In this document: piece by piece, positions 1 through 57,653 of the stretch
Layout: each line of letters begins with the position of its first letter
Position numbering within the stretch: the stretch's first letter is position 1
Source of the DNA: Alphaproteobacteria bacterium
GTDB taxonomy: Bacteria > Pseudomonadota > Alphaproteobacteria > Bin95
Reading direction: 5' to 3'
Assembly (NCBI GenBank): GCA_029978325.1
Contig: JAPOJR010000003.1
Location: 1-57,653, forward strand
Length of the DNA: 57,653 nucleotides
Notes under the pieces: model-generated
What the model was told of the DNA's origin: nothing
Databases searched by the model: none
The model's input: only the letters and a program-made list of their open reading frames with translations
Translations under genes and position numbers: made by a program

Positions 1-1
1 C

Positions 2-346
2 GGGAGGGCGCCGGCGGATACCCTGTCTATAGGTTTGGTCCGAAAGGTCCTGGCTCACGAGGCCCAGTGCCAGCAATTCGGCGGTCTTTCCGCCGAGAAC
101 CGGCGGCTGCTCCAGTCCCTGGCCGTCGGCAAAGCGGTGCCAAAGCAATCTCCCGGCAGCCTGGTCGCCGGGGCGCACCTGGTGCGGGAGTGGAATGGCC
201 GGACCTATCGGGTTGAGGTCGTCGATGGCGGCTACCGGCACGACGGGCGCGTCTATCGCTCCCTCACCGCCATCGCCAGGCAGATTACCGGCGCCAACTG
301 GTCAGGCCCGCGCTTCTTTGGCCTGACGACGCGGGGCAAGGCCTGA
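2..346 (+). CDS. DUF2924 domain protein (5' partial, open to window edge)
   Basis: Motif LVREWNGRTYRVEV...YRSLTAIARQITGANWSGPRFFGL is typical of DUF2924; frame is open upstream of the TTG at 35; lies directly before a serine recombinase. Confidence 0.85.
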   Translation, partial: GRAPADTLSIGLVRKVLAHEAQCQQFGGLSAENRRLLQSLAVGKAVPKQSPGSLVAGAHLVREWNGRTYRVEVVDGGYRHDGRVYRSLTAIARQITGANWSGPRFFGLTTRGKA

Positions 347-349
347 CCC

Positions 350-2011
350 ATGCGCAAGATCCGCTGTGCCATCTACACGCGCAAGTCCTCGGAAGAAGGG
401 CTGGAGCAGGACTTCAACTCACTCCACGCCCAGCGCGAGGCCTGTGCCGCCTATGTCGCCAGCCAGAAGGCCGAGGGTTGGGTGTTGCTGCCGGACGCCT
501 ATGACGACGGCGGCCTCTCCGGTGGCACGTTAGAAAGGCCGGCTCTGCACCGTCTCCTTGAAGCCATCGACCAGGGCCTGATCGATCAAATCGTGGTCTA
601 CAAGATCGACCGGCTGACCCGGTCGCTCGCCGACTTCGCCAAAATCGTCGACCGGCTGGATGGCGCCGGCGCGTCGTTTGTCTCCGTCACTCAATCCTTC
701 AACACTGCAACCAGTATGGGGCGCCTGACCCTGAACATGCTGCTGTCGTTCGCGCAGTTCGAGCGTGAGGTTACGGCGGAACGCATTCGTGACAAGATTA
801 GCGCTTCCAAACGCCGGGGCCTCTGGATGGGCGGCAACGTGCCCATCGGCTATGAGGCGGACGGACGAAGTCTGAGGATCGATCCCACCGAGGCCGAAAC
901 GGTGCGAAGCCTGTTCCGACTGTATCAGAAACACGGCTCAGTCCGGGCGGTCAAGCGCGAGGCCGACCGGTTGGAACTGCGGTCGAAAAGCCGGCTCGCG
1001 GCATCGGGCGAACCGCGCGGCGGCGGCCCCTTTGACCGTGGTCACATCTACTACATCCTGACCAATCCGGTCTATGCCGGCCGCATTCGCCATCGCAAGA
1101 CCGTATACCCCGGCCAACATCCTCCGATCGTCGATCCGGACCTTTGGGACAGTGTCCAGATGCAATTGCAGGCGGAAGCGGCCAAACCCAGAACTGCGGA
1201 ACCCACCTCAGATAAACAGAAAAGCTTCTCGCCCTTGATCGGCAAGCTGTTCGACGAGACTGGCGACCGGCTGACGCCATCGCACACCAAAACGAAAGCA
1301 GGCAAGCGGCTACGGTACTACGTTTCCCATCGCCTGATCCGCAGAAGTGGCGAGAGCCAGGTTACCGGCTGGCGCCTCCCAGCGCCGGGCCTAGAGAACG
1401 GGATCGCGCATTTGCTGCAGCGTCACGTGCAGATGTCGTCTTTCCTCTCCCGCGTGCTGCCCGATGCCGACGCCGATGACCTGCACCGGCTTTCGGGCCG
1501 CATGGATGATCTGCCGGGTCAAGCCAAGGGGAATAATGCAGCGCTCCTGTTCCAACTGGTAGAGCACATCCACATCGCTCCGGGCGACATCCGGATCACG
1601 CTCGACGCCGCTGTACTGGCGCAGCATCTCGGAGTGCCGGTGACGCGGATCGCGAGCGAGGCCCTAACCATTGCCGCGCCGTTCCAGCAGCGCAAGCGCG
1701 GCGTCGAAACGCGGCTGATCCTCTCCGACGGTCAACACGCCCGGGATGATGTGCTATTGCGCAACATGGCGAAGGCGCAGCAATGGCTCGAAGCGATCAA
1801 GAACGGCAAGAGTTATGACGAAGTTGCGGCGGAAACAGGTACGACGCGCCGTCGGGTGCAGCAGATTATCGGCCTCGCCTTGCTGGCACCGGACATCACC
1901 CGCGATGCGATCCAGGGACATCAGCCCGTCGGGTTCACCACCCGCTGGTTTCTGCGCCACCCGATGCCCAGCGACTGGGACGCGCAACGCCGGCTGATCC
2001 GCGCGCTCTGA
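350..2011 (+). CDS. Large serine recombinase (resolvase + recombinase domains)
   Basis: N-terminal CAIYTRKS (catalytic Ser), VVYKIDRLTRS, LLSFAQFERE, then NPVYAGRI recombinase motif; 553 aa. Confidence 0.95.
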   Translation: MRKIRCAIYTRKSSEEGLEQDFNSLHAQREACAAYVASQKAEGWVLLPDAYDDGGLSGGTLERPALHRLLEAIDQGLIDQIVVYKIDRLTRSLADFAKIVDRLDGAGASFVSVTQSFNTATSMGRLTLNMLLSFAQFEREVTAERIRDKISASKRRGLWMGGNVPIGYEADGRSLRIDPTEAETVRSLFRLYQKHGSVRAVKREADRLELRSKSRLAASGEPRGGGPFDRGHIYYILTNPVYAGRIRHRKTVYPGQHPPIVDPDLWDSVQMQLQAEAAKPRTAEPTSDKQKSFSPLIGKLFDETGDRLTPSHTKTKAGKRLRYYVSHRLIRRSGESQVTGWRLPAPGLENGIAHLLQRHVQMSSFLSRVLPDADADDLHRLSGRMDDLPGQAKGNNAALLFQLVEHIHIAPGDIRITLDAAVLAQHLGVPVTRIASEALTIAAPFQQRKRGVETRLILSDGQHARDDVLLRNMAKAQQWLEAIKNGKSYDEVAAETGTTRRRVQQIIGLALLAPDITRDAIQGHQPVGFTTRWFLRHPMPSDWDAQRRLIRAL

Positions 2012-2207
2012 GCATCGAACCCTCATCGCCAAGCCATCGCAAAAGGCGAGGCGCGTATCCCCAAAACCGCGATCCGAGACGCTGGGCACACAATGCGCCG
2101 CAATGCAGTTCACACCCAGTCTCGAAGCACGTCACGCGCACCTAAATGCCTGGAATGACGCCATTATCCTCGGGAGGTCTCGAAGCTAGCCGTATCAGGG
2201 TAGTGTA

Positions 2208-2281
2208 TGGCTGGGGAACCTGGATTCGAACCAGGGCTACCGGAGTCAGAGTCCGGGGTTCTACCGCTAAACTATTCCCCA
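2208..2281 (-). tRNA. tRNA-Gln (anticodon CTG)
   Basis: Reverse complement TGGGGAATAGTTTAGCGGTAGAACCCCGGACTCTGACTCCGGTAGCCCTGGTTCGAATCCAGGTTCCCCAGCCA: 74 nt, cloverleaf, GTTCGAATC T-loop, encoded CCA. Confidence 0.97.
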
Positions 2282-2463
2282 AGACAGCCATAAGGGCCGC
2301 CCGATGCGACGAGAGGCGCTCGTCTAGCACGATGGGATGGCGTTGCCTAGTCCTTATCGTAGCGGCAAACGGTTGTCGCTGGTATCGCACTGCAATATCT
2401 CGTAAGATCATCTGAAATATACGGAGCGCAGCTCGGCCTCAATGGCCGCAATGGGAGGCTGCC

Positions 2464-3504
2464 TTGGGTTACGCGTACCACCGCCAACGGCTCATTGCTG
2501 GGAGCAAGGGCCGGGCGACGGTTACCGAGGGGAAGCCGGTCTATGCCGCGCTTGACCTTGGCACGAACAATTGCCGCCTGTTGGTGGCCCAGCCTGCAAC
2601 CGATGGGTTCCGGGTTATCGACTCGTTCTCGCGCATCACCCGATTGGGAGAAGGCTTACAAGCGTCTGGGCGTTTGTCAGAAAACGCTATCGAGCGAACG
2701 ATCGCAGCGCTGCGCATCTGCGCTGGAAAAGTGCGCCGCCATACCCATCTGCGGGGACGCTTCGTTGCGACCGAAGCCTGCAGGGGCGCCGTCAATTGCT
2801 CGGCATTCGTGGACCGCGCGGCGGAAATCACCGGCATCGAGTTGGAAATTATCTCGGCTCGCGAAGAAGCTTGCCTTGCCGCGCGCGGGTGCGGCCCCCT
2901 GCTGGTCGCCGACCGTCCTTATGCCTTGGTGTTCGATATCGGCGGCGGTTCGACCGAAGTCACCTGGCTGAAAGTTGGCACCACCGGCGGCGAAGGACAG
3001 GTCATCGACAGCCTGTCCATGCCATGGGGCGTTGTTCGCATGGCGGAGGGATTCTGCGGCGAAGAGGTCGATCACGAAACCTATGAACTGATGGTCGCCA
3101 CCGTTCGCGACCTGCTGGGGCATTTCGAAAAGCGCTTTGGCATTCGGCGGCATTTGGCCGAAGGCCGGGTGCAGATGATCGGCACATCGGGGACGGTGAC
3201 CACGATCGCTGGCATCCATCTGGGCCTGGAACGGTATCAGCGAGACAAGGTCGATGGGCGATGGATGCAATTCGCTGAGATTCAGTCCGTAGTTGCCCGG
3301 CTCAGCCGTATGAATATGCGACAACGCAGCGATCACGGCTGCATCGGCCCGGATCGCGCTGACCTGGTATTGCCTGGATGCGCAATTATGGACGCCATCT
3401 TGCGTGAATGGCCGGTCGGTCAGCTGCGTGTCGCTGACAGAGGCCTGCGCGAGGGTATATTGTTCAACTTAATTGCAGCCGACCAATCGAGGATCAGTGC
3501 ATAA
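2464..3504 (+). CDS. ppx: Ppx/GppA family phosphatase
   Basis: ALDLGTNNCRLL, ATEACR, FDIGGGSTE, DRGLREG motifs; GGGAGG before the TTG start. Confidence 0.9.
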   Translation: MGYAYHRQRLIAGSKGRATVTEGKPVYAALDLGTNNCRLLVAQPATDGFRVIDSFSRITRLGEGLQASGRLSENAIERTIAALRICAGKVRRHTHLRGRFVATEACRGAVNCSAFVDRAAEITGIELEIISAREEACLAARGCGPLLVADRPYALVFDIGGGSTEVTWLKVGTTGGEGQVIDSLSMPWGVVRMAEGFCGEEVDHETYELMVATVRDLLGHFEKRFGIRRHLAEGRVQMIGTSGTVTTIAGIHLGLERYQRDKVDGRWMQFAEIQSVVARLSRMNMRQRSDHGCIGPDRADLVLPGCAIMDAILREWPVGQLRVADRGLREGILFNLIAADQSRISA

Positions 3505-3506
3505 CC

Positions 3507-4220
3507 ATGAGAAGCACACGCGGGACCAGCGGGCGGGGCAGCCGCGACCTGACCGAACGGGTGCGCACTGCCCGGCGGCGGAGCAATTCGTCGACCCGAT
3601 GGCTGGAACGGCAACTGAACGATCCCTACGTGGCGGCTGCCAAGCGGGACGGCTATCTTAGCCGCGCGGCCTACAAGCTGATTCAGTTGGACGAGCGGTT
3701 CAAGCTGCTGAAGCGCAACATGCGCGTACTGGATCTGGGCGCTGCGCCCGGAGGATGGTGCCAGGTCGCAGTAGAGCGCCTGCAGGCAGCGAACAGCACC
3801 ATCGTGGGCGTGGATATTCTGCCGTTCGGTCCGATTCCCGGGGCCGATTGCCATGTCTTGGACGTCGAGACCCCGGATAGCGAAGTCCAAATGAAACAGT
3901 GGCTGGGTGGGCCTGCGGACCTGGTGCTGAGCGACATGGCGCCCTCAACAACGGGGCACCAGACCACCGACCAAATCCGCATTCTGGCCTTGGCGGAAGT
4001 GGCCTACGAGGTCGCCCAGGCGACTCTTGCCCCCGGCGGCGGATTCGTTGTCAAATTGTTCCAGGGCGGCGCCGTGGGCGAATTTCTGGCGGTGCTGAAG
4101 AAAGATTTTGCCACGGTGCGCCATGCGAAACCCGAGGCCAGTCGGAAAGATTCCTCGGAACTCTACCTGGTTGCCCAGGGCTACCGCGGCACTGTGCGCG
4201 ACGAGGATGAGACCTGTTAG
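3507..4220 (+). CDS. rlmE: 23S rRNA Um2552 2'-O-methyltransferase RlmE/FtsJ
   Basis: YLSRAAYKL, VLDLGAAPGGW, VLSDMAP, VVKLFQG, SRKDSSE motifs. Confidence 0.96.
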   Translation: MRSTRGTSGRGSRDLTERVRTARRRSNSSTRWLERQLNDPYVAAAKRDGYLSRAAYKLIQLDERFKLLKRNMRVLDLGAAPGGWCQVAVERLQAANSTIVGVDILPFGPIPGADCHVLDVETPDSEVQMKQWLGGPADLVLSDMAPSTTGHQTTDQIRILALAEVAYEVAQATLAPGGGFVVKLFQGGAVGEFLAVLKKDFATVRHAKPEASRKDSSELYLVAQGYRGTVRDEDETC

Positions 4221-4331
4221 CTTGGAACTCGGCGTTGGCAGGTATATAGAAACGCGTCAACCCACACTTGCCTGGCTAAGGCGCGGCGAAGATGTCGTGT
4301 CGGTCGGGCTATCGTCTGAATGAGGGCTGAC

Positions 4332-5828
4332 ATGCCAGATACCTTGCCGCCGCGCGACACCAGTGCGATCCCGCTGGCACTGACGTTCGATGACGTGTTG
4401 CTTCGCCCTGCCGCCTCGTCTGTGCTACCGGCGCAGGCATCGACCAGAACCCGCCTGACGCGGGAAGTCGAACTGGGCATTCCCCTTGTCGCATCCGCCA
4501 TGGATACGGTGACCGAAGCGCCAATGGCGATTGCCATGGCCCAGGCCGGTGGTATCGGCGTAATCCACAAGAACCTATCGATTGAGCGTCAGGCCGACGA
4601 AGTCCGGCGGGTGAAAAAGTTCGAAAGCGGCATGGTGGTCAATCCCGTGACCATCAGCCCGAACCAAACGCTGGCGGATGCACTGCATCTCATGTCGCAT
4701 CACCGTATTTCCGGGATTCCGGTGGTGCAGGAAGGAACACGCCGGCTGGTGGGGATTCTGACCAACCGCGACGTACGGTTCGCCACCAATGCGGAAGAGC
4801 CGATTCTCTCATTAATGACACGGGACGTTGTTACCGTGCGCGAAGGCGTGACGCAGGAACAGGCTAAACGCCTGTTGCACCAGCACCGCATTGAAAAATT
4901 GGTGGTCGTCGACGGCAATCACCGGTGTATCGGCCTGATTACTGTAAAGGATATCGAGAAAGCCGCCCTCAATCCGAATGCAACCAAGGATTCGCACGGC
5001 CGGCTGCGCGCCGCCGCCGCCACCGGCGTCGGGCCGGAAGGTATCGCGCGCGCGGCAGCGCTGTTCGATGCCGAAGTCGATGTGCTGGTGGTCGATACCG
5101 CGCACGGCCATTCCGAAGGGGTGATGCAGGCGGTTCGGGCGATCCGCAAAATGTCGAACTACACCCAGGTGATTGCCGGCAACGTCGCGACCGCAGAGGC
5201 GGCCCGGGCGTTGATCGACGCCGGTGCAGACGCCGTAAAAATCGGTATTGGGCCGGGCTCGATCTGCACCACCCGCATCGTGGCGGGCGTCGGCGTGCCC
5301 CAGCTTTCCGCCGTCATGGAGTGCGCAGAAGCCTGCGAGGCGGCGGGCGTGCCGGCCATTGCGGACGGCGGCATCCGCGCATCGGGCGACCTGGCCAAGG
5401 CCATTGCAGCCGGCGCAGATTGCACCATGGTCGGCTCGCTGTTCGCCGGCACGGACGAGAGCCCGGGCGAGGTATTCCTCTACCAGGGCCGTTCGTACAA
5501 GAGCTATCGCGGCATGGGCTCGGTCGGGGCGATGGCTCGCGGCTCGGCCGACCGGTATTTCCAACAGGAAGTCAACGATACGCTGAAACTGGTGCCGGAG
5601 GGGGTCGAGGGCCAGGTCGCCTACAAAGGCGCCGTCAGCGTCGTCATTCACCAGTTGGTCGGCGGCCTGAAGGCGGCGATGGGCTACACTGGCAATGGCA
5701 CGATCGATGCGATGAAGCGCAACTGCCAGTTCCAGCGCATCACCAATGCCGGACTGCGCGAAAGCCACGTCCATGATATTACCGTTACCCGCGAGCCGCC
5801 GAACTACCAGATCGGCCCGCGGGCCTAA
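4332..5828 (+). CDS. guaB: IMP dehydrogenase
   Basis: [19 protein letters not shown] pair, [11 protein letters not shown] catalytic motif, YRGMGS. Confidence 0.98.
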
Positions 5829-5915
5829 CGATACCTCTGGGCTATGTCCCCGACAGAAACCCCGGAAGGGCCCTCGGCCCTCCGGGGTGCTTGTTTTCAA
5901 AGGTTAACTATCCTC

Positions 5916-7466
5916 ATGACCGACCGCATCCTGATCCTCGATTTCGGCAGCCAGGTTACCCAGTTGATCGCCCGGCGGGTGCGCGAGGCCGGCGTCTATT
6001 GCGAGATCTGGCCGTATTTCCGTGGCGAGCCCGATGCCATCCGCGCGTTTGAGCCCGCTGGCCTGATCCTCTCCGGCGGTCCGGCCTCGGTTACCGAAGC
6101 GGAATCGCCTCGGCCGCCGCAAGGCGTGTTCGACCTCGGAATGCCGGTGCTTGGCATTTGCTATGGCCAGCAGGCAATGATGCAGGCGCTCGGCGGTGCA
6201 GTAGAGCCTGGCGACGAACGCGAGTTCGGCCGTGCCGAAGTCGATGTGCAGGCGGCGTCGCCCCTGTTCGAGCATGTCTGGCATGCCGGAGAGCGGCACA
6301 CGGTCTGGATGAGCCATGGCGACCGCGTCAATGCTTTGGCGCCTGGTTTCCACGTCATCGCGACCAGCAAGGGCGCACCATTCGCCGCGATTGCCGATGA
6401 AGCGCGGCGCTTTTACGGCGTGCAGTTCCATCCGGAGGTGGTGCACACGCCGGATGGCGCGCAATTGCTCGCGAACTTTGTCCACCGCATCTGCGGCTGC
6501 GGCGGCGATTGGACCATGGCGGCATTTCGTGCGGCCGAGATCGCCAAGATCCGCGAGAAAGTGGGTGATGCCAAGGTAATTTGCGGCCTTTCCGGCGGTG
6601 TCGACAGCGCCGTCGCCGCCGTGTTGGTGCATGAGGCCATCGGTGACCAACTCACCTGCATTTTCGTCGACACCGGCCTGCTGCGCGCCGGCGAGGCGGA
6701 GCAGGTGGTTACTCTGTTCCGCGAGCACTACAACATCCCGCTGGTGCACGTCGACGCTGCCGAGACCTTCCTCACCCGGCTGGAGGGCGTTGACGATCCC
6801 GAGCGCAAGCGCAAGATCATCGGCGCAACATTCATCGACGTCTTTGACGAAGAATCCGCCAAGATCGGCGGCGCAGAATTTTTGGTGCAGGGTACGCTCT
6901 ATCCGGATGTGATCGAGAGCGTTTCGGCGATTGGCGGTCCATCCGTCACGATCAAGAGCCACCACAATGTCGGCGGCCTGCCGGACTATATGAAGCTGAA
7001 ACTGCTGGAGCCGCTGCGCGAACTTTTCAAGGACGAGGTGCGGGCGCTGGGCCGCGAGCTGGGCCTGGATGAGGCCTTTGTCGGTCGTCATCCCTTCCCC
7101 GGCCCCGGCCTCGCCATCCGCATGCCGGGCATGATCTCTGGCGACAAGCTGGCGATCCTGCGGGCAGCAGACCGCATCTACCTGGAGGAAATCCGCGCCC
7201 ACGGCCTCTACGACCAGATCTGGCAGGCTTTTGCGGTGCTGCTGCCGGTGCGCACCGTCGGCGTCATGGGCGATCAGCGCACCTATGACTATGCTTGCGC
7301 GTTAAGAGCCGTCACCTCGACCGACGGCATGACGGCGGATTATTTCCCCTTCCCGCACGACTTCCTGGGGCGGGTCGCCACCCGCATCATCAACGAGGTC
7401 AAGGGCATCAACCGCGTGACCTACGACATCACGTCCAAGCCGCCGGGAACGATCGAGTGGGAATGA
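5916..7466 (+). CDS. guaA: GMP synthase (glutamine-hydrolysing)
   Basis: [47 protein letters not shown]; ATG at 5916 preferred. Confidence 0.98.
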
Positions 7467-7502
7467 CCTGGTAAACGGGGAAGACCTGGCGACCGGGAAG
7501 GT

Positions 7503-7560
7503 GCTCGCCATTCATAGAGTTAGAGCAGATCCCGATCCTATCGGATCGGGATCTGCTCTA
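7503..7560. repeat. Short palindromic intergenic repeat (copy 1)
   Basis: TAGAGCAGATCCCGATCC-TATC-GGATCGGGATCTGCTCTA (7521-7560) plus upstream GCTCGCCATTCATAGAGT; near-identical to 34611-34671. Confidence 0.9.
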
Positions 7561-7565
7561 AGGCG

Positions 7566-7904
7566 TCAGCCCACCACTTCCAATTTTTTCTCGAAATAGC
7601 TGAGGACTTCCGGCAGCGAGGTGGAGCGTTTCAGGCGTTCGCCCTGGCTGACCACCATCCATTCGGTCTGTTCGTTCACACTGCGTCCGGCAACTTTGGC
7701 GATCCGATACAGCGGCATCTCAAACGACGAGCGAAAAATCGAAAAAATCGCCATTCCAACCATGTGATCAATGGCATAGTCACGCCATTCGCCGGAGGCG
7801 ACCCGGCGGCTGTAAACGTTCATCAACTCCCGCAGTTCGCTCTTGTGGAACGAGACATGCTTTCTGGAGCGCCGGAAATTCTCCAGCTGAACAACCTTGC
7901 TCAT
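7566..7904 (-). CDS. DUF2794 family protein
   Basis: F-x-x-x-EL...YSRRVASGEWRDYAID...AIFSIFR...PLYRIAK. Confidence 0.85.
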   Translation of the reverse strand: MSKVVQLENFRRSRKHVSFHKSELRELMNVYSRRVASGEWRDYAIDHMVGMAIFSIFRSSFEMPLYRIAKVAGRSVNEQTEWMVVSQGERLKRSTSLPEVLSYFEKKLEVVG

Positions 7905-8159
7905 AGGCAGGGCACTCCCATAGCTGCGGATACCGTTACGGGCACCCGATTAGAAAACCTGCGGCCTGCTAGCCGAAACCTGTTCTGACTGTCATCATTC
8001 CGTCAAATTACCGCGGCGTCCAGGGTAAAGGGACAGCGGCGCACTATGGTCAGGTGACGCGAGATGTGCTACCGCCCGATATCAAACTATCTCGCGCTGG
8101 ATGGGTACGCTTGAGTTCTCCAGCACAGGCAAACGATGCACCGGCAGGAGCCGATAGCC

Positions 8160-8798
8160 TTGGGTGACATTTTTAGAGAGATTGACGAGGACCTGCGCCG
8201 CGACCGGTACGAGGACCTCTGGAAAAAATACGGACAGTATTTTCTGACCGGCGCCGGCGTCATCGTCGCAGCAACCGCCGGATGGGTCGCCTGGCAGGAA
8301 TATCAGCAGCGCCACGATGTTAAAGCGACGGCAGAGCTGCACACTGCGCTATCGGCCGTCCGCGCCGGCAAGTCTGACGATGCTATCGGCATGCTCGCCG
8401 AACTCAGCAAGGATGGCAGCGGCGGTCAGGCGGCATTGGCGAATTTTGTCGAGGCGGCGTTGCGGGCCGAAAAGGGGGACCGCGAAAACGCACGGATCCT
8501 GTATCACAACATCCGCAACAATAGCGGGCTAAGCGCGCCTTATCATGCCCTGGCGGCAATCCGGCTGGTGGAACTGGATCTTGCCGACGGAAATCCGGCG
8601 GATCTTTTGGGTTTGTTGGCGCCGTTGACGGCCGATTCGAATCCGTGGCGGCTAACGGCGTGGGAGCTGTCGGCCTATCTGGAAAAGCGGGCCGGCAATG
8701 CCGAGGCTGCAAAAGGATTGCTGCAGCGAATTTCTGCAGATAGCGCGGCCAGCGCATCAGCGCGGGCGCGAGCGGAGGCCTTCCTTGCGCAACTTTAG
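8160..8798 (+). CDS. YfgM-like tetratricopeptide-repeat membrane protein
   Basis: DIFREIDEDLRRDR N-terminus, one TM helix, helical repeats; TTG start after CAGGAG; conserved position before bamB-der. Confidence 0.85.
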   Translation: MGDIFREIDEDLRRDRYEDLWKKYGQYFLTGAGVIVAATAGWVAWQEYQQRHDVKATAELHTALSAVRAGKSDDAIGMLAELSKDGSGGQAALANFVEAALRAEKGDRENARILYHNIRNNSGLSAPYHALAAIRLVELDLADGNPADLLGLLAPLTADSNPWRLTAWELSAYLEKRAGNAEAAKGLLQRISADSAASASARARAEAFLAQL

Positions 8799-10113
8799 CC
8801 GATACCTGGTTGCCGTCGCGGCGTTGCTTGCGCTCGGCGCTTGCTCGCTGGCTGACGATTATTTCGGCGAATCTGAAGATCCGCCATTGGAAGGCAAGCG
8901 GGAAGCAATCCTTGAAACCGGACGCGGTGCGACGGCCGATGCCGATGTCGCATTGGTCCCGGTCACGGTGCCGCAACCCCAAACCAGCGATTGGCCGAGC
9001 GCGGGACAGAACCCGGCGCACTCTGGCGGCAACCTGGCCTGGTCCGCAAGCGCCGGTCTCGCGTGGCAGGCGAATGGCGGGACAGGCTCTCGGGATGCCG
9101 CCCAGCGGCTTCTGGCGACGCCAATTGTCAGTGCTGGGCGCGTTTTCGTGCTGGATGCAACGCTGAACGTTCATGCGCTCGACGCACAAACCGGCGGTAC
9201 CCTCTGGGCGGTATCGACTGCTCCGGAAAAAGAGAACGATGGCTTTGGCGGCGGTTTGGCGGCTGACGGCGAGTTCGTCTTTGTCGCAGCCGGACATGGT
9301 CAGGCGCTGGCGCTGAAGGCTGCGGACGGCAGCTTGGTCTGGCGTGTTAACCTACCGGGGCCGGCGCGTGCGGCGCCGACGGTGGCCAACGGACTGATGT
9401 TCGTCACGACGGCGGACAATGCAACGGTAGCCCTGAACACCAGCGATGGCTCCCGCGCCTGGCTGCTGCGCGGCATCTCCGGAGCCGCGAGCGTTTTGGG
9501 CGGCCCAGCGCCGGCGGTCTCGAATGACGCGGTGGTTTCAGCACTTTCGAACGGCGATGTGGTCGTGATGCATGTTGCAAACGGCCGCGAGTTGTGGCGC
9601 AGCTCGCTGGGCTCTGTTCGGCGGTTTGACTTCGGCACTAAGCTTTCGGATATTGTCGGCCTGCCAGCAATATCCGATAACGTTTTGTACGCAACAAGCG
9701 CCGCAGGACGAATTGCCGCGCTGTCACTGCGTGCCGGTAGCCGTGTCTGGGAACGGCGGTTAGGCGGCATGTCCTCTCCGTGGATTGCCGGCGACTTTAT
9801 CTACATGGTGACGGATCAGGCCGAGTTGGTCTGTCTGTTCCGGCCGGACGGCCGCATTCGATGGGTTCAGGCCTTGGATCGCTTTTCAGACCCCGAACGG
9901 CACAAGGAAGCATTGTACTATGCTGGACCTGTCATGGCTGGCGGGCGACTGGTGGTGACGCGTTCGGATGGTGTCTTGAAGATATTCAACCCGGCCAGCG
10001 GCGCGGAAGAAGCAGTGCTGAATATTGGAAGGCCTACATCGTTACCGCCCGTCGTCGCCGGGGGAACTCTTTATACATTATCCGAGGACGGCACGCTGAG
10101 CGCCTTCCGGTAA
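8785..10113 (+). CDS. PQQ-repeat beta-propeller lipoprotein (BamB-like)
   Basis: Lipobox LGAC after TTG 8785 (GGAGG upstream); repeated A-L-x-x-x-x-G-x-x-x-W blades; synteny with der. Confidence 0.88.
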   Translation: MRNFSRYLVAVAALLALGACSLADDYFGESEDPPLEGKREAILETGRGATADADVALVPVTVPQPQTSDWPSAGQNPAHSGGNLAWSASAGLAWQANGGTGSRDAAQRLLATPIVSAGRVFVLDATLNVHALDAQTGGTLWAVSTAPEKENDGFGGGLAADGEFVFVAAGHGQALALKAADGSLVWRVNLPGPARAAPTVANGLMFVTTADNATVALNTSDGSRAWLLRGISGAASVLGGPAPAVSNDAVVSALSNGDVVVMHVANGRELWRSSLGSVRRFDFGTKLSDIVGLPAISDNVLYATSAAGRIAALSLRAGSRVWERRLGGMSSPWIAGDFIYMVTDQAELVCLFRPDGRIRWVQALDRFSDPERHKEALYYAGPVMAGGRLVVTRSDGVLKIFNPASGAEEAVLNIGRPTSLPPVVAGGTLYTLSEDGTLSAFR

Positions 10114-10123
10114 GTGAGTGGCT

Positions 10124-11542
10124 ATGCGCCGTAAAGTTGCGATTGTCGGCAGACCGAATGTCGGCAAGTCGACCCTGTTCAACCGATTGATCGGGTTGCG
10201 TCAGGCGATCGTCCATGACCAACCCGGGGTTACCCGCGACCGCCGTTATGGCGAAGCGAGCATTGCCGATTTCGCGTTCGAGGCAATCGATACAGCCGGT
10301 TACGAAGATGCGCCGGACTCGCAACTGGCGCAGGCAATGCAGGCGCAGACCGCGCGTGCGTTGGCGGAGGCCGACGCCATCATGTTGTTGGTGGATGCCC
10401 GCGCCGGCATTACCCCTATCGACGTTGAATTTGCTGGACAAGTGCGCCGGGCGGAAAAGCCTGTGCTGTTGGTCGCCAACAAATGCGAAGGCCGCGCCGG
10501 GCAGCCGGGCTTGCTGGAATCGTTCAGCCTGGGCCTGGGCGATCCCATACCGATCTCTGCCGAACACGGAGAGGGCATGGGCGACCTGTACCAGGCATTG
10601 GTGGCGGCCTTAGGCCGTCCGGACGAGCCTGAGGACGAGCCGCTGGATGCTGTCGTTGCAGCGACGGATGAGGCTGTCGATGACGAAGCCGAAACAGGTG
10701 ACCTGGAGGAGGAGGACGAACCTGAACCGAAGGCGCTGCAGATCGCCATTGTCGGGCGTCCGAATGTCGGCAAGTCTACATTGCTCAATCGCCTGTTGAA
10801 CGAGGAACGGGTCATTACCGGGCCGATGCCCGGCCTGACCCGCGATGCAATTGCCGTGGATTGGGAATACAAGGGCCGGCCGATCCGTTTGATCGATACA
10901 GCGGGTATGCGGCGGCAGGCGCGGGTTTCCGATTCACTGGAGCGACTGTCCGTTGGGGACACCAACAGGGCTGTCCGGTTTGCCCACGTCGTAGTCCTGA
11001 TGATCGACGCCACCGAAGGCCTGGAAAAGCAGGACCTGGCGATTGCACGCAGGGTTGAGGAAGAAGGCCGCGCGCTGATTTTGGCGGTCAACAAATGGGA
11101 TGCCGTCAAGGACCGAGAGGCGACCATGCAGCGGATTACCGACCGGCTGCAAACATCGCTGACCCAGTTGCGGGGCATTCCCGTCGTGACCTTCTCCGCC
11201 CTGACCGGACATCGGGTCGAGCGCCTGATGCAGGCCGTCACCCAAATCTACGACACCTGGAATGTGCGCGTGCCGACCGGGCGACTGAACCGGTGGTTTT
11301 CGGCAATGCAGGAGGCGCACCCACCGCCGCTCGTATCCGGCCGCCGCCTGAAGTTGCGCTATATCACCCAGATCAAGCGCCGACCGCCGACATTCGCCAT
11401 TTTCTCGACCCGGGCCGGCCAATTACCGACAGGGTACGTGCGCTATCTGACCAATAGCCTGCGGGAAGATTTCGGCCTGGCCGGCGTACCGATCCGCGTT
11501 TTGCTACGCCAGCCCGAGAACCCCTACGCCGACGACGATTGA
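10124..11542 (+). CDS. der: Ribosome biogenesis GTPase Der (EngA)
   Basis: Two GRPNVGKS G1 motifs, two DTAG, NKCE/NKWD, KH-like C-terminus. Confidence 0.98.
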   Translation: MRRKVAIVGRPNVGKSTLFNRLIGLRQAIVHDQPGVTRDRRYGEASIADFAFEAIDTAGYEDAPDSQLAQAMQAQTARALAEADAIMLLVDARAGITPIDVEFAGQVRRAEKPVLLVANKCEGRAGQPGLLESFSLGLGDPIPISAEHGEGMGDLYQALVAALGRPDEPEDEPLDAVVAATDEAVDDEAETGDLEEEDEPEPKALQIAIVGRPNVGKSTLLNRLLNEERVITGPMPGLTRDAIAVDWEYKGRPIRLIDTAGMRRQARVSDSLERLSVGDTNRAVRFAHVVVLMIDATEGLEKQDLAIARRVEEEGRALILAVNKWDAVKDREATMQRITDRLQTSLTQLRGIPVVTFSALTGHRVERLMQAVTQIYDTWNVRVPTGRLNRWFSAMQEAHPPPLVSGRRLKLRYITQIKRRPPTFAIFSTRAGQLPTGYVRYLTNSLREDFGLAGVPIRVLLRQPENPYADDD

Positions 11543-11564
11543 TTGCCCGCCCTGTTGTGCCGTT

Positions 11565-12464
11565 TCACTCAGCCTCTGGCTGCCGACGCGGCCGCCCCAG
11601 GGTGAGGGCAATGGATCCGACGATCAGCGCCAAAGCGGTGACGATCTGCCAGGTGAGTTCGTCGCCCAGCAACACCACGGCGGACGAGACCCCGACGATG
11701 GGCGCAGTCAGTGTCGAAATTGCAGCAACCGTCGCGGGTAACCGGCCAAGCAGGACAGTCCACAGCAGGTAGCACACCACCATCGGCCCCAGGATATGAT
11801 AGCCGAGAGTTAGCAAGACGGGCAGGCTTGGCACATGCTGGTCGGCCAGAGGCTCAAAAATCAGCACCAATGGCCAGGCCAGGACGCTGGAAATGCCAAA
11901 AAACCACATGGCCATTGCCAGCGGCGACAGGGTCCAGGTCCGGGACTTCAGGGCGATGTTGCCAATGGACCAAGATAGCGCTGCGGCCAACATGATGACC
12001 GGGCCGGTCGGATCGTCGAGCAGCGCTTCAAAATCCTTGGATGCGAGCACTGCCAGACCGCCCATGCCAATGATCAGCGCCAGCACCAGGCGCAGGTGCA
12101 GGCGCTCTTTCAGGAATGCAACTGCCAGAACCGCCGTGATCGCCGGCATGGTGTAGGCAATGATCGCCGCTTTGGAAGTTTGGGTGAACACCTGCCCGAA
12201 GGTCGATCCGATGTTGAAGCCGAAAATGACGAACAATCCGGTCAGCAGCATCGGCAGCAATTCACGCCGCGGCGGACACAGCCGGTGGCCGAGCGAGCGC
12301 GCGATGATCCCCAGTAAGAGGGCAGCGCTGGGAAAGGCGATGGCGCGCATGGTGATGGGCGGTAACTCCGTGAGCATGAACTTGACCGCCGGCCAGTTCA
12401 TGCCCCAGAGCACACCCATGAGGATCACCATGGTCAGCGAGGCGGCGCCCGTCCGAGGCTTCAA
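11565..12464 (-). CDS. DMT/EamA family transporter
   Basis: LWGMNWPAVK start, about 10 TM segments, two EamA repeats. Confidence 0.9.
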   Translation of the reverse strand: MKPRTGAASLTMVILMGVLWGMNWPAVKFMLTELPPITMRAIAFPSAALLLGIIARSLGHRLCPPRRELLPMLLTGLFVIFGFNIGSTFGQVFTQTSKAAIIAYTMPAITAVLAVAFLKERLHLRLVLALIIGMGGLAVLASKDFEALLDDPTGPVIMLAAALSWSIGNIALKSRTWTLSPLAMAMWFFGISSVLAWPLVLIFEPLADQHVPSLPVLLTLGYHILGPMVVCYLLWTVLLGRLPATVAAISTLTAPIVGVSSAVVLLGDELTWQIVTALALIVGSIALTLGRPRRQPEAE

Positions 12465-12518
12465 ACGCGGCCGCCGCTTCTGGCACTCACAGCGGAATCA
12501 TTCCTGCTTTGGAACACT

Positions 12519-13364
12519 TTAGCTGGGCGACCAGTTATAGGCCTTGGCGCAGGCGCCGCCCATCAGCATGGCGCGGTCGCTTTCGCTCAGCCGGTCGGTC
12601 TCGACGAACGGCTTCACGCCCTGCTCATAGCTAAGAACCGCGTGCGCGCGGGTCCAGTCGGTGCCCCAGAGGCAGCGGTCCATGCCCCAGGCGTCGAAAA
12701 TGCGAGCGAGCGGGTCCCAGATATCCGCGTAGGGATAGCCGACCTTGGAAAGGGTGCAGGCGCCGCTGACCTTGATGACCACGTTCGGGCGCTTGGCCAG
12801 TTCCAGCACCTTTGGCAGATCGGCCCAGGGCTCCCAAGGCGTGCCGGCGGCAACCGGCGTGCGCGGTTGCAGAATGCCCAGGTGGTCGAGAACGAAGCGG
12901 GTGTTCGGGTGACGATCGATCAGGGTCGTACCCGCATCGATCCGGTCCCAGGTCAGCAGGTTGATTGGGAAATTGTGCTGTGCCGCCGCCTTGGCGATGC
13001 GGTCAAAGCCAGGATGGTCCGGCGCACGCAATGGCTCGTGCGTCAGCATGATGCGGACGCCGACGGTGCCAGGAGTGGCCTTCCAATCGGCGATCGCTTC
13101 GGCCACGGCCGGATCTTCGGGGTTCATCGGCTTGACCAGGCCGAACTTGCCGGGATGCGCGTTCCAGACCTCCACCGCATAGCTGGCGTCGTACTGATAC
13201 ATGCTGAACGACGAGACGAAGATCGCGCCATCGACGCCGACGGCATCCATGGCCGCCACCATATCGTCCCCATTCACGCGGGGCGGCCAGTTGGGCACGG
13301 TCGCCCAGGGGCGGGCTGGAGTATTGGCTTCGTAAACGTGCACCTGAGAGTCGATGACAGGCAT
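12519..13364 (-). CDS. Amidohydrolase_2 family protein (lactonase-like)
   Basis: IDSQVH, VLDHLG, VIKVSG, LWGTDW motifs. Confidence 0.88.
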   Translation of the reverse strand: MPVIDSQVHVYEANTPARPWATVPNWPPRVNGDDMVAAMDAVGVDGAIFVSSFSMYQYDASYAVEVWNAHPGKFGLVKPMNPEDPAVAEAIADWKATPGTVGVRIMLTHEPLRAPDHPGFDRIAKAAAQHNFPINLLTWDRIDAGTTLIDRHPNTRFVLDHLGILQPRTPVAAGTPWEPWADLPKVLELAKRPNVVIKVSGACTLSKVGYPYADIWDPLARIFDAWGMDRCLWGTDWTRAHAVLSYEQGVKPFVETDRLSESDRAMLMGGACAKAYNWSPS

Positions 13365-13439
13365 TGGCGATTCCTCAAAACGGTCGGTTGGCCGTATATC
13401 AGCGGTTAAGGGCGACTTCGTCCAGTGTCGATTGGAGAC

Positions 13440-15578
13440 CTAAGCGCTCAAAAACCGCTGCATGACGTTTTCAACGATACGGCTGATGTTGTTGTCGCCG
13501 CCATTCCACGGCAGTGAGCCGCAGAAGGTAATGGAGCCTACGGAAAACACCGCGCCGCCGCCCGGCACGTCGAAATAGACCATGTCGGCGCGAATCAATT
13601 CGTCGATCGGCTGCATAGCCCAAGTCGTCAGATGGGTCAGCAATTCCTCCGGCACCAGCACGAAATGGTCGGGATGGTCTTCGGACTGCGCCAGGATGCG
13701 GACGGTTTCGGGCGAACCGAGACGCACATCGGCGCGGTCCAGCTCATAGCCTGCGGCGCCGCCGCCGGAAAAGCCGAAATCGCCCAGCACCTCGTCCTCG
13801 ACCCCGGCGAAGATCCAGGCGAGGTCCGGTGCATGGCTCTCGGCGGTGCGGCGGTAATGGGTGCCTTCGAACTGGCCCTGACTGGTAAATCCCACCCCGG
13901 CCAGATGCTGCGGCGGACGCCCGTTGCGCCGCCACAGGCCGCCATAGCCCCCATCGAATGCATTGAAATATTCGCCGGGCTCGGCCGCCCAGGCGCGAAT
14001 GCCACCCTCGGCCCGGCGGATTTCGATAATGCCCTTTTCCTCTGGATGAATGGCGACCCGCCAGTAAAAGCCGTTGCCGCCCAGATACAGCAGCTTGCCG
14101 CCGGTATTGCGGTACTCCAGCAAAGCATCCAGCGTCTGAGGCGTGTGATATTCCGGGTGGCTGCCGGTGGTCACGGCCTTGTAGCCGCGGATCGCCTCAA
14201 ACCCTTCCTCATGCAATTCCCGGTCGGTGATGATGTCGTAGGGGATGCCCTTCTCATGCAGCCACCAGATCAGATGGCTGTCCGCCTGGAAATGGCGCAG
14301 GCCAGAGCCCTCGCCATATCCCATGGTGATATAGCCCGGGCGGGTGTTCAGCAACGGGCGCAGATGCGAGCAATGGCAAATGCCGGAGCCGTCGCGGTGG
14401 AAATTGTAGGTCGAACACCCCAATTCCTCGTATTGCGCCGGATTAAAGGGATAGCCGCCGCGGGCAAGATGCCGGTCCATCCAATGCGGTTTGAAGTCGG
14501 GGCGGGAATGATTGCCATAGATCACATGGGTAAACGTGGAGGCCAGCACCGCCAGGTCTGCCGTGCGCTTGCCCTTGGGCGGGCAAACATAGAACGGGAT
14601 GGCGTCCTCATGCTCGCCCTGGCGGATACGGGCGACATAGACACCTGACGCAAAGCCATCCGGCACGGTCCACTCGAAGTCGGTATCCCATCCGAAGTCA
14701 TAAATATCGTCGCGGTGAAAGTGGATGGCGCCATAGTGCTCGGGCCGGTTCTGCCAGTTCATCTCCGACCCATCCCAGGCAGAGCCGGTCATGGCACGGG
14801 CCGGGTGGTTGACAAGGCTGCCGTGGTGGCCGCCCGGCCCAATATCCTCGACAGTTGTGCTGGAGGTCTGCCGGGCGAAATCCCACCGCGCCGCCAATTG
14901 GCTTTGGTCGACAGAGGCGGCCCGGTAAATCGCGGGTGCTTCGATCTTGCCGTCAAAATGGTGGGCGGGATGTCCGTCGCGCAGCGCAGCGGCGACCAGA
15001 ACCGGCTGGCCGACGTCATAGGCGCCCCCCGCAGCATTGGCCCTAGCCGTGGCGGCTTCGCCCCAAATGCCGGCAGGGCGCTGCTCTACCGTCAATTCTC
15101 CGGATGCGCTGTCATAGGACAATCGCACGTCGCACCATTGCCGTGCCAGCAGCCGCTTGCCCGTGCTGACCACAGCGCTGCCCGCCCTCCCGGCCAGCGC
15201 TCCTTCCTCGTCCAGAAACAGCTCGAAACCGCCGGCGGCAAGGATCGCCTGCTCGCCGTCGCCGGGCAGCGTCGGCCAGATCACGGCGGCAAGCGTCACA
15301 TTGCCGGAAACATTTGGGCCATTGGCAATGATGGCATACGAGCCCGGATTGAAGGCCTGCTTGCGGGCTGGGTAGTCGCCAGCAAACGACGCCTCGATCG
15401 CGGTTTCGACAATTCCCGGCCCATCGCGGTTCGGATCGGCGCAAATCGAACGCGCGAGCCGCGCCGAAAAGGCGCCGGCTTCGGTGCAGGAAACCTTGAA
15501 ACGGATCGTCTCGCCGGGCCGGACAGACAGCGGATCGCAGTAGCCAATGACAGGAATTCGCGGAAACTGGTGGGTCAT
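13440..15578 (-). CDS. N,N-dimethylformamidase large (beta) subunit family protein
   Basis: GYCDPLSVRPGE start, LamG-like insert, IYGN, STYNFHRDGSG, HPEYHT, YLGGNGFYW, FSVGSITF. Confidence 0.9.
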   Translation of the reverse strand: MTHQFPRIPVIGYCDPLSVRPGETIRFKVSCTEAGAFSARLARSICADPNRDGPGIVETAIEASFAGDYPARKQAFNPGSYAIIANGPNVSGNVTLAAVIWPTLPGDGEQAILAAGGFELFLDEEGALAGRAGSAVVSTGKRLLARQWCDVRLSYDSASGELTVEQRPAGIWGEAATARANAAGGAYDVGQPVLVAAALRDGHPAHHFDGKIEAPAIYRAASVDQSQLAARWDFARQTSSTTVEDIGPGGHHGSLVNHPARAMTGSAWDGSEMNWQNRPEHYGAIHFHRDDIYDFGWDTDFEWTVPDGFASGVYVARIRQGEHEDAIPFYVCPPKGKRTADLAVLASTFTHVIYGNHSRPDFKPHWMDRHLARGGYPFNPAQYEELGCSTYNFHRDGSGICHCSHLRPLLNTRPGYITMGYGEGSGLRHFQADSHLIWWLHEKGIPYDIITDRELHEEGFEAIRGYKAVTTGSHPEYHTPQTLDALLEYRNTGGKLLYLGGNGFYWRVAIHPEEKGIIEIRRAEGGIRAWAAEPGEYFNAFDGGYGGLWRRNGRPPQHLAGVGFTSQGQFEGTHYRRTAESHAPDLAWIFAGVEDEVLGDFGFSGGGAAGYELDRADVRLGSPETVRILAQSEDHPDHFVLVPEELLTHLTTWAMQPIDELIRADMVYFDVPGGGAVFSVGSITFCGSLPWNGGDNNISRIVENVMQRFLSA

Positions 15579-15737
15579 AAAAATCTCTTTCGGAGCATCG
15601 GAAACAGCGTGCGGAACGATTGTTTCCGATCAGACGGGCTGCGTCCAGAGCGCGCATCGGCGACCTTGCTTTCAATCCTGATACCGCGCTAGGGATTGGC
15701 GGTCGCTCATGTTGACAATCATTAGGAAATTTTTTTT

Positions 15738-17303
15738 ATGCAAGAAACCAAGGCCAAACTCGTCATTCGAAATGCGGCGCTGACAGATATTGCGGACATT
15801 GTTTTGCTGTCACGCCGCGTGTATGCGGCCGATCTCAGTTACTCGCCACAGCAGGTCCGCGGGCAAATCAATAATTTCCCCGATGGCGTGTTCGTCGCCG
15901 AATATGACGGCAAGATCGTCGGCTATTGCGTTACTTGCATTGTCGAGGAACGGATCGCGCGGCGCCAGCACACATGGCACGAAATCAGCGGCGGCGGCTT
16001 CAGTTCCCGCCACAACCCTGAGGGCGACTATCTCTACGGCCTGGACGTTTCGGTTGATCCGGATTATCGCCGCCTCCGTATCGGGCAACGGTTTTACCGC
16101 GCACGCCGCGAATTGTGCCGCCGTCTGGAACTCAAAGGGATCATGTTCGGCGGCCGCATGCCGGGCTACCTGCGGCGGCGTAAAGATTATCCGGACCCAT
16201 CCGCATACCTGGAAGCGGTGCTTGCGCAATCCGTTCGCGACCAGGTCATCAATTTTCAGATTAAACAGGGTTTTGAGCCGATTGGCGTCCTAAAAGGCTA
16301 CCTGCCCGATGACAAGGCCTCCGGCGGCCACGCCGTCCACATGTTGTGGACCAACGAATTGGTGGCGGAAGTTCCGACCTCCCGCACCACCCGGCCGGAC
16401 CACCGCTTGCCCGCGCAGGTTAGGGTTGCGACGGTGCAGTTTCAGATGCGACGGATCGCGAACGTGGAAGAATTCGAGCAGAATATCGAATATTTCGTCG
16501 ATGTCGCCTCCGACCACAAAGCGGATTTCGTCACCTTTCCAGAGCTTTACACCACGCAATTGCTATCGCTGGAAACCGAGAAAAAGCCGCCACAGGAAGC
16601 CATCGTCAAAGTCACCGAATACACCGAACGATACAAGGAATTCATGAGCCGGCTTGCCGTCTCATACAATATCAACATCATCGGTGGGTCGCACCTGACG
16701 ATGACCGAGGCAGGTTCCATTCGGAATACCTGCTTTGTCTTCCTGCGCGATGGTGCGGTTTATGCGCAGGACAAACTACATCCGACGCCTAGCGAGCGGG
16801 CGTATTGGAATATAGAAGGCGGCGACGGCGCAATCGTGATACCGACCGATTGCGGCCCGATCGGCGTGATGATCTGCTACGACAGCGAATTTCCGGAGCT
16901 GGCCCGCGTCCTGGCCGACCAGGGCGCATTGATGTTGTTCGTCCCATTCTGCACCAACGAGCGACGCGGGTATTTGCGCGTGCGGTATTGCTGCCACGCC
17001 AGGGCGATTGAAAACCAGTGCTATATGATTTTGTCGGGCGTAGTCGGCAATTTGCCTAACGTTGACGCCATGGACGTGCACTACGCCGAAAGCTGCATCC
17101 TGACGCCGTCGGATTTCCCTTTTGCCCGCGACGGTGTCGCCGCCGATACGGCACCGAACACCGAGACCATAGCGCTGGCCGACCTATCGCTGCCGTCGCT
17201 GTTGACCAGCCGGCACACGGGCACGACGCGGAATTATGCCGACAGGCGCTTCGACCTTTACCGCGTGACGTGGTCCAAGACGGCCTTCCCTGGGACCACC
17301 TGA
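15738..17303 (+). CDS. Bifunctional GNAT / carbon-nitrogen hydrolase (nitrilase superfamily)
   Basis: N-terminal GNAT (VDPDYRRLRIG); C-terminal E-K-C triad in FPELY, QDKLH, MICYDSEFPE. Confidence 0.92.
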   Translation: MQETKAKLVIRNAALTDIADIVLLSRRVYAADLSYSPQQVRGQINNFPDGVFVAEYDGKIVGYCVTCIVEERIARRQHTWHEISGGGFSSRHNPEGDYLYGLDVSVDPDYRRLRIGQRFYRARRELCRRLELKGIMFGGRMPGYLRRRKDYPDPSAYLEAVLAQSVRDQVINFQIKQGFEPIGVLKGYLPDDKASGGHAVHMLWTNELVAEVPTSRTTRPDHRLPAQVRVATVQFQMRRIANVEEFEQNIEYFVDVASDHKADFVTFPELYTTQLLSLETEKKPPQEAIVKVTEYTERYKEFMSRLAVSYNINIIGGSHLTMTEAGSIRNTCFVFLRDGAVYAQDKLHPTPSERAYWNIEGGDGAIVIPTDCGPIGVMICYDSEFPELARVLADQGALMLFVPFCTNERRGYLRVRYCCHARAIENQCYMILSGVVGNLPNVDAMDVHYAESCILTPSDFPFARDGVAADTAPNTETIALADLSLPSLLTSRHTGTTRNYADRRFDLYRVTWSKTAFPGTT

Positions 17304-17333
17304 CCGCCGCAAACGAAATGGCCGCCATCGCAG

Positions 17334-17372
17334 GGGTGCGATAGCGGCCATCTCAAAACGTCCCGGACGGCC
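17334..17372. terminator. Approximate location of hairpin region between convergent genes (stem ATGGCCGC/GCGGCCAT starts near 17318)
   Basis: ATGGCCGC-CATCGCA-GGGG-TGCGAT-A-GCGGCCAT lies in the 17303-17379 gap; no clear U tract. Confidence 0.35.
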
Positions 17373-17378
17373 AGGGCG

Positions 17379-17819
17379 CTACTTGACCAGACGGCCCTTG
17401 ATCTCCCGCGGCGTGAACCCGTTGCACGGCACCGCGCCACAGACGCACACAAACGACCGGTGCAAGCGGTCCTCTGTCTGCTCGTAATTCATTGTGACCC
17501 AGTCGCCGGCCGCAATCGGACGCCGGGCCGTGAACGTGCGGGTCCGCATGTCCACGTCGCAGTTGGCGTCGCAACGGTGCAGCACTTTGCCCATGAAATA
17601 GGGATCATGCAGGTAATGACCAGGTTCGACCTGGAGCGTGAACAAAGTGATCTCGCTGCTGAAAAAGCCCGTAAAGCGAAAGACGGTCTCACCCGGTTGG
17701 AACGGCACCAGCGCCACCACGCCTTCGCCAACGTCCCGGCCAATCGGGCGTATGGCGAAGCGGTCCTGCGTCGGTTCGTGCGGAAATGTCGGAACCGCGT
17801 CCGGGTAGAACCGGGTCAC
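17379..17819 (-). CDS. SET-domain protein with post-SET Cys cluster
   Basis: GEG motif I, GKVLHRCDAN (NHSCxPN-like), VTMNY, FVCVCGAVPC; GTG start overlaps the upstream TGA (GTGA). Confidence 0.82.
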   Translation of the reverse strand: MTRFYPDAVPTFPHEPTQDRFAIRPIGRDVGEGVVALVPFQPGETVFRFTGFFSSEITLFTLQVEPGHYLHDPYFMGKVLHRCDANCDVDMRTRTFTARRPIAAGDWVTMNYEQTEDRLHRSFVCVCGAVPCNGFTPREIKGRLVK

Positions 17820-18193
17820 TTGCGCAGAAGGGTCTGGCTGTCGATCCCGGAGGGAGCGAACCAGTCCTTTACAGTTTTGATAACGGTTTCGGCTTCGAAA
17901 TCCTTGCACGAAAACACGTCGAGATACATGTCGCGTGCTTCGTCATTGGTGTGGATCGTGATCGCGCTGGTCTGGATCAACTGCACGGCAGAGATGCCGA
18001 CTTCGTCGCCGCCACCGAACCGCTCGACGAAAGGTTCGCCAAACGGAACCATGTCGATGCGCTTGACCATGTCGCGGCAAAAGTCCGCGATTTTTTCCTT
18101 CTCCAGCAGCGCGGCATTGCAACCGGACGCTGTGAGGATCACATGTTTCCCATAATGTTTAACGCCGTCAATGACGATGCGCTTGTAAGGCAT
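17816..18193 (-). CDS. Pyruvoyl-dependent AdoMet decarboxylase (SpeD)-like proenzyme
   Basis: GKHVIL, GISAVQLIQTSAITIH (cleavage-site region), YLDVFSCK; 125 aa. Confidence 0.85.
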   Translation of the reverse strand: MPYKRIVIDGVKHYGKHVILTASGCNAALLEKEKIADFCRDMVKRIDMVPFGEPFVERFGGGDEVGISAVQLIQTSAITIHTNDEARDMYLDVFSCKDFEAETVIKTVKDWFAPSGIDSQTLLRK

Positions 18194-18463
18194 TGATGGT
18201 TGGTTTCCTTGAGGGGCAAGAGAGAAAGAGCCGCTTTGCGCCCGGATTTGAGCCTGGAACGGAGAGAACTAGACCAAGCCGGCCAGGGGCAAATGCATCT
18301 CCCTGGTCCATTCTGTCGGAGCTATATGCGAATATCCGCCGACAACCACAAGCGGATTATACGGCGCTCAGCACTCAGCGCATGCGCCAAACTGTCGCGC
18401 CACTTGAACGGCGGCAGACTGCAATTTTAGCGTTTTAGTTTCAATTGGTTATCGAGAATTGAA

Positions 18464-19162
18464 TCACTCATCGTAGCATCGGACCCAATCTTCCTGCGGT
18501 GCACGCTCGGTAACCAGTTGGTTGATCACCGCTTCATTGTCAGCAAAGCCCAGCGCCATGCCACAGACGACGGTCTGGTCTGCACCGAACCCGATTTCTG
18601 ATCGGATCACCGTATGATAATGGCACCAGGCGGCCTGGGCGCAGGTGTCCAGTCCGGCGCCGCGCGCCGCGGTGACAAAATTGCCAAGAAACATCCCGAA
18701 ATCCAACCAGCTGCCGATTTCCAATGCCTTGTCGATCGTAAAGAAGATGCCAACGGGGGCGTCAAAAAAGACGAAATTACGGCCGGTCTGGGCGAACATC
18801 TTGTCCGTGTCGCTGCGTCCAATACCCAACAGGCCATACATGTCCCACCCGACTTTGCGGCGACGGGACTTGTAAGGCTCGGGAAATATATTTGGGTAGT
18901 AGTTATACTCAGCAACGTGTTTGTCGTTCTCGGTGTTGCGGGCGTGCAGCACTGCCTGGCAAACACGGTCCTTGGCAGCGCCGGTAACGACGTGGGCCAG
19001 CCAGGGCTGCATATTCGTACCGGAAGGCGCGCGTGACGAGGCTTCCAGCAATTGACGGACCGTCTCCATGGGTACAGGCGTCGGTTTGAAAGCGCGAACG
19101 GAACGGCGAGACGCAAGGGCGTTGAAGACGGCGGGGTCGATTGCAGGCACAGTGACAGACAT
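18464..19162 (-). CDS. Nitroreductase family protein
   Basis: SRRSVRAF, APSGTNMQPW, FFDAPV, AAGLDTCAQ-like motifs. Confidence 0.92.
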   Translation of the reverse strand: MSVTVPAIDPAVFNALASRRSVRAFKPTPVPMETVRQLLEASSRAPSGTNMQPWLAHVVTGAAKDRVCQAVLHARNTENDKHVAEYNYYPNIFPEPYKSRRRKVGWDMYGLLGIGRSDTDKMFAQTGRNFVFFDAPVGIFFTIDKALEIGSWLDFGMFLGNFVTAARGAGLDTCAQAAWCHYHTVIRSEIGFGADQTVVCGMALGFADNEAVINQLVTERAPQEDWVRCYDE

Positions 19163-19225
19163 TGAAGACTCGCTGGGATACGGAAAAGATTCGAGACAAG
19201 CCCGGGGCATCGGGACGTAATAGCT

Positions 19226-20932
19226 TCAGGCGACCCATTCGGAAACCGGGGCAGCCGCTTCGTGCAACGGCTGGCTCAGCACATCTACCAAGGTCGGGCC
19301 GTCATGGGCTATGGCCTGCTTCAGCACAGCCGGCAGTTCCGCCGGATCGGATACGCGCCAACTTTTTACCCCGAATGCTTCCGCGACGCGGGCATGGTCG
19401 GTGCGGTTGAAATCGACGTTGTAGTAACGCTGGCCGAATCCCGCGTGCTGCCCCGCCTTAATCCACCCGAACGTACTGTTCGAAAAGACAATGCTGGTAA
19501 TCGGCATGTTGTGGCGAACGACCGTCTCGAACTCGCCGCAGCAAAAACCAAACGAGCCGTCGCCCATCAGTGCAACGGTCTTCACATCCGGGCGACCGAC
19601 ATGCGCGCCCATGGCGGCTGCAAGGGCATAGCCCAGCGCACCATGCGCCCGGTTGGTAATAAAGTGTCGACCACCTTGCCGCCAGCGGTAATGAGCCGAA
19701 ATGTACGGGCAGGGCGTACCGGGATCGGCGACAATCGTGGCGTCCGGGTCTAAGGCGCCCTGCAACGCCTGAATCACAGCCTCCGGCCGGATCGGCAAAT
19801 CAGCGGAATTGGCCAACGGCCGAAAATTGGCAAGCTTCCCCGCCCAGGCTCTGGCGGCGCGGGACGTGCCGTGTTGCCGGTTGCGCTCCGGCTGGCCGGC
19901 AACCGCGATCGCAAGGGCATCCAGCGCCAGACGCGCGTCCGCGTTAATTGCCACTGCGGTCTGGTAGTTGGCCCCGATGACCTCTGGATCGCTGTCGATA
20001 TGGATAATCGTGCGGCCTTGCGGCGGCGAGCGCCACCGTTCTGTCGTTACCGAGCCTGCCCGGCAACCGATGAACAGGATCACATCCGCCTCGTCGATCA
20101 CGGCGCGGGTCGAGGGCACGCCGCCGTTCGAGCCTACGACACCAACGGCAAGCGGATCCGTCTCGGCAATCGCGCCCTGGCCAGAGACGGTCGTCGCAAT
20201 GGGCAACTCCAACGTGCGCGCTAGACGGGCCAGAGGCGCAGACGCACCGGCGATCACCGGCCCGCCGCCACAAATGGCAACCGCGTTGGTGGCTTTTGCC
20301 AAGATGCGCGCAGCCTCGGAAATCGCGACCGGGTCCGGCGCGGCACGCTCCGCCGGAAAGCTGCGGTGTTTCGAATCCGCCCAGATCTCGGCCTCGTCCA
20401 CCGCATTTTTCTGAGTGTCGAACGGCAATGCAAGGTGCGCAGCGCCAGGGCGGCCCGTCGTCATGGCTCGGAATGCGGCGCGCACCATCGCCGGCAGGCG
20501 GGCAGCGTCATCCAGCGAGGCGTTCCACTTGGTAACCGGGCGAAAGAGAGCCACCTGGTCCAGTTCGGTCAGTGGATAGCGGCCTCGCGAGGCGGTCGAG
20601 ACATCGGTGGTAATGGCGAGGATCGGGATCGAGCTTTCGTTGGCCTCGACCACGCCTGGCAAAATATAGGTCGCGCCACCCCCGGAGGGCCCCTCACAGA
20701 CACCAGGCCTGCCCGTTACACGCGCGTATCCGTCCGCCATGTAGGCAGCATGTCGTTCGTCCCGGGTCAGGATATGCTGGATGCCATGATCAAGCCGGGC
20801 AAGCGCGTCGTAAAACGGCAGTGTGGTATCGCCGCAAAGCCCAAACATGTGGCGGACGCCATAGGCTTGCAACATGCGCACCATGGCCTCAGCGCCGGTC
20901 AGATGGTTCGGGGTCGGTGAAGGAACGGACAT
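19226..20932 (-). CDS. Thiamine-diphosphate-binding enzyme (acetolactate synthase/decarboxylase-like)
   Basis: TRDERHAAYMADGYAR, GDGSFG...N ThDP motif. Confidence 0.93.
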   Translation of the reverse strand: MSVPSPTPNHLTGAEAMVRMLQAYGVRHMFGLCGDTTLPFYDALARLDHGIQHILTRDERHAAYMADGYARVTGRPGVCEGPSGGGATYILPGVVEANESSIPILAITTDVSTASRGRYPLTELDQVALFRPVTKWNASLDDAARLPAMVRAAFRAMTTGRPGAAHLALPFDTQKNAVDEAEIWADSKHRSFPAERAAPDPVAISEAARILAKATNAVAICGGGPVIAGASAPLARLARTLELPIATTVSGQGAIAETDPLAVGVVGSNGGVPSTRAVIDEADVILFIGCRAGSVTTERWRSPPQGRTIIHIDSDPEVIGANYQTAVAINADARLALDALAIAVAGQPERNRQHGTSRAARAWAGKLANFRPLANSADLPIRPEAVIQALQGALDPDATIVADPGTPCPYISAHYRWRQGGRHFITNRAHGALGYALAAAMGAHVGRPDVKTVALMGDGSFGFCCGEFETVVRHNMPITSIVFSNSTFGWIKAGQHAGFGQRYYNVDFNRTDHARVAEAFGVKSWRVSDPAELPAVLKQAIAHDGPTLVDVLSQPLHEAAAPVSEWVA

Positions 20933-21233
20933 CGACTGCACCCTGTCGCTATAAAATTTTTATCGTCATGCATTAGCGCATGAGTCGCCATCGAGTACAG
21001 CGCGGAGACTGTGAATAATGGTCGTTGCCGCCACGGTCGGCGCGGCCCCAAACGCATCCGATTGCCCGCAGACAAATATCGGGAGCGCATCGCCAACGCT
21101 TTGGAGGCGCAGAGGCCGGAAATTAAACGGCAGGCGAAGCTTTTGGCCCGCGTGGGCGCGTGACTTTCGAACAGCTGCACCGGTATGCTGACACAGGCAG
21201 TGCCATATGGTTGGCCAATCGAAGGATTTTTCC

Positions 21234-21968
21234 ATGACTGACACCGTACTATCCGAAGACCGCGGCGCAGTGCGCCTGCTGACCTTGAACCGACCCGACA
21301 AGCTCAACGCCATTAACAGCGCGTTGAACGCCGACCTCAGCGCTGCACTTGCCGGTGCACATGCCGATGACAACGTGGCAGCGCTGGTCCTGACCGGCGC
21401 TCCGCGCGCGTTCTCTGCCGGGGCGGACATGAAAGAGGCGCAAAGCCACGCCAGCCGCGGCCATCGCGCGCGCATCCAGGCATCCGGCCATTCGACGTCG
21501 CTTTATGAGGCGATTATGGCCATCGACAAACCGGTGATCGCCGCCGTCAACGGCTATGCGCTGGGCGGAGGTTGCGCGCTGGTCATGGCCTCGGACATCG
21601 TCGTCGCCGGCGAGAATGCCGTGTTTGGCTACCCGGAGGTCAAACGCGGCCTGGCTGCAACGGCGGTTTCGCCAACCCTCGTTGCGCAGATCGGGCGCAA
21701 ATGGGCCTCGGAACTGCTACTGCTTTGCGAGAACATTTCCGCGGCGCGGGCCGCCGAAATCGGGCTGGTTAACCGGGTTGTGCCGGATGCTGACGTCATC
21801 GAAACCGCCATTGCCATGGCGCAGACCCTGGCCGGTTTCTCACACGATGCACTGTGGATGACCAAGCGGATGATCCGCCGGTCCGCCGACTTGTCGCTCG
21901 CCCAAGCGCATGGCCTCGCCCGGGACAGCATGCTGGTGATGCGTGGGTTCGAGTTGGAGCGGAACTAG
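21234..21968 (+). CDS. Enoyl-CoA hydratase/isomerase family protein
   Basis: LNRPDKLNA, FSAGADM, NGYALGGG, YPE; the first catalytic Glu position reads Ala (GGGCAL). Confidence 0.93.
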   Translation: MTDTVLSEDRGAVRLLTLNRPDKLNAINSALNADLSAALAGAHADDNVAALVLTGAPRAFSAGADMKEAQSHASRGHRARIQASGHSTSLYEAIMAIDKPVIAAVNGYALGGGCALVMASDIVVAGENAVFGYPEVKRGLAATAVSPTLVAQIGRKWASELLLLCENISAARAAEIGLVNRVVPDADVIETAIAMAQTLAGFSHDALWMTKRMIRRSADLSLAQAHGLARDSMLVMRGFELERN

Positions 21969-21992
21969 ATCGGTCAGGCCTGTGGAATAGCA

Positions 21993-23186
21993 ATGGCAAT
22001 GCGCTACGACGCCATTATCCTGGGTGCGGGCGGCGCTGGCCTGCTGGCGGCGGCTACCGCCGGCCAGGCTGGAGCGCAGGTGCTGGTCATCGACCATGCC
22101 GACAAGCCCGGCAAGAAAATCCTGATCTCCGGCGGCGGGCGCTGCAATTTCACCAACAAGGATACCCTGCCGGGCTGCTATCTCTCCGAGAACCGGCATT
22201 TCGCCAAGTCCGCGCTCAGCCGCTACACCCAATGGGATTTTCTGGCTCTGGTCGAGCGCTACGGCATCGCCTGGCACGAAAAGACGCTTGGCCAGTTGTT
22301 CTGTGACGGCTCTGCTAGGCAGATCGTGGCGATGCTGCTGGAAGAATGCCGGCGGGGCGCGGTAGACATCCGCTTGTCCACCAACATCGGCGAGATTTCC
22401 CATGCCGACGGCCGGTTCTATGTTGCCGGCGCCGAGGCGCCGCAATTGGTCATTGCTACGGGAGGCGCATCCATCCCCAAGATGGGGGCGACCGGCCGCG
22501 CCTATGCCATTGCAAAGCAGTTCGGACTGGGCGTTGTGCCGCCCCGCCCGGCGCTGGTGCCCTTCACCTTGGGAGACGAGGACAACGCCTTCCGCGCTAT
22601 CTCAGGAGTTTCCTGCCCGGCGGTCGCCCATGTCGGCAGCGTCTCCTTCGCCGAAGCTGTATTGTTTACGCATAAAGGCCTGTCTGGCCCGGCGATCCTT
22701 CAGGTCTCCTCCTACTGGCAACCGGGGCAGGAGGTTTCGCTGACCCTGATTGCCGACGCGGCAGCCAAATTGCGCGCCGCCAAGCAACGGATGCCGCGAG
22801 CCCATCTGAAAGCCGCTTTGTCAGAGCTGTTACCCAATCGGTTGGCCGAAACCCTGGCAGACCGCTTCGGCATCGAGACGGAGCTTGGCAACACCGCCGA
22901 CGCCGCGCTCGATCGCATTGCACAGACCCTGACCCACCTTCCCTTTCGCCCGACCGGCACCGAGGGCTTTGCCAAGGCCGAAGTCACGGCTGGCGGCATC
23001 AGCACCGCCGATCTCTCGTCCAAGACAATGGAGTCCCGCACAGTCCCCGGTCTTTATGCCATTGGCGAGGCGGTGGACGTGACCGGATGGCTCGGCGGCT
23101 ATAATTTCCAGTGGGCTTGGTCATCCGGCGTCGCAGCCGGGCAGGCTATCGCCGCACGGGCGGCGCTTCAGGAAAAGGCTGAGTGA
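21993..23186 (+). CDS. HI0933/YhiN (BaiN-like) flavoprotein
   Basis: GAGGAG, KILISGGGRCNFTN, LFTHKGLSGP, TAGG, WLGGYNFQWAW. Confidence 0.95.
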   Translation: MAMRYDAIILGAGGAGLLAAATAGQAGAQVLVIDHADKPGKKILISGGGRCNFTNKDTLPGCYLSENRHFAKSALSRYTQWDFLALVERYGIAWHEKTLGQLFCDGSARQIVAMLLEECRRGAVDIRLSTNIGEISHADGRFYVAGAEAPQLVIATGGASIPKMGATGRAYAIAKQFGLGVVPPRPALVPFTLGDEDNAFRAISGVSCPAVAHVGSVSFAEAVLFTHKGLSGPAILQVSSYWQPGQEVSLTLIADAAAKLRAAKQRMPRAHLKAALSELLPNRLAETLADRFGIETELGNTADAALDRIAQTLTHLPFRPTGTEGFAKAEVTAGGISTADLSSKTMESRTVPGLYAIGEAVDVTGWLGGYNFQWAWSSGVAAGQAIAARAALQEKAE

Positions 23187-23800
23187 TTGTCTGCTGCAAT
23201 CGGCTCGGTGCCTGTCTGGCCGTGCAGCGCTTTCGGCCCGAATAGCCGTACCGTCAGACGGATCATGCCGGCCACTCCGGCGGACAACAGGGTCATGGGC
23301 CCCAAAAAAATAAAGAATTTGATAAACCAGCGATGGCCGATGCCGTTGCTCTCGCCCGAACTTTCGGCCGCCAGCCACGCAAGGTAGAAGTACTTGTAGG
23401 CATAGGCGCAAAAGATCGTCAGGAACGGCAGCAACAATAACAGTCCGCCCAGCCATTCGATCCACAGCTTGGTCCGGGCGCTGAACAGCGGCCGAACCAG
23501 ATCCAGCCGCACATGCGCGTGGCGGGTATAGGCATAGCCTAGCGCGCAGAAGGTGACGATGGTGTGCAGGTGCCATTCGCCATCCTGGATCGCCGGCGAG
23601 TTAATCAGAAAGTGCCAGTTGCGCTCGACCACGAAATCCCAATTGCGGATATAGCGCCGCCCGAGCGCATCGAACACAATCAGGCCAGCCAACGCCAGCA
23701 TCAGCCATGATGAATACCGGCCAAGCCAGACAGCTGGACGCTCCATCCAGTCGGCGACGCGAAGTCCGGCAAGGGCCAGACGGTGGGATTGCGCGGCCAT
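23168..23800 (-). CDS. TRAP transporter small permease (DctQ-like)
   Basis: EWHL...LGYAY...HVRLD motif, 4 TMs. Confidence 0.88.
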   Translation of the reverse strand: MAAQSHRLALAGLRVADWMERPAVWLGRYSSWLMLALAGLIVFDALGRRYIRNWDFVVERNWHFLINSPAIQDGEWHLHTIVTFCALGYAYTRHAHVRLDLVRPLFSARTKLWIEWLGGLLLLLPFLTIFCAYAYKYFYLAWLAAESSGESNGIGHRWFIKFFIFLGPMTLLSAGVAGMIRLTVRLFGPKALHGQTGTEPIAADNHSAFS

Positions 23801-23817
23801 TCGAACCCTCCTCCTGC

Positions 23818-25221
23818 TCAGAACGGCTTGGAGTCAAACAACAGTTTCGGCAGACTCACCACCAGTCCCGGCTGCCACATCACCAAACCGACACAGGCCA
23901 TCTGCAACAGCACAAACGGGATAATGCCCGTATAGATCTGCCGCATGGTCACCCCGGCCGGCGCAACGCCTTTGATATAGAACAGCGACAGCCCCATGGG
24001 TGGCGTCAGGAACGAGGTTTGCAAGGTGATTGCCACCAGAATCGCGAACCAGTAGACGACATCGGCCTGCGCGATGTGATCGCCAAAATCCAGTGGCGCC
24101 ACGATCGGGCCAAAAATCGGCAAAGCGATCAGCAGAATCTCCAGCACGTCGAAGAAAAAGCCCATCAGAAAGATCAGGCCGATCACCAGCATAAGAATGC
24201 CCCATGCGTTCAAAGCGCCGACATTGATCAATTCCAGGATCGCCTCCTCACCGCCCAGGACACGGAAAACATAGGCGAACGAGGTCGCGCCGATGAAAAG
24301 CAGCGAGACCATGCCGATGGTCATGGATGCCCGCGTCAGACTTTCATGCAGGTTCGAAATCCGCATCCTGTTGCGCAATATCGCCAACAGCAGTGCGCCA
24401 AGGACACCGACTGCCGCCGATTCCGTCACCGTAAATATCCCGGACAGCACCGACCCCATTACCAGCACGATCAGGATCGCAGTGGGGATGATCCCCTGCG
24501 CAACCAAAACAGCCACTGTCGCCCGGGACGGCGCGGCATGCCGATATTCGGGCGGCTGGGCCTCCAGGAACTGCGGCAGGGACAGCTTGGGCGCCGCCTT
24601 CGGGTTCAGGAAGGCATAGGTTCCAATATAGAGAACATACAGCCCGGCCAGGCACAGTCCGGGATAAATCGCCGCCGCAAATAGGTAGCCATAGGAGATC
24701 TGCAACATCTCGCACAGAAAGACCAACAGGATGCTGGGCGGGATCATGATACCAAGAGTTGAGGATGCAGCTATGGTGCCCAAGGCCAGCTGTGGATGAT
24801 AGCCGGCGCGCAGCATCGGCGGCAAAGCGATCAACGTCATGACGATGACCGAAGCGCCGACTACGCCGGTGATTGCGGCGAACAACACGCTCATGATGGT
24901 GACGGACAGGGCGGTCCCGCCCGGTATCCCGCGCAGCAGCAGCCCCAGCGCCAGCAACAGGTCCTGCGCCAGGCGCGACCGCTCCAGCAACACCCCCATC
25001 AGGATCAACAGCGGCACGGCCACCAGTTGCAGGTTTTCCGCCAAAAACCAGACCCGCGGCACCAGATTGAAAAACTCGACCATCGAAAACAGGTCGAATG
25101 CCATGCCGATGCAGCCATAGAGGATGGCAACTCCGCCGAGGATGACACCGATGGAATAGCCGGTGAGCATCAGGCCCAACAGCGTCAGAAACATCAACAG
25201 CGGAAGGATATGCTCTGCCAT
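23818..25221 (-). CDS. TRAP transporter large permease (DctM-like)
   Basis: AVPLLILMG, GTIAASSTLGIMIPPS, TSFLTPPMG. Confidence 0.93.
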   Translation of the reverse strand: MAEHILPLLMFLTLLGLMLTGYSIGVILGGVAILYGCIGMAFDLFSMVEFFNLVPRVWFLAENLQLVAVPLLILMGVLLERSRLAQDLLLALGLLLRGIPGGTALSVTIMSVLFAAITGVVGASVIVMTLIALPPMLRAGYHPQLALGTIAASSTLGIMIPPSILLVFLCEMLQISYGYLFAAAIYPGLCLAGLYVLYIGTYAFLNPKAAPKLSLPQFLEAQPPEYRHAAPSRATVAVLVAQGIIPTAILIVLVMGSVLSGIFTVTESAAVGVLGALLLAILRNRMRISNLHESLTRASMTIGMVSLLFIGATSFAYVFRVLGGEEAILELINVGALNAWGILMLVIGLIFLMGFFFDVLEILLIALPIFGPIVAPLDFGDHIAQADVVYWFAILVAITLQTSFLTPPMGLSLFYIKGVAPAGVTMRQIYTGIIPFVLLQMACVGLVMWQPGLVVSLPKLLFDSKPF

Positions 25222-25256
25222 TCGGCCAGCCGGCCCTTACCGGACCCAGCCGCCGG

Positions 25257-25610
25257 TCAATGATCGCTACGGTGCAGGATAGTATCGGCCAGGCCGGTAT
25301 CGTAGCGCAGGCCTTCAGGCGACAACGCGATTGAGGTCGGAAACATCGACCGCGCCAGCCCCTTGCGCTCCAGTGCTGTCCAGACGGCACGGTTTTGCAG
25401 GCCGGTCGCGTCCTTGCTCATCACCACGGCGTCGCCGCAGTGAAAGTGATTGCCATGCGGGCTGGGCAAGTGGTGGATGACCACCTCGCCGGTTGCTTCA
25501 TCAGCAGATGCGAACATCGGCACCGTGGCCAGTTGCTGCAACACCGTAAGGGTCTTCAATTGCAGCGGGTTCAATTTCAGCGGATTTTTCTTCGGGGCCA
25601 TCGTGCTCAT
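25257..25610 (-). CDS. Hypothetical protein, His-rich, possible winged-helix end
   Basis: Natural-looking ~117-aa ORF (KKNPLKLNPLQLKTL...HGNHFH...LERKGLA...HRSDH) filling an intergenic gap. Confidence 0.7.
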   Translation of the reverse strand: MSTMAPKKNPLKLNPLQLKTLTVLQQLATVPMFASADEATGEVVIHHLPSPHGNHFHCGDAVVMSKDATGLQNRAVWTALERKGLARSMFPTSIALSPEGLRYDTGLADTILHRSDH

Positions 25611-25833
25611 CGTTCGCAGGGTATAGAGAGGGCTTGGTACAAAAGCGTCGGCCACCGGCCAGACAGACCTATTTACCACCGGTGCCGCCAATCGGGAACG
25701 GCGAACCTGGCTTCGAAGATGTCTCCGTCATCACAATCTTCACAGGCGCCTTGACTTGCACCGAACCCAACCGCCACTCTAATCCCCGAGTGAAAATCAT
25801 GCGCCTTCGCCAGAAAGCGAGTCGGTCCGAAAG

Positions 25834-26790
25834 ATGTACACCTATATCATCAGACGCATGGCGTTCGGCGCACTGACCATATTCGGCGTTTCGATCATCG
25901 TCTTCCTGATCATGCGGGTCATGCCCGGCGATCCTTTGACGGCGATATTCGGGCCGGAGGGCATGACTAAGCTGACCGAAGCCCAGCGCGACAGCTATAT
26001 GAAAGATCTTGGCCTTTCGGATCCGCTGATCCTCCAATATTTTTATTGGCTGGGCGACATCGCGACCGGCCAATTCGGCCGCTCGTTCTTTCGGGCGGAA
26101 AGCGTCGGCGAGATGGTGTTGCGGCGCGGCCCGCTGACCGCGCAGATCGCTATTCTCTCGGTCATCCTATCCTGGCTGATCGGCATCCCGGTCGCCATTG
26201 TCAGTGCCTTGCGGCCGAACAGCATAGCAGACAACCTCGTGCGGTTTCTGTCCATCATCAGCATCGCCATCCCCGGCTTCTGGCTCGGCATGCTGATCGT
26301 GTTGGCGCTGTTGTTCTGGTTCGGTTACCGCCAGCCTCTGACGGGGGCTTCGTTATTGGATGCCCCGTGGACCACCTTCCAGATGATCATCGGTCCCGCC
26401 ATCGTATTGGGGCTTGGGCAGGCCGCCTACATCGCCCGCATGGCCCGGTCCACCCTGCTCGAAGTCATTCGGGAAGACTATGTCCGCACCGCAAGGGCAA
26501 AGGGCCTGAACAGCCGCGGTGTCATCCGGTTGCACGCCTTGCCGAATGCCTTGCTTCCGGTCATCACCCTGTCGGGCATTCTGCTTGGGTTTGTATTGGC
26601 GGGTTCGATCCCGGTTGAACGCGCGTTCGGCGTTCCCGGCTTGGGCTATGCAATGTTCACCGCCGTGAACGAGCGCGACATCTTCGTGATGCAAAATCTG
26701 GTATTTCTTTATGCGATGGTGTTCGTTGCGCTGAACATCACCGTCGATATCATCATCGCCTGGCTGGACCCGAGGATCCGTTATTCATGA
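25834..26790 (+). CDS. Dpp/Opp ABC transporter permease (DppB-like)
   Basis: MPGDP, EDYVRTARAKGL, HALPNAL. Confidence 0.95.
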   Translation: MYTYIIRRMAFGALTIFGVSIIVFLIMRVMPGDPLTAIFGPEGMTKLTEAQRDSYMKDLGLSDPLILQYFYWLGDIATGQFGRSFFRAESVGEMVLRRGPLTAQIAILSVILSWLIGIPVAIVSALRPNSIADNLVRFLSIISIAIPGFWLGMLIVLALLFWFGYRQPLTGASLLDAPWTTFQMIIGPAIVLGLGQAAYIARMARSTLLEVIREDYVRTARAKGLNSRGVIRLHALPNALLPVITLSGILLGFVLAGSIPVERAFGVPGLGYAMFTAVNERDIFVMQNLVFLYAMVFVALNITVDIIIAWLDPRIRYS

Positions 26791-27704
26791 CGAGCGTTCC
26801 CAGCAACATGGCCCAGTCTCCCAGCCGCCCGGTGCCGAAACCGCCTTCGCTGGCCTTGCGGCTCTGGAAGGGCATCCGGGGGTTTTACCGTCGCTCGCCA
26901 ATGGCCGCATTCTGGGGCCTGATATCGATCGCGATCATCGTCATCGCCATAGCTGCACCGGTTATTGCCCCGATCGACCCGCTGAAGGCCGACTTCCTCG
27001 CCATGGGCAAGCCGCCGTCGGAAAAGCACCTTTTCGGCTCGGACCAGATCGGCCGCGACACGCTTAGCCGCACGATACATGGCAGCCGCACCTCGCTGAT
27101 CGTCGCCATTTCGGCGGTATTGCTGGGGACAACGCTGGGCTCGATCTGGGGCTTGGCCAGTGGCTTTCTTGGCGGACGCTTCGATATCATCAGCCAGCGA
27201 ATTATCGAGTTTTTACAGGCGTTTCCCGACTTGATATTAGCAATGGCGATCGCAATGGCGCTGGGATCGGGCACAACAACCGTAATCATAGCTATCGCCA
27301 TCACCCGAATACCATTCGGAGGCCGGGTCATACGGTCCGTCGTGCTGTCCCTGAAAGAAATGTCATTTGTTGAGGCGGCCCGCGGCCTGGGCGCCTCGAA
27401 CCTGCGGATCATGGCGCTGCACATCATGCCGCAATGCATTGCGCCCTTCCTGATTCTGGCCACAACCCATCTGGGCGTCGCCATTATCATTGAGGCGTCG
27501 CTTGGCTTCCTTGGCGTCGGCATCCCGCCACCGACGCCGACCTGGGGCAACATGCTTTCCGATGCGCTGAACTCTGGCTTGGTGCCGCCCTGGTGGCTGG
27601 TGCTGTTCCCGGGCGCTGCAATCACCATCACCGTGCTGGCGTTCAACCTGTTCGGCGATGGCATCCGCGACGCTCTCGACCCACGCCTGCGCGGCTCGCG
27701 ATAA
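26787..27704 (+). CDS. Dpp/Opp ABC transporter permease (DppC-like)
   Basis: GSDQIGRD, FVEAARGLGA, EASLGFLGVG, PTWG. Confidence 0.95.
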   Translation: MTSVPSNMAQSPSRPVPKPPSLALRLWKGIRGFYRRSPMAAFWGLISIAIIVIAIAAPVIAPIDPLKADFLAMGKPPSEKHLFGSDQIGRDTLSRTIHGSRTSLIVAISAVLLGTTLGSIWGLASGFLGGRFDIISQRIIEFLQAFPDLILAMAIAMALGSGTTTVIIAIAITRIPFGGRVIRSVVLSLKEMSFVEAARGLGASNLRIMALHIMPQCIAPFLILATTHLGVAIIIEASLGFLGVGIPPPTPTWGNMLSDALNSGLVPPWWLVLFPGAAITITVLAFNLFGDGIRDALDPRLRGSR

Positions 27705-27766
27705 CTCAGGTCCCGATCCGGTTGGTTCGGGAAGCGGTTCGGTACGAGCGCCCGTCAGGCGCGGCG

Positions 27767-28810
27767 TCACGTTCCTGCAGGCTTTGCCAATGGGAAAGTC
27801 ACGCCGCCGTCATGCAGATGGCACGCGGTCAGGTGGCCGGGCACAACCTCCCGCAGGGGCGGCGATTCCGTGCGGCAGCGCGCCATGGCGTAGGGGCAGC
27901 GTGCATGAAAGTGACAGCCGGAGGGTGGGTTGATCGGGCTCGGCACATCGCCCTGCAGGATCATGCGCTGGCGCGTGCGTGCTTTGGCATCCGGGATCGG
28001 CACGGCGGACAACAGGGCTTCGGTGTACGGATGCAGCGGCATGTCGAACAGGCTGGCCTTATCGGTCGCCTCGACGATACGCCCAAGATACATCACTGCA
28101 ACCTTGTGACTGATATGCTCGACCACCGCTAAATCGTGGCTGATGAACAGGTAGGACAGCTGGAACTCGTCCTGAAGGTCCATCAGCAAATTGATGATCT
28201 GCGCCTGGATCGAGACGTCCAGCGCCGAAACCGGCTCGTCGCAGACCATCAATTCGGGATTGACCGCCAACGCCCGGGCGATACCGATGCGCTGACGCTG
28301 ACCGCCGGAGAATTCGTGCGCATAGGCATACATACGCTCGGGCCGCAGGCCGACCTTCTCAAACAACCAGGCCACCCGTTCCTGTTGCTCGGCCTTCGAC
28401 CCGACATTGTGGATCACCAGGGGCTCGCGCACCACAGCGCCGGCCTGCATCCGCGGGTTCAACGAAGCGTATGGGTCTTGAAAGATCATCTGCATTTCGC
28501 GGCGGTAGGGCAGCATGTCCTTCGGACTGAGGTCGGTAATGTCCGAGCCCTTGACCCTGATCGAACCGCCGGTTGGCTCCAGCAGCTTTAAAACGGTCCG
28601 CCCGACGGTGGACTTGCCGCATCCGGATTCGCCCACCAGGCCCAAAGTCTCGCCCCGGCCGATGGTGAACGAGACGCCATCGACCGCATGCACCTGCCCG
28701 ACAACGCGGGCAAATACGCCCTTCGTCACCGGAAAATGCTTCTTAAGGCCGGTCACTTCGAGGAGCGGTTGCCCGCCTGCATCGCCGGTTGCGGTGTTGG
28801 CGTCAGTCAT
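27767..28810 (-). CDS. Dpp/Opp ABC ATPase (DppF-like)
   Basis: [26 protein letters not shown]-terminal Cys cluster. Confidence 0.95.
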
Positions 28811-29849
28811 GGGCGTCATCCAGGCTATCGGCGTTCCAGCAAGCTATCCAATGATCCGGCCGCTTTTCTTCCAGCGGCGGATAGGCGGCATGGCATTGGT
28901 CGCTGGCGAACTTGCACCGCGGCGCGAATGCGCAGCCGGCGGGCAACGCCGTCAGCGACGGGACCATCCCGGTAATTTCGTTCAGCCGCGGCCGATGGCC
29001 CTCGGCGTGCACAACCTCATCCAATTTGGGGATCGACCCCAGCAGGCCGCGCGTATAGGGATGGCTCGGTCGGTTGAAGAGGTTTTCGACCGACGCCTCT
29101 TCGACCTTGCGGCCGGCATACATGACAACCACCCGGTCGGCATTTTCAGCCACCACGCCCATGTCGTGGGTAATCAACACAATCGCCGTGCCAGTCTTGG
29201 CCTGAAGATCGCGCATCAGGTCCAGGATCTGCGCCTGGATCGTTACGTCCAGCGCTGTGGTCGGTTCATCGGCAATCAGGATTTTCGGGTTGCAGCACAG
29301 CGCCATGGCAATCATCACCCGCTGGCGCATACCGCCGGACAACTGATGCGGATAGGCATTCACCCGGCTTTCCGGCTCTGGGATGGAAACCTGGCGCAGC
29401 ATGTCAATCGCCACAGCGTGCGCCTCACGCTTCGAAAGACCGCGGTGCAGGACCAGCGCCTCGCTGATTTGCCGCCCGACGCGGTACAGCGGGTTCAACG
29501 CAGTCATCGGCTCCTGAAAGATCATCGAAATATCGTTGCCGCGGACCCGTTCCATCGCGTCTTCGGACAAGTCCAACAGATTGGTGCCCTCGAACTCGAT
29601 GCGGCCGCCGACTATGCGTCCGGGCGGATCTGGGATCAGACGCAAGATCGAGAGCGCCGTAACGCTCTTACCGCATCCGGACTCGCCGACCACCCCCAAG
29701 GTTTCGCCCTCGCGCACCGTATAGGATAGCCCGTCAACCGCCTTAACGACCCCGTCGGGCGAGCGGAAATGGGTTTGCAGGTCGCGAATTTCCAGAACGA
29801 CCTTGTCCGACCGCTCCCTGCGCCTCCCTGTTGCAGGGTTCGTTTGCAC
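28803..29849 (-). CDS. Dpp/Opp ABC ATPase (DppD-like); start uncertain
   Basis: [25 protein letters not shown]. Confidence 0.93.
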
Positions 29850-30041
29850 CGCCTGATTCACCGCTTGCACTCCATCCAGCCGGATCCAGAACCCGTCCGT
29901 AAACAATGACGTCCACCATCAGAGCACAAGATTGTGGCACTGCAAAGCGCGATTGGCCCTTTATATTCTTCGATAGACTCACTTTGAGCGCTCTACTAAG
30001 CTTTCATTGTAACCAAGCCCGCAAACGGAGGAATACGCCAA

Positions 30042-31730
30042 ATGACAACACCTGGTTTTAGAATGCCGATGTGGAATCGTCGCAAATTCTTGCAAGCCAG
30101 CGCTGCTATGGGCGTCGCCGCCTATGGCCTGGGTATGGGTCGCGCAACGGCGGCCGTTCCGATGGAGATGGACGGGTCGAAGTTCAAACTGACAGCGCCC
30201 GAGCCGAACGCCAAACGCGGCGGCGTGTTGCGATATGGCATCACCATGCGGCCGCCGCACCTGGACTTTCATCAGTCCGGCACGGTCAACAACCTGGGAT
30301 CGCAAGGTTGCATGTACGACAACCTGATCCGCCGCAATCCGAATGACAGCGGCAAGACTATTATTCCAGACCTGGCCCATAGCTGGGAAATCTCGAAGGA
30401 CGGCACGTCCTATACCTTCCACCTGCGCAAAGGCGTCGAGTTTTCCGACGGCGCCAAGCTGACATCGGCAGACGTCAAAGCCACATTCGACCGGATCGTC
30501 AAACCGCCAGAGGGCATCAACGTACCGCGGTCTGGGTTGTTCAAATCGGTAGAAAGCGTCAACGCGCTGGACGACCATACGGTCCAGTTCAAACTGTCCG
30601 TGCCACGCCCGGCAGACTTCATCATGGGCGCCATCGCCAGCGGCTGGAACGGCATCGTCCGCAAGAAAACGCTGGAGGATAACAACTACAACCTCCGCAA
30701 AACCCTGGATGTTCCCGGCACCGGCCCGTTCCAAAGCGTGCGCCGCGTCGAACAGGAAGTCTGGGAGATGAAGCGCAACGACAACTACTGGAACGAGGGC
30801 CTGCCCTATCTGGATGGGATTGAGTTCTATCACGCGCTGCCGTTCTCGCCGGAACTGGGCTCGGCCCTGCTGTCCGGGCGGATCGACTATGCCCGCCTGA
30901 TCGACCCGGTCACGCGGAAAGAGGTCGACTCCAAGGCCGGCATGTCGGCGACCGATTATTACCAGTCGGTTATCCAGGCGACCTGGATGAACGCCAAGAA
31001 AGGCCCGCTGGCCGATCCACGCGTCCGCCGCGCCCTGCACCTGGTGCTGCACCGCCCGGTCCTGGTCGACGTCGTCAGGGATGTGGCGCCGATGATGGTT
31101 GGCGGCTTCGTCTATCCGTTCTCCGACAAGGCGACGCCGATTGACGAGCTGAAGAAACGCCTCGGCTATATGGACAACACCGACTCCGCCATTGTCGAAG
31201 CGAAAAAGCTGATGGCCGAGGCCGGCTATCCCAACGGCATCACCGGCCTGGACTTCCTGGTCCGTGAGGTCGCCAGCTTCAAGCTCTGGTCGCAGGCGAT
31301 CCAGGCCATGCTCGATCAGGCGCTGAACGTGAAGTGCAACCTGCGCACGGTCGTTGAGTCCGTCTGGTTCGACGATGTCCGCTCCGGCAACTACGACATG
31401 GCCATCGGCGCCATCGTCTCAACGCTTATCGATCCGTCGGACTACTTCAACGCCTGGTATGCCAAAGGCGGCCCGCAGAATTACTCGAACTGGGAAAACG
31501 AGGAATTCGAAGGCTTGCTGAAGGTCATCGACAGCGAAGTCGACCCGGTGAAACGGCAAGCTGCCATCACCGCTGCCGAAATGATCATGGAAAAGAACCC
31601 ACCGCTGTTGCCGGTGGCCTGGGAAAAGATCAACGACGGCTGGTACGACTATGTGAAGGGCCATCGTCCGAACGACTATTTCGGCATCTACGATGTCGTT
31701 CGCTTCGACACGTTCTGGCTGGACAAGTAG
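30042..31730 (+). CDS. Family 5 ABC substrate-binding protein with Tat signal
   Basis: NRRKFLQ twin-arginine signal, PDLAHSW, LRKGVEFSDG, GTGPF. Confidence 0.93.
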   Translation: MTTPGFRMPMWNRRKFLQASAAMGVAAYGLGMGRATAAVPMEMDGSKFKLTAPEPNAKRGGVLRYGITMRPPHLDFHQSGTVNNLGSQGCMYDNLIRRNPNDSGKTIIPDLAHSWEISKDGTSYTFHLRKGVEFSDGAKLTSADVKATFDRIVKPPEGINVPRSGLFKSVESVNALDDHTVQFKLSVPRPADFIMGAIASGWNGIVRKKTLEDNNYNLRKTLDVPGTGPFQSVRRVEQEVWEMKRNDNYWNEGLPYLDGIEFYHALPFSPELGSALLSGRIDYARLIDPVTRKEVDSKAGMSATDYYQSVIQATWMNAKKGPLADPRVRRALHLVLHRPVLVDVVRDVAPMMVGGFVYPFSDKATPIDELKKRLGYMDNTDSAIVEAKKLMAEAGYPNGITGLDFLVREVASFKLWSQAIQAMLDQALNVKCNLRTVVESVWFDDVRSGNYDMAIGAIVSTLIDPSDYFNAWYAKGGPQNYSNWENEEFEGLLKVIDSEVDPVKRQAAITAAEMIMEKNPPLLPVAWEKINDGWYDYVKGHRPNDYFGIYDVVRFDTFWLDK

Positions 31731-31773
31731 CCCATTGCCTTGCGGCGTATCGGCTTCGACTGATACGCTGCCC

Positions 31774-31817
31774 ATTATCAGGCCAGCGCCGCCGGAGCTT
31801 CGGTTTCGGCGGCGCTG
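31774..31817 (+). terminator. GC-rich hairpin after the SBP gene (attenuator or stabiliser)
   Basis: CAGCGCCGCCGGA...TTCGGCGGCGCTG stem (about 31784-31817); no U tract. Confidence 0.4.
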
Positions 31818-31867
31818 CTGCGCTGTATGCAATGTTTCACCGCCTTTGCCACAAGGATGCTGCTGCC

Positions 31868-32698
31868 ATGCAAATTGTCGACGCTCAAATCCACATCTGG
31901 GGCTCCGGTCTGCCCAGCAACATGGCGCACCGTCAGGTCACCTCGTTCACTGCAGAAGACGCTATAACGATGATGGATGAGGGCGGCGTCAACGCTGCGG
32001 TCATCCATCCGGTCGGCTGGGACCCCAATTCGACCCAGATGGCGCTGGACGCGGTCCGCAACTATCCTGGTCGTTTCGCCATCATGGGCTCGCTGCCACT
32101 CGAAGAGGCTTCGTCCCGGGAGCGGATCGGCGAATGGCGCAAAACCCACGGCATGCTGGGCCTGCGCTATCTGTTTCTGAGCGATTCAGCCCGCGCGCAA
32201 CTGGATAGCGATACACTCGACTGGTTCTGGTCGGCGTGCGAAGCAGCGAACGTGCCGGTCGCCGTGCTGGCGACCGACAGTCTCGCCCGCCTCGGCCAGA
32301 TCGCCGAGCGGCATCCGGGCTTGCGCCTGACCATCGACCATCTGGGCGGTCGCGGCGGCAACACGACCCTCAAAGATGCCGCCGCCATGACGCATATGCC
32401 CGAACTGCTCAAGCTGGCTCGCCTGCCGAACGTGGCGGTCAAGGCGACCGGCGCGCCCGGCTATTCCAGCGAGAGTTATCCCTTTCCGGCCATGCACACC
32501 TATTTGCGGCAGATCTACGACGCCTTTGGGCCACACCGCATGTTCTGGGGCACCGACATCACCAAAATGCCCTGCTCCTGGCGCCAATGCGTAGAGATGT
32601 TCACCAAAGAATTGCCCTGGCTGCGCGCTGAGGACCAACCCCTCGTCATGGGTCAAGCGATCTGCGATTGGTGGGGCTGGAGCCGGCAGGCGGGATAA
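31868..32698 (+). CDS. Amidohydrolase_2 family protein
   Basis: VDAQIH, TIDHLG, VAVKATG, FWGTDI; AAGGA before ATG 31868. Confidence 0.88.
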   Translation: MQIVDAQIHIWGSGLPSNMAHRQVTSFTAEDAITMMDEGGVNAAVIHPVGWDPNSTQMALDAVRNYPGRFAIMGSLPLEEASSRERIGEWRKTHGMLGLRYLFLSDSARAQLDSDTLDWFWSACEAANVPVAVLATDSLARLGQIAERHPGLRLTIDHLGGRGGNTTLKDAAAMTHMPELLKLARLPNVAVKATGAPGYSSESYPFPAMHTYLRQIYDAFGPHRMFWGTDITKMPCSWRQCVEMFTKELPWLRAEDQPLVMGQAICDWWGWSRQAG

Positions 32699-32705
32699 GT
32701 CGGTC

Positions 32706-33530
32706 ATGCAACTCTCCCTCTCCGTCCGCGTCGCCGAGTCGCCCAAACGCAAGGACGTCGCCGATATTCCGATTGAAACCCTGGCGCCGCTGGCCAAAGC
32801 CGCCGGGTTCCGGGCGCTGTCCATGCGTGCATCGGTCGTTTCGGTCTCGTCCCCACCGGAACGGATCACAACCGTGCGGCGCGTACTGGAGCGCGAGGGG
32901 CTGGCCGTATCCATGGTCACCGGCGATATTCCGCTGGCGGCCAACAATGCCCAGGCGACGGATGCCATCCGCAATATCGCCCCTTACCTCAACCTGGCGG
33001 AGGCTTTGGATTGCCGCCTGGTCCGCATCATGACGCAACAGGAATCCGACATCGCCCTGGTCCAGCGCGCCGCGGACATCGCTGCCGAACGCGGCCTGAC
33101 GCTGGCCCACATGACCCATTGGGGCACGCTGATTGAGACCGTCGACGATGCCCTTCGCGTCGTCCAAGCCGTCAACCGCCCGAACTTCGGCATCGTTTAC
33201 GAGGCCGCCAACACCATGGCCTGCACCGCCGACTTCGACCCTGAGGCCGTGCGTCGCCTGGTGCCGCACCTGGTCAACGTCATGTTCCAGAATGTACACA
33301 AAGACCCGGCATCGCCCATCGGCTTCAAGTCCAACCGGCTGGGCCAGGTCGGCTTGCGCTATGTGCCGCTGCATGATCGAACCGAGTTGGACGCCGCCGC
33401 CATGGTCGAGGCGTTACGCGCCGAGGGCTATGCCGGTTGGATGACCGTGCACCAACCCCTGCGCGACGGGCAGACCGTGCCGGACGCGATTGCAGAGGCC
33501 GCAGCGGTTTTCGGGCCGCTGACAAGCTGA
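32706..33530 (+). CDS. Sugar-phosphate isomerase/epimerase-like TIM barrel (AP_endonuc_2), divergent
   Basis: Overall pattern (AKAAGF, GCRLVRI-like, PNFGIVYE, LRAEGYAG); metal-ligand positions altered. Confidence 0.75.
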   Translation: MQLSLSVRVAESPKRKDVADIPIETLAPLAKAAGFRALSMRASVVSVSSPPERITTVRRVLEREGLAVSMVTGDIPLAANNAQATDAIRNIAPYLNLAEALDCRLVRIMTQQESDIALVQRAADIAAERGLTLAHMTHWGTLIETVDDALRVVQAVNRPNFGIVYEAANTMACTADFDPEAVRRLVPHLVNVMFQNVHKDPASPIGFKSNRLGQVGLRYVPLHDRTELDAAAMVEALRAEGYAGWMTVHQPLRDGQTVPDAIAEAAAVFGPLTS

Positions 33531-33533
33531 CCG

Positions 33534-33884
33534 CTATTCGATCGGCACAAAGATCGAATGGCGCAATTGCCCGGCAATCGCCTTGGAGCAATGGCCTTTG
33601 CCATGGGTATCCTCGACCAGGATCACCTCTCCCGCCCCGATCACACGGGCCTCGCCGTCGCTGGCCGTGATCTGGACGCCGGCATCCAGGTTGATGATGT
33701 ACTGCCGCCGCGGCGCCGGGTGCCAGTCATAGTCATAGGTGCCGGGTGTTTCGCGAAAAATGATGCCGGTAGCCGGCAATGTCGCCGACGTCTGGCCGCC
33801 TGGCCCCTGGTTTTTCCACTCCACCTCGATATCGCGGAAATGGGATTCGCCCTGGTCATCGACGTAGAGATTATGAATGCGCAT
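33534..33884 (-). CDS. Cupin-fold protein
   Basis: DDQGESHF, WHPAPRRQ, LVEDTHGKGH. Confidence 0.8.
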   Translation of the reverse strand: MRIHNLYVDDQGESHFRDIEVEWKNQGPGGQTSATLPATGIIFRETPGTYDYDWHPAPRRQYIINLDAGVQITASDGEARVIGAGEVILVEDTHGKGHCSKAIAGQLRHSIFVPIE

Positions 33885-34145
33885 GCCTGTGGTCCTTGGC
33901 TGAACGAGATACCGGAGCTTACCCCAATCGCGAGGAAGCGCCAGCCCGACGCGACCGACACAAAATTTTTACATAACTGAAATATTCCCATTGACTCACA
34001 ACCACAGTGTGACAACATCAGTATACAGATCAACCGGATCCACCCCATCGCTGAAGAAGCGATCAGACAATCCAGGACAACGGTCGATCTGAAGCGCGGG
34101 CATGCTATCATGTCCGCATCCGATACCAGGAGGTATGCTAGCCGC

Positions 34146-34181
34146 ATGAGTCCACCTGCTTATCACCTGGGGTCGCTCTGA
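34146..34181 (+). CDS. Putative 11-aa small ORF MSPPAYHLGSL (module 1)
   Basis: GGAGG at 34129-34133; paralogous to modules 2 and 3 with the same length; translation unproven. Confidence 0.35.
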   Translation: MSPPAYHLGSL

Positions 34182-34276
34182 ACAGAACGGCCCAGCCCAA
34201 ACGATGATCGCATGAGCGTCAACGCTTTGGGCCTACCGAACACAGGATATTCCGTAACCTGGAGGATGCTCTGAGC

Positions 34277-34312
34277 ATGATTCCACCGGAACAGAACCTG
34301 GGGCTGCTTTAA
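34277..34312 (+). CDS. Putative 11-aa small ORF MIPPEQNLGLL (module 2)
   Basis: GGAGG at 34261-34265; same M-x-P-P start and stop position. Confidence 0.35.
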   Translation: MIPPEQNLGLL

Positions 34313-34404
34313 CGAGATCAGCCCGCCTTAACCGCCGGTTGCGACAGCGCTGACGGTAGGACATGAGATTTAAAGTGTTCCGTTGCCAGGAGGGTGCGTT
34401 TCGC

Positions 34405-34440
34405 ATGACCCCGCCGGATCAGGATCACCGCCCTTACTAA
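34405..34440 (+). CDS. Putative 11-aa small ORF MTPPDQDHRPY (module 3)
   Basis: GGAGG at 34389-34393; same M-x-P-P start and stop position. Confidence 0.35.
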   Translation: MTPPDQDHRPY

Positions 34441-34455
34441 AGCGTAAGGGCAAAA

Positions 34456-34508
34456 GCGCGGTGCGCACGCCGGAGGATTGTCCCGGTAGTGCCGCCGCGT
34501 TTTTTATT
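34456..34508 (+). terminator. Rho-independent terminator-like hairpin
   Basis: GCGCGGTG(C)GCACGCCGG...CCGGT(A)GTGCCGCCGCGT stem followed by TTTTTTATT; AAAA on the 5' side suggests it may act in both directions. Confidence 0.65.
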
Positions 34509-34568
34509 GCATTGTAACACCGCCCCCATCGAACGGACCGACCGACGATTTCAAGTGCGCCCTGCTGC

Positions 34569-34671
34569 TAGAGCAACGCCCGATCAAATGGAGTCATTTG
34601 ATCGGGCGTTGCTCGCCATTCATAGAGTTAGAGCGGATTCACCCGATCCTATCGGATCGGGATCTGCTCTA
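34569..34671. repeat. Composite palindromic intergenic repeat (two dyads; copy 2)
   Basis: GAGCAACGCCCGATCAAATG-GAGT-CATTTGATCGGGCGTTGCTC (34571-34614), then TAGAGCGGATTCACCCGATCCTATCGGATCGGGATCTGCTCTA (34629-34671). Confidence 0.9.
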
Positions 34672-37155
34672 AAGGCGCTCCGCCCGTAGACGCAACGCGT
34701 TGCCGATGACCGAGACGGAGGACAGGCTCATCGCCACCGCCGCAATCATCGGCGACAGCAGCAATCCGAAGACCGGATACAACACGCCCGCTGCAATAGG
34801 AACGCCGACGCCGTTGTAGCAAAAGGCAAAGAAGAGGTTTTGCCGGATATTGCGCATCGTTGCGCCCGCAAGCCGCCGGGCCCGTACGATACCCGTCAAA
34901 TCACCCTTTACCAAAGTAATGCCAGCGCTTTCCATCGCCACATCAGCGCCGGAGCCCATCGCGATCCCTACATCGGCCGCGGCCAAAGCCGGCGCATCGT
35001 TGATGCCGTCACCGGCCATGGCCACTTTGAATCCCTGCCGATGCAAGGTATCGACCAACTCCCGCTTCGCCGCCGGGCTGGCATCAGCGTGAACCTCGTC
35101 TATGCCAAGTCGTTCTGCAATGGCATTGGCCGTGCGCTGGCTATCGCCTGTCGCCATGACGATGCGCAAGCCCGTAGCCCTGAGGCTTTGCAGCGCTTGC
35201 AGCGTCGTCGCCTTGATGGGATCGGCGACGGCAATGATCCCGGAGATGACGCCATCCACCGCAACGAACATCGCAGATTTACCCTCCACTTGCAGCGCCT
35301 CTGCGCGCGCAGCCTGTTCTGCGCTCGCGCCGCCAAAGCCGGCCATCATGGCCCGGTTGCCCAAAGCCACGGCCATGCCATCCACCGAACCCCGGACACC
35401 CTGGCCCACCATCGCCTCAAACTCTGAAACCGGAAGACGTTCAGCGCCCTGCGCTTCCGCCCCGGCGACAATCGCTTCCGCCAGCGGATGCTCCGAGCCC
35501 CGCTCCAGCGCCGCCGCCAATGCCAGCAAGCGCTGCTCGTCGAGCCCGCCAAAAGCTAGCACGTCGGTCAACGCAGGCTTGCCTTCCGTCAATGTCCCGG
35601 TCTTGTCGACCACCAATACGTCCACGCCGGCAAACCGCTCCAGCGCTTCGGCATCCCGAATCAGGATACCGGCCTGCGCGCCGCGGCCGGTCGCCACCAT
35701 GATCGACATCGGCGTCGCCAGGCCCAGGGCGCAGGGACAGGCGATGATCAGCACGCTCACCGCCGCCACCACCGCATAACTCAGCGCCGGCGCCGGCCCG
35801 AACGCCACCCAGCCGAAGAACGCCAGCACCGCAACGCTCACCACCGCCGGCACGAACCAACCGGCGACCTTGTCGGCCATCGCCTGAATCGGCGCGCGGC
35901 TGCGTTGCGCGCTGGCGACCATGGTAACGATGCGGGCAAGCATGGTCTCCGCCCCTACTCGCTCCGCCCGCATCAGGAAGGAGCCGGTCTTGTTCAGCGT
36001 GCCACCGGTCACAGCATCGCCAGCGGTCTTTTCCACTGGCAGAGGCTCGCCCGTCAGCATGCTTTCGTCGATAGCGGAATGCCCCTCGGTCACGCTGCCA
36101 TCGACCGGCACGCTTTCGCCCGGCCGCACCCGCAGCAAATCACCGGCCTTGACCTGATCCAGCGGCACGTCCCGCTCATCGGAACCGGACACGACCCGTG
36201 CCGTTTTTGGCGCAAGGTTCAGCAAGGCCCGAATGGCGTCGCCGGTGCGCTCTCTCGCCGTCAATTCCATCACCTGCCCGAACAGCACCAGGATCAGGAT
36301 CACCGCAGCCGCCTCGAAATAGACCGGCGGCATCCCATGCGCTGTGCGCAGTGAAGCCGGGAACACGCCGGGCAGCAGCACACTTGCCAGACTGAACAGA
36401 TAGGCCGCGCCGGTGCCGATGGCGATCAATGTCCACATGTTGAAATTGCCGGTGCGGATCGACGACCAGCCGCGCTTGAAAAATGGCGCGCCGATCCAGA
36501 CCACCACCGGCGTCGCCAGCAGCAATTGCAGCCAGACGTGCACCTGCGGCCCCAGCCAGTGCGCAATCGGAATGCCGGTATGGCTGCCCATTTCCAGCAC
36601 AAGCACCGCCAGAGCCAGAGGCGCGCCCAGCCAAAGCCGCCGCCGGAAATCCACCAATTCCGGATTGGGTCCGGCATCGGCGGTCGGCGTCATCGGCTCC
36701 AAGGCCATGCCGCAGATCGGACAATCACCGAATTCCTCGGTGACGATCTCTGGGTCCATCGGACAAGTGTAGAGCGTCCCTGCCGGCATTGGCTCCGGCT
36801 CCGGCCGGTCGCCCAACCAGGTCTCCGGATCGGCTTCAAAACGCGATAGGCATCCGCCAGAGCAAAAATAGAACCGCTCGCCCGCATGCTTGGCCATGTG
36901 CTTGGCAGTGGCGCGGAACACGGTCATGCCGCACACAGGATCGGTAGCCTCGATAAACGGCTCCGGCTCCGCTATGAACCGGTCATGGCACCGTGTTGCG
37001 CAAAAATGGAACAGATGCCCAGCATGCTCCGCCGACGGCTTGCCCGCGTGAGGATCGACGGTCATGCCGCAGACCGGGTCGCGGGTGACAGATTCAGAAC
37101 GATGAGCAGATGCGCACACAGGCGTTTTCCTCATATGCGAAAGGAAGCCAGTCAT
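34669..37155 (-). CDS. copA: Cu(I)-translocating P1B-type ATPase with two YHS domains (start may be 37134 or later)
   Basis: DPVCGM x2, [34 protein letters not shown] and MSLSS TM ligands. Confidence 0.93.
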
Positions 37156-37277
37156 AGGAGAGGTGCAAAGCAGCGCCCGTCAAGGCGTACCTCCCATTTG
37201 CAGCAGCCCATTGACGGCTAACAGCCAATGCCGGACACTTTATCCCAGTTCGCCATGCAAACCTGGAGTCCGGCCCG

Positions 37278-38552
37278 ATGAAGTTTCTCTGGTTCCATCT
37301 GATGCCCTACACGGAATTGCCGGACGATTTTCGCGAGCACAATCCCTCGGTCTGGGTCGACATCCATTCGACCTTGTTCAAGCCCGAACGCGCCCACCTG
37401 ATGTACAACGACTTCCTGGATGAGCTGGAATACGCCGCTGACGTCGGCTTTGACGCCATCTGCTGCAACGAGCACCACTCGAACGGCTATGGCCTGATGC
37501 CGAGCCCGAATCTGATCGCCTCCGCCCTAGCCAGGCGCACCAAGCAGGTGCCGATCTGCGTCATGGGCAACAGCCTAGCCCTCTACGACCCGCCGACCCG
37601 CGTCGCCGAAGAGTTCGCGATGATCGACGTCATCAGCGGCGGCCGCCTGATCGCCGGCTTCCCGGTCGGCACGCCGATGGATACCTGCTTCGCCTATGGC
37701 CAGAACCCCTCCATGCTGCGCGAGAAGTATATGGAGGCGCACGACCTCATCATCAAAGCCTGGACCGAGCCGGAGACCTTCAGCTTCAACGGCCGCTTCA
37801 ACCAGCAGCGCTACGTCAATATCTGGCCCCGCCCGATCCAAAAGCCGCACCCGCCGATCTGGATTCCGGGCGGTGGCTCGGTCGAGACCTGGCGCTGGTG
37901 CGCGGAGATGGACTATGTCTACTCCTACCTCAGCTATTACGGCTACAAGGCCGGCATGGCGACGATGAAGGGCTTCTGGGAGGAGATGAAAAAGCTCGGC
38001 AAGGAGCCGAACCCCTACATGGCCGGCTTTGCCCAGGCCATCGGCGTGGCGGAGACCGAGAAAGAGGCGCTTGAACTTTACAAGGAGCCGGCGGAATACT
38101 TCTTCGACAAATGCCTGCACGTCGATGCCCGCTTTGCGGCACCGCCCGGCTATGTAACGGAAGCGACGCAGCGCGCCGGCCTGGAAAGCCAGATTGGCCG
38201 CGCCTCACAGACCCTGAACGCCGCGGCGGCGCAGCGCGCCATCTCCAAAACGGCGCGTGAGTTCCCGGCGATTTTGGAGAATGGCTATGTCATCGTCGGC
38301 AGCCCGGACCAGGTGGCGGAGCAGTTGCGCGAACTGGCCAAGGAACTGCATGTCGGCCATCTGATGTGCCTGCTGCAGTTCGGCAACATGAACAAACAGC
38401 TAACCCAGTACAACACCCGCGTCTTCGCCGAGAAGGTCATGCCGCAACTGCAGGACCTGTTCAAAGACGAGTGGGAGGACCGCTGGTGGCCCAAACCGCT
38501 GGCCGCAGCCGACACCGCCACTCCGGCGCGGACGACGCTAGCCGCGGAATAG
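37278..38552 (+). CDS. LLM class flavin-dependent oxidoreductase
   Basis: CNEHH, PSPNL, RVAEEFAMIDVISGGRL, WPRPIQKPHPPIW. Confidence 0.93.
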   Translation: MKFLWFHLMPYTELPDDFREHNPSVWVDIHSTLFKPERAHLMYNDFLDELEYAADVGFDAICCNEHHSNGYGLMPSPNLIASALARRTKQVPICVMGNSLALYDPPTRVAEEFAMIDVISGGRLIAGFPVGTPMDTCFAYGQNPSMLREKYMEAHDLIIKAWTEPETFSFNGRFNQQRYVNIWPRPIQKPHPPIWIPGGGSVETWRWCAEMDYVYSYLSYYGYKAGMATMKGFWEEMKKLGKEPNPYMAGFAQAIGVAETEKEALELYKEPAEYFFDKCLHVDARFAAPPGYVTEATQRAGLESQIGRASQTLNAAAAQRAISKTAREFPAILENGYVIVGSPDQVAEQLRELAKELHVGHLMCLLQFGNMNKQLTQYNTRVFAEKVMPQLQDLFKDEWEDRWWPKPLAAADTATPARTTLAAE

Positions 38553-38658
38553 CAGATCGGCCAACCGGCAATGGAATGGCTGTTGTGCGCCGGAAGCGTC
38601 TGGTGCGACGCTTAAAATACGCTAGGTGTGGCGGCTTCTGTTTCGAAACGAGGCCGCC

Positions 38659-40041
38659 ATGACCCAGAACCAGCCGCTGCCGCCGCGTCTCGCCTTGTTG
38701 TTGCAGGCGCCGCCGGCCCGCGTGTTGTGGCGGCTGGCGGCCCCTAACGTAGTGACAGCGGCTCTCATGGTCGCTGTTCCCATCGCCGATGCGTGGTTTG
38801 TCGGCCAACTCGGCACGGAGGCGCTAGCCAGCCTTGCGCTAGTCTTTCCTCTGCAAAGCCTCATGCAAATGATGGCGGGCGGTGCGATTGGCGGCGGTAC
38901 AGCCTCCGCTGTCGCGCGGGCATTGGGCGCCGGCGATCAGGCTGCAGCCGACGCCGCGGCATGGCATGCCATCATGATCGGACTGGTCATGGCCACCCTG
39001 TATATGGTGGTGCTGGGCCTGTTCGCCCGCCCGGTATTTTCCCTGTTCGGCGCTCAAGCCGAGGTGCTGGACGGCGCCGTTGCCTATGCTTGGATCGCCT
39101 TCGGTGGCGCGGCGAGTGTTTGGGCGCTACAGATTTGCTTTGCGATCCTGCGCGGCTCCGGCGACACGGTAACGCCGGCACGCGCCGCCATTGGCTCCAG
39201 CCTGGTGCAGGTCTGCCTGTCCGGCGCACTGACATTGGGATGGGGGCCGTTTCCGAAAATGGGCGTCATCGGCCCGGCAATCGCCATTGTCATCGCCATG
39301 GCAGGCGGCGCTGCCTATCTGGCCTGGCAACTGGTGCGGTCCGGCGGATCGAGCCAGCGGGTCGTGCGCCTGCGGCCGCACCGACTGGCCTGGAAGCCAG
39401 CAAAATCGATCCTGCAGGTCGGCGCCATCGGCCTGCTCAACAGCCTGACGATTGCGTTTACCGTGGTGGTTGTCACCCGTCTGGTGGCGGAATACGGCAC
39501 TGCGGCTTTGGCCGGATACGGCCTCGGTAGCCGGCTGGAACTATTGTTGACACCGCTGGTCTTCGGTATCGGCGGCGCGCTAACAGGGGCGGTAGGCGCC
39601 AACATCGGCGCCAAGCAATACGCTCGGGCTCGCCGCCTCGCCCGGAGCGGCACTGTCGTCGCAGGCTTGGCAACCGGCGCTATTGGCGTGACGGTTGCGC
39701 TTTACCCCAACCTATGGCTGAACCTGTTCACCGCCGACGCCGCAGCTTACGCGATGGGCGGCCTTTACCTTCTGATCGCCGGCCCGTTCTTCGGATTGTT
39801 CGGGGCCGGCCAGACTCTCTATTTCGCCAGCCAGGGGACTGGCCGCATGGGATTGCCGGTCCTCGTCGGCGGACTGCGCTTCGCCTGCGCCGCCGGCGGC
39901 GGCCTGCTGGTCGTCGGTCTGTCCTTGCCGGTCGGATGGTTGTTTGCGTGCGTTGCAACAGGTCTGGCGGTCACCGGCATTGGCCTCGGCCTATGCCTGC
40001 AATTCTCCCCAGGGTGGCGCGGAGACGAGAAGCGGCAATAA
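38659..40041 (+). CDS. MATE family efflux transporter
   Basis: DAWFVGQLGTEALA, LRGSGDT, VGANIGA; about 12 TMs. Confidence 0.92.
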   Translation: MTQNQPLPPRLALLLQAPPARVLWRLAAPNVVTAALMVAVPIADAWFVGQLGTEALASLALVFPLQSLMQMMAGGAIGGGTASAVARALGAGDQAAADAAAWHAIMIGLVMATLYMVVLGLFARPVFSLFGAQAEVLDGAVAYAWIAFGGAASVWALQICFAILRGSGDTVTPARAAIGSSLVQVCLSGALTLGWGPFPKMGVIGPAIAIVIAMAGGAAYLAWQLVRSGGSSQRVVRLRPHRLAWKPAKSILQVGAIGLLNSLTIAFTVVVVTRLVAEYGTAALAGYGLGSRLELLLTPLVFGIGGALTGAVGANIGAKQYARARRLARSGTVVAGLATGAIGVTVALYPNLWLNLFTADAAAYAMGGLYLLIAGPFFGLFGAGQTLYFASQGTGRMGLPVLVGGLRFACAAGGGLLVVGLSLPVGWLFACVATGLAVTGIGLGLCLQFSPGWRGDEKRQ

Positions 40042-40108
40042 TTCCTACAAGCCGACGCGGCGATTAAGAGACTACCGCGCCGAATTGATACCGAACACGC
40101 CCAGCCGG

Positions 40109-40801
40109 TCAGTTGCCGCCGCCCGGCGCCAGCCTGAGCGCCAGCGCCTCCAGCGCTGCCTTATCGCTTAAGTAGAGGCTGCGCCCCTTGCGCCGGATCT
40201 GCTGACTCTCCTGCAACTGGGTAAACACCCTCGCCACTGTCTCTCGTGTTGTCGAAGCCCTGGCGGCGATTTCGCGCTGCGCCGGACAGGGGTAAATGAT
40301 CCAAGAGCCTGCCGTAATCGGATCCGGCTTGGCCAAACGGCATAGCTCCATGATCACCCGCTGCATCGCGCCCAGGGTGGACAGATCCATGATCCGCTCA
40401 TCGCAAGACCGTACGATCCCGGCCAGCCGCCGCATCACGGCCAGGGCAATATTGGGATGGCTCCGCATCAGGCCGACAAATGCCTCTGGCGCGAGGGCTG
40501 CCAACTGGCTGTCCTCATTCGCCACGACAGAAGCCGAACGCGGTCGACCGTCGATAGCGGCCAACTCGCCAAAATAGGCCCCGGCCTCAGCCGTGGCATA
40601 GGCCACGGGGCGGCCTGACAGCGAATAGTTCACAATCCGCACCGACCCCTTGACCAGGAAATAGACGTCCCGGTCGTCCGATTGGCTTTCCACGACCAGC
40701 TGGTTTTTGCGGAACGTCCGCCACGAGCACCGTTTCGCCAGGTCCTCGCGATCGTGCGAACCCAGTTCTTCCAACAATGACACCGCCGCTAACCTGTCCA
40801 T
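40109..40801 (-). CDS. Crp/Fnr family regulator (cNMP-binding + HTH)
   Basis: FGELAAIDGRPRSA cNMP motif; QREIA...TTRETVAR HTH. Confidence 0.93.
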   Translation of the reverse strand: MDRLAAVSLLEELGSHDREDLAKRCSWRTFRKNQLVVESQSDDRDVYFLVKGSVRIVNYSLSGRPVAYATAEAGAYFGELAAIDGRPRSASVVANEDSQLAALAPEAFVGLMRSHPNIALAVMRRLAGIVRSCDERIMDLSTLGAMQRVIMELCRLAKPDPITAGSWIIYPCPAQREIAARASTTRETVARVFTQLQESQQIRRKGRSLYLSDKAALEALALRLAPGGGN

Positions 40802-40894
40802 TTATGTCCCTTTTTTTTCATCTCTGCGTGCTAAACTGGTTCCAATCTAAAAATCACGCTATGATGTTCATCACTATACCAGGATCAAGCTCGG

Positions 40895-41707
40895 ATGACA
40901 CAGCATCGGAAGGGGCCCGCCTTGCTAAAGCGCACTGTGATGTGTTTGGCCTTGGGTCTCTGCCTCGCCGTAACGTCGATGGCGCCATTACAAGCGCGTC
41001 GGGGCCAGACCGGAATACAGGGAAACGACGACCGTGAAATCGTCGATAGCCAAGGCCGCCCCTGGCAGAGCATCGGCCGCGTCAACAACAACGGCCGCAG
41101 TTTCTGCACCGGTGTGCTGATTTCCGATAGAGAGGTCCTGACTGCCGCGCATTGCTTGCGCAGCCACGTTGCGGGGCGTGCCTGGGCACCGCCAAGCGCC
41201 CTGCATTTTCTAGCTGGCTATACCCGCGGCAGCTATCTGGAATACAGCGGTGTCTCTGCCATTTCGATCGTGCCAAGCAAACCTGGCTTGTCCAAATACG
41301 ACAGCGACTTCGCCATTTTGACGCTGACCAGCGGCATTGGCAGAAAAATCGGCTTTCTGCCGTTGGAAAAGTTCGACCGGTCGCACTGGTTGGCCGACCA
41401 AAAGCGTGGCGTGACCTACTCTCAGGCCGGCTATAGCCAGGACCGGGCGCACATCCTCACCCGCAACGCGACCTGCTCAATCACCGGATTCTCCGAGGAT
41501 GGAAATTTGTTCATGCACAATTGCGACGCGACCCATGGCGACAGCGGTTCGCCGATTCTGGCGCGCCGCGGTTCCGGCTACAGCATTGTCGGCATCCATG
41601 TTGCCAGCAGCCGGACCGGCGGCAACAGTATCGCGGTCGCCGGCCTCACCATCGCAAAAGGTCTGATGGCGATGGCGCCCGGCCTGCCTCTGGCTCAATT
41701 GCGATAA
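40895..41707 (+). CDS. Secreted trypsin-like (V8-type) serine protease
   Basis: LTAAHC, DFAIL, GDSGSP triad; hydrophobic signal region. Confidence 0.9.
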   Translation: MTQHRKGPALLKRTVMCLALGLCLAVTSMAPLQARRGQTGIQGNDDREIVDSQGRPWQSIGRVNNNGRSFCTGVLISDREVLTAAHCLRSHVAGRAWAPPSALHFLAGYTRGSYLEYSGVSAISIVPSKPGLSKYDSDFAILTLTSGIGRKIGFLPLEKFDRSHWLADQKRGVTYSQAGYSQDRAHILTRNATCSITGFSEDGNLFMHNCDATHGDSGSPILARRGSGYSIVGIHVASSRTGGNSIAVAGLTIAKGLMAMAPGLPLAQLR

Positions 41708-41762
41708 GGCTCTCTATATTGGCAGGACCAATTGTCGGATTACCGCCCGAGGACCAGACATC

Positions 41763-43310
41763 ATGAACCTGGCATCCCTGTTATACCGCGCCGCCCGCAC
41801 CCGGCCGGACAGCCCGGCGCTCTACCGTGGCAAAGACCTGCATGCGACCTATGCGGACTTTGGTGCACGCGTCGCCCGCCTGGCTGGTTGGATGCAACGG
41901 CACGCCGGCCTGCATCCCGGAGATCGCGTCGCCTTCGCGATGTCCAATTGCGTGGAATTTCAGGAAGTGCTTTGGGCAACCTGGCATGCAGGGCTGGTCG
42001 CTGTACCGATCAATGCCAAACTGCATATCAGCGACTTCACCTACATCATCAAGAACAGTGGCGCCCGCCTCGCCTTTGCCTCTCCTGATCTGGCGGATGA
42101 CATCGCCACTGTCATTGCCTCCCTGCCCGATTGTGAGGCGATGGTCGCGACCGGATCGCCCGCATACGCCGGGGCACTACAGGCGGAGCCACTGGCCATG
42201 GAGCCACGGGAGCCAACCGATCTGGCATGGCTGTTCTACACCAGCGGCACTACCGGAAGGCCGAAAGGCGCCATGTTGAGTCATCGCAGCCTGATGGGTT
42301 GCATCTTTGGCTATGTGACCGATATCGACCACATTGCCGAGTCGGACCACTGGCTGCATGCTGCGCCGATGAGCCATGGCGGCGGCCTGTACGGTCTGCC
42401 ATTCGTCGCGGCCTGCGCGGCCCAGATTGTGCCGGAAAGCGGCAAGTTCGATCCGCCGGAAATCATGGACCTGCTCGCCGACTTCACCGGCGTCTCGTTT
42501 TTTGCAGCGCCGACCATGGTCAAGCGCATGATTGAGCATCCTGCGGTCAAGGCCGGTGACACCGGCAATTTGCGCACCATCGCCTATGGCGGTGGCCCAA
42601 TGTACCTGGCGGACGCAGAAGCCGCTTATGCCCTGTTGGGGCCGAAGCTGGCCCAACTTTATGGCCAGGGCGAAAGCCCGATGACGATTACCTGCCTTAG
42701 CCGCGCTGAACTGCAGGATGCCTCGCACCCGCAATTCGCGGCCAGGCTGGCGTCTACGGGCCGCGCGTTCAGCAATGTCGAGGTCATGGTCGCCGATGCC
42801 GACGACAACCCCTTGCCCGCAGGCGAACTGGGCGAGGTCTGCGTGCGCGGCGATGTTGTCATGCAGGGCTACTGGGGCAATCCAGAAGCCTCGGCTGAAG
42901 CGTTGCGTAACGGATGGCTGCACACCGGCGACATCGGCGTGTTCGACGAATTCGGCTATCTGTCGCTGAAAGATCGGTCGAAGGACATGATTATCTCAGG
43001 CGGCACCAACATCTACCCGCGCGAGATCGAAGAGGTGCTGTTGCAGCACCCGGCGGTGTTGGAAGCCTCCGTCATTGGCGAACCCGATCCGGAATGGGGC
43101 GAAAATGTTGTCGCCTTTATCGTGCCCCGTCCCGGCAGCAAAGCCGACCGGGACGAAATCGACCGGTATTGCCTGCAAAGCATGGCCCGTTTCAAACGGC
43201 CAAAGTCCTATCACTTTGTCGAGGCGCTGCCGAAGAACAACTATGGCAAGGTGCTGAAGACCGACCTGCGAGCCGACCTAGCGTCCCGGAAATCCGGTGA
43301 GACTGTCTGA
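41763..43310 (+). CDS. AMP-dependent acyl-CoA synthetase/ligase
   Basis: YTSGTTGRPKG, YGQGE, WLHTGD, DRSKDMIISGG, LPKNNYGK. Confidence 0.95.
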   Translation: MNLASLLYRAARTRPDSPALYRGKDLHATYADFGARVARLAGWMQRHAGLHPGDRVAFAMSNCVEFQEVLWATWHAGLVAVPINAKLHISDFTYIIKNSGARLAFASPDLADDIATVIASLPDCEAMVATGSPAYAGALQAEPLAMEPREPTDLAWLFYTSGTTGRPKGAMLSHRSLMGCIFGYVTDIDHIAESDHWLHAAPMSHGGGLYGLPFVAACAAQIVPESGKFDPPEIMDLLADFTGVSFFAAPTMVKRMIEHPAVKAGDTGNLRTIAYGGGPMYLADAEAAYALLGPKLAQLYGQGESPMTITCLSRAELQDASHPQFAARLASTGRAFSNVEVMVADADDNPLPAGELGEVCVRGDVVMQGYWGNPEASAEALRNGWLHTGDIGVFDEFGYLSLKDRSKDMIISGGTNIYPREIEEVLLQHPAVLEASVIGEPDPEWGENVVAFIVPRPGSKADRDEIDRYCLQSMARFKRPKSYHFVEALPKNNYGKVLKTDLRADLASRKSGETV

Positions 43311-43895
43311 GGCCGGCAGGTCGGCGGCATAGTCGACGTCGTCAAGAGTGTCCGTCAGGGCATGCGGCAGCCTTAGTCTTTCCGAGACATCGCACAAGGT
43401 TTGGGCAGAGGACCAGCGGATGCCAGGGCCGAACAGCGGCCGCGGCAATTGCCTGCCATTGCGCGCCCCGACCAGCCAGAATCCGCCATCGCCCGCCGGT
43501 CCGAATACTAAAGGCGCGCGTTGCAGTGCCCGAAAGGCATTGCGGATATGGCCAGCGCGAACGCCGGGGATGTCCGCACCCAGCAGCACGACCGGCCCAG
43601 GCAGTGCAAGGCGCAAACACCGCTCCATCCGGCGTCCGATGTCGCCGCTGCCTTGCCAGACATCGCACGGCCGCCGCTGCCTCTGGCTGGCGCTGGGCGG
43701 CTCCGCCCATGCGATCGTAACCGACCAGGTCGGCTCTCTTTCCAACCGCCGCACCAGGCGTTGACTCGACCGCTTGTAGAATTGCCAGGCTGCGATGGCG
43801 CCAATATCCCGTGCTAGCCGGCTTTTGACCCGCCCCAGTACAGGTGCACGCATGAATACGACGACCGTTCGGCTGCGCCGCGCCCGCCTAGCCAT
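43278..43895 (-). CDS. TIGR04282/DUF2064 family CofC-like glycosyltransferase
   Basis: PVLGRVKSRLA, QGSGDIGRRM, LLGADIP, GPAGDGGFWL, DVD. Confidence 0.88.
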   Translation of the reverse strand: MARRARRSRTVVVFMRAPVLGRVKSRLARDIGAIAAWQFYKRSSQRLVRRLEREPTWSVTIAWAEPPSASQRQRRPCDVWQGSGDIGRRMERCLRLALPGPVVLLGADIPGVRAGHIRNAFRALQRAPLVFGPAGDGGFWLVGARNGRQLPRPLFGPGIRWSSAQTLCDVSERLRLPHALTDTLDDVDYAADLPASDSLTGFPGR

Positions 43896-44595
43896 ACCAA
43901 CGCACCAGACGCTGCGGACTGACCCCCAGGAAATACAGGCCTAACAAGGTTAGGTTCCGCAAAGGCCGCATCCAATAGCCATTCCGCCTGTAACGCTCTG
44001 CCGAGGTAATCGCCTCCGCTTCCAGTAGCATCAGGCGCTTCCGACCTATCCGCCGGACGAAATCGACGTCCTCCATCAAAGGCATCGCCTTGAACCCGCC
44101 GACTTTCCGATACAGCGCGCGATGGATCAGCAAGCCCTGGTCTCCATAGGGCAAGCCCAGCCGACGACAGCGCCAATCCACCAGGCGTTCGATCCGGCGC
44201 GCCGCAGGGTTGGGATCGTCCAAGCTCAGCCGAAAAGCCGCCGCCATTTCCTTTGCCGCCGGCTGATTCATGTGCCTCTGCACCGCCTCAACCCAGTCAG
44301 GCGGTAGGCGCGTATCGGCATGCAGGAACAGCAGCCAGGCGCATTCGGCGTGCCGGAGCGCTGCCTCCCCTCCGGCCCTCAATTGCAGGCCTCGCCCCCG
44401 TTTAGTCTCGACCAGACTGGCGCCGGCTGCCGCCGCTATCGCCTGTGTCGCGTCGGATGACCCGCCATCGACAACAATAACCTGCATCACCCGTCCGGAT
44501 ACGCACTCCAATGCAGACGCCACCCCCGCCGCCGCATTCAGCGTTGGCATCACTACCGCTATGGGGAGGGCTTCGGTTTTGGAGAGATCGATCAT
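43888..44595 (-). CDS. TIGR04283 family GT2 glycosyltransferase
   Basis: VVMPTLN, VDGGSSD, GRGLQL, FLHADT, LPYGDQGL, PLMEDVD, TSAERY. Confidence 0.9.
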   Translation of the reverse strand: MIDLSKTEALPIAVVMPTLNAAAGVASALECVSGRVMQVIVVDGGSSDATQAIAAAAGASLVETKRGRGLQLRAGGEAALRHAECAWLLFLHADTRLPPDWVEAVQRHMNQPAAKEMAAAFRLSLDDPNPAARRIERLVDWRCRRLGLPYGDQGLLIHRALYRKVGGFKAMPLMEDVDFVRRIGRKRLMLLEAEAITSAERYRRNGYWMRPLRNLTLLGLYFLGVSPQRLVRWYG

Positions 44596-44674
44596 GGCGC
44601 GCAGCAGTTTTGTTCTTTACTTGTTCCGATTTGTGCTATTATGTTCTCGCAATTGCGATGAAAGGCAGGCGACG

Positions 44675-45055
44675 ATGAAGGGACGATGCGAATGCGACCG
44701 CGTGCGGTTCGAAGTGGCTGCTGTGCGGGACACGGCCACCGTCTGCCACTGCAGCCAGTGCCGACGAACCAGCGGTCATCTATGGTCGCCTACCCATTCG
44801 CTCTATAAGGCGCTGCAGTTCGAAACGAAAGACGGTCTGGAATGGTATGCCTCCTCGGAACAGGCGCACCGTGGGTTCTGTCTTTTTTGTGGGTCCAGTC
44901 TGTTCTACAGGATGAACGGCGAAGACGGAATCGGCATTGCCGCCGGGTGCCTGGAAAGTACCGCAGGCCTTCGCCTGGGCAAGCACATCTTTGTCGCCGA
45001 CAAGGGCTGCTACTACGACATATCCGATGGTCTTCCTGCTTTTGAACAGGGGTAG
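44675..45055 (+). CDS. GFA/CENP-V family Zn-binding protein
   Basis: GRCECDRV, CHCSQCRR, FCLFCGSSL; ATG 44675 lies inside the longer ORF called from 44270. Confidence 0.88.
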   Translation: MKGRCECDRVRFEVAAVRDTATVCHCSQCRRTSGHLWSPTHSLYKALQFETKDGLEWYASSEQAHRGFCLFCGSSLFYRMNGEDGIGIAAGCLESTAGLRLGKHIFVADKGCYYDISDGLPAFEQG

Positions 45056-45063
45056 ACGCGGCA

Positions 45064-46149
45064 ATGCAAAGCGGCCGGGACGATAATCTGCCAACACGCA
45101 AACGGGGTCGCGGGGCCGTCTCAAACCGGTCTGGCCGGTTTGAGACAACAACGCGGAACGCTGTCGATGACGGTTGGTATCAAGAAGCGGAAGACCGGAT
45201 TCCGACAACGCTGACTGCGGATACGGCGCGGCATGTCATCACCTACAATCGCTCGCCTGACCTTGGCTTCGACCGTACCATCAACCCCTACCGTGGTTGT
45301 GAACATGGTTGCATCTACTGCTATGCCCGCCCAAGTCATGCCTATTGGGGCCTGTCGCCAGGGCAGGATTTCGAGACCAAGCTCTTTGCCAAGTTCGACG
45401 CGGATGCACTATTGCGTGCCGAACTCGCCGACCCCCGCTACAAGCCGGATTTTGTCCTGCTAGGCGCGAATACGGACGCTTACCAACCGGTCGAGCGCGA
45501 GCACAAGATCACCCGCGCGATCGTCGCGCAACTGCTGCGGTTCCGCCATCCGGTCGGCGTGGTGACCAAGTCGGCTCTGGTGGTGCGCGACAGCGATCTT
45601 TGGGCAGAGTTGGCCAAACTGCAACTGGGCCATGTCACCATCTCCATCACCACCCTCGACCGAAAGCTGGCTCGGACAATGGAGCCCCGTGCATCTACGC
45701 CGGGCCTCAGGCTGGATGCAATAAGGGCGCTGTCTGAAGCTGGGGTGCCGGTTTGCGTGAATGTAGCGCCGATCATCCCTGGCCTGACCGACCATGAGAT
45801 CGAACCCATCCTGGAGGCCGCAGCTGAGGCAGGCGCTAGCGAAGCCGCCTACACGCTTCTACGCCTGCCCCTCGAAATTAAGGACCTGTTCCGTGAGTGG
45901 CTGACCAGCAATTGCCCGGACAAAGCCGCTAAGGTAGAGAGCCTGGTCCGGCAGACCCGCGGCGGCGCACTCTACAACAGCCGCTTTGGCGAGCGCATGA
46001 AAGGTACAGGGCCATACGCTGACCAGATCCGCCAACGGTTTGCGATTGCGGCGCGGCGGTTCGGCCTCAATCGCCGGTTTCAGGAGTTGCGAACCGACCT
46101 ATTCACGGTTCCACCGGCGCCCGGCCAACAACTGAGCCTCGCGTTGTAG
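45064..46149 (+). CDS. PA0069/Rv2578c family radical SAM protein (SPL-like)
   Basis: NPYRGCEHGCIYCYARPSH CxxxCxxC motif, NTDAYQP, MEPRAS. Confidence 0.92.
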   Translation: MQSGRDDNLPTRKRGRGAVSNRSGRFETTTRNAVDDGWYQEAEDRIPTTLTADTARHVITYNRSPDLGFDRTINPYRGCEHGCIYCYARPSHAYWGLSPGQDFETKLFAKFDADALLRAELADPRYKPDFVLLGANTDAYQPVEREHKITRAIVAQLLRFRHPVGVVTKSALVVRDSDLWAELAKLQLGHVTISITTLDRKLARTMEPRASTPGLRLDAIRALSEAGVPVCVNVAPIIPGLTDHEIEPILEAAAEAGASEAAYTLLRLPLEIKDLFREWLTSNCPDKAAKVESLVRQTRGGALYNSRFGERMKGTGPYADQIRQRFAIAARRFGLNRRFQELRTDLFTVPPAPGQQLSLAL

Positions 46150-46199
46150 CGCCGGCGCCGGTATAGTCGCCAAAGGACGAACCCAAGGGAGCCCGCCCG

Positions 46200-47630
46200 A
46201 TGAATGCGCCAACCAAAGCCGCTGAAACCGCCACCGCAAATGCCAGCGATGGCGGCGGCACGATCTCACATCAATTAGCCCTGTTTGTCGATGGCTTGAG
46301 CCTAGGCGACGTGCCAGCCGCGGTGATCGAGCGGGCCAAGCTGCATATTCTCGATTGCCTGGGCATAGCGCTGGCTTCGACCACATTCGAATTTGCCCAG
46401 CGTGCGGCGACGGCGATCGGCGGCCTGGCGGGCAGCGGCGACTATCCCGTCATCGGGATGCCTCTGTCCCTGCCGTTGCGCGACCAGGTGCTGTTGAACG
46501 GCACGCTAATCCATGGCCTGGACTACGACGACACCCACACCGCTGGCGTAATCCACGCCAGCGCCAGCGCCCTGACCACCGCACTGGGCCAATCGTTGAA
46601 AGTGAATGCGTCGGGTGCCGACCTGATGACCGCCTATCTTGTCGGCGTCGAAACCGGTGCGCGGATCGGCATGGCGGCGAACGGTGGCTTCCACGTGCGC
46701 GGCCACCATCCGACCGGGCTGGTCGGCACGTTCGGCGCGACGCTCACTGCAGCAAAGTTGGCTGGACTGCCCGCGCGCAAGATGGTCGATGCTCAAGGCA
46801 TTGCGCTCTCAATGGCGGCAGGATCTCTCGAATTCCTCAGCGATGGCGCCTGGACAAAGCGGATGCACCCGGGATGGGCCGGCGTTTCCGGCATTACTGC
46901 GACGGCAATGGCCGCAGAAGGGTTCCAGGGACCAAGCGCCGCCTACGAAGGGCGGTACGGCCTGTTCAATTTGCATCTAGGCGCAGACAATGACGCGGAT
47001 CTCAGCCTGTGCACCGCTGGCCTGGGCCAAGTCTGGCAGTTGGAGCAGGTGGGCTTTAAGCCCTATCCTGCCTGCCACTTCAATCATTCCTTTGCCGATG
47101 CAGCATTGGCAATGCGGGCCGATGGCATAACCGCCGACAATATCGAGCGCATCACAGCGCTGATCCATCCGACACAGGCACAAGTGGTGTGTGAGCCGCA
47201 GGACCAAAAGCGGCGGCCGGCTAACGCTTACGAGGCGCAATTCTCTATCCCTTATATTGTTGCGCAAAGCCTGCTGCGCGGCCGGTTTACATTGGATGAG
47301 CTGGACTCGGCAGCATTCGGCGAGGCGGCAGCGCTGGACCTGGCGGCCAAGGTCGATTGGGCCGAGGACCCGAACACACGGTTCCCGCACTACTATTCCG
47401 GCGAAATCGTGGTTCAGACCCGGGACGGGCAGACGCGCCGGTATCGGGAAGACGTCAACCGCGGGTCCGACGCCAACCCACTGTCCACCGCAGATATCGA
47501 ATCCAAATTCTGGGCCAACGCAACGCGGGCGATCAGCCAGGTCCGGGCAGAGCGGGTGCACGCCGCGGTCATGCAACTGGACCAAGCCGCAGACGCCTGG
47601 CCGCTGATGGAGGCGCTCGCCTCGACCTAG
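46200..47630 (+). CDS. MmgE/PrpD family protein
   Basis: HGLDYDDTH, GHHPTG, KRMHPG, KPYPAC. Confidence 0.93.
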   Translation: MNAPTKAAETATANASDGGGTISHQLALFVDGLSLGDVPAAVIERAKLHILDCLGIALASTTFEFAQRAATAIGGLAGSGDYPVIGMPLSLPLRDQVLLNGTLIHGLDYDDTHTAGVIHASASALTTALGQSLKVNASGADLMTAYLVGVETGARIGMAANGGFHVRGHHPTGLVGTFGATLTAAKLAGLPARKMVDAQGIALSMAAGSLEFLSDGAWTKRMHPGWAGVSGITATAMAAEGFQGPSAAYEGRYGLFNLHLGADNDADLSLCTAGLGQVWQLEQVGFKPYPACHFNHSFADAALAMRADGITADNIERITALIHPTQAQVVCEPQDQKRRPANAYEAQFSIPYIVAQSLLRGRFTLDELDSAAFGEAAALDLAAKVDWAEDPNTRFPHYYSGEIVVQTRDGQTRRYREDVNRGSDANPLSTADIESKFWANATRAISQVRAERVHAAVMQLDQAADAWPLMEALAST

Positions 47631-47650
47631 ACCGTAAAACGGGAGGAACT

Positions 47651-48883
47651 ATGCCGCATCTACCAGAACAAGGCCGCGGCTGGAACGATCTGGCTGCGGA
47701 TTTGGACCGCCGCCGAGACAACGACGCGGACTGGCGGCGCGGGCGGACGGCGCTGTTCGTCTTTAATGCCGGAGAGTCTGTGCGGCGGGTGGGCGAACAG
47801 GCCTATCTGGCCTATATGGCGGAGAATGCGCTGGGGCTTCGCGCCTTTCCCAGTCTTGCGGCGATGGAAGCCGATATTATCGCCATTGCGCATGAGTTGA
47901 CCAGTGCGCCGCATGGCGCCGGCGGCTATTTCACGACCGGCGGAACGGACAGTATCACCATGGCGGTTAAGGCCTGCCGCGATTGGGCTGTCGGCAACGG
48001 ACAGAACCCGGTCGGCGCCGAAATCTTGGCGCCATCGACCGCCCACCCTGCTTTCAACAAAGCCGCGCATCTGATGAATTTGAAGGTCATCCGCGTGCCA
48101 GTCGGGGATGACTACACGGCAAACCCGGTGGCCATGGAAGCCGCGATATCCGACCGGACGATTATGCTCGTCGGGTCGGCCCCATGCTTCCCTTATGGCC
48201 TTGTCGATCCGATTCCCGAGATCGCATCCCTTGCCGCCGCCAATGGCCTGTGGTGCCATGTCGATGCCTGCGTCGGCGGCTATTTCCTGCCCTTCGCCGA
48301 GCAGATCGGGGTGGAGCTGCCCGCCTGGGATTTTCGGGTCCCGGGGGTATCATCTATATCGGCCGACCTGCACAAGTATGGCTACGCCCCCAAGGGCGCC
48401 TCCACCGTGCTGTATCGGTCTCAGGAGTTGGCAGCGTTCCAACCGTTCAGCTTCGATGTTTGGCCAAACGGCGTCATGGCTACGCCAACTCTGCATGGCA
48501 CGCGCCCTGGCGGTGCGATTGCCGGGGCCTGGGCCGTGCTGAATCATTTGGGTTATGAAGGATTTCGGCAGTGCGTGCGCGATGTGCTGGCAGCGCGTGC
48601 GACCATCGAAACCGGCGCCGCCAAACTTGGCTTTCAGCCCGTCGGCCACCCGAAATTAGGACTGGTTGCTCTCACAAATCCAGCAAAAGACGTCATGGCT
48701 ATTGCCGACGCCATGGCGGCTAAGGGGTGGGTATCGTCACGCACCGCCACACCGCCAGGCATTCACCTGATGCTGTCCCCCGCCCACACAGTCGCAGCGC
48801 ACGACTATTTGGCCGATCTGGCGGACGCAACGCAAAATGCGCCGGCCAGCAGGGGTGCGACCGGGGTGGGAAGCTACACATAG
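47651..48883 (+). CDS. PLP-dependent group II decarboxylase / sphingosine-1-phosphate-lyase-like enzyme
   Basis: TTGGTDSI, HPAFNKA, HVDACVGG, SADLHKYGYAPKG; GGAGG before ATG 47651. Confidence 0.88.
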   Translation: MPHLPEQGRGWNDLAADLDRRRDNDADWRRGRTALFVFNAGESVRRVGEQAYLAYMAENALGLRAFPSLAAMEADIIAIAHELTSAPHGAGGYFTTGGTDSITMAVKACRDWAVGNGQNPVGAEILAPSTAHPAFNKAAHLMNLKVIRVPVGDDYTANPVAMEAAISDRTIMLVGSAPCFPYGLVDPIPEIASLAAANGLWCHVDACVGGYFLPFAEQIGVELPAWDFRVPGVSSISADLHKYGYAPKGASTVLYRSQELAAFQPFSFDVWPNGVMATPTLHGTRPGGAIAGAWAVLNHLGYEGFRQCVRDVLAARATIETGAAKLGFQPVGHPKLGLVALTNPAKDVMAIADAMAAKGWVSSRTATPPGIHLMLSPAHTVAAHDYLADLADATQNAPASRGATGVGSYT

Positions 48884-48907
48884 CAACGCGCCCCAAACCG
48901 CAGACAC

Positions 48908-48931
48908 GAGAAAGCGCCTATCCGCTTTCTC
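48908..48931. terminator. Hairpin between convergent genes
   Basis: GAGAAAGCG-CCTATC-CGCTTTCTC. Confidence 0.55.
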
Positions 48932-48945
48932 GCTCTGTTGCGGAG

Positions 48946-49662
48946 CTAGAGCAGTTCGACGTTCGAAGCGACCATGCCCTTTTGGCCCTGGCGCGCAGAA
49001 ACCCGAACCCGTTGGTTGGTGTCCAGGGATGCAACGCCAGTGCGCTCCAGAACGCGACCGGAGACGAACACATCGGGGCTGCCGTCATCGGGAGCGATAA
49101 AGCCATAGCCTTTTTCAGCGTTGTAGAACTTTACGGTTCCATCAACCACCGTCGCCGGCCCTTGGTCACGATCGCCAAAACCGCCACGCTCGCCACGCGG
49201 CGGGCCATAAGCGCTGCGGCCACCGCCACCAAAACCGCCGCGATCACCACGATCGCCGCCACCAAAGCCGCCGCGGTCGCCACCGTAACCGCCACGGTCG
49301 CCACCGCCGAAGCCACCGCGATCCCGACCACCGCCGAAACCACCGCGGTCGCCGCCGCCGAAGCCGCCACGATCACCGAAGTCACGGCGTGGCGGACGGG
49401 ACTGGCGGGCACCGCCCTCAGCCAACGTCACTTCATGCACAGCCGCGACTTGCTGGCCTTTAGCGCCGTCGGAAATATCACAGACCAGCGTGCTGCCGTC
49501 CGTCAGTTCGTCATGGCCGGTCGGGACCAGGACGGATGCATGTAAAAATGCGTCGGTTCCGTCGTCCAACTGAACGAACCCGAACCCCTTGGTAGCGTTG
49601 AACCACTTGACTGTTACGGTCACGCTTTCGGCCTTAATTGGCGGCCGGCGGAAATCTGACAT
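48946..49662 (-). CDS. Two-domain cold-shock protein with RGG-rich linker
   Basis: KWFNATKGFGF and KFYNAEKGYGF CSDs separated by DRGG(F/Y)GG repeats. Confidence 0.93.
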   Translation of the reverse strand: MSDFRRPPIKAESVTVTVKWFNATKGFGFVQLDDGTDAFLHASVLVPTGHDELTDGSTLVCDISDGAKGQQVAAVHEVTLAEGGARQSRPPRRDFGDRGGFGGGDRGGFGGGRDRGGFGGGDRGGYGGDRGGFGGGDRGDRGGFGGGGRSAYGPPRGERGGFGDRDQGPATVVDGTVKFYNAEKGYGFIAPDDGSPDVFVSGRVLERTGVASLDTNQRVRVSARQGQKGMVASNVELL

Positions 49663-49913
49663 GATCTAAGAACCACTCCATGGCAGGCGACTTCAATGTT
49701 GGCCTGCAAACGTGCTGAGCTTTTTTGGTCGGGGAGACGGAAACACAGGTAAGAGCGGCACAAGATGGCGGTAAGATTGGTGCCCTACCGCCGGTCCGCC
49801 GTCGACCATGGAACTCAACTGTTTCGACTACTTGCTATTTTACGCACCTTATCATGAGGCCACCATCGAAAAATCTGTTTCGGGCGAACCTCCGTTCACT
49901 TACCTATGAGCGG

Positions 49914-49942
49914 ACTCTACGTGTCCCGCTTATTGCAATCAA
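49914..49942 (-). promoter_or_regulatory. Sigma70-like promoter for the cold-shock gene
   Basis: TTGATT-17 nt-TAGAGT on the minus strand. Confidence 0.45.
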
Positions 49943-50013
49943 CGAAAACTCTGTAACAGGATTGCGACATTACGGTTACATCGCGGGCCCGCTGCGTACT
50001 GTGGTTGCGATCG

Positions 50014-50823
50014 TTACTCAAATCGCCCGGCGCCCGCCATCATTCCGCCATCGACAATCAGGGTTTGTCCGCAAATCCACTGCCCTGCCCGACTGGCCAG
50101 CATGACTGCAATGCCGGCGATATCGTCCGGATCGCCTAACCGTTTGAGAGGATAGGTCATTAGCGCAGTTTCGTGGCGCACAGGGTTCTCCCACAGGGCG
50201 CGGGCAAAGTCGGTTTTGACCAGTGCCGGCGCGACACAATTCGCCCGAATGTTGGCGCTGCCCCATTCCACCGTCATGTTCCGGACCAGTTGCATATCCG
50301 CCGCCTTCGACAGGCAATAGGCGCCGATTTTCGGATCGCCATAGGCTCCGCCGATTGATGAAATCACGATAAAGTTACCACCGCCGCGCGCTGCCATCTG
50401 CGGGCAAACAAGACCCGAAAACCAGATCGGGCTTTGCACGTTGGTGCTCATGATTTTGGCAAACGCCTCTTCGGGAATCTCATGCAGCGGACCATAGTAA
50501 GGATTGATAGCGGCATTTGCGACAAACGTGTCGATCTGGCCCCATTTGTCCATTGCTGCGGCGACCAGGGCCTCACACTCCGGCCGGCGCCCGATATTGG
50601 CCGGCACGCCGATCGCCTCGCCGCCGTTAGCGGCAAAATCGCGGTTGATCTCAGCCGTCACCGCCTCGACGACATCGGCCTTGCGCGACGAGACCACCAC
50701 CTTGGCGCCGTGTTGCGCCATGCGCGCTGCGATAGCCTTACCGATCCCTTTGGTCGATCCGGTCACGACTGCGACCTGACCGGACAGGTCGAACATGTCG
50801 GGCGTCTTGCGTGATTCGCTCAT
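50014..50823 (-). CDS. SDR family oxidoreductase
   Basis: TGSTKGIG, NAA, YCLSK, NCVAPA. Confidence 0.95.
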   Translation of the reverse strand: MSESRKTPDMFDLSGQVAVVTGSTKGIGKAIAARMAQHGAKVVVSSRKADVVEAVTAEINRDFAANGGEAIGVPANIGRRPECEALVAAAMDKWGQIDTFVANAAINPYYGPLHEIPEEAFAKIMSTNVQSPIWFSGLVCPQMAARGGGNFIVISSIGGAYGDPKIGAYCLSKAADMQLVRNMTVEWGSANIRANCVAPALVKTDFARALWENPVRHETALMTYPLKRLGDPDDIAGIAVMLASRAGQWICGQTLIVDGGMMAGAGRFE

Positions 50824-50827
50824 GTCC

Positions 50828-51628
50828 TCACCCTCCTTCCCGGCCGGAGCCGGCCATCATGCCGCCATCAATCGTAATGGCCTGGCCGCTCATCCAAGCC
50901 CCCGCCGGACCGGCAAGCGCCACAACGACGCCGGAGACGTCCTCAACCGTGCCGATACGGCCCATTGGGTAGACCCAGTCCACCGGCGTGCCATCGCTCA
51001 ATTTGTCGTCGTCCGCACTTTGTCCGTCCTTCGCAATTGCAGCCGGAGCGATACAGTTGGCGCGGATATTCATCGGCCCCCATTCGACCGCCAGATTCCG
51101 GGCAAGCTGCACGCTGGCTGCTTTTGTGATGCCATAGAGGCCGGTTTCCGGGGTACCGCGCAGGCCATCGGCCGAGCCAATGACAATGACCGCGCCATCG
51201 CGGCGGCTGGCCATATCCGGGCAGGCGCGCGCTGTTAGCCAAAGCACGCCGCGGATATTGGTATCGAATGTCCGGGCGACATCTGCTTCCGATGCCCCGG
51301 CGACCGGACCGACGTCGCCGCCGGCATCCGCATTGCAAACCAGGATATCGACCCGCCCCCAAACACTCAGCGCCTGGTCGACCAGCGCGTTGCATTGGTC
51401 CCGGTCGGCGAAATCGCAAGCCGCGCCGATAGCGTCGCCCGCAGCGGCGGCCGGATCGGCTTTGACCGCGGCGGCGGCAGCGGCGGCGGCGTCTGCATCG
51501 TGCGCAGCAGCGACGACCTTTGCCCCGTGCCGGGCCAGTTGCTGCACGATCGACCGGCCGACGCCGCTTGCAGCGCCGGTAACGATCGCGACCTTGCCGG
51601 TCAGGTCAAACAGCGGCGGTAGAGGCAT
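50828..51628 (-). CDS. SDR family oxidoreductase (tandem paralog)
   Basis: TGAASGVG, YGITK, NCIAPA; C-terminus resembles the neighbouring SDR. Confidence 0.92.
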   Translation of the reverse strand: MPLPPLFDLTGKVAIVTGAASGVGRSIVQQLARHGAKVVAAAHDADAAAAAAAAVKADPAAAAGDAIGAACDFADRDQCNALVDQALSVWGRVDILVCNADAGGDVGPVAGASEADVARTFDTNIRGVLWLTARACPDMASRRDGAVIVIGSADGLRGTPETGLYGITKAASVQLARNLAVEWGPMNIRANCIAPAAIAKDGQSADDDKLSDGTPVDWVYPMGRIGTVEDVSGVVVALAGPAGAWMSGQAITIDGGMMAGSGREGG

Positions 51629-51719
51629 TGAACCCACCTTCTGGCAATACTGAGGAGTTGACAGTTGGGAGCATGCCATCCCGACCGCACGTTGTCACGG
51701 GTGCGGGCAATGCCGCGAG

Positions 51720-52100
51720 TCAGCTGCGGATTTGCTTCCAGTAGCTGTCCTTGTAGGCAATTTTGCCGTCGCGGACCTCATAGAGGTCGCAACCGCGCCA
51801 GTCCGCCGGCTGGCCGTCCTGGGTCTTACCGGAAATACGGAAAGTGCCAACCACCTGGCTGCCGTTGATCGTCACCTTGGTATCCGAAAAGCGCAGGTTC
51901 GCCATGGTCACGTCGCGTTCGGCAAGAGCCCGGCGCAAATCTTCCTTGCCCTGGACAATCCGGCCCCACGGCGCATCCGGCCCCACGGCCTGCCGCCATT
52001 CGAAATCATCGGTCACGCAGGCTACAATGCCTTCAACGTCACCCTGCATGAACGCCCGGCCGAACTCGGCCATCAACTTGGCGGTTGCTGTATCGCTCAT
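51720..52100 (-). CDS. NTF2/SnoaL-like protein
   Basis: GDVEGIVACVTDD, GCDLYEVRDGKIAYKDSY. Confidence 0.85.
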   Translation of the reverse strand: MSDTATAKLMAEFGRAFMQGDVEGIVACVTDDFEWRQAVGPDAPWGRIVQGKEDLRRALAERDVTMANLRFSDTKVTINGSQVVGTFRISGKTQDGQPADWRGCDLYEVRDGKIAYKDSYWKQIRS

Positions 52101-52111
52101 CGGTATGCCTC

Positions 52112-52864
52112 CTATTTTTTGGATGCTGTTTGGTCAGTCCCGAGCCGGTAGGCTGCCAGTTTCTCGTATAGCGGCATAGCCCTGTCCGCCATTTTCTCCA
52201 GGTCGGCGCTCAACACGACCGCATGATGCTTGGGCGGCGCGAAGCCTGTGGAGCGCAAGACCGAATCGTACCAATGCGACGCCCAAACACCATCGCTCTC
52301 TCTTGGCCCGGCCGGCCATGACAGCATTTCGGCGCAGAAGGAAACGCCCAAGGCCCGACAGAGCGCACGCAGCACCGCTTCCGGCGAAGCTTGCAGGTCG
52401 TCGGCATCGATGACAGGCGGCGGGCTGCCGGTGCGGTCTGATAGGCGCTCGAACAACTCCGCCTGCTGGGCAATGCCAATATCCGCCAGCGTCGGCGCAG
52501 CGCGCTTTTGGTCGTAGGATGCCAGCACCCGGCGCGGGTTGCGGATCAGGAAGGCATTGCAGAGACCGTCGATCCAGGCGCGCGGCATGTCCGCCAACAA
52601 GTGGTGGCTCATGTGCTTTTGATAGACGATGGCCGCGCCGGCTATACCGGTCATCGCCACAGCGACGGCGCCGGCGTCCTGTGGCTGCGAAGCTAACACC
52701 TGGTCGCGCATCGGATGATCCAGGCCCGTGGTAGCCAGGTAGGCGGCATAGAGCGGCTCATCCACCACCCGGCAATCGGGACGGTTCTCCCAGGCCCGCA
52801 TCAATGCGGTGGACAGCGCCCGCGGACCCGACCACATGGCGATGCGCATGACGTCCTTCGTCAT
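52112..52864 (-). CDS. Sulfotransferase-like P-loop protein
   Basis: AMWSGPRALST, DEPLYA, YQKHMSHH, FLIRNP, GVWASHWY; ATGA-coupled to the upstream gene. Confidence 0.8.
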   Translation of the reverse strand: MTKDVMRIAMWSGPRALSTALMRAWENRPDCRVVDEPLYAAYLATTGLDHPMRDQVLASQPQDAGAVAVAMTGIAGAAIVYQKHMSHHLLADMPRAWIDGLCNAFLIRNPRRVLASYDQKRAAPTLADIGIAQQAELFERLSDRTGSPPPVIDADDLQASPEAVLRALCRALGVSFCAEMLSWPAGPRESDGVWASHWYDSVLRSTGFAPPKHHAVVLSADLEKMADRAMPLYEKLAAYRLGTDQTASKK

Positions 52865-53637
52865 TTTACGGCGACGGAGGCCTCGCCCAGGCCTTGCACC
52901 CGGCAGGTGACCGTCTGGCCAGCCGCAGGAAATTGCGTGCGCACGAAGCTGCCGCACATCACGATATCGCCGGCCTTCAGCATCCTGCCGCGGGCATTCA
53001 GACTGTTGGCCAGCCAGATTACTGCATTCAACGGGTGGCCCAAAATATCCGCGCCGGTGCCCTCCGCCACGACGACACCATCGATCAGCATCGCGCCCTT
53101 GACCGCGCCCAAATCCAAGGCGCGCCAGTCCTTGACTTCGGGGCCGATGACGATGCCGGCGTTCAGCGAGTTGTTAGCGACAAGGCGAATGGCGGTGATC
53201 GCGGCATAGTCGGCGTTCTGATCGTCCACCAGCTCGATTGCCGCGCGCGCCGAGGAAACGCAGGCAGCGGCACTGTCGGCGGTATAGGCACCGTTTGCGC
53301 CGGTCATATCCTGGCCAATAGTCAGCGCAATTTCCGCCTCGACACCCAGCCGCCCCAGCTTGGCGGTGTCGCAAACGGCCGGACTGGAGTGCACTCGGTC
53401 ACGCAGCACAGCGCCTTCGCAGGGATGATCGACGCCGCACATCTGCTGCATCACCGGGCTGGTCAGTGCGACTTTCCAGCCGACGGTGGGACCGTCGTCG
53501 GCCTGCATCAATGCGACGAAGGCGTCCTGAATCCGATAAGCCTCTGCAAGGTCGGCAACTCCTCCAGGCGGATCGCCTAGAACGGCATGCGCTTTGCGAG
53601 CAGCATAGAGGGCGGCGGCGGCAGTTTCAGCGGTCAT
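52861..53637 (-). CDS. 2-keto-4-pentenoate hydratase-like (FAA hydrolase family)
   Basis: EAYRIQ, GWKVALTS, EAEIA, GHPLNAVIWLAN, GDIVMCGS. Confidence 0.92.
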   Translation of the reverse strand: MTAETAAAALYAARKAHAVLGDPPGGVADLAEAYRIQDAFVALMQADDGPTVGWKVALTSPVMQQMCGVDHPCEGAVLRDRVHSSPAVCDTAKLGRLGVEAEIALTIGQDMTGANGAYTADSAAACVSSARAAIELVDDQNADYAAITAIRLVANNSLNAGIVIGPEVKDWRALDLGAVKGAMLIDGVVVAEGTGADILGHPLNAVIWLANSLNARGRMLKAGDIVMCGSFVRTQFPAAGQTVTCRVQGLGEASVAVK

Positions 53638-53653
53638 TTCAAATCTCCCCAGC

Positions 53654-54292
53654 TTAGTCTCTGACGGAATGGCCCAGCAGCGCTTCCAGGTCGTCCAACG
53701 CCTGGGCGGCGGATGTCACCTTGATCGTCGCCATGCCCATATCGCGCGCCGGCTTCAGGTTGATGCCCAGGTCATCCAGAAATATCGCCTGACTGGGCTC
53801 GATCTCCAACATGGCGCAGGCTTTCCGGTAGAATTCAGGCTCCGGCTTGCGCACGCCGACCTTCGAGCTTTCGACGACGACGCCAAAAATCTTCATAATT
53901 TCGTCGATCTTAGCCTGCCTGTGGGGAGGCCGGGTCGTCGCCCTAACATTATTGGTCAGGCAGGCGGTCTTATAGCGGGCGGCCACGTTGCGAAGGGCTG
54001 CCACCATTTCCGACCGCACCTCACCGGAGAGTAGCGAAATCACCTTTTTGCCGGAAAGTTCGCCGCCAGCCGCAAGAGCCTCCGCCTCGAAGAGGCGGCA
54101 AAATTCTTCGGCCGTGACCTCCGAACGCTCCAGCCTGGCCCAGGCGTTCGTATCGGGATTGCGGGCGTTCAGTTGCCGGATAAAGCCCGGCGGCAAGCCA
54201 ATATCCGCCTCGTACTCGGCAAATGCATCGAACGGGCTGGACAGAATGACACCGCCGAAATCCCAAAGGACGGCGGAGAATGGACCGGGCAT
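53654..54292 (-). CDS. HAD-IA family hydrolase
   Basis: LWDFGGV, LTNN, VRKPEP, FLDDLGINL. Confidence 0.92.
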   Translation of the reverse strand: MPGPFSAVLWDFGGVILSSPFDAFAEYEADIGLPPGFIRQLNARNPDTNAWARLERSEVTAEEFCRLFEAEALAAGGELSGKKVISLLSGEVRSEMVAALRNVAARYKTACLTNNVRATTRPPHRQAKIDEIMKIFGVVVESSKVGVRKPEPEFYRKACAMLEIEPSQAIFLDDLGINLKPARDMGMATIKVTSAAQALDDLEALLGHSVRD

Positions 54293-54379
54293 TGGCTACT
54301 CACTGCACAGGACGGAACGCTCAGAGCAGCAACAAACCATGGCTTGACGCGAATGGCCAGAGGCAAGCGCAGGGTCTTC

Positions 54380-55897
54380 TCAAGTGCCACAGAATGTTTG
54401 CGGCACCACCTGCTCCGGCGTTGGCGGCAATGCGTACCGCGCTGCGTCTGGCTGGTCGTCGAATGGGTGGGCCAGCACGGCTAGCAACGCCTCCATCGGC
54501 CCGAAGTCGCCCCTATCCTCGCCGGCGCGGATCGCCTCTTCCACCAGATGATTGCGCGGAATAAACAACGGATTGACCGCGCGCATCGCGGCGGCCCGGT
54601 CTACCGGCGCCACATCCTCGCGCTGCGCCCGCGCCGCCCAGGCTTGCAGCCATTCTTCGAACACAGCCGGGTCGTTGAACAAATTGCGGGGATTGCGCAG
54701 AGCGAGTCCCTGGCCATCGACCACATTCGCTAACCAACGGAAGGTCAGGGTAAAATCCGCCTCGCCCTTGGTCATCGCGGTCAAAAGGCCCTGCGCCAGC
54801 GCCAAATCGCCGGCCTCGGCACTGAAAAGGCCAAGCTTGGCGCGCAGCCCTTCGGTAAACGCCGCCTCGAAGCGTTTGGGAAAAGTGTCGACAATAGCCT
54901 GCGCCTGTTGCACAGCGGCTTCGGGGCTTTCGTCCAGGATAGGCAACAGCGCCTGTGCCAATTGCGCCAGATTCCATTGCGCTATGCTGGCCTGATTGCC
55001 ATAGGCATAGCGCCCCTGGTGGTCGATCGAGCTATAGACCCGGCCCGGATGAAACGCGTCCATAAACGCACAGGGGCCATAGTCGATGGTTTCGCCGGCA
55101 ATTTGCATGTTGTCGGTGTTCATCACGCCATGGATGAAACCGACCAGCATCCACTGCGCCACCAACGCTGCCTGCCGGACCAAAATAGCTTCCAGCATCG
55201 CCGCATAAGGCTGGTCTGCTGCGGCGGCCTCGGGATAGTGGCGGTCGATGACGTGATCAGCCAGCGCGCGCAGACCTTCGGCATCGTCCCGGCTATAGAG
55301 ATACTGGAAGGTGCCGACCCGGATATGGCTTTGTGCGACCCTGGTCAGGACCGCACCGGGCAGCGCTGATTCCCGGTACACGGCATCGCCGGTGGTTACC
55401 GCCGCCAGCGAGCGGGTGGTGGGTATGCCGAGCGCGTACATTGCTTCGCTGATTATATATTCCCGCATGACCGGGCCCAGCGCCGCGCGCCCATCGGCAG
55501 ACCGCGAATACGGCGTCCGGCCGGACCCTTTCAACTGGATATCCCGGCGCACGCCGTCGCGACCGACAATCTCGCCCAGCAAAATGGCGCGGCCATCGCC
55601 CAATTGCGGAGACCAACCGCCGAATTGGTGGCCGGCATAGACCTGCGCCAGGGGATCGGCGCCCGGCGGCAGGCGGTTTCCCGCCAACATCTGCACCCCT
55701 GCCTCAGAAGCGAGCGCGTCGGCATCCAATCCCAGCAGGTCTGCCAACGGCCGGTTGACCTTTATCAGCCCAGGTCCGGAGACCGGTGACGGCGACAGCC
55801 GGGTAAAGAACCGGCCAGGCAGCCGGGCGTAGCTGTTATCGAATACCGCCGAAGCAAATGGGCCGGTCGGCGGATTGGCAGCGAGATCTTGGGGCAC
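54380..55897 (-). CDS. selO: Protein adenylyltransferase SelO/YdiU
   Basis: YAGHQFG, LGDGRA, QLKGSG-TPYSR-DGRA, HGVMNTDN, TFCGT end. Confidence 0.95.
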   Translation of the reverse strand: MPQDLAANPPTGPFASAVFDNSYARLPGRFFTRLSPSPVSGPGLIKVNRPLADLLGLDADALASEAGVQMLAGNRLPPGADPLAQVYAGHQFGGWSPQLGDGRAILLGEIVGRDGVRRDIQLKGSGRTPYSRSADGRAALGPVMREYIISEAMYALGIPTTRSLAAVTTGDAVYRESALPGAVLTRVAQSHIRVGTFQYLYSRDDAEGLRALADHVIDRHYPEAAAADQPYAAMLEAILVRQAALVAQWMLVGFIHGVMNTDNMQIAGETIDYGPCAFMDAFHPGRVYSSIDHQGRYAYGNQASIAQWNLAQLAQALLPILDESPEAAVQQAQAIVDTFPKRFEAAFTEGLRAKLGLFSAEAGDLALAQGLLTAMTKGEADFTLTFRWLANVVDGQGLALRNPRNLFNDPAVFEEWLQAWAARAQREDVAPVDRAAAMRAVNPLFIPRNHLVEEAIRAGEDRGDFGPMEALLAVLAHPFDDQPDAARYALPPTPEQVVPQTFCGT

Positions 55898-55943
55898 CTG
55901 TCAGCGTCCTCTAATGCATACCATGCGAACTGATGCCAAATAC

Positions 55944-56846
55944 TTAGGTCTTGCGTTGCCGTGGGTCCAGGATATCACGCACCGCATCGCCCAACAAATT
56001 GGTGCCGAACACCACCAGGCTGATGGCGATCCCCGGGAAAATCACCAACCAGGGCGCGGTCCGCACGTATTCCGCAGCGCTTTCGCTCAACATGCGCCCC
56101 CAGGAGGCGTGCGGCTCGGGAATGCCAAGGCCGAGGAACGACAGGCTGGCCTCGGTCAGGATCGCAGAGCCCAGCTGCGCCGTCGCCAGCACGATCAGGG
56201 GCGCGAGCGTATTCGGCAGAACGTGCCGGACAGCGATCCTCAATTCGCTCATGCCTGCGGCCCGGGCCGATTCGACGAACGGCATCTCGCGCAAGGACAG
56301 GGTATTGGAGCGGATGATACGCGCAACGTTCGGGATCAGGGGGATCGAAATGGCAATGATAGTATTTTCCAGCGATGGCCCGAGCGACGCCGCCATCACC
56401 AGCGCCATCACCAGCAGCGGTAACGCCTGCATGACGTCAATGATACGCTGCGTGATCAGGTCGAACCAGCCCAACAGGTAACCGCTGGCCAGGCCGATAA
56501 TGACGCCAAAAAGGCAGCCGAGAAACGTCGAGCCGATGCCGACCATCAGCGATATCCGGGCGCCATATATGATGCGGCTGAACACGTCGCGCCCCATCAC
56601 GTCGGCGCCAAGCATGTGCGCCCCGCCTGGTGCAGCAAGCGAGTCGGCAGCGTTTGTCGTATAGGGATCGACCCCGGTCACCAGTTCGGCGAAGATGGCG
56701 CAGAAAACGAATGCCAACGTAATGGCCGCGCCAATCGCCCCTAACGGATACCGGCGGCAAAACGTGCGGAAATGGTACCAGACGCCTTTACGCCGGATCT
56801 CTGTGCTGGGCAGTTCTTCGATAGAGAACGAGGATGGGGTGGTCAT
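55944..56846 (-). CDS. Dpp/Opp ABC permease (DppC-like)
   Basis: LGADVMGRD, FVESARAAG, EASLSFLGLG. Confidence 0.95.
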   Translation of the reverse strand: MTTPSSFSIEELPSTEIRRKGVWYHFRTFCRRYPLGAIGAAITLAFVFCAIFAELVTGVDPYTTNAADSLAAPGGAHMLGADVMGRDVFSRIIYGARISLMVGIGSTFLGCLFGVIIGLASGYLLGWFDLITQRIIDVMQALPLLVMALVMAASLGPSLENTIIAISIPLIPNVARIIRSNTLSLREMPFVESARAAGMSELRIAVRHVLPNTLAPLIVLATAQLGSAILTEASLSFLGLGIPEPHASWGRMLSESAAEYVRTAPWLVIFPGIAISLVVFGTNLLGDAVRDILDPRQRKT

Positions 56847-56864
56847 GGGGTCTGCTCCAGCCGG

Positions 56865-57653
56865 CTAGCTATAACGAATGCGGGGGTCGAGAACAGCATA
56901 GAGCAGATCGACGATTAAGTTGACGGTCACCACGATCAGGGCGATCAGCATCACCAAATTTTGCACGATCGGATAATCGCGCCACTGGATCGCCTCCACC
57001 AAGAAGCGGGCAACGCCCGGAATGTTGAAGACCGTTTCGGTCACGATCAACCCGCCGATCAGAAACGCCGCTTCGATGCCTATGATGGTCGTCACCGGCA
57101 AAATGGCGTTCCGCAGCGCGTGCTTGTAATTGATCACATTCTCGCTTGCCCCCTTGCTGCGCGCGGTGCGCACATAGTCCTGCCGCATCACTTCCAACAT
57201 GCTAGAGCGTGTCAGGCGCATGATGATCGCGGAGGCGCGGAAGCCGACCGCAGCGGCCGGAATAATCAACAGGGTAAATTCATCATACCAGGTCTCCGGC
57301 GGCGCTGTGTAAATCGGGATATAGCCCGCCCAGGCGACGAAGGCGGTCAGGATCAACAGGCCCAGCCAGAAGCTCGGCAGCGACAGACCGGACAGAGAAA
57401 CGATGCGAACGACATAATCCGCCCAGGTGTTTTGCCGGACTGCACTAATAACGCCCAACGGCAAGCCGATCAGGACCGAGAAAAACAGCGACAGCCCCGC
57501 CAGCTTGGCGGTTAGGGGGATCCGCGGCGCCAATTCATCGATTGCCGGCAACTCCGAAACATAGGAATAGCCCAACTTGCCCTGCACCAGATTGCTGATC
57601 CAATTCCAGTATTGCTCCCATAAGGGCAGGTTCAGCCCCAGTTCTTTCTCCAG
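56865..57653 (-). CDS. Dpp/Opp ABC permease (DppB-like), 5' partial
   Basis: QDYVRTARSKG, HALRNA, LDPRIRY; frame open to the window edge. Confidence 0.93.
   Translation of the reverse strand: MEKELGLNLPLWEQYWNWISNLVQGKLGYSYVSELPAIDELAPRIPLTAKLAGLSLFFSVLIGLPLGVISAVRQNTWADYVVRIVSLSGLSLPSFWLGLLILTAFVAWAGYIPIYTAPPETWYDEFTLLIIPAAAVGFRASAIIMRLTRSSMLEVMRQDYVRTARSKGASENVINYKHALRNAILPVTTIIGIEAAFLIGGLIVTETVFNIPGVARFLVEAIQWRDYPIVQNLVMLIALIVVTVNLIVDLLYAVLDPRIRYS

Follow-up and report, generated by a model that had tools for sequence, protein, structure and literature searches.

An overlapping SpeD-like decarboxylase and SET-domain gene pair: a candidate two-step route from methionine to DMSP-amine

What could a small SpeD-like decarboxylase and a SET-domain protein make together, when their genes overlap on one strand of an alphaproteobacterial contig (Table 1)? 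The sequence-only reading of the window, i.e., the whole stretch of 57,653 nucleotides analyzed here, described an operon joined by a GTGA, in which the TGA stop of the SpeD-like gene overlaps the GTG start of the SET gene. The sequence agrees, as tcac at these positions of the plus strand reads GTGA on the minus strand. Homologs that open with M-[TSNK]-RFYPD favor the GTG start over that of a longer ORF beginning at 17909. This GTG lacks a preceding SD-like motif, which is consistent with coupling by termination and reinitiation.

Table 1. Positions of the gene pair and associated features in the window
Feature	Position	Strand	Length	Basis or description
SpeD-like ORF	18193..17816	minus	125 aa	proposed S-methylmethionine decarboxylase, pyruvoyl-type proenzyme
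SET-domain ORF	17819..17379	minus	146 aa	proposed BurB-like L-methionine S-methyltransferase
GTGA overlap, SpeD-like TGA stop and SET GTG start	17816..17819	minus		sequence; translational coupling
Catalytic core codons Ser76-Cys96, TS76AITIH81TNDEARDMYLDVFSC96	17906..17968	minus		alignment
Promoter-like CTTGTG-N18-CATATAG ahead of the pair	18322..18352	minus		upstream alignment; leader ~128 nt (18194..18321)
GNAT and carbon-nitrogen hydrolase fusion, convergent neighbor	15738..17303	plus	521 aa	Pfam

The pairing of the two genes far exceeds chance. A SpeD-like gene directly adjoins the SET gene in 53 of 78 related loci, with a 4-nt overlap in 18, a spacing of +5 nt in 15, and a gap of less than 50 nt throughout. 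A neighborhood survey had been proposed as a check on a conserved two-enzyme pathway, and these counts, together with a single-chain fusion of SET and SpeD-like parts (P0245), bear that proposal out. Three loci found through independently chosen SpeD-like homologs (L090, L091, and L092) all have an immediate downstream gene with the identical 4-nt overlap. Its product is a SET protein by Pfam in two of them; the third, 172 aa long and with no recorded Pfam match, is taken to be SET, judged by position and size. In our opinion, the best explanation is that the SpeD-like and SET genes form a self-contained, co-transcribed module of two steps.

The remainder of the genome bears on what this module might be for. 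A canonical speD-speE pair lies together on contig C324, its SpeD carrying ESH..HTWPE, and the genome also encodes an ODC-like decarboxylase and lysA; with all of these present, the pair under study is surplus to polyamine synthesis. The observation that the window contains no aminopropyltransferase gene is confirmed, the single PF01564 match across the assembly being that on C324. Given the canonical pair, the view that the SpeD-like copy simply supplies a distant speE is rejected. The idea that a SpeD homolog has here acquired a new function is supported. A tblastn search of the host genome for NNMT-like or OKR-type genes found none.

Ahead of the pair, CTTG and ATAT, both contained in the promoter-like element of Table 1, are the sole invariant blocks in an alignment of eight alphaproteobacterial upstream regions; a scan of the same region for an E. 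coli-type consensus promoter gave no match. A riboswitch or leader RNA was considered and rejected: Rfam was negative at both gathering and E-value thresholds, and RNAalifold gave -0.75 kcal/mol for seven leaders, a value that supports no structure. On the other side, the gene for a GNAT and carbon-nitrogen hydrolase fusion adjoins SET in 6 of 11 alphaproteobacterial loci and in L004; in L013 and L090 it lies downstream of SET in the same direction. It is absent beside SET in loci outside Alphaproteobacteria, and is possibly an accessory gene.

The SpeD-like protein matches PF02675 (AdoMet_dc) with 66 bits, and its AF2 model (pLDDT 93.9) superimposes on the AdoMetDCs of T. maritima and A. aeolicus (1TMI/1VR7) with TM 0.80–0.85. 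Its residues S76, H81, and C96 align with S63, H68, and C83 of the T. maritima enzyme. All 52 SET-linked SpeD-like homologs compared retain these three residues and HTND without change; Ser76 is the predicted site of self-cleavage and pyruvoyl formation. Of the features of a bona fide class 1b SpeD, the protein thus has the PF02675 fold and the self-processing Ser/His/Cys set, but not the others. The cleavage site is Thr-Ser instead of the Glu-Ser of AdoMetDC, HTND replaces HTWPE and with it the Pro invariant in true AdoMetDC, the score against the NCBIfam equivalog TIGR03330 (44.9) falls below the cut-off of 75.65, and the genetic partner is not speE.

The closest likeness is to SpeDC and SpeDA, AdoMetDC homologs that have become L-ornithine or L-arginine decarboxylases and that also combine the class 1b SpeD fold with a loss of AdoMetDC hallmarks (Li et al. 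2023, PMC10407285). The SpeD-like protein scores 48.9 bits to a validated SpeDC ODC domain vs 39.7 bits to the SpeD of its own genome, and has in common with SpeDC the segments VQLI-x-TS and YLDVFSC and a C-terminal LRK. In a comparison limited to two validated fusion domains, both read from OCR text, three of the four diagnostic residues of the SpeDC ODC are present (Gln, Thr, and Tyr, as Q71, T75, and Y90), while an invariant Thr82 stands in place of the fourth, Phe, HF(A)N becoming HTND. A second SpeD copy beside a single SpeE, as found in this host, is a criterion also used by Li et al. (2023, PMC10407285); the SpeD-like gene differs from that of SpeDC in having a SET methyltransferase gene, and no polyamine genes, as its linked partner, and SET is not mentioned in that study. 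The Thr-Ser site, the missing Pro, the sub-cut-off score, and the three SpeDC residues together suggest a neofunctionalised protein that is not an AdoMetDC and resembles the SpeDC branch.

It had been proposed that SET uses decarboxylated SAM (dcSAM), made by the SpeD-like enzyme, for aminopropyl or methyl transfer. Membership of PF02675 and the AdoMetDC fold speak for this model, which the loss of AdoMetDC hallmarks and the nearest characterized relatives, devoid of AdoMetDC activity, nevertheless render extremely improbable. Moreover, the decarboxylases that replace the SpeD-like protein or are fused to SET elsewhere in the family, PLP enzymes of the Orn/Lys/Arg type and of the ODC/DAP-decarboxylase fold, have no known activity on SAM.

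The SET protein passes the PF00856 cut-off of 22.4 bits only narrowly, at 23.9 bits. Its AF2 model (pLDDT 91.9) is more informative: the best Foldseek matches are to the two BurB structures 9L4V and 9L4T (E 1e-13, TM 0.86–0.88, 33–35% identity), followed by histone SETs (E 4.5e-6, about 16% identity). The same preference is seen with the family profile, which scores 128 bits on BurB vs 40 bits on ASH1L, and 40 bits or less on any lysine methylase. BurB and the SET protein align ungapped over 117 residues with 39% identity. Invariant among 21 SET homologs are H81-R-C83-D-A-N86, Y112, and the post-SET CxCx4C (C125-x-C127-x4-C132). Y112, H81, and R121 are the equivalents of Tyr124, His93, and Arg133 in BurB, and T61, the counterpart of Thr73, is conserved as well. 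Three ligand contacts of BurB are changed (Ser88 to Met76, His138 to Val126, and Arg42 to Val30), which counts against a BurB-like substrate. BurB holds methionine mainly through main-chain atoms, and its S88A mutant is still active (Zhang 2025 PMC12542666; Trottmann 2020 PMC7496086); the side-chain contacts, for this reason, say little about the substrate of the SET protein. Thus, sequence and modeled structure most likely place the protein with BurB, a free-methionine S-methyltransferase, and not with the lysine or amine N-methylases. An identity of 39% does not fix the substrate, and the position of BurB as a long-branch outgroup to the family in the tree counts against assigning a BurB-like one.

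This kinship changes the reading of the locus in two respects. The sequence-only reading knew of no characterized system of this form; in the bur cluster of Burkholderia thailandensis, a small SET methyltransferase with the same fold and post-SET CxCx4C is likewise genetically tied to an amino-acid decarboxylase, although one of unrelated fold. There, assays and mutants have established that BurB turns Met into S-methylmethionine (SMM), which the SMM decarboxylase BurI converts to DMSP-amine (Trottmann 2020 PMC7496086; Zhang 2025 PMC12542666). Also, SET had been cast as a lysine or amine methylase acting second, whereas its affinity to BurB implies that it most likely acts first, on Met, and the decarboxylase thereafter.

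We consider it reasonably probable that the pair carries out a variant of this known pathway, Met to SMM to DMSP-amine, by means of a SpeD-derived SMM decarboxylase. In the first step, a BurB-type SET enzyme would move the methyl group of SAM onto the sulfur of free L-methionine to give SMM; in the second, the SpeD-like protein would cleave itself before Ser76 to form its pyruvoyl cofactor and decarboxylate SMM to DMSP-amine (3-dimethylsulfoniopropylamine). We infer the first substrate from homology and the second, together with the final product, from context. SMM is SAM with a methyl group in place of the adenosyl group, and in shape and charge it resembles ornithine, on which the nearest characterized SpeD branch acts. 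BurI is PLP-dependent and reportedly related to DAP decarboxylase; the SpeD-like protein, a pyruvoyl enzyme of PF02675, is not a member of the BurI family but may work alike. An ODC lineage has been retuned to the identical proposed reaction, SMM to DMSP-amine, in SDC of Spartina anglica, a plant PLP enzyme related to plant ODCs and non-homologous to the SpeD-like protein (Payet et al. 2024, PMC11464771). Analogously, the MmtN route of marine bacteria starts with the identical conversion of Met to SMM and shares the pathway logic, but in its sequence MmtN shows no significant similarity to BurB, and is thus unrelated to the SET family, and its clusters include downstream DMSP genes (Williams 2019; Peng 2022, PMC9135737).

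Another line of evidence comes from the exchange of the decarboxylase. A decarboxylase is adjacent to SET in 66 of the 78 loci, and in L032 one is encoded on the other strand at a distance of two genes. In 13 Chloroflexota loci, the direct neighbor of SET is a PLP-dependent Orn/Lys/Arg decarboxylase (PF01276) unrelated to the SpeD-like protein, and the SET genes of these loci nest in the tree within the SpeD-linked clade. Elsewhere, SET is fused to a PF02784/PF00278 PLP decarboxylase of the ODC/DAP-decarboxylase fold (P0263 and P0278); BurI and SMMDC, with 24–27% identity to a plant DAP decarboxylase, are reported relatives of this fold. The partners of the SET family are thus, almost always, decarboxylases of three unrelated folds. 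Three Pseudomonadales loci in which SET stands with an N-methyltransferase and no decarboxylase is nearby count against the reading of SMM and DMSP-amine.

These folds are best known for acting on Orn, Lys, Arg, or DAP, and the context would therefore suit a basic amino acid or diamine carrying an N-methyl group just as well. The SpeD-like protein would then be an Orn (or Lys/Arg) decarboxylase like SpeDC, and SET would N-methylate the side-chain amine of an amino acid or diamine. The three SpeDC residues, the best score, to a validated ODC domain, and the substitute decarboxylases from Orn/Lys/Arg families favor this alternative, as do the classical role of lysine amines as SET substrates and the presence, in about 10 related loci, of a separate GntF-like amine N-methyltransferase alongside the pair. 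We nevertheless regard it as unlikely, given that the SET family is far nearer to the S-methylase BurB than to any N-methylase (128 vs 40 bits), that the fourth SpeDC residue has given way to an invariant Thr inside an invariant motif, that an ODC-like enzyme is already encoded in the genome, and that the fusions to a BurI-type fold mirror BurB/BurI. The structural match to BurB reduces polyamine N-methylation to a rival reading, and literature searches returned nothing linking SET to polyamines. Methylation of the amine made by the decarboxylase, as suggested from the sequence, is thus disfavored for SET itself; the GntF-like enzyme could act on that amine where it occurs.

The exchange of partners also bears on the possibility that the two genes are unrelated neighbors or a regulatory pair, i.e., an extra polyamine decarboxylase and a protein-lysine methyltransferase that perhaps modifies the decarboxylase or a nucleoid protein. 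Protein-methylating SET proteins are known in bacteria, which gives this model a precedent, and NCBI labels homologs "SET domain-containing protein-lysine N-methyltransferase". Three unrelated decarboxylase folds with fusions to two of them point to a shared small-molecule substrate and not to one protein target, and the nearest relative, BurB, has a closed pocket, its substrate there being a free amino acid. In our opinion, this makes a protein substrate very improbable.

The two steps might also run in the reverse order, the SpeD-like enzyme decarboxylating Met to 3-methylthiopropylamine and SET methylating the sulfur of this amine to give DMSP-amine, a bacterial "decarboxylation" route. The literature assigns no enzymes to that pathway, the decarboxylase gene is the first in the operon, and 3-methylthiopropylamine was not among the substrates tested with BurB. 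All three partner decarboxylase families, however, favor cationic side chains, which SMM has and Met has not, and we give the reversed order little chance of being right.

Under the favored route from SMM to DMSP-amine, the fate of the amine is to be considered. The pair has no linked aminotransferase or dehydrogenase of the BurD/BurE type and no NRPS-PKS, unlike the bur cluster. Aminotransferases, ALDHs, and amine oxidases are likewise not enriched in Pfam tallies of 260 flanking genes, which fits the finding that burD and burE mutants retain product formation (Trottmann 2020 PMC7496086; Zhang 2025 PMC12542666). As in these mutants, a non-dedicated aminotransferase and aldehyde dehydrogenase may convert DMSP-amine to DMSP; alternatively, DMSP-amine may be the end product, or be N-methylated where the GntF-like methyltransferase occurs. 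As dedicated genes for the conversion to DMSP are not linked to the pair, DMSP is at most a putative end product. Many hosts belong to anaerobic sediment or reactor lineages with no reported DMSP production, an observation that counts against the favored reading.

A more speculative extension, which we hold to be possible but doubtful, is that the true product is DMSP-amine or an N-methylated derivative and not DMSP. DMSP-amine, a sulfonium pseudo-polyamine, also mimics dcSAM; its synthesis by an SMM decarboxylase would be the third neofunctionalisation known for AdoMetDC, and would extend to eight or more phyla, anaerobes among them. Its role might be that of an osmolyte, of a stand-in for polyamines, or of an alternative donor of aminopropyl groups with release of DMS.

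Reviews to mid-2026 hold burB to be confined to Burkholderia and environmentally minor. The distribution of the BurB-like SET family shows that it is not so confined: it is present in 144 species-level genomes, its hosts including estuarine Alphaproteobacteria, Gammaproteobacteria, Chloroflexota, Spirochaetota, Omnitrophota, Planctomycetota, and others. The organism studied here was found in estuary metagenomes. Assembled metatranscriptome contigs of close relatives (95–99% identity), from which DNA carry-over is possible, cross the SpeD-like/SET junction and point to transcription of the pair in seawater, aquatic, and salt-marsh samples.

Among marine sulfur metabolites, DMSP is a major one and the chief source of dimethyl sulfide, and many of its producers carry none of the known marker genes. 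If the proposed chemistry is true, the pair would provide a compact two-gene marker for the synthesis of sulfonium compounds (SMM, DMSP-amine, and DMSP) in sediments and estuaries. It would also add two new, non-homologous kinds of SMM decarboxylase, and, for the SpeD family, a further substrate switch besides those to ornithine and arginine. The first two steps towards climate-relevant DMSP would then be present in about eight phyla in which the route was unknown.

The two genes (see table) overlap by GTGA on the minus strand (plus-strand 17816-17819, tcac), as the sequence-only reading had noted. The GTG at 17819 is favoured as the SET start over an upstream GTG at 17909 because SET homologs begin with M-[TSNK]-RFYPD. 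No Shine-Dalgarno-like motif precedes this GTG, which would fit translational coupling of the SET gene to the SpeD-like gene. Across eight aligned upstream regions from Alphaproteobacteria the sole conserved block is a promoter-like motif, CTTG..N17-18..CATATAG; the leader of the pair matches no Rfam family and has no supported RNA structure.

Coordinates of the features discussed (window positions unless a contig or locus is named)
Feature	Location	Strand	Details
SpeD-like ORF	18193..17816	-	125 aa; PF02675 AdoMet_dc, 66 bits
SET ORF	17819..17379	-	146 aa; PF00856 SET, 23.9 bits, slightly over cut-off
Promoter-like motif	18352..18322	-	upstream alignment
GNAT + carbon-nitrogen hydrolase fusion	15738..17303	+	521 aa
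Nitroreductase-family and TPP-enzyme genes	18464-20941	-	upstream of pair
DMFA2_C gene	13440-15578	-	dimethylformamidase beta-like; beyond GNAT fusion
Canonical speD-speE pair	window's genome (G000), contig C324, 7311-8356
ODC-like PF02784 decarboxylase (putative)	G000 contig C143, 731-1432		378 aa
Second SET homolog	genus-mate G005, contig C292, 3755-4072		35% identity
SET fused to C-terminal CxxCxxCC domain	related locus L091, 4387-5604		405 aa; downstream of SpeD-like

A gene-neighbourhood survey, proposed with the sequence-only reading, finds the pairing conserved. With either protein as query, many matches of the two lists fall on common contigs. A scan of species-representative genomes, nearly all of the carriers being MAGs, finds the SET protein in 144 species; the best 80 loci belong to Alphaproteobacteria, Gammaproteobacteria (Pseudomonadales, Sedimenticolaceae, Piscirickettsiaceae), Chloroflexota, Spirochaetota, Omnitrophota, Planctomycetota, Eisenbacteria and Acidobacteriota. 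ORF calling and clustering over the 78 loci whose SET ORF is complete place a SpeD-like gene beside SET in 53 (7 with an extra methyltransferase upstream), a PLP decarboxylase instead in 14, the extra methyltransferase alone in 3, and nothing recognisable in 8, several of which are contig ends. Between the SpeD-like stop and the SET start, 18 loci have a 4-nt overlap and 15 a spacing of +5 nt; the distance stays below 50 nt in every locus. Three further SpeD-like homologs, chosen because their contigs were absent from the SET list, all overlap the directly downstream gene by 4 nt; its product is SET by Pfam in two cases and a 172-aa protein with no Pfam match on record in the third. In two Leptospirales loci (L075, L079) the order is inverted, with SET first, and the pairing survives the rearrangement. 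The SET gene is present in 9 of 10 genomes of the window's own genus, 3 of about 10 of the next genus, and none of 17 of a third genus; it is likewise absent from all 24 other families of the class, a pattern that points to an accessory module, stably inherited once acquired. One genus-mate, G005, carries a second, divergent SET homolog besides the orthologous pair, inside a 388-aa open frame.

The assembly of the window's genome (375 contigs, 88% complete) contains one spermidine-synthase gene, directly downstream of a canonical SpeD (119 bits, motifs ESH..HTWPE). It also contains lysA and a second PF02784 (ODC/DAP-decarboxylase family) enzyme, which scores under the lysA cut-off and is read, by sequence, as ODC-like; the standard route from putrescine to spermidine looks complete even when the window genes are disregarded. 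Since the genome has its own canonical SpeD beside speE, the window SpeD-like gene is a surplus, divergent paralog and does not serve a distant speE, a role that the sequence-only reading had raised as an objection to itself.

The AF2 model of the SpeD-like protein (pLDDT 93.9) superposes on the AdoMetDCs of T. maritima and A. aeolicus with TM 0.80-0.85, at merely 19-24% identity. Ser76, His81 and Cys96 match S63, H68 and C83, the self-processing/catalytic residues of the T. maritima enzyme, and are invariant across 52 SET-linked homologs. The protein fails as a true AdoMetDC by its NCBIfam equivalog score (44.9 vs a cut-off of 75.65), by the predicted cleavage site (Thr-Ser vs Glu-Ser in true AdoMetDC), and by loss of the HTWPE proline, which is completely conserved in bona fide AdoMetDC (Li et al. 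2023, PMC10407285) and is replaced here within an invariant HTND motif. The pathway through dcSAM proposed earlier, which the AdoMetDC-like fold would suit, is in our opinion extremely improbable. The protein scores 48.9 bits against validated SpeDC, an AdoMetDC homolog turned L-ornithine decarboxylase (the ODC domain of the Omnitrophica SpeD1-SpeD2 fusion in the supplement of Li et al., PMC10407285), vs 39.7 bits against the genome's own SpeD. Common to it and the SpeDC domain are VQLI-x-TS, YLDVFSC, the FGxxxVxxFG insertion and a C-terminal LRK. Of the four residues diagnostic of SpeDC it has three; in place of the Phe stands an invariant Thr. Given this likeness and the failed AdoMetDC tests, the protein is classed as a putative SpeDC-like amino-acid decarboxylase that carries a signature of its own.

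The top three Foldseek matches of the SET model (AF2, pLDDT 91.9) are all BurB (PDB 9L4V, BurB-SMM-SAM; 9L4T, BurB-Met), with E 1e-13, TM 0.86-0.88 and 33-35% identity; the next matches, with E 1e-6 and ~16% identity, are histone SET domains. A 21-member family profile scores 128 bits on BurB vs ≤40 bits on any lysine methyltransferase, and pairwise the window SET is 39% identical to BurB over 117 residues with no gap. That the genes are unrelated neighbours and SET a protein-lysine methylase, as which NCBI annotates homologs, is very unlikely in view of the unrelated decarboxylases that partner or are fused to SET (below) and of BurB acting on a free amino acid. BurB, a SET-domain enzyme of Burkholderia thailandensis, methylates the sulfur of free L-methionine and so makes S-methylmethionine (SMM; Trottmann 2020, PMC7496086; Zhang 2025, PMC12542666); SMM decarboxylase BurI, then aminotransferase BurD and dehydrogenase BurE, complete the bur pathway. 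BurB Tyr124, His93, Arg133 and Thr73 are kept in the window SET (BurB number minus 12), and Ser88, His138 and Arg42 are replaced; these differences are uninformative because Met is held in BurB by main-chain atoms and the S88A mutant remains active.

The SpeD-like gene is absent from 13 Chloroflexota loci, where a ~500-aa PF01276/PF03711 Orn/Lys/Arg-type PLP decarboxylase adjoins SET on either side, 25-90 nt away and in the same orientation. The one other PLP locus, L032 (Piscirickettsiaceae), has a 751-aa Orn/Lys/Arg decarboxylase two genes off on the opposite strand. In a SET tree rooted on BurB, the Chloroflexota genes nest within a clade (SH-aLRT 97) otherwise with SpeD-like partners, which indicates non-orthologous displacement of the decarboxylase. 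Searched exhaustively with the family profile, 1.84 billion representatives yield 83 SET family members at E ≤ 1e-30. Among the hits, single-chain fusions join SET to a SpeD-like domain of the HTND clade (P0245), to a PF02784/PF00278 PLP decarboxylase (P0263), and to a PF02784 decarboxylase (P0278, P0280). PF02784 is the family of ODC and DAP decarboxylases, and a plant DAP decarboxylase is reported to share 24-27% identity with BurI and with SMMDC of Streptomyces; for these reasons P0278, whose SET portion has 40% identity to the window SET protein, is taken to be a putative BurB-BurI-type fusion. Because three unrelated decarboxylase folds attach to one methyltransferase family, it is hard to explain the association otherwise than by methylation and decarboxylation acting on one metabolite. 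SET is also fused to a CxxCxxCC domain (see table) and to GTP cyclohydrolase II (P0247, 371 aa). The metagenomic protein P0239 (4765 aa) is a four-module NRPS (C-A-T x4) ending in this family's domain (residues 4623-4762, 189.8 bits), an echo of the NRPS-PKS context of burB, in which the NRPS-PKS BurA takes DMSP as starter unit.

SMM is SAM with a methyl in place of the adenosyl group, and a cationic amino acid similar in size to ornithine; by this analogy the following chemistry would be economical. Probably, though with moderate confidence as to the substrates, the SET protein would methylate Met with SAM to SMM, which the SpeD-like enzyme would decarboxylate to DMSP-amine. A precedent is the Spartina SMM decarboxylase, which evolved from ODC (Payet et al. 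2024, PMC11464771). The SpeDC kinship and the Orn/Lys/Arg-type partners would also suit an N-methyl-ornithine, -lysine or -diamine pathway, which the likeness of SET to a methionine methyltransferase makes doubtful. We consider the opposite order, via 3-methylthiopropylamine, unlikely; the three partner decarboxylase families prefer substrates with a cationic side chain, which SMM has and Met lacks. The 260 flanking genes show no enrichment of aminotransferases, aldehyde dehydrogenases or amine oxidases, in keeping with the report that burD and burE mutants still yield the final product via housekeeping enzymes; DMSP-amine, rather than DMSP, may be the end product. The window sequence is present in estuary metagenomes, and in seawater, aquatic and salt-marsh samples metatranscriptome contigs with 95-99% identity span the SpeD-like/SET junction, consistent with co-transcription in saline habitats, the RNA data being assembled contigs with possible DNA carry-over.

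In guanitoxin biosynthesis, GntF adds two methyl groups to a primary amine. A ~250-aa PF01234 (NNMT/PNMT/TEMT) methyltransferase, scoring 121 bits against the NCBIfam GntF model (guanitoxin amine N-methyltransferase; cut-off 60), lies upstream in ~10 loci: before the SpeD-like gene in three-gene operons (L037, L049, L055, L057, L069, L078, L086), and before SET without a decarboxylase in L044, L045 and L071, such pairs occurring in Pseudomonadales and Pseudohongiella. This enzyme could N-methylate DMSP-amine. The GNAT + CN-hydrolase fusion adjoins SET in 6 of 11 alphaproteobacterial loci, though the other flank varies, and in L013 and L090 it follows SET in the same direction; the module may include it as a third component. 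The nitroreductase, TPP-enzyme and DMFA2_C genes are probably outside the module, because the nitroreductase recurs in 3 flanks only.

The literature searched places BurB only in Burkholderia; no report in it assigns the decarboxylation of SMM to an enzyme of the pyruvoyl or AdoMetDC type, and none connects SET genes with SpeD homologs. For these reasons the pair would represent a variant of a known pathway with an already-characterised homolog for its first enzyme, in which, if the inferred substrates are correct, the decarboxylase types are new for the SMM step and the range of taxa is far broader.

Follow-up and report, generated by a model that had tools for sequence, protein, structure and literature searches.

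The window analysed here is a 57,653-nt stretch of alphaproteobacterial DNA (assembly GCA_029978325.1, contig JAPOJR010000003.1). Its largest segment without long open reading frames lies between two minus-strand genes (Table 1), and a rough ORF-coverage check agrees on this point with the preliminary description, which had located a set of repeats in the largest gene-free gap. The 116-aa ORF on one side gave as its sole NCBIfam match a faint, cupin-like one (mandelonitrile lyase, E = 0.057), and it adjoins the same locus in two further genomes of the genus, G005 and G008. Besides the copper ATPase on the other side, the neighbours of the locus include a TIM-barrel protein and an amidohydrolase. 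None of the neighbouring genes encodes a modifying enzyme, as had been noted earlier.

Table 1. Positions of the features at the three-module locus in the 57,653-nt window
Feature	Position	Strand	Remarks
116-aa ORF without Pfam family	33534-33884	-	divergent from the sRNA promoter
Gene-free stretch	33885-34668		flanked by two minus-strand genes
Putative promoter	33991-34018	+	-35 TTGACT 33991-33996, 16-nt spacer, -10-like CAACAT 34013-34018; read from the sequence
Putative whole transcription unit	34025-34505	+	structured RNA of ~480 nt; from fold and homologs
Module 1	34119-34250	+	covariance-model score 54.5 bits
Module 1, hairpin A	34122-34164	+	SD 34129-34133, AUG 34146-34148, CCACC 34152-34156
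Module 1, mini-ORF	34146-34181	+	MSPPAYHLGSL, 11 codons, stop TGA
Module 1, hairpin B	34170-34193	+	stop inside; followed by linker hairpin
Module 2	34251-34378	+	covariance-model score 54.9 bits
Module 2, hairpin A	34251-34290	+	SD 34261-34265, AUG 34277-34279
Module 2, mini-ORF	34277-34312	+	MIPPEQNLGLL, 11 codons, stop TAA
Module 2, hairpin B	34301-34324	+	stop in loop
Module 3	34379-34452	+	covariance-model score 58.5 bits; fold z = -2.4
Module 3, hairpin A	34379-34424	+	SD 34389-34393, AUG 34405-34407
Module 3, mini-ORF	34405-34440	+	MTPPDQDHRPY, 11 codons, stop TAA
Module 3, hairpin B	34430-34451	+	stop at 5' end of loop
Putative Rho-independent terminator	34456-34505	+	long G+C-rich stem 34456-34499, then TTTTTT 34500-34505; from sequence and folds
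Copper P-type ATPase with YHS and HMBD domains	34669-37155	-	convergent to the sRNA

The proposed promoter was not called by a sigma-70 consensus scan, and the proposed terminator was not listed by a simple terminator scan that allowed loops of up to 8 nt and stems of up to 20 bp. The TTGAC box and its spacing are kept in front of homologs from the genus and from two other families, and the terminator is kept in G005 and G008 with covarying and wobble changes. Transcription would start near 34025-34027. The whole RNA folds with a minimum free energy of -187 kcal/mol (z = -4.2 against shuffles, for a 471-nt stretch). Downstream of the unit there is no co-oriented gene, the next one being the convergent ATPase gene. 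The three modules appear to form a single plus-strand unit from promoter to terminator, independent of any downstream cistron, which is in line with the modular sRNA that the preliminary description had offered as one of its options.

In Rfam 15 the window gave at the gathering threshold only a tRNA gene (2211-2281, minus strand). With the limit relaxed to E = 10, the region 33850-34700 gave nothing but chance miRNA-like matches on a neighbouring palindromic repeat, and 14 homologous loci gave no match at E up to 0.01. The literature searched held no description of the module, and queries with sequence strings and with the peptide MTPPALT gave unrelated primers only. A Ribo-seq paper on S. meliloti and its supplements contain no MTPP or MSPP sORF, the module sequence is absent from the sRNA catalogue of Azospirillum brasilense Sp245 and its supplements, and no matching description was found in the literature on EF-P, polyproline and leader peptides. 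The putative sRNA family that the module defines is absent from Rfam and from the literature searched; the earlier statement that no named family could be recognised still stands.

The palindromic repeat is an element of about 105 nt at 34568-34672, in the interval from the sRNA terminator to the 3' end of the ATPase gene, and its two 20-nt arms, 34571-34590 and 34595-34614, are perfect inverted copies of each other. The element is dispersed over dozens of contigs of the assembly, with 79 matches at 74-97% identity, and is missing at the same site in the 93%-identical locus of G005. It looks like a REP/MITE-like insertion, and it is the source of the spurious miRNA-like Rfam matches at the locus.

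Three periodic modules, each with an SD and an 11-codon ORF, had been described before from the letters of the sequence. Sequence reading and a repeat finder both place core repeats at 34119, 34251 and 34379, which are 132 and 128 nt apart. In the 57.6-kb window there are three matches to the pattern GGAGG-N1-2-TGC-N5-GCATGA-NN-CC-N-CC, against none in 100 dinucleotide shuffles, and a covariance model finds the same three copies and no others in the window, even when the search is extended to the entire assembly. Across the three copies 29 columns of a 60-nt core are identical. Each module folds into a hairpin A that locks the SD and the AUG, a hairpin B whose loop contains or adjoins the stop codon, and a linker hairpin. 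In the minimum free energy folds of all three modules GGAGG pairs with CCNCC, and a small stem at the tip of hairpin A takes in the A and U of the AUG; this recovers the single hairpin for SD and AUG that had been proposed.

The whole locus, with promoter box, three modules and terminator, is present in G005 at 93% identity and in G008 at 72%, and RNAalifold retains the architecture. The emphasis that the preliminary description placed on a length of exactly 11 codons was justified for all three frames in the own genome, G005 and G008, but this exact length is limited to the clade of the window; in the family as a whole the frames have 7, 8, 10, 11, 16-17, 21-27 or 53-89 codons, with 7-11 in most relatives. 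The G008 peptides are MSPPAYHLRSL, MVPPAQHLGLL and MTPPDQKHRPY; modules 2 and 3 of this genome carry TAG in place of TAA, and the loop of module 3 differs. In ORF1, Ser is replaced by Leu in G005, and G008 has a synonymous change of TCG to TCA together with a replacement of Gly by Arg. All of these changes go together with compensatory or wobble substitutions in the arms of hairpin B (GGUCG/CGGCC, GGUUG/CGACC and GGUCAC/GUGACC). Changes in ORF1 track the pairing of hairpin B, and RNA structure therefore constrains these nominally coding bases.

A covariance-model search of related genomes had been recommended as a check, and it recovered homologs in the genus, in Azospirillaceae and in further alphaproteobacterial families. 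Models of hairpin A were built from 9 modules (R1) and from 17 (R2), and their E-values are rough. In the genus of the window 7 of 10 genomes have model matches, with one to three modules each. Matches were also found in 81 of 130 Azospirillaceae genomes, in 41 of 81 genomes of a second alphaproteobacterial family (f70), in 4 of 6 of a third (f77), and, in a class-wide sample of 401 genomes, in 10 other genomes belonging to 6 families. A phylum-wide sample of 300 other genomes gave no matches; together with the matches in the class this indicates that the model is specific and that the family is patchy within Alphaproteobacteria. A pattern scan of the genome collection also picked up L004, L007 and L009, three other alphaproteobacterial MAGs with single-module copies. 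One named member is carried by plasmid p4 of Azospirillum argentinense Az39, where it occupies an unannotated interval next to phbB, and its frame ends after MSPPALT. This Azospirillum copy maps to about 215,100-215,400 of NZ_CP007797. Outside the genus the RNA is usually a single-module one of about 170-280 nt that has a TTGAC promoter box and a terminator of its own, and in which strong conservation is confined to hairpin A; some relatives have tandem genes or carry two modules in one RNA. Flanking genes vary between lineages, and a naive survey of 16 loci, which yielded mostly wrong-frame ORFs in G+C-rich DNA, gave no recurring neighbour. On these comparisons the modules almost certainly belong to a real, conserved RNA gene family.

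Some weaker matches were set aside. In a sister genus, L017 1500-1620 and L018 1440-1560 are not members. Both lack the AUG, and they are located just upstream of a gene whose translated start looks, by eye, like that of metK (S-adenosylmethionine synthetase). With GGGAGGG..GCAUCCGCCGG in their sequence, they probably represent a different leader element. A strict-pattern match in the actinobacterial Aurantimicrobium MAG L005 (1990-2110; CCAGGAGGATGC..GGCATGATTCCGCC) opens M-I-P-P and lies upstream of a second SD and ATG; it is probably a chance match or an ordinary gene leader.

The distribution and the organization of the unit bear on the view that the modules serve a neighbouring gene as a cis-acting leader, attenuator or RNA thermometer, or are functionless decaying repeats. 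ROSE and fourU thermometers sit in the 5'UTRs of heat-shock or virulence genes. They share with the module an SD and AUG held in an imperfect hairpin with internal mismatches, and the A.A or A.G mismatch of hairpin A resembles this type; the module RNA differs in having no downstream gene and no Rfam match to ROSE or anything else, and a thermometer of this kind was rejected for these reasons. Proline-codon mini-ORFs serve as sensors in the Salmonella mgt leaders. The mgtP and mgtL proline-codon ORFs and the classical leader peptides are located in operon leaders or intergenic regions and control a downstream gene in cis. Translation of a regulatory mini-ORF that remodels the RNA is also described for mgtQ (PMC8092293). 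With such mini-ORFs the module shares a very short ORF laid over alternative stem-loops, early proline codons and, in the reading preferred below, an act of translation that would matter more than the peptide. Yet the unit is an sRNA without a co-oriented gene that could be controlled, a strong terminator ends it, and its flanking genes change from lineage to lineage. A leader-peptide attenuator was further rejected on the ground that there are only two Pro codons, which double as anti-SD. Decay is excluded by conservation across four or more families. Taken as a whole, a cis-acting or decaying element is highly improbable.

The constraint on hairpin A was quantified on 76 model matches (75 distinct) and on an overlapping set of 77 pattern-defined modules. 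The ATG, the GGAGG and the CC.CC of codons 3-4 are invariant in 76 of 76 model matches, the core containing a perfect SD (CCAGGAGGRUG). The four pairs between GGAGG and CC.CC are G-C in 75, 75, 75 and 71 of 75 distinct modules, the last position having four G.U pairs, and the middle A of GGAGG faces an A or G as a mismatch. Above it, the A and U of the start codon are part of a 4-bp stem, RUGN/N'CAU, whose apical pair shows free covariation (C-G 41, U.G 10, A-U 9, U-A 6, G-C 1) and is the only pair not tied to SD or AUG. The other pairs of hairpin A are invariant apart from G.U, and covariation accordingly supports one pair only. The 4-nt internal loop, formed by the G of the AUG and codon 2, shows no indels. 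The distance between SD and AUG is 10-14 nt, mostly 11-13, and the caveat of a long spacing raised for the three copies extends to the whole family. Invariant SD and AUG letters next to one free pair fit sequence-specific reading by the ribosome, and are also compatible with another sequence-specific reader.

The codons inside the hairpin are restricted at the RNA level. Codon 3 is CCA in about 86-87% of the 76-77 family members and the third base of codon 2 is U in 84%, against 12% CCA among the prolines and 7% ACT among the threonines of the window genes. Since the synonymous sites of codons 2 and 3 are frozen against the codon bias, selection at the RNA level acts on these nominally coding bases. 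The preliminary description had taken third-position variation of the Pro codons in the three copies as a coding sign, and the prevalence of CCA at codon 3 across the family removes this argument. In four modules Leu-Pro replaces Pro-Pro through a C to U change at codon 3, with the pairing kept as G.U. With the frozen CCA this means that Pro-Pro is confounded with the anti-SD function, and Pro-Pro may be only the anti-SD.

These constraints could also be explained if the RNA were a purely non-coding riboregulator, in which hairpin A is a recognition element or masked seed and the AUG and the stops are never decoded. In one version the CUCCACC arm would be an anti-SD seed that is held inactive by an internal SD mimic; in another the GGAGGRUG arm would act as a decoy that binds CCUCC-type sRNAs, 30S subunits or an RNA-binding protein. 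A hairpin kept as a seed or as a binding site would account for hairpin A as the sole strongly conserved block, for the frozen synonymous positions, for a CCNCC register that is just what pairs with the SD, and for an SD-AUG spacing above the optimal one. It would also agree with the retention of downstream parts as RNA and not in frame, and with a second SD-like box in single-module relatives, GAGGUGA, that is not followed by an AUG. Against it stands the start codon, which is retained in all 76 model matches even though the pair beside it in the stem is free to covary. A CsrA sponge of the CsrB/RsmZ type was rejected; the GGA lies in a stem and not in a loop, and no CsrA gene (PF02599) was found in the 88%-complete assembly, with control genomes positive.

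The second SD-like box occurs in Azospirillaceae members near the 5' end of the RNA, as GAGGUGA(A) or GGAGGGUGA. It was seen at L043 1425-1445 and in L036, L037 and L045-L068, and could be a standby or decoy site.

The reading frame opened by the AUG provides further evidence on whether it is decoded. Its median length is 8 codons, and in 24 of the 27 sequence clusters it comprises no more than 11, whereas the +2 frame stays within this limit in 3 of 27 (Wilcoxon p = 1e-5 for frame 0 vs +2, the 27 clusters being phylogenetically not fully independent). The local frequency of stop triplets is 0.033, from which a chance stop by codon 11 is calculated for about one-fifth of the lineages. Long frames were found in three of the 27 clusters. 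The triplets TGA, TAA and TAG interchange at a fixed position, and in a group of 15 members codon 7 is hypervariable (CAC, TGT, TAT, TCT, GAT, TGG, TTT and others) and is followed directly by a stop in 15 of 15. The enrichment of early stops in frame 0 as compared with +2 and the exchange of all three stop codons at one site are not expected if the stops are never decoded. Early in-frame stops and an invariant AUG point to real translation, and we consider it fairly probable that the mini-ORF is translated; a purely non-coding role is plausible but less likely. The earlier proposal of translation locked by structure is supported by the sequestered SD and AUG, by the retention of the AUG and by the preference for an early in-frame stop. 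It had also been argued that loss of the ATG or of the stop position in homologs would indicate an RNA or DNA element; the ATG proved to be kept in every model match, but the length of the frame and its register relative to a conserved downstream hairpin vary.

Translation of a frame does not make the peptide its purpose. According to the multi-peptide cassette of the preliminary description, the three 11-residue peptides are the products (signal, RiPP precursor or type-I-toxin-like) and the structure keeps their translation off. The threefold occurrence of 11-codon frames in the own genome, G005 and G008, the family-wide M-x-P-P-x N terminus, and an SD sequestered as in type I toxin mRNAs would agree with this. 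The peptides, however, are hydrophilic, mostly 7-11 residues long, and differ between lineages beyond M-[TSI]-P-P-x, that is, past residue 5. In L009 the conserved hairpin further downstream, GUUGCCGA...UCGGCAAC, falls into a frame that gives LPTAWHRQ, in L033 into a different one that gives VADHLAS, and in a 27-codon subgroup the translated extension corresponds to RNA that lies untranslated past the stop in 7-codon sisters. The non-synonymous changes in ORF1 follow the compensatory pairing of hairpin B, and no adjacent maturase, transporter or antisense unit was seen. Given the variable peptides, frame lengths of 7 to 89 codons, the hairpin read in two frames and the frozen sites, the peptide cassette is rejected; we regard it as very unlikely, and the peptide is in all likelihood not the selected product.

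A RiPP cassette was dismissed, with no conserved leader or core peptide past residue 5 and no maturase or transporter among the neighbours. In the type I toxin mRNAs hok, tisB and aapA1 the SD is occluded by an intramolecular anti-SD and translation needs refolding or processing. The module RNA shares with them the stand-alone transcript and the occluded SD, GGAGG being paired with CCNCC in 75 of 75 distinct modules. It differs in having no hydrophobic or transmembrane toxin of 20-60 aa, the peptides here being of 11 aa, hydrophilic and variable, and a type I toxin was rejected on this basis. When the minus strand was scanned over 33885-34668, no sequence resembling a promoter or a terminator was noted, nor any antisense antitoxin unit.

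Other parallels are found among dual-function sRNAs. The rnTrpL-peTrpL RNA of Sinorhizobium meliloti acts as both sRNA and small mRNA with a short ORF (PMC6614838, PMC7298713). Like this RNA and SgrS-SgrT, RNAIII-hld, SR1-SR1P and Spot 42-SpfP, the unit described here appears as an independent short transcript with its own terminator, has a short ORF with an SD in a structured RNA, and is conserved as RNA beyond the ORF. Unlike them, the module has an ORF of mostly 7-11 codons with a peptide unconserved past M-T/S/I-P-P-x, an SD that is always locked by its own codons 3-4, and one to three copies per RNA; no sequence or Rfam relationship exists, and the module has no known base-pairing target or peptide function. 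Minigenes and start-stops (lambda bar, E. coli start-stops, the 23S rRNA E-peptide) have frames of 1-5 codons and lack a conserved locked hairpin. They share with the module a strong ribosome-binding site that opens a frame too short for a folded protein, and possibly an effect exerted through ribosome capture and release or peptidyl-tRNA handling. The module differs from them by its fixed M-x-P-P start and by a structure that is conserved across families.

In view of the above, the reading that we consider best, and to which we give a modest preference, is a new family of sRNAs in which a self-locked initiation site opens a throw-away mini-ORF. The unit, the module with its conservation and distribution, the invariant SD and AUG and the early in-frame stops are observed in the sequences; transcription and translation of the unit, as well as what translation does, are inferred. 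The locus would produce a stand-alone plus-strand RNA of about 480 nt consisting of three tandem duplicates of one module. In the predicted fold the SD is paired with the in-frame CCN-CCN of codons 3-4, with the A and U of the AUG in the 4-bp apical stem. Opening of this hairpin, for which heat, a partner RNA or protein, or a co-transcriptional window are candidates, would gate ribosome loading. The ribosome would then most likely initiate, read the very short frame (11 codons here) and end at the stop in or beside the next hairpin. The peptide would be a by-product, with selection acting on the RNA module and on the act and extent of ribosome loading. Translation could remodel or protect the RNA, or titrate ribosomes, and would have to halt before the remaining molecule is unfolded. 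The RNA probably acts in trans, with the RNA itself or the ribosome-RNA interaction as output. In the genome of the window the module would be present in triplicate within a single transcript.

A more far-reaching and speculative proposal, which we consider rather improbable, is that these RNAs form a widespread alphaproteobacterial class of translation-gated sRNAs with the ribosome as ligand, the triplicated form being cooperative or of higher gain. The frame would start with fMet-Thr/Ser-Pro-Pro, encoded by the same bases that lock the SD, and initiation and the first peptide bonds could depend both on hairpin opening and on Pro-Pro elongation (EF-P, prolyl-tRNA). Fold, stability or trans activity of the RNA would then report translational status.

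If the reading as a self-locked initiation site with a throw-away mini-ORF holds, an uncatalogued sRNA family is common in Azospirillum-type plant-associated bacteria and occurs in several other alphaproteobacterial families. Its conserved core would consist of a ribosome-binding site together with the start codon and the four opening codons, in place of an ordinary seed. It would add a sequence-defined case to the few bacterial RNAs that need translation of a frame too short to give a useful peptide. The single-module copy beside phbB on a plasmid of Azospirillum brasilense/argentinense could serve as a tractable model for the regulatory use of mini-ORF translation, for SD occlusion and possibly for Pro-Pro decoding. 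In more than 120 of the searched genomes the covariance model points to a gene that current annotation lacks.

The two-module RNAs of G002, G003 and G009, finally, carry a conserved 3' domain where the window has module 3. This domain is located at L013 1700-1900, L015 1700-1900 and L016 1570-1780, and contains the blocks ...UGGCAGAAGGC..GAGGAAGCC..GGUUAGGCAAAUG...

Follow-up and report, generated by a model that had tools for sequence, protein, structure and literature searches.

The window, a stretch of 57,653 nucleotides of alphaproteobacterial DNA, contains a gap flanked by two minus-strand genes and filled by a predicted plus-strand RNA gene of about 480 nt (approximately 34026-34505). 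The 3' neighbor is a P-type ATPase gene (34669-37155, minus strand), convergent with the RNA gene. The window gene map shows no same-orientation structural gene directly downstream, and the first plus-strand gene past the RNA gene begins at 37278. On the other side lies a 116-aa ORF whose "cupin" label is provisional, as Pfam gives no match to it, not even at E<=1. Of the longer ORFs in the gap, three on the minus strand (168, 56 and 57 aa) and two on the plus strand (44 and 66 aa), none matches a Pfam family above noise either. Read from its sequence, the gap is a free-standing structured RNA gene on the plus strand, with three modules that each carry a mini-ORF (Table 1). The first-pass annotation had proposed a stand-alone structured RNA of this length and strand, and the comparison supports it: the promoter-like box and terminator are conserved, and both neighbors lie on the minus strand.

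Table 1. Coordinates and composition of the predicted RNA gene in the window.
Feature	Position	Strand	Description
Promoter-like box	33991..34019	+	-35 TTGACT (33991-33996), 17-nt spacer, weak -10 AACATC (34014-34019)
Inferred transcription start	near 34026	+	Approximate position
P1, long irregular stem-loop	34026..34091	+	CAGATC-A-ACCG ... CGGT-C-GATCTG; inner hairpin ATCGCT-GAAGA-AGCGAT; minimum-energy fold
P2, 9-bp hairpin	34096..34117	+	GCGGGCATG-CTAT-CATGTCCGC
Module 1	34119..34158	+	UCCG-N3-CC lead; SD AGGAGG (34128-34133); inner hairpin AUGC-loop-GCAU; AUG at 34146
Mini-ORF 1	34146..34181	+	MSPPAYHLGSL + TGA, 11 codons
Stop hairpin 1	34170..34193	+	5' arm formed by the final codons; TGA across the arm/loop border (context 5LL)
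Spacer hairpin 1	34195..34232	+	GCCCAAA...TTTGGGC
Module 2	34251..34288	+	UCCG lead; UGGAGG (34260-34265); hairpin AUGCU-CUG-AGCAU; AUG at 34277; from repeats and covariance models
Mini-ORF 2	34277..34312	+	MIPPEQNLGLL + TAA, 11 codons
Stop hairpin 2	34301..34324	+	TAA at the 5' edge of the loop
Spacer hairpin 2	34326..34360	+	CCUUAACCG...CGGUAGG; CCT..ACCG/CGGT.AGG
Module 3	34379..34416	+	UCCG lead; AGGAGG (34388-34393); hairpin GUGCG-UUU-CGCAU; AUG at 34405
Mini-ORF 3	34405..34440	+	MTPPDQDHRPY + TAA, 11 codons
Stop hairpin 3, 8 bp	34430..34451	+	GCCCUUAC-UAAAGC-GUAAGGGC; TAA is loop bases 1-3
Intrinsic terminator	34456..34505	+	Interrupted G+C-rich stem of ~20 bp (34456-34499), then TTTTTT (34500-34505)

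Promoter, fold and strand of the RNA gene

Same-genus orthologs, 94% and 72% identical, retain the promoter-like box, stems, terminator and flanking genes, and in more distant genus members the RNA has different neighbors. Because the genomes G001, G009, G003 and G002 carry the RNA elsewhere, beside other genes, we rejected the idea that its function is tied to the cupin-like gene or to the copper ATPase. The first-pass annotation had pointed to TTGACT at 33991 and reported no -10 element at canonical spacing; the first observation stands, while the second has to be amended, as a weak -10 lies at a 17-nt spacing and is kept in genus relatives. All genus homologs (G005, G008, G001, G009, G003 and G002) have TTGACA-N17-AAnaTn in the same position, which explains the apparent lack of a -10. 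CTTGAC-N17 also occurs upstream of single-module genes in other families, and every homolog has both the conserved TTGACA-N17 box and a terminator hairpin. A simple consensus scanner called neither a promoter nor a terminator at the RNA gene. The terminator is present in both G005 and G008, and its pairs show one-sided wobble changes there.

Every stem listed in the first-pass annotation was recovered in place, and the plus strand folds clearly better than dinucleotide-shuffled controls: its 483 nt reach -193.2 kcal/mol, versus -163.1 +/- 7.0 for the shuffles (z -4.31), with 0 of 100 shuffles as good. The minus strand gives a z of -2.94. A consensus fold of three orthologs comprises 160 pairs, 11 of which show compensatory changes on both sides; in ten pairs the commonest form is G-U or U-G, a form that on the minus strand would read A-C. 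The earlier argument from G-U pairs for a plus-strand RNA thus holds. We rejected a minus-strand RNA on its weaker z-score and these G-U pairs, and the promoter, SDs, AUGs and terminator all lie on the plus strand.

Compensatory changes are spread along the molecule. In G008, P1 shows UA->AU, UA->CG and a UA/UG/CG series, P2 shows G-C -> A-U and G-U -> A-U, and stop hairpin 1 shows G-C -> A-U; spacer hairpin 1 has both-side changes in two pairs. The suggestion that the whole RNA is a structured unit proved correct in part: the fold is real, but beyond the genus only the module of ~45 nt, present three times, is conserved; the stems P1 and P2 and the two spacer hairpins are specific to the clade. 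Single modules gain only modest stability over shuffles (z -0.9, -1.6 and -2.4).

A repeated module with a hairpin-held initiation site

The conserved core of the RNA is made of three modules of ~130 nt, each with an SD and AUG hairpin followed by a mini-ORF. Both the SD (AGGAGG) and the AUG lie in the predicted hairpin, with an SD-to-AUG spacing that is long at 11-13 nt, two points against translation of the frames. The 3' side of the hairpin comprises codons 2-4 (A-CUCC/UCC-A-CC), and because these codons form the strand opposite the SD, the frame reads M-(T/S/I)-P-P. In module 1, which is supported by the direct repeats D1 and D2, the AUG is either paired or bordered by CCACC. On this module the covariance models R1 and R2 reach 83 and 62 bits; together they retrieve two to three units in each of 7 genomes among the 10 of the genus, and no other site in them. 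A tRNA-acceptor-like reading of GGAG...CUCC-ACC was dropped by eye, as it involves only 4 bp and too little information.

The repetition of AGGA motifs could also suggest a CsrB/RsmZ-like sponge that titrates CsrA, with AGGA/GGA in each of three modules making a multi-site layout. We give this reading practically no credence. CsrA (PF02599) is found in 0 of 10 genus genomes, with control genomes positive, which contradicts a CsrA sponge in this genus. Moreover, there is a single GGA site per ~130 nt (the three direct repeats, each with one GGAGG, are spaced 128-132 nt apart), these sites are predicted in stems rather than loops, and the gap matches no Rfam family, Csr/Rsm RNAs included.

Within the close relatives of the window, mini-ORF length is tightly kept. 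Mini-ORF 1 is equally long in G005 (MSPPAYHLGLL) and G008 (MSPPAYHLRSL), and mini-ORFs 2 and 3 read MVPPAQHLGLL and MTPPDQKHRPY in G008, in both cases with TAA -> TAG. Across the clade of G000 together with G001, 11/11 units are exactly 11 codons long despite paralog divergence. The stop codon lies at the 5' edge of the next hairpin's loop, and this stop-in-loop arrangement is seen in 8/8 units of the window's clade; as a family-wide rule we rejected it (29% versus 23% at control positions).

These features could indicate a tricistronic messenger whose products, MSPPAYHLGSL, MIPPEQNLGLL and MTPPDQDHRPY, are signaling or regulatory micropeptides or their precursors. Each frame has a strong SD and AUG and a constant length of 11 codons, mini-ORF 2 differs between G000 and G008 by three synonymous Leu changes besides the stop exchange, and a "PPxQ(H/N)LG" likeness joins units 1 and 2 with the homologous unit L065. 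Against this, frames range from 7 to 17 codons across the genus, with only M-(T/S/I)-(P/L)-P-x kept, and family-wide everything past residue 5 is variable or frame-shifted. No gene for a modifying enzyme, exporter or receptor co-travels with the RNA, whose neighbors vary by clade, and because the synonymous changes in mini-ORF 2 sit in a hairpin arm, they are also explicable by pairing. We therefore consider functional micropeptides distinctly unlikely.

An alphaproteobacterial module family

A covariance model combined with a pattern scan detected the module (AGGAGGGUG-N7-9-C AUG ACU CCA CCG) at over 100 alphaproteobacterial loci, with carriers that include Azospirillum, Nitrospirillum, Dongia, Stellaceae and Acetobacteraceae. 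The strict pattern matches at least 119 stretches of the genome contig collection, about 108 of them from Alphaproteobacteria. Among 401 sampled alphaproteobacterial genomes the module is present in 7 of ~208 family labels, and the pattern GGAGGRTG-N7-9-CATGASYCCNCCG, which module 3 of the window fits, occurs in 15 of the 401 versus 0 for a reversed control; one Azospirillum genome has three copies. Elsewhere the usual layout is a gene of ~250-300 nt that has one module between a promoter-like box and a terminator hairpin of its own; three modules on one predicted transcript distinguish the window's clade from most family genes. The closing pair of the inner helix covaries (CG 42, AU 14, UA 11, UG 4, GC 2), and 99.1% of family alignment cells are paired, versus 94.3% in shuffles.

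As the first-pass annotation had anticipated for tmRNA, RNase P, SRP and 6S, the RNA matches no Rfam 15 family, alpha-r, ROSE and Csr/Rsm included. With cmscan at gathering thresholds the one match in the window is a tRNA at 2211-2281; permissive scanning of 33500-35000 gave no match inside 34026-34508, and eight homologous loci gave no match at E<=0.01. A literature search for the peptides, for the core in both orientations and for Azospirillum, Acetobacteraceae and Rhodospirillales small RNAs yielded no description of the module, and the main text of the A. brasilense small-RNA catalog does not contain the core sequence.

If our reading is true, this is a small-RNA family uncataloged in the sources searched and common to several alphaproteobacterial families, including those of the plant-associated Azospirillum and Nitrospirillum, plus Dongia, Stellaceae and Acetobacteraceae. 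Its sole universally conserved part would be a hairpin-locked ribosome-binding site with a four-codon signature, which would point to regulation by the translation of a tiny frame. To our knowledge, regulation by the act of translation is familiar from leader peptides and hardly known in free-standing small RNAs. The carriers include cultivable, genetically tractable species (Azospirillum brasilense, A. lipoferum and Dongia mobilis; Nitrospirillum amazonense is cultivable too), which makes the reading directly testable, and the module pattern provides a precise new search handle for annotation.

Translation of the mini-ORFs and its possible role

An AUG is present in every unit retrieved by the covariance model, and its G is invariant although unpaired in both candidate foldings (a GG-A-GG/CC-A-CC or a GGAG/CUCC outer helix). 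In frame 0 the median distance to the first stop after +12 is 6 codons, versus 20 and 18 in the other frames, and a stop within four codons after +12 is found in 35/73 units in frame 0, versus 11 and 7. At codon 8 the stops used are TGA (18), TAG (6) and TAA (2), so that stop codons interchange. In three homologous units (L065, L143 and L146) the AUG lies three codons further upstream, still in frame with TPPD/G. Because the conserved part is an SD and AUG hairpin followed by a mini-ORF, the RNA probably engages ribosomes rather than being purely non-coding, and it is probably a small RNA of an undescribed-looking kind. Structure with covariation, the module family, the conservation of SD and AUG, and the early stops specific to the AUG frame are directly supported; transcription, translation itself and a downstream effect of the RNA are what we infer.

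The same units can be read as a purely non-coding structured RNA, in which the AGGAGG...AUGACUCCACC hairpin is an untranslated recognition element for a protein or an anti-SD-type small RNA (a sponge or decoy) and the frame is a by-product. Where the pattern leaves it free, the wobble position of codons 2 and 3 is nearly invariant (ACT in 64/73 units, CCA in 64/73), and RNA-level constraint alone could therefore yield "MTPP". The sequestration of SD and AUG in a covariation-supported hairpin and the small-RNA-like layout, with its own promoter-like box and terminator, also fit a non-coding role. So does the fate of the coding sequence: the peptide past MTPPx is not conserved across the family, and a conserved downstream hairpin (GUUGCCGAY...RUCGGCAAC) lies in two different frames or after the stop, depending on the subfamily. 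A non-coding RNA would not account as readily for early, interchangeable stops that are enriched in frame 0 only, for the invariant, unpaired G of the AUG, for displaced AUGs that remain in frame, or for the exact 11-codon length of the window-clade units, and no partner was identified. On this evidence we judge a purely non-coding RNA rather unlikely. The peptide itself is probably not what matters.

We favor, with moderate confidence, a translation-dependent small RNA of ~480 nt in which a 5' domain (P1 with P2) precedes the three tandem modules, and an intrinsic terminator closes the transcript. In this model, each module would be a self-sequestered, very strong translation-initiation site, with AGGAGG and AUG held in a hairpin that the ribosome opens before translating the tiny frame. 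The effect would come from the act of translation, through ribosome occupancy and the melting of downstream hairpins, so that the conformation or stability of the RNA would depend on its own translation. A more speculative and rather unlikely extension is that the family constitutes an undescribed class of alphaproteobacterial riboregulators acting via translation, which would sense initiation capacity, EF-P activity or prolyl-tRNA supply and alter their own structure, stability or pairing; the three-module form would then be a multiplied sensor.

A narrower proposal is a leader-peptide-style sensor of prolyl-tRNA or EF-P status, in which a pause at Pro-Pro remodels the downstream hairpins and terminator. 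Codons 3-4 encode Pro-Pro (or Leu-Pro) in every unit, stop hairpin 3 directly adjoins the terminator, and EF-P-dependent coupling of transcription and translation at leader peptides provides a precedent (PMC5021804). Asp, Gly or Asn follows PP in 35/73 units, and these residues boost stalling after a diprolyl in E. coli (PMC4176338). In the same study, however, Thr was the weakest stalling context before the prolines of XPPP motifs with the NlpD reporter, and both reporters tested showed weak stalling at TPPP (PMC4176338); the Thr context of the units thus weakens the case for strong polyproline stalling, which we do not adopt. The prolines are also explicable as the anti-SD strand of the hairpin, the RNA has no same-orientation gene downstream, the next gene being convergent, and no antiterminator alternative is backed by covariation. 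A 6-bp CACCGC:GCGGUG alternative pairing can be drawn by eye, but it is invariant between orthologs and so can have no covariation support. We regard a dedicated proline sensor as quite improbable.

Several known systems share parts of the translation-dependent design that we favor. SgrS/SgrT and RNAIII/hld are dual-function small RNAs that bear a small ORF; here, in contrast, the frame has 7-11 codons, of which the first four to five are conserved, and is repeated three times. No conserved single-stranded seed common to the whole family was identified. The rnTrpL/peTrpL system of Sinorhizobium meliloti is, as predicted for the window RNA, a short, independently terminated RNA with a stable structure and a small frame that has an SD and an AUG (PMC7968998). 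It arose from an attenuator located upstream of trpE, in contrast to the window RNA, which lacks a downstream gene. Attenuators whose leader peptides carry proline codons include mgtP and mgtL of the Salmonella mgtCBR and mgtA leaders. Such attenuators and EF-P-coupled leaders (PMC5021804) also have a tiny frame with consecutive Pro codons before hairpins and an intrinsic terminator. The window RNA differs from them in lacking a same-orientation structural gene downstream or a supported antiterminator, in its three serial frames and in its Thr-Pro-Pro context. Strong ribosome-binding sites before frames too short for a conventional protein are also found in the bar minigenes of phage lambda and in E. 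coli start-stops; the frames in the window are longer (7-11 codons or more), begin with a conserved M-T-P-P and have a hairpin-locked initiation site.

Among RNAs with SD pairing, the CCUCCUCCC small RNAs (CcsR / alpha-r14) are likewise alphaproteobacterial, often tandem, and involve SD/anti-SD pairing, but with the opposite polarity: the window RNA carries the SD-like strand rather than CCUCC loops. We rejected membership in this group, as the only CcsR1 match nearby reaches 21 bits, far below its gathering score of 65, and falls within the ATPase gene, which we take as a chance hit. ROSE and fourU thermometers also hold an SD and start codon in a hairpin with small internal mismatches. Unlike these, the hairpin in the window matches no Rfam family and precedes a frame of 7-11 codons rather than standing in a heat-shock or virulence gene's 5' UTR, and its anti-SD strand lies within the frame rather than upstream of it.

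Conservation and fold of the putative RNA gene

Across 61 related genomes, BLAST recovered the whole element in two further species of the genus, G005 (94% identity) and G008 (72% identity), and for G008 we confirmed the same flanking genes as in G000, the genome of the window. An alignment of the three orthologues retains a TTGAC -35 box, a 17-nt spacer, an AACAT-type -10 box, every stem, and the terminator together with its run of T residues. The first-pass annotation had proposed this -35 box, which stands, and had seen no -10 box at canonical spacing, which the conserved AACAT-type box supplies. Since a simple consensus scanner called neither promoter nor terminator at the RNA gene, both assignments rest on conservation.

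All of the stems listed in that annotation could be located both in the sequence itself and in the minimum-energy fold. For the plus strand, the folding energy is -193.2 kcal/mol, versus -163.1 +/- 7.0 kcal/mol for dinucleotide shuffles (z -4.31); the minus strand gives a z of -2.94 by the same measure. Folded jointly, the three sequences give a consensus of 160 pairs. In 11 of these, both partners have changed (such as G-C to A-U in the second 5' stem-loop, P2, and U-A to A-U or C-G in the first, P1), and about 20 show one-sided wobble changes. Moreover, 10 consensus pairs are of the G-U type when read on the plus strand; on the minus strand they would become A-C, bearing out the earlier argument for strand. 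The orthologues thereby support a plus-strand RNA gene, and comparison at the sequence level shows the locus to be a conserved, structured, gene-like unit.

Features of the RNA gene and its surroundings in the window
Feature	Position	Strand	Basis or detail
116-aa ORF	33534-33884	minus	labeled "cupin" in the first-pass annotation
Gap holding the RNA gene	33885-34668		between two minus-strand genes
P1 with inner hairpin	34026-34091	plus	minimum-energy fold
P2	34096-34117	plus	minimum-energy fold
Spacer hairpin 1	34195-34232	plus	minimum-energy fold
Spacer hairpin 2	34326-34360	plus	minimum-energy fold
8-bp hairpin	34430-34451	plus	minimum-energy fold
Terminator	34456-34499	plus	minimum-energy fold; long interrupted stem, then six T
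Mini-ORF1		plus	MSPPAYHLGSL
Mini-ORF2		plus	MIPPEQNLGLL
Mini-ORF3		plus	MTPPDQDHRPY
P-type ATPase, 828 aa	34669-37155	minus	YHS, TRASH, HMBD domains

Module anatomy and signs of translation

The structured RNA of about 480 nt described in the first pass kept its stems under analysis, and its conserved core proved to be a module repeated three times, with AUG frames. A repeat search identified two blocks that recur every 128-132 nt, which together give each copy the pattern UCCG-N3-CC-W-GGAGG-(N)-RUGC-loop-GCAUGA-NN-CCRCC. Within each copy, a Shine-Dalgarno sequence, either AGGAGG or UGGAGG, precedes a small hairpin and an AUG, from which an 11-codon frame runs. In the predicted folds, the Shine-Dalgarno sequence and AUG are held in a hairpin with codons 2-4: GGAGG is paired with CCNCC (codons 3-4), and the inner helix takes in the A and U of the AUG, so that the initiation site would be locked by its own first codons. 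All six frames in G005 and G008 likewise run to 11 codons. In G008, relative to G000, ORF2 shows three synonymous Leu changes, and the stop codons of ORF2 and ORF3 are TAG in place of TAA. The stop codon sits at the 5' edge of the next hairpin's loop in 8 of 8 units in the G000 clade (G000, G005, G008), counted with the related species G001.

Inside ORF3, GGAUCACCGCCCUUACU (34420-34436) agrees with the 3' end of 16S rRNA (GGAUCACCUCCUUUCU) at 14 of 17 positions, and unit 1 carries AUCACCU at the equivalent site. GGAUCACCGCCCUUACU could be a second anti-Shine-Dalgarno-like strand, and is not family-wide.

Constraint is visible at both the RNA and the translation level. At positions that the search pattern left open, the codons are nearly fixed: codon 2 is ACT and codon 3 is CCA, each in 64 of the 73 dereplicated units. 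Covariation is seen in the pair that closes the inner helix (CG 42, AU 14, UA 11, UG 4, GC 2). Subfamilies differ in how they read a conserved hairpin further downstream, GUUGCCGAY...RUCGGCAAC: some render it VAD..GIG, others LPTPWHRQ, and in still others it lies 3' of the stop, suggesting that the peptide beyond residue 5 is not under selection. An AUG is present in every covariance-model unit, even though the model does not force it, and its G is unpaired in both candidate foldings. Among the 73 units, the median distance to the first stop past +12 is 6 codons for the AUG frame, versus 20 and 18 for the other two, and a stop occurs within 4 codons past +12 in 35 units versus 11 and 7. These counts show that early termination, as predicted from sequence, is specific to the AUG frame; codon 8 is the commonest stop position (TGA 18, TAG 6, TAA 2).

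Three units, each the first at its locus (L065, L143, and L146), lack the canonical AUG. In all three, an AUG lies three codons farther 5', spaced normally from the Shine-Dalgarno sequence and in frame with TPPD/G, giving MEDATPPG... (MEDATPPGQHLGA; L065, 5' of the unit at rc position 3582), MSNLTPPDG..., and MTIETPPDG.... In L143 and L146, the first frame ends within the Shine-Dalgarno-to-AUG spacer of the second module, an arrangement that suggests translational coupling.

In our reading, the mini-frame is probably translated, and what is selected is its start, first codons, and early stop, not its product; the first codons double as the anti-Shine-Dalgarno strand. Ribosomes would open the module hairpin and translate the mini-frame, and in the G000 clade would also unwind the next hairpin, whose 5' arm is the frame's end. 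The conformation, stability, or pairing ability of the RNA would then depend on its own translation. We found no downstream gene to attenuate at the RNA locus. The early Pro-Pro could act as a sensor of EF-P or prolyl-tRNA, a role with which the Asp, Gly, or Asn that follows PP in 35 of the 73 units would agree. However, the prolines are preceded by Thr, a context in which stalling at E. coli XPPP motifs was weak (PMC4176338), and are already accounted for by pairing, so we keep the sensor as a speculative and rather improbable case and not as the main reading.

Distribution and novelty of the module family

Covariance models of the module unit (R1, then R2) placed 2-3 tandem units at a single locus in 7 of the genus's 10 species. 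They retrieved no unit from the family's remaining two genera, and this family makes up the entire order. In G001, G009, G003, and G002, which are more distant within the genus, the neighbors are different, the promoter-like box and terminator are retained, and the frames span 7-17 codons (MTPPGYKNPLR, MTLPDCQNLPR, MTPPASFE, MTLPDYQKGA, MTPPAQQN, MTLPDYK, MTPPAYYG, MILPDGQKRAVPKGIGG). The G009 RNA also contains, 3' of its two modules, GAGGAAGCCUAG-AUG-UAC-CCG-CCU... (MYPPSKVD; L008:1670-1710), a stretch absent from G003 and G002 that may be a degenerate third module.

Weak matches in another family, from a 400-genome sample of the class, carry the same core (...CCAGGGAGGGUGAGUAAGAUCAUGACUCCACCGG...). 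We scanned a strict pattern derived from all of these units, GGAGGRTG-N7-9-CATGASYCCNCCG, against one genome per prokaryotic species; at least 119 stretches matched, about 108 of them in Alphaproteobacteria. Carriers among the matches listed include Azospirillum, Nitrospirillum, Skermanella, Arenibaculum, Dongia, and Defluviicoccus, together with Stellaceae, Acetobacteraceae, Geminicoccaceae, and many MAGs. In an even sample of 401 class genomes, the pattern occurred in 15 genomes and 7 of about 208 family labels, and the reversed control pattern in none.

The family loci, about 250-300 nt long, share a layout of CTTGAC-N17 box, 5' region, one module (sometimes two), hairpins, and G+C-rich terminator, and look like small-RNA genes. 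The first-pass annotation had recognized no hallmarks of tmRNA, RNase P, SRP, or 6S RNA; the RNA falls outside every Rfam family tested, and eight homologous loci likewise gave no match. A literature search on the module (its peptides, its core on both strands, small RNAs of carrier taxa), incomplete in coverage, found no description, nor does the core appear in the main text of the small-RNA catalogue for A. brasilense. We rate these sequences as a putative uncatalogued family of mini-ORF-bearing small RNAs, with a triple form in G000. The closest likeness in working is to a dual-function or small-ORF-bearing small RNA, or to a leader peptide without its gene; in design, the RNA also resembles minigenes and start-stop sites. 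A CsrA sponge is ruled out because the genus lacks CsrA, and the RNA gene fits neither a classical attenuator, a ROSE thermometer, nor a CcsR-type RNA.

Of 108 loci listed, 100 hold one module, 7 hold two, and 1 holds three as separate genes; no other form among the matches listed is as multiplied as the predicted transcript of the G000 clade, with its three modules. Azospirillum has tandem copies, with a promoter-like box and terminator for each. At locus L041 of one Azospirillum genome (G092:C1:2334610-2337689, minus strand), two single-module copies lie about 335 nt apart, each with a CTTGAC box and terminator, and a third copy lies elsewhere on the replicon; multiplication here is by separate genes, versus fused modules in G000.

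Neighborhood of the RNA gene

We found no plus-strand gene upstream or downstream to which the RNA could belong, and none of the longer ORFs across the gap belongs to a Pfam family. The 116-aa ORF also matches no Pfam family, even at E<=1, leaving its "cupin" label without Pfam support; a 116-aa ORF is also kept beside the RNA gene in G008 (L003:30-380). The ATPase, whose N-terminus is unusually rich (two YHS stretches, one HMBD domain, and a weak match to TRASH), looks like a copper exporter. The ATPase and RNA genes converge in G000 and, judged by position, in G008; elsewhere in the genus the ATPase does not adjoin the RNA.

Between the RNA terminator and the ATPase stop codon lies an element of about 105 nt with two palindromes (34568-34672), including a perfect 20-bp inverted repeat at 34571-34614. 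This element is a dispersed repeat that looks REP/MITE-type, with 79 matches genome-wide, many of them reverse-strand or partial at the same loci, and about 15 near-full-length copies at 85-97% identity. It was the source of microRNA-like noise matches in Rfam, and a partial copy lies at 7502-7565 of the window.
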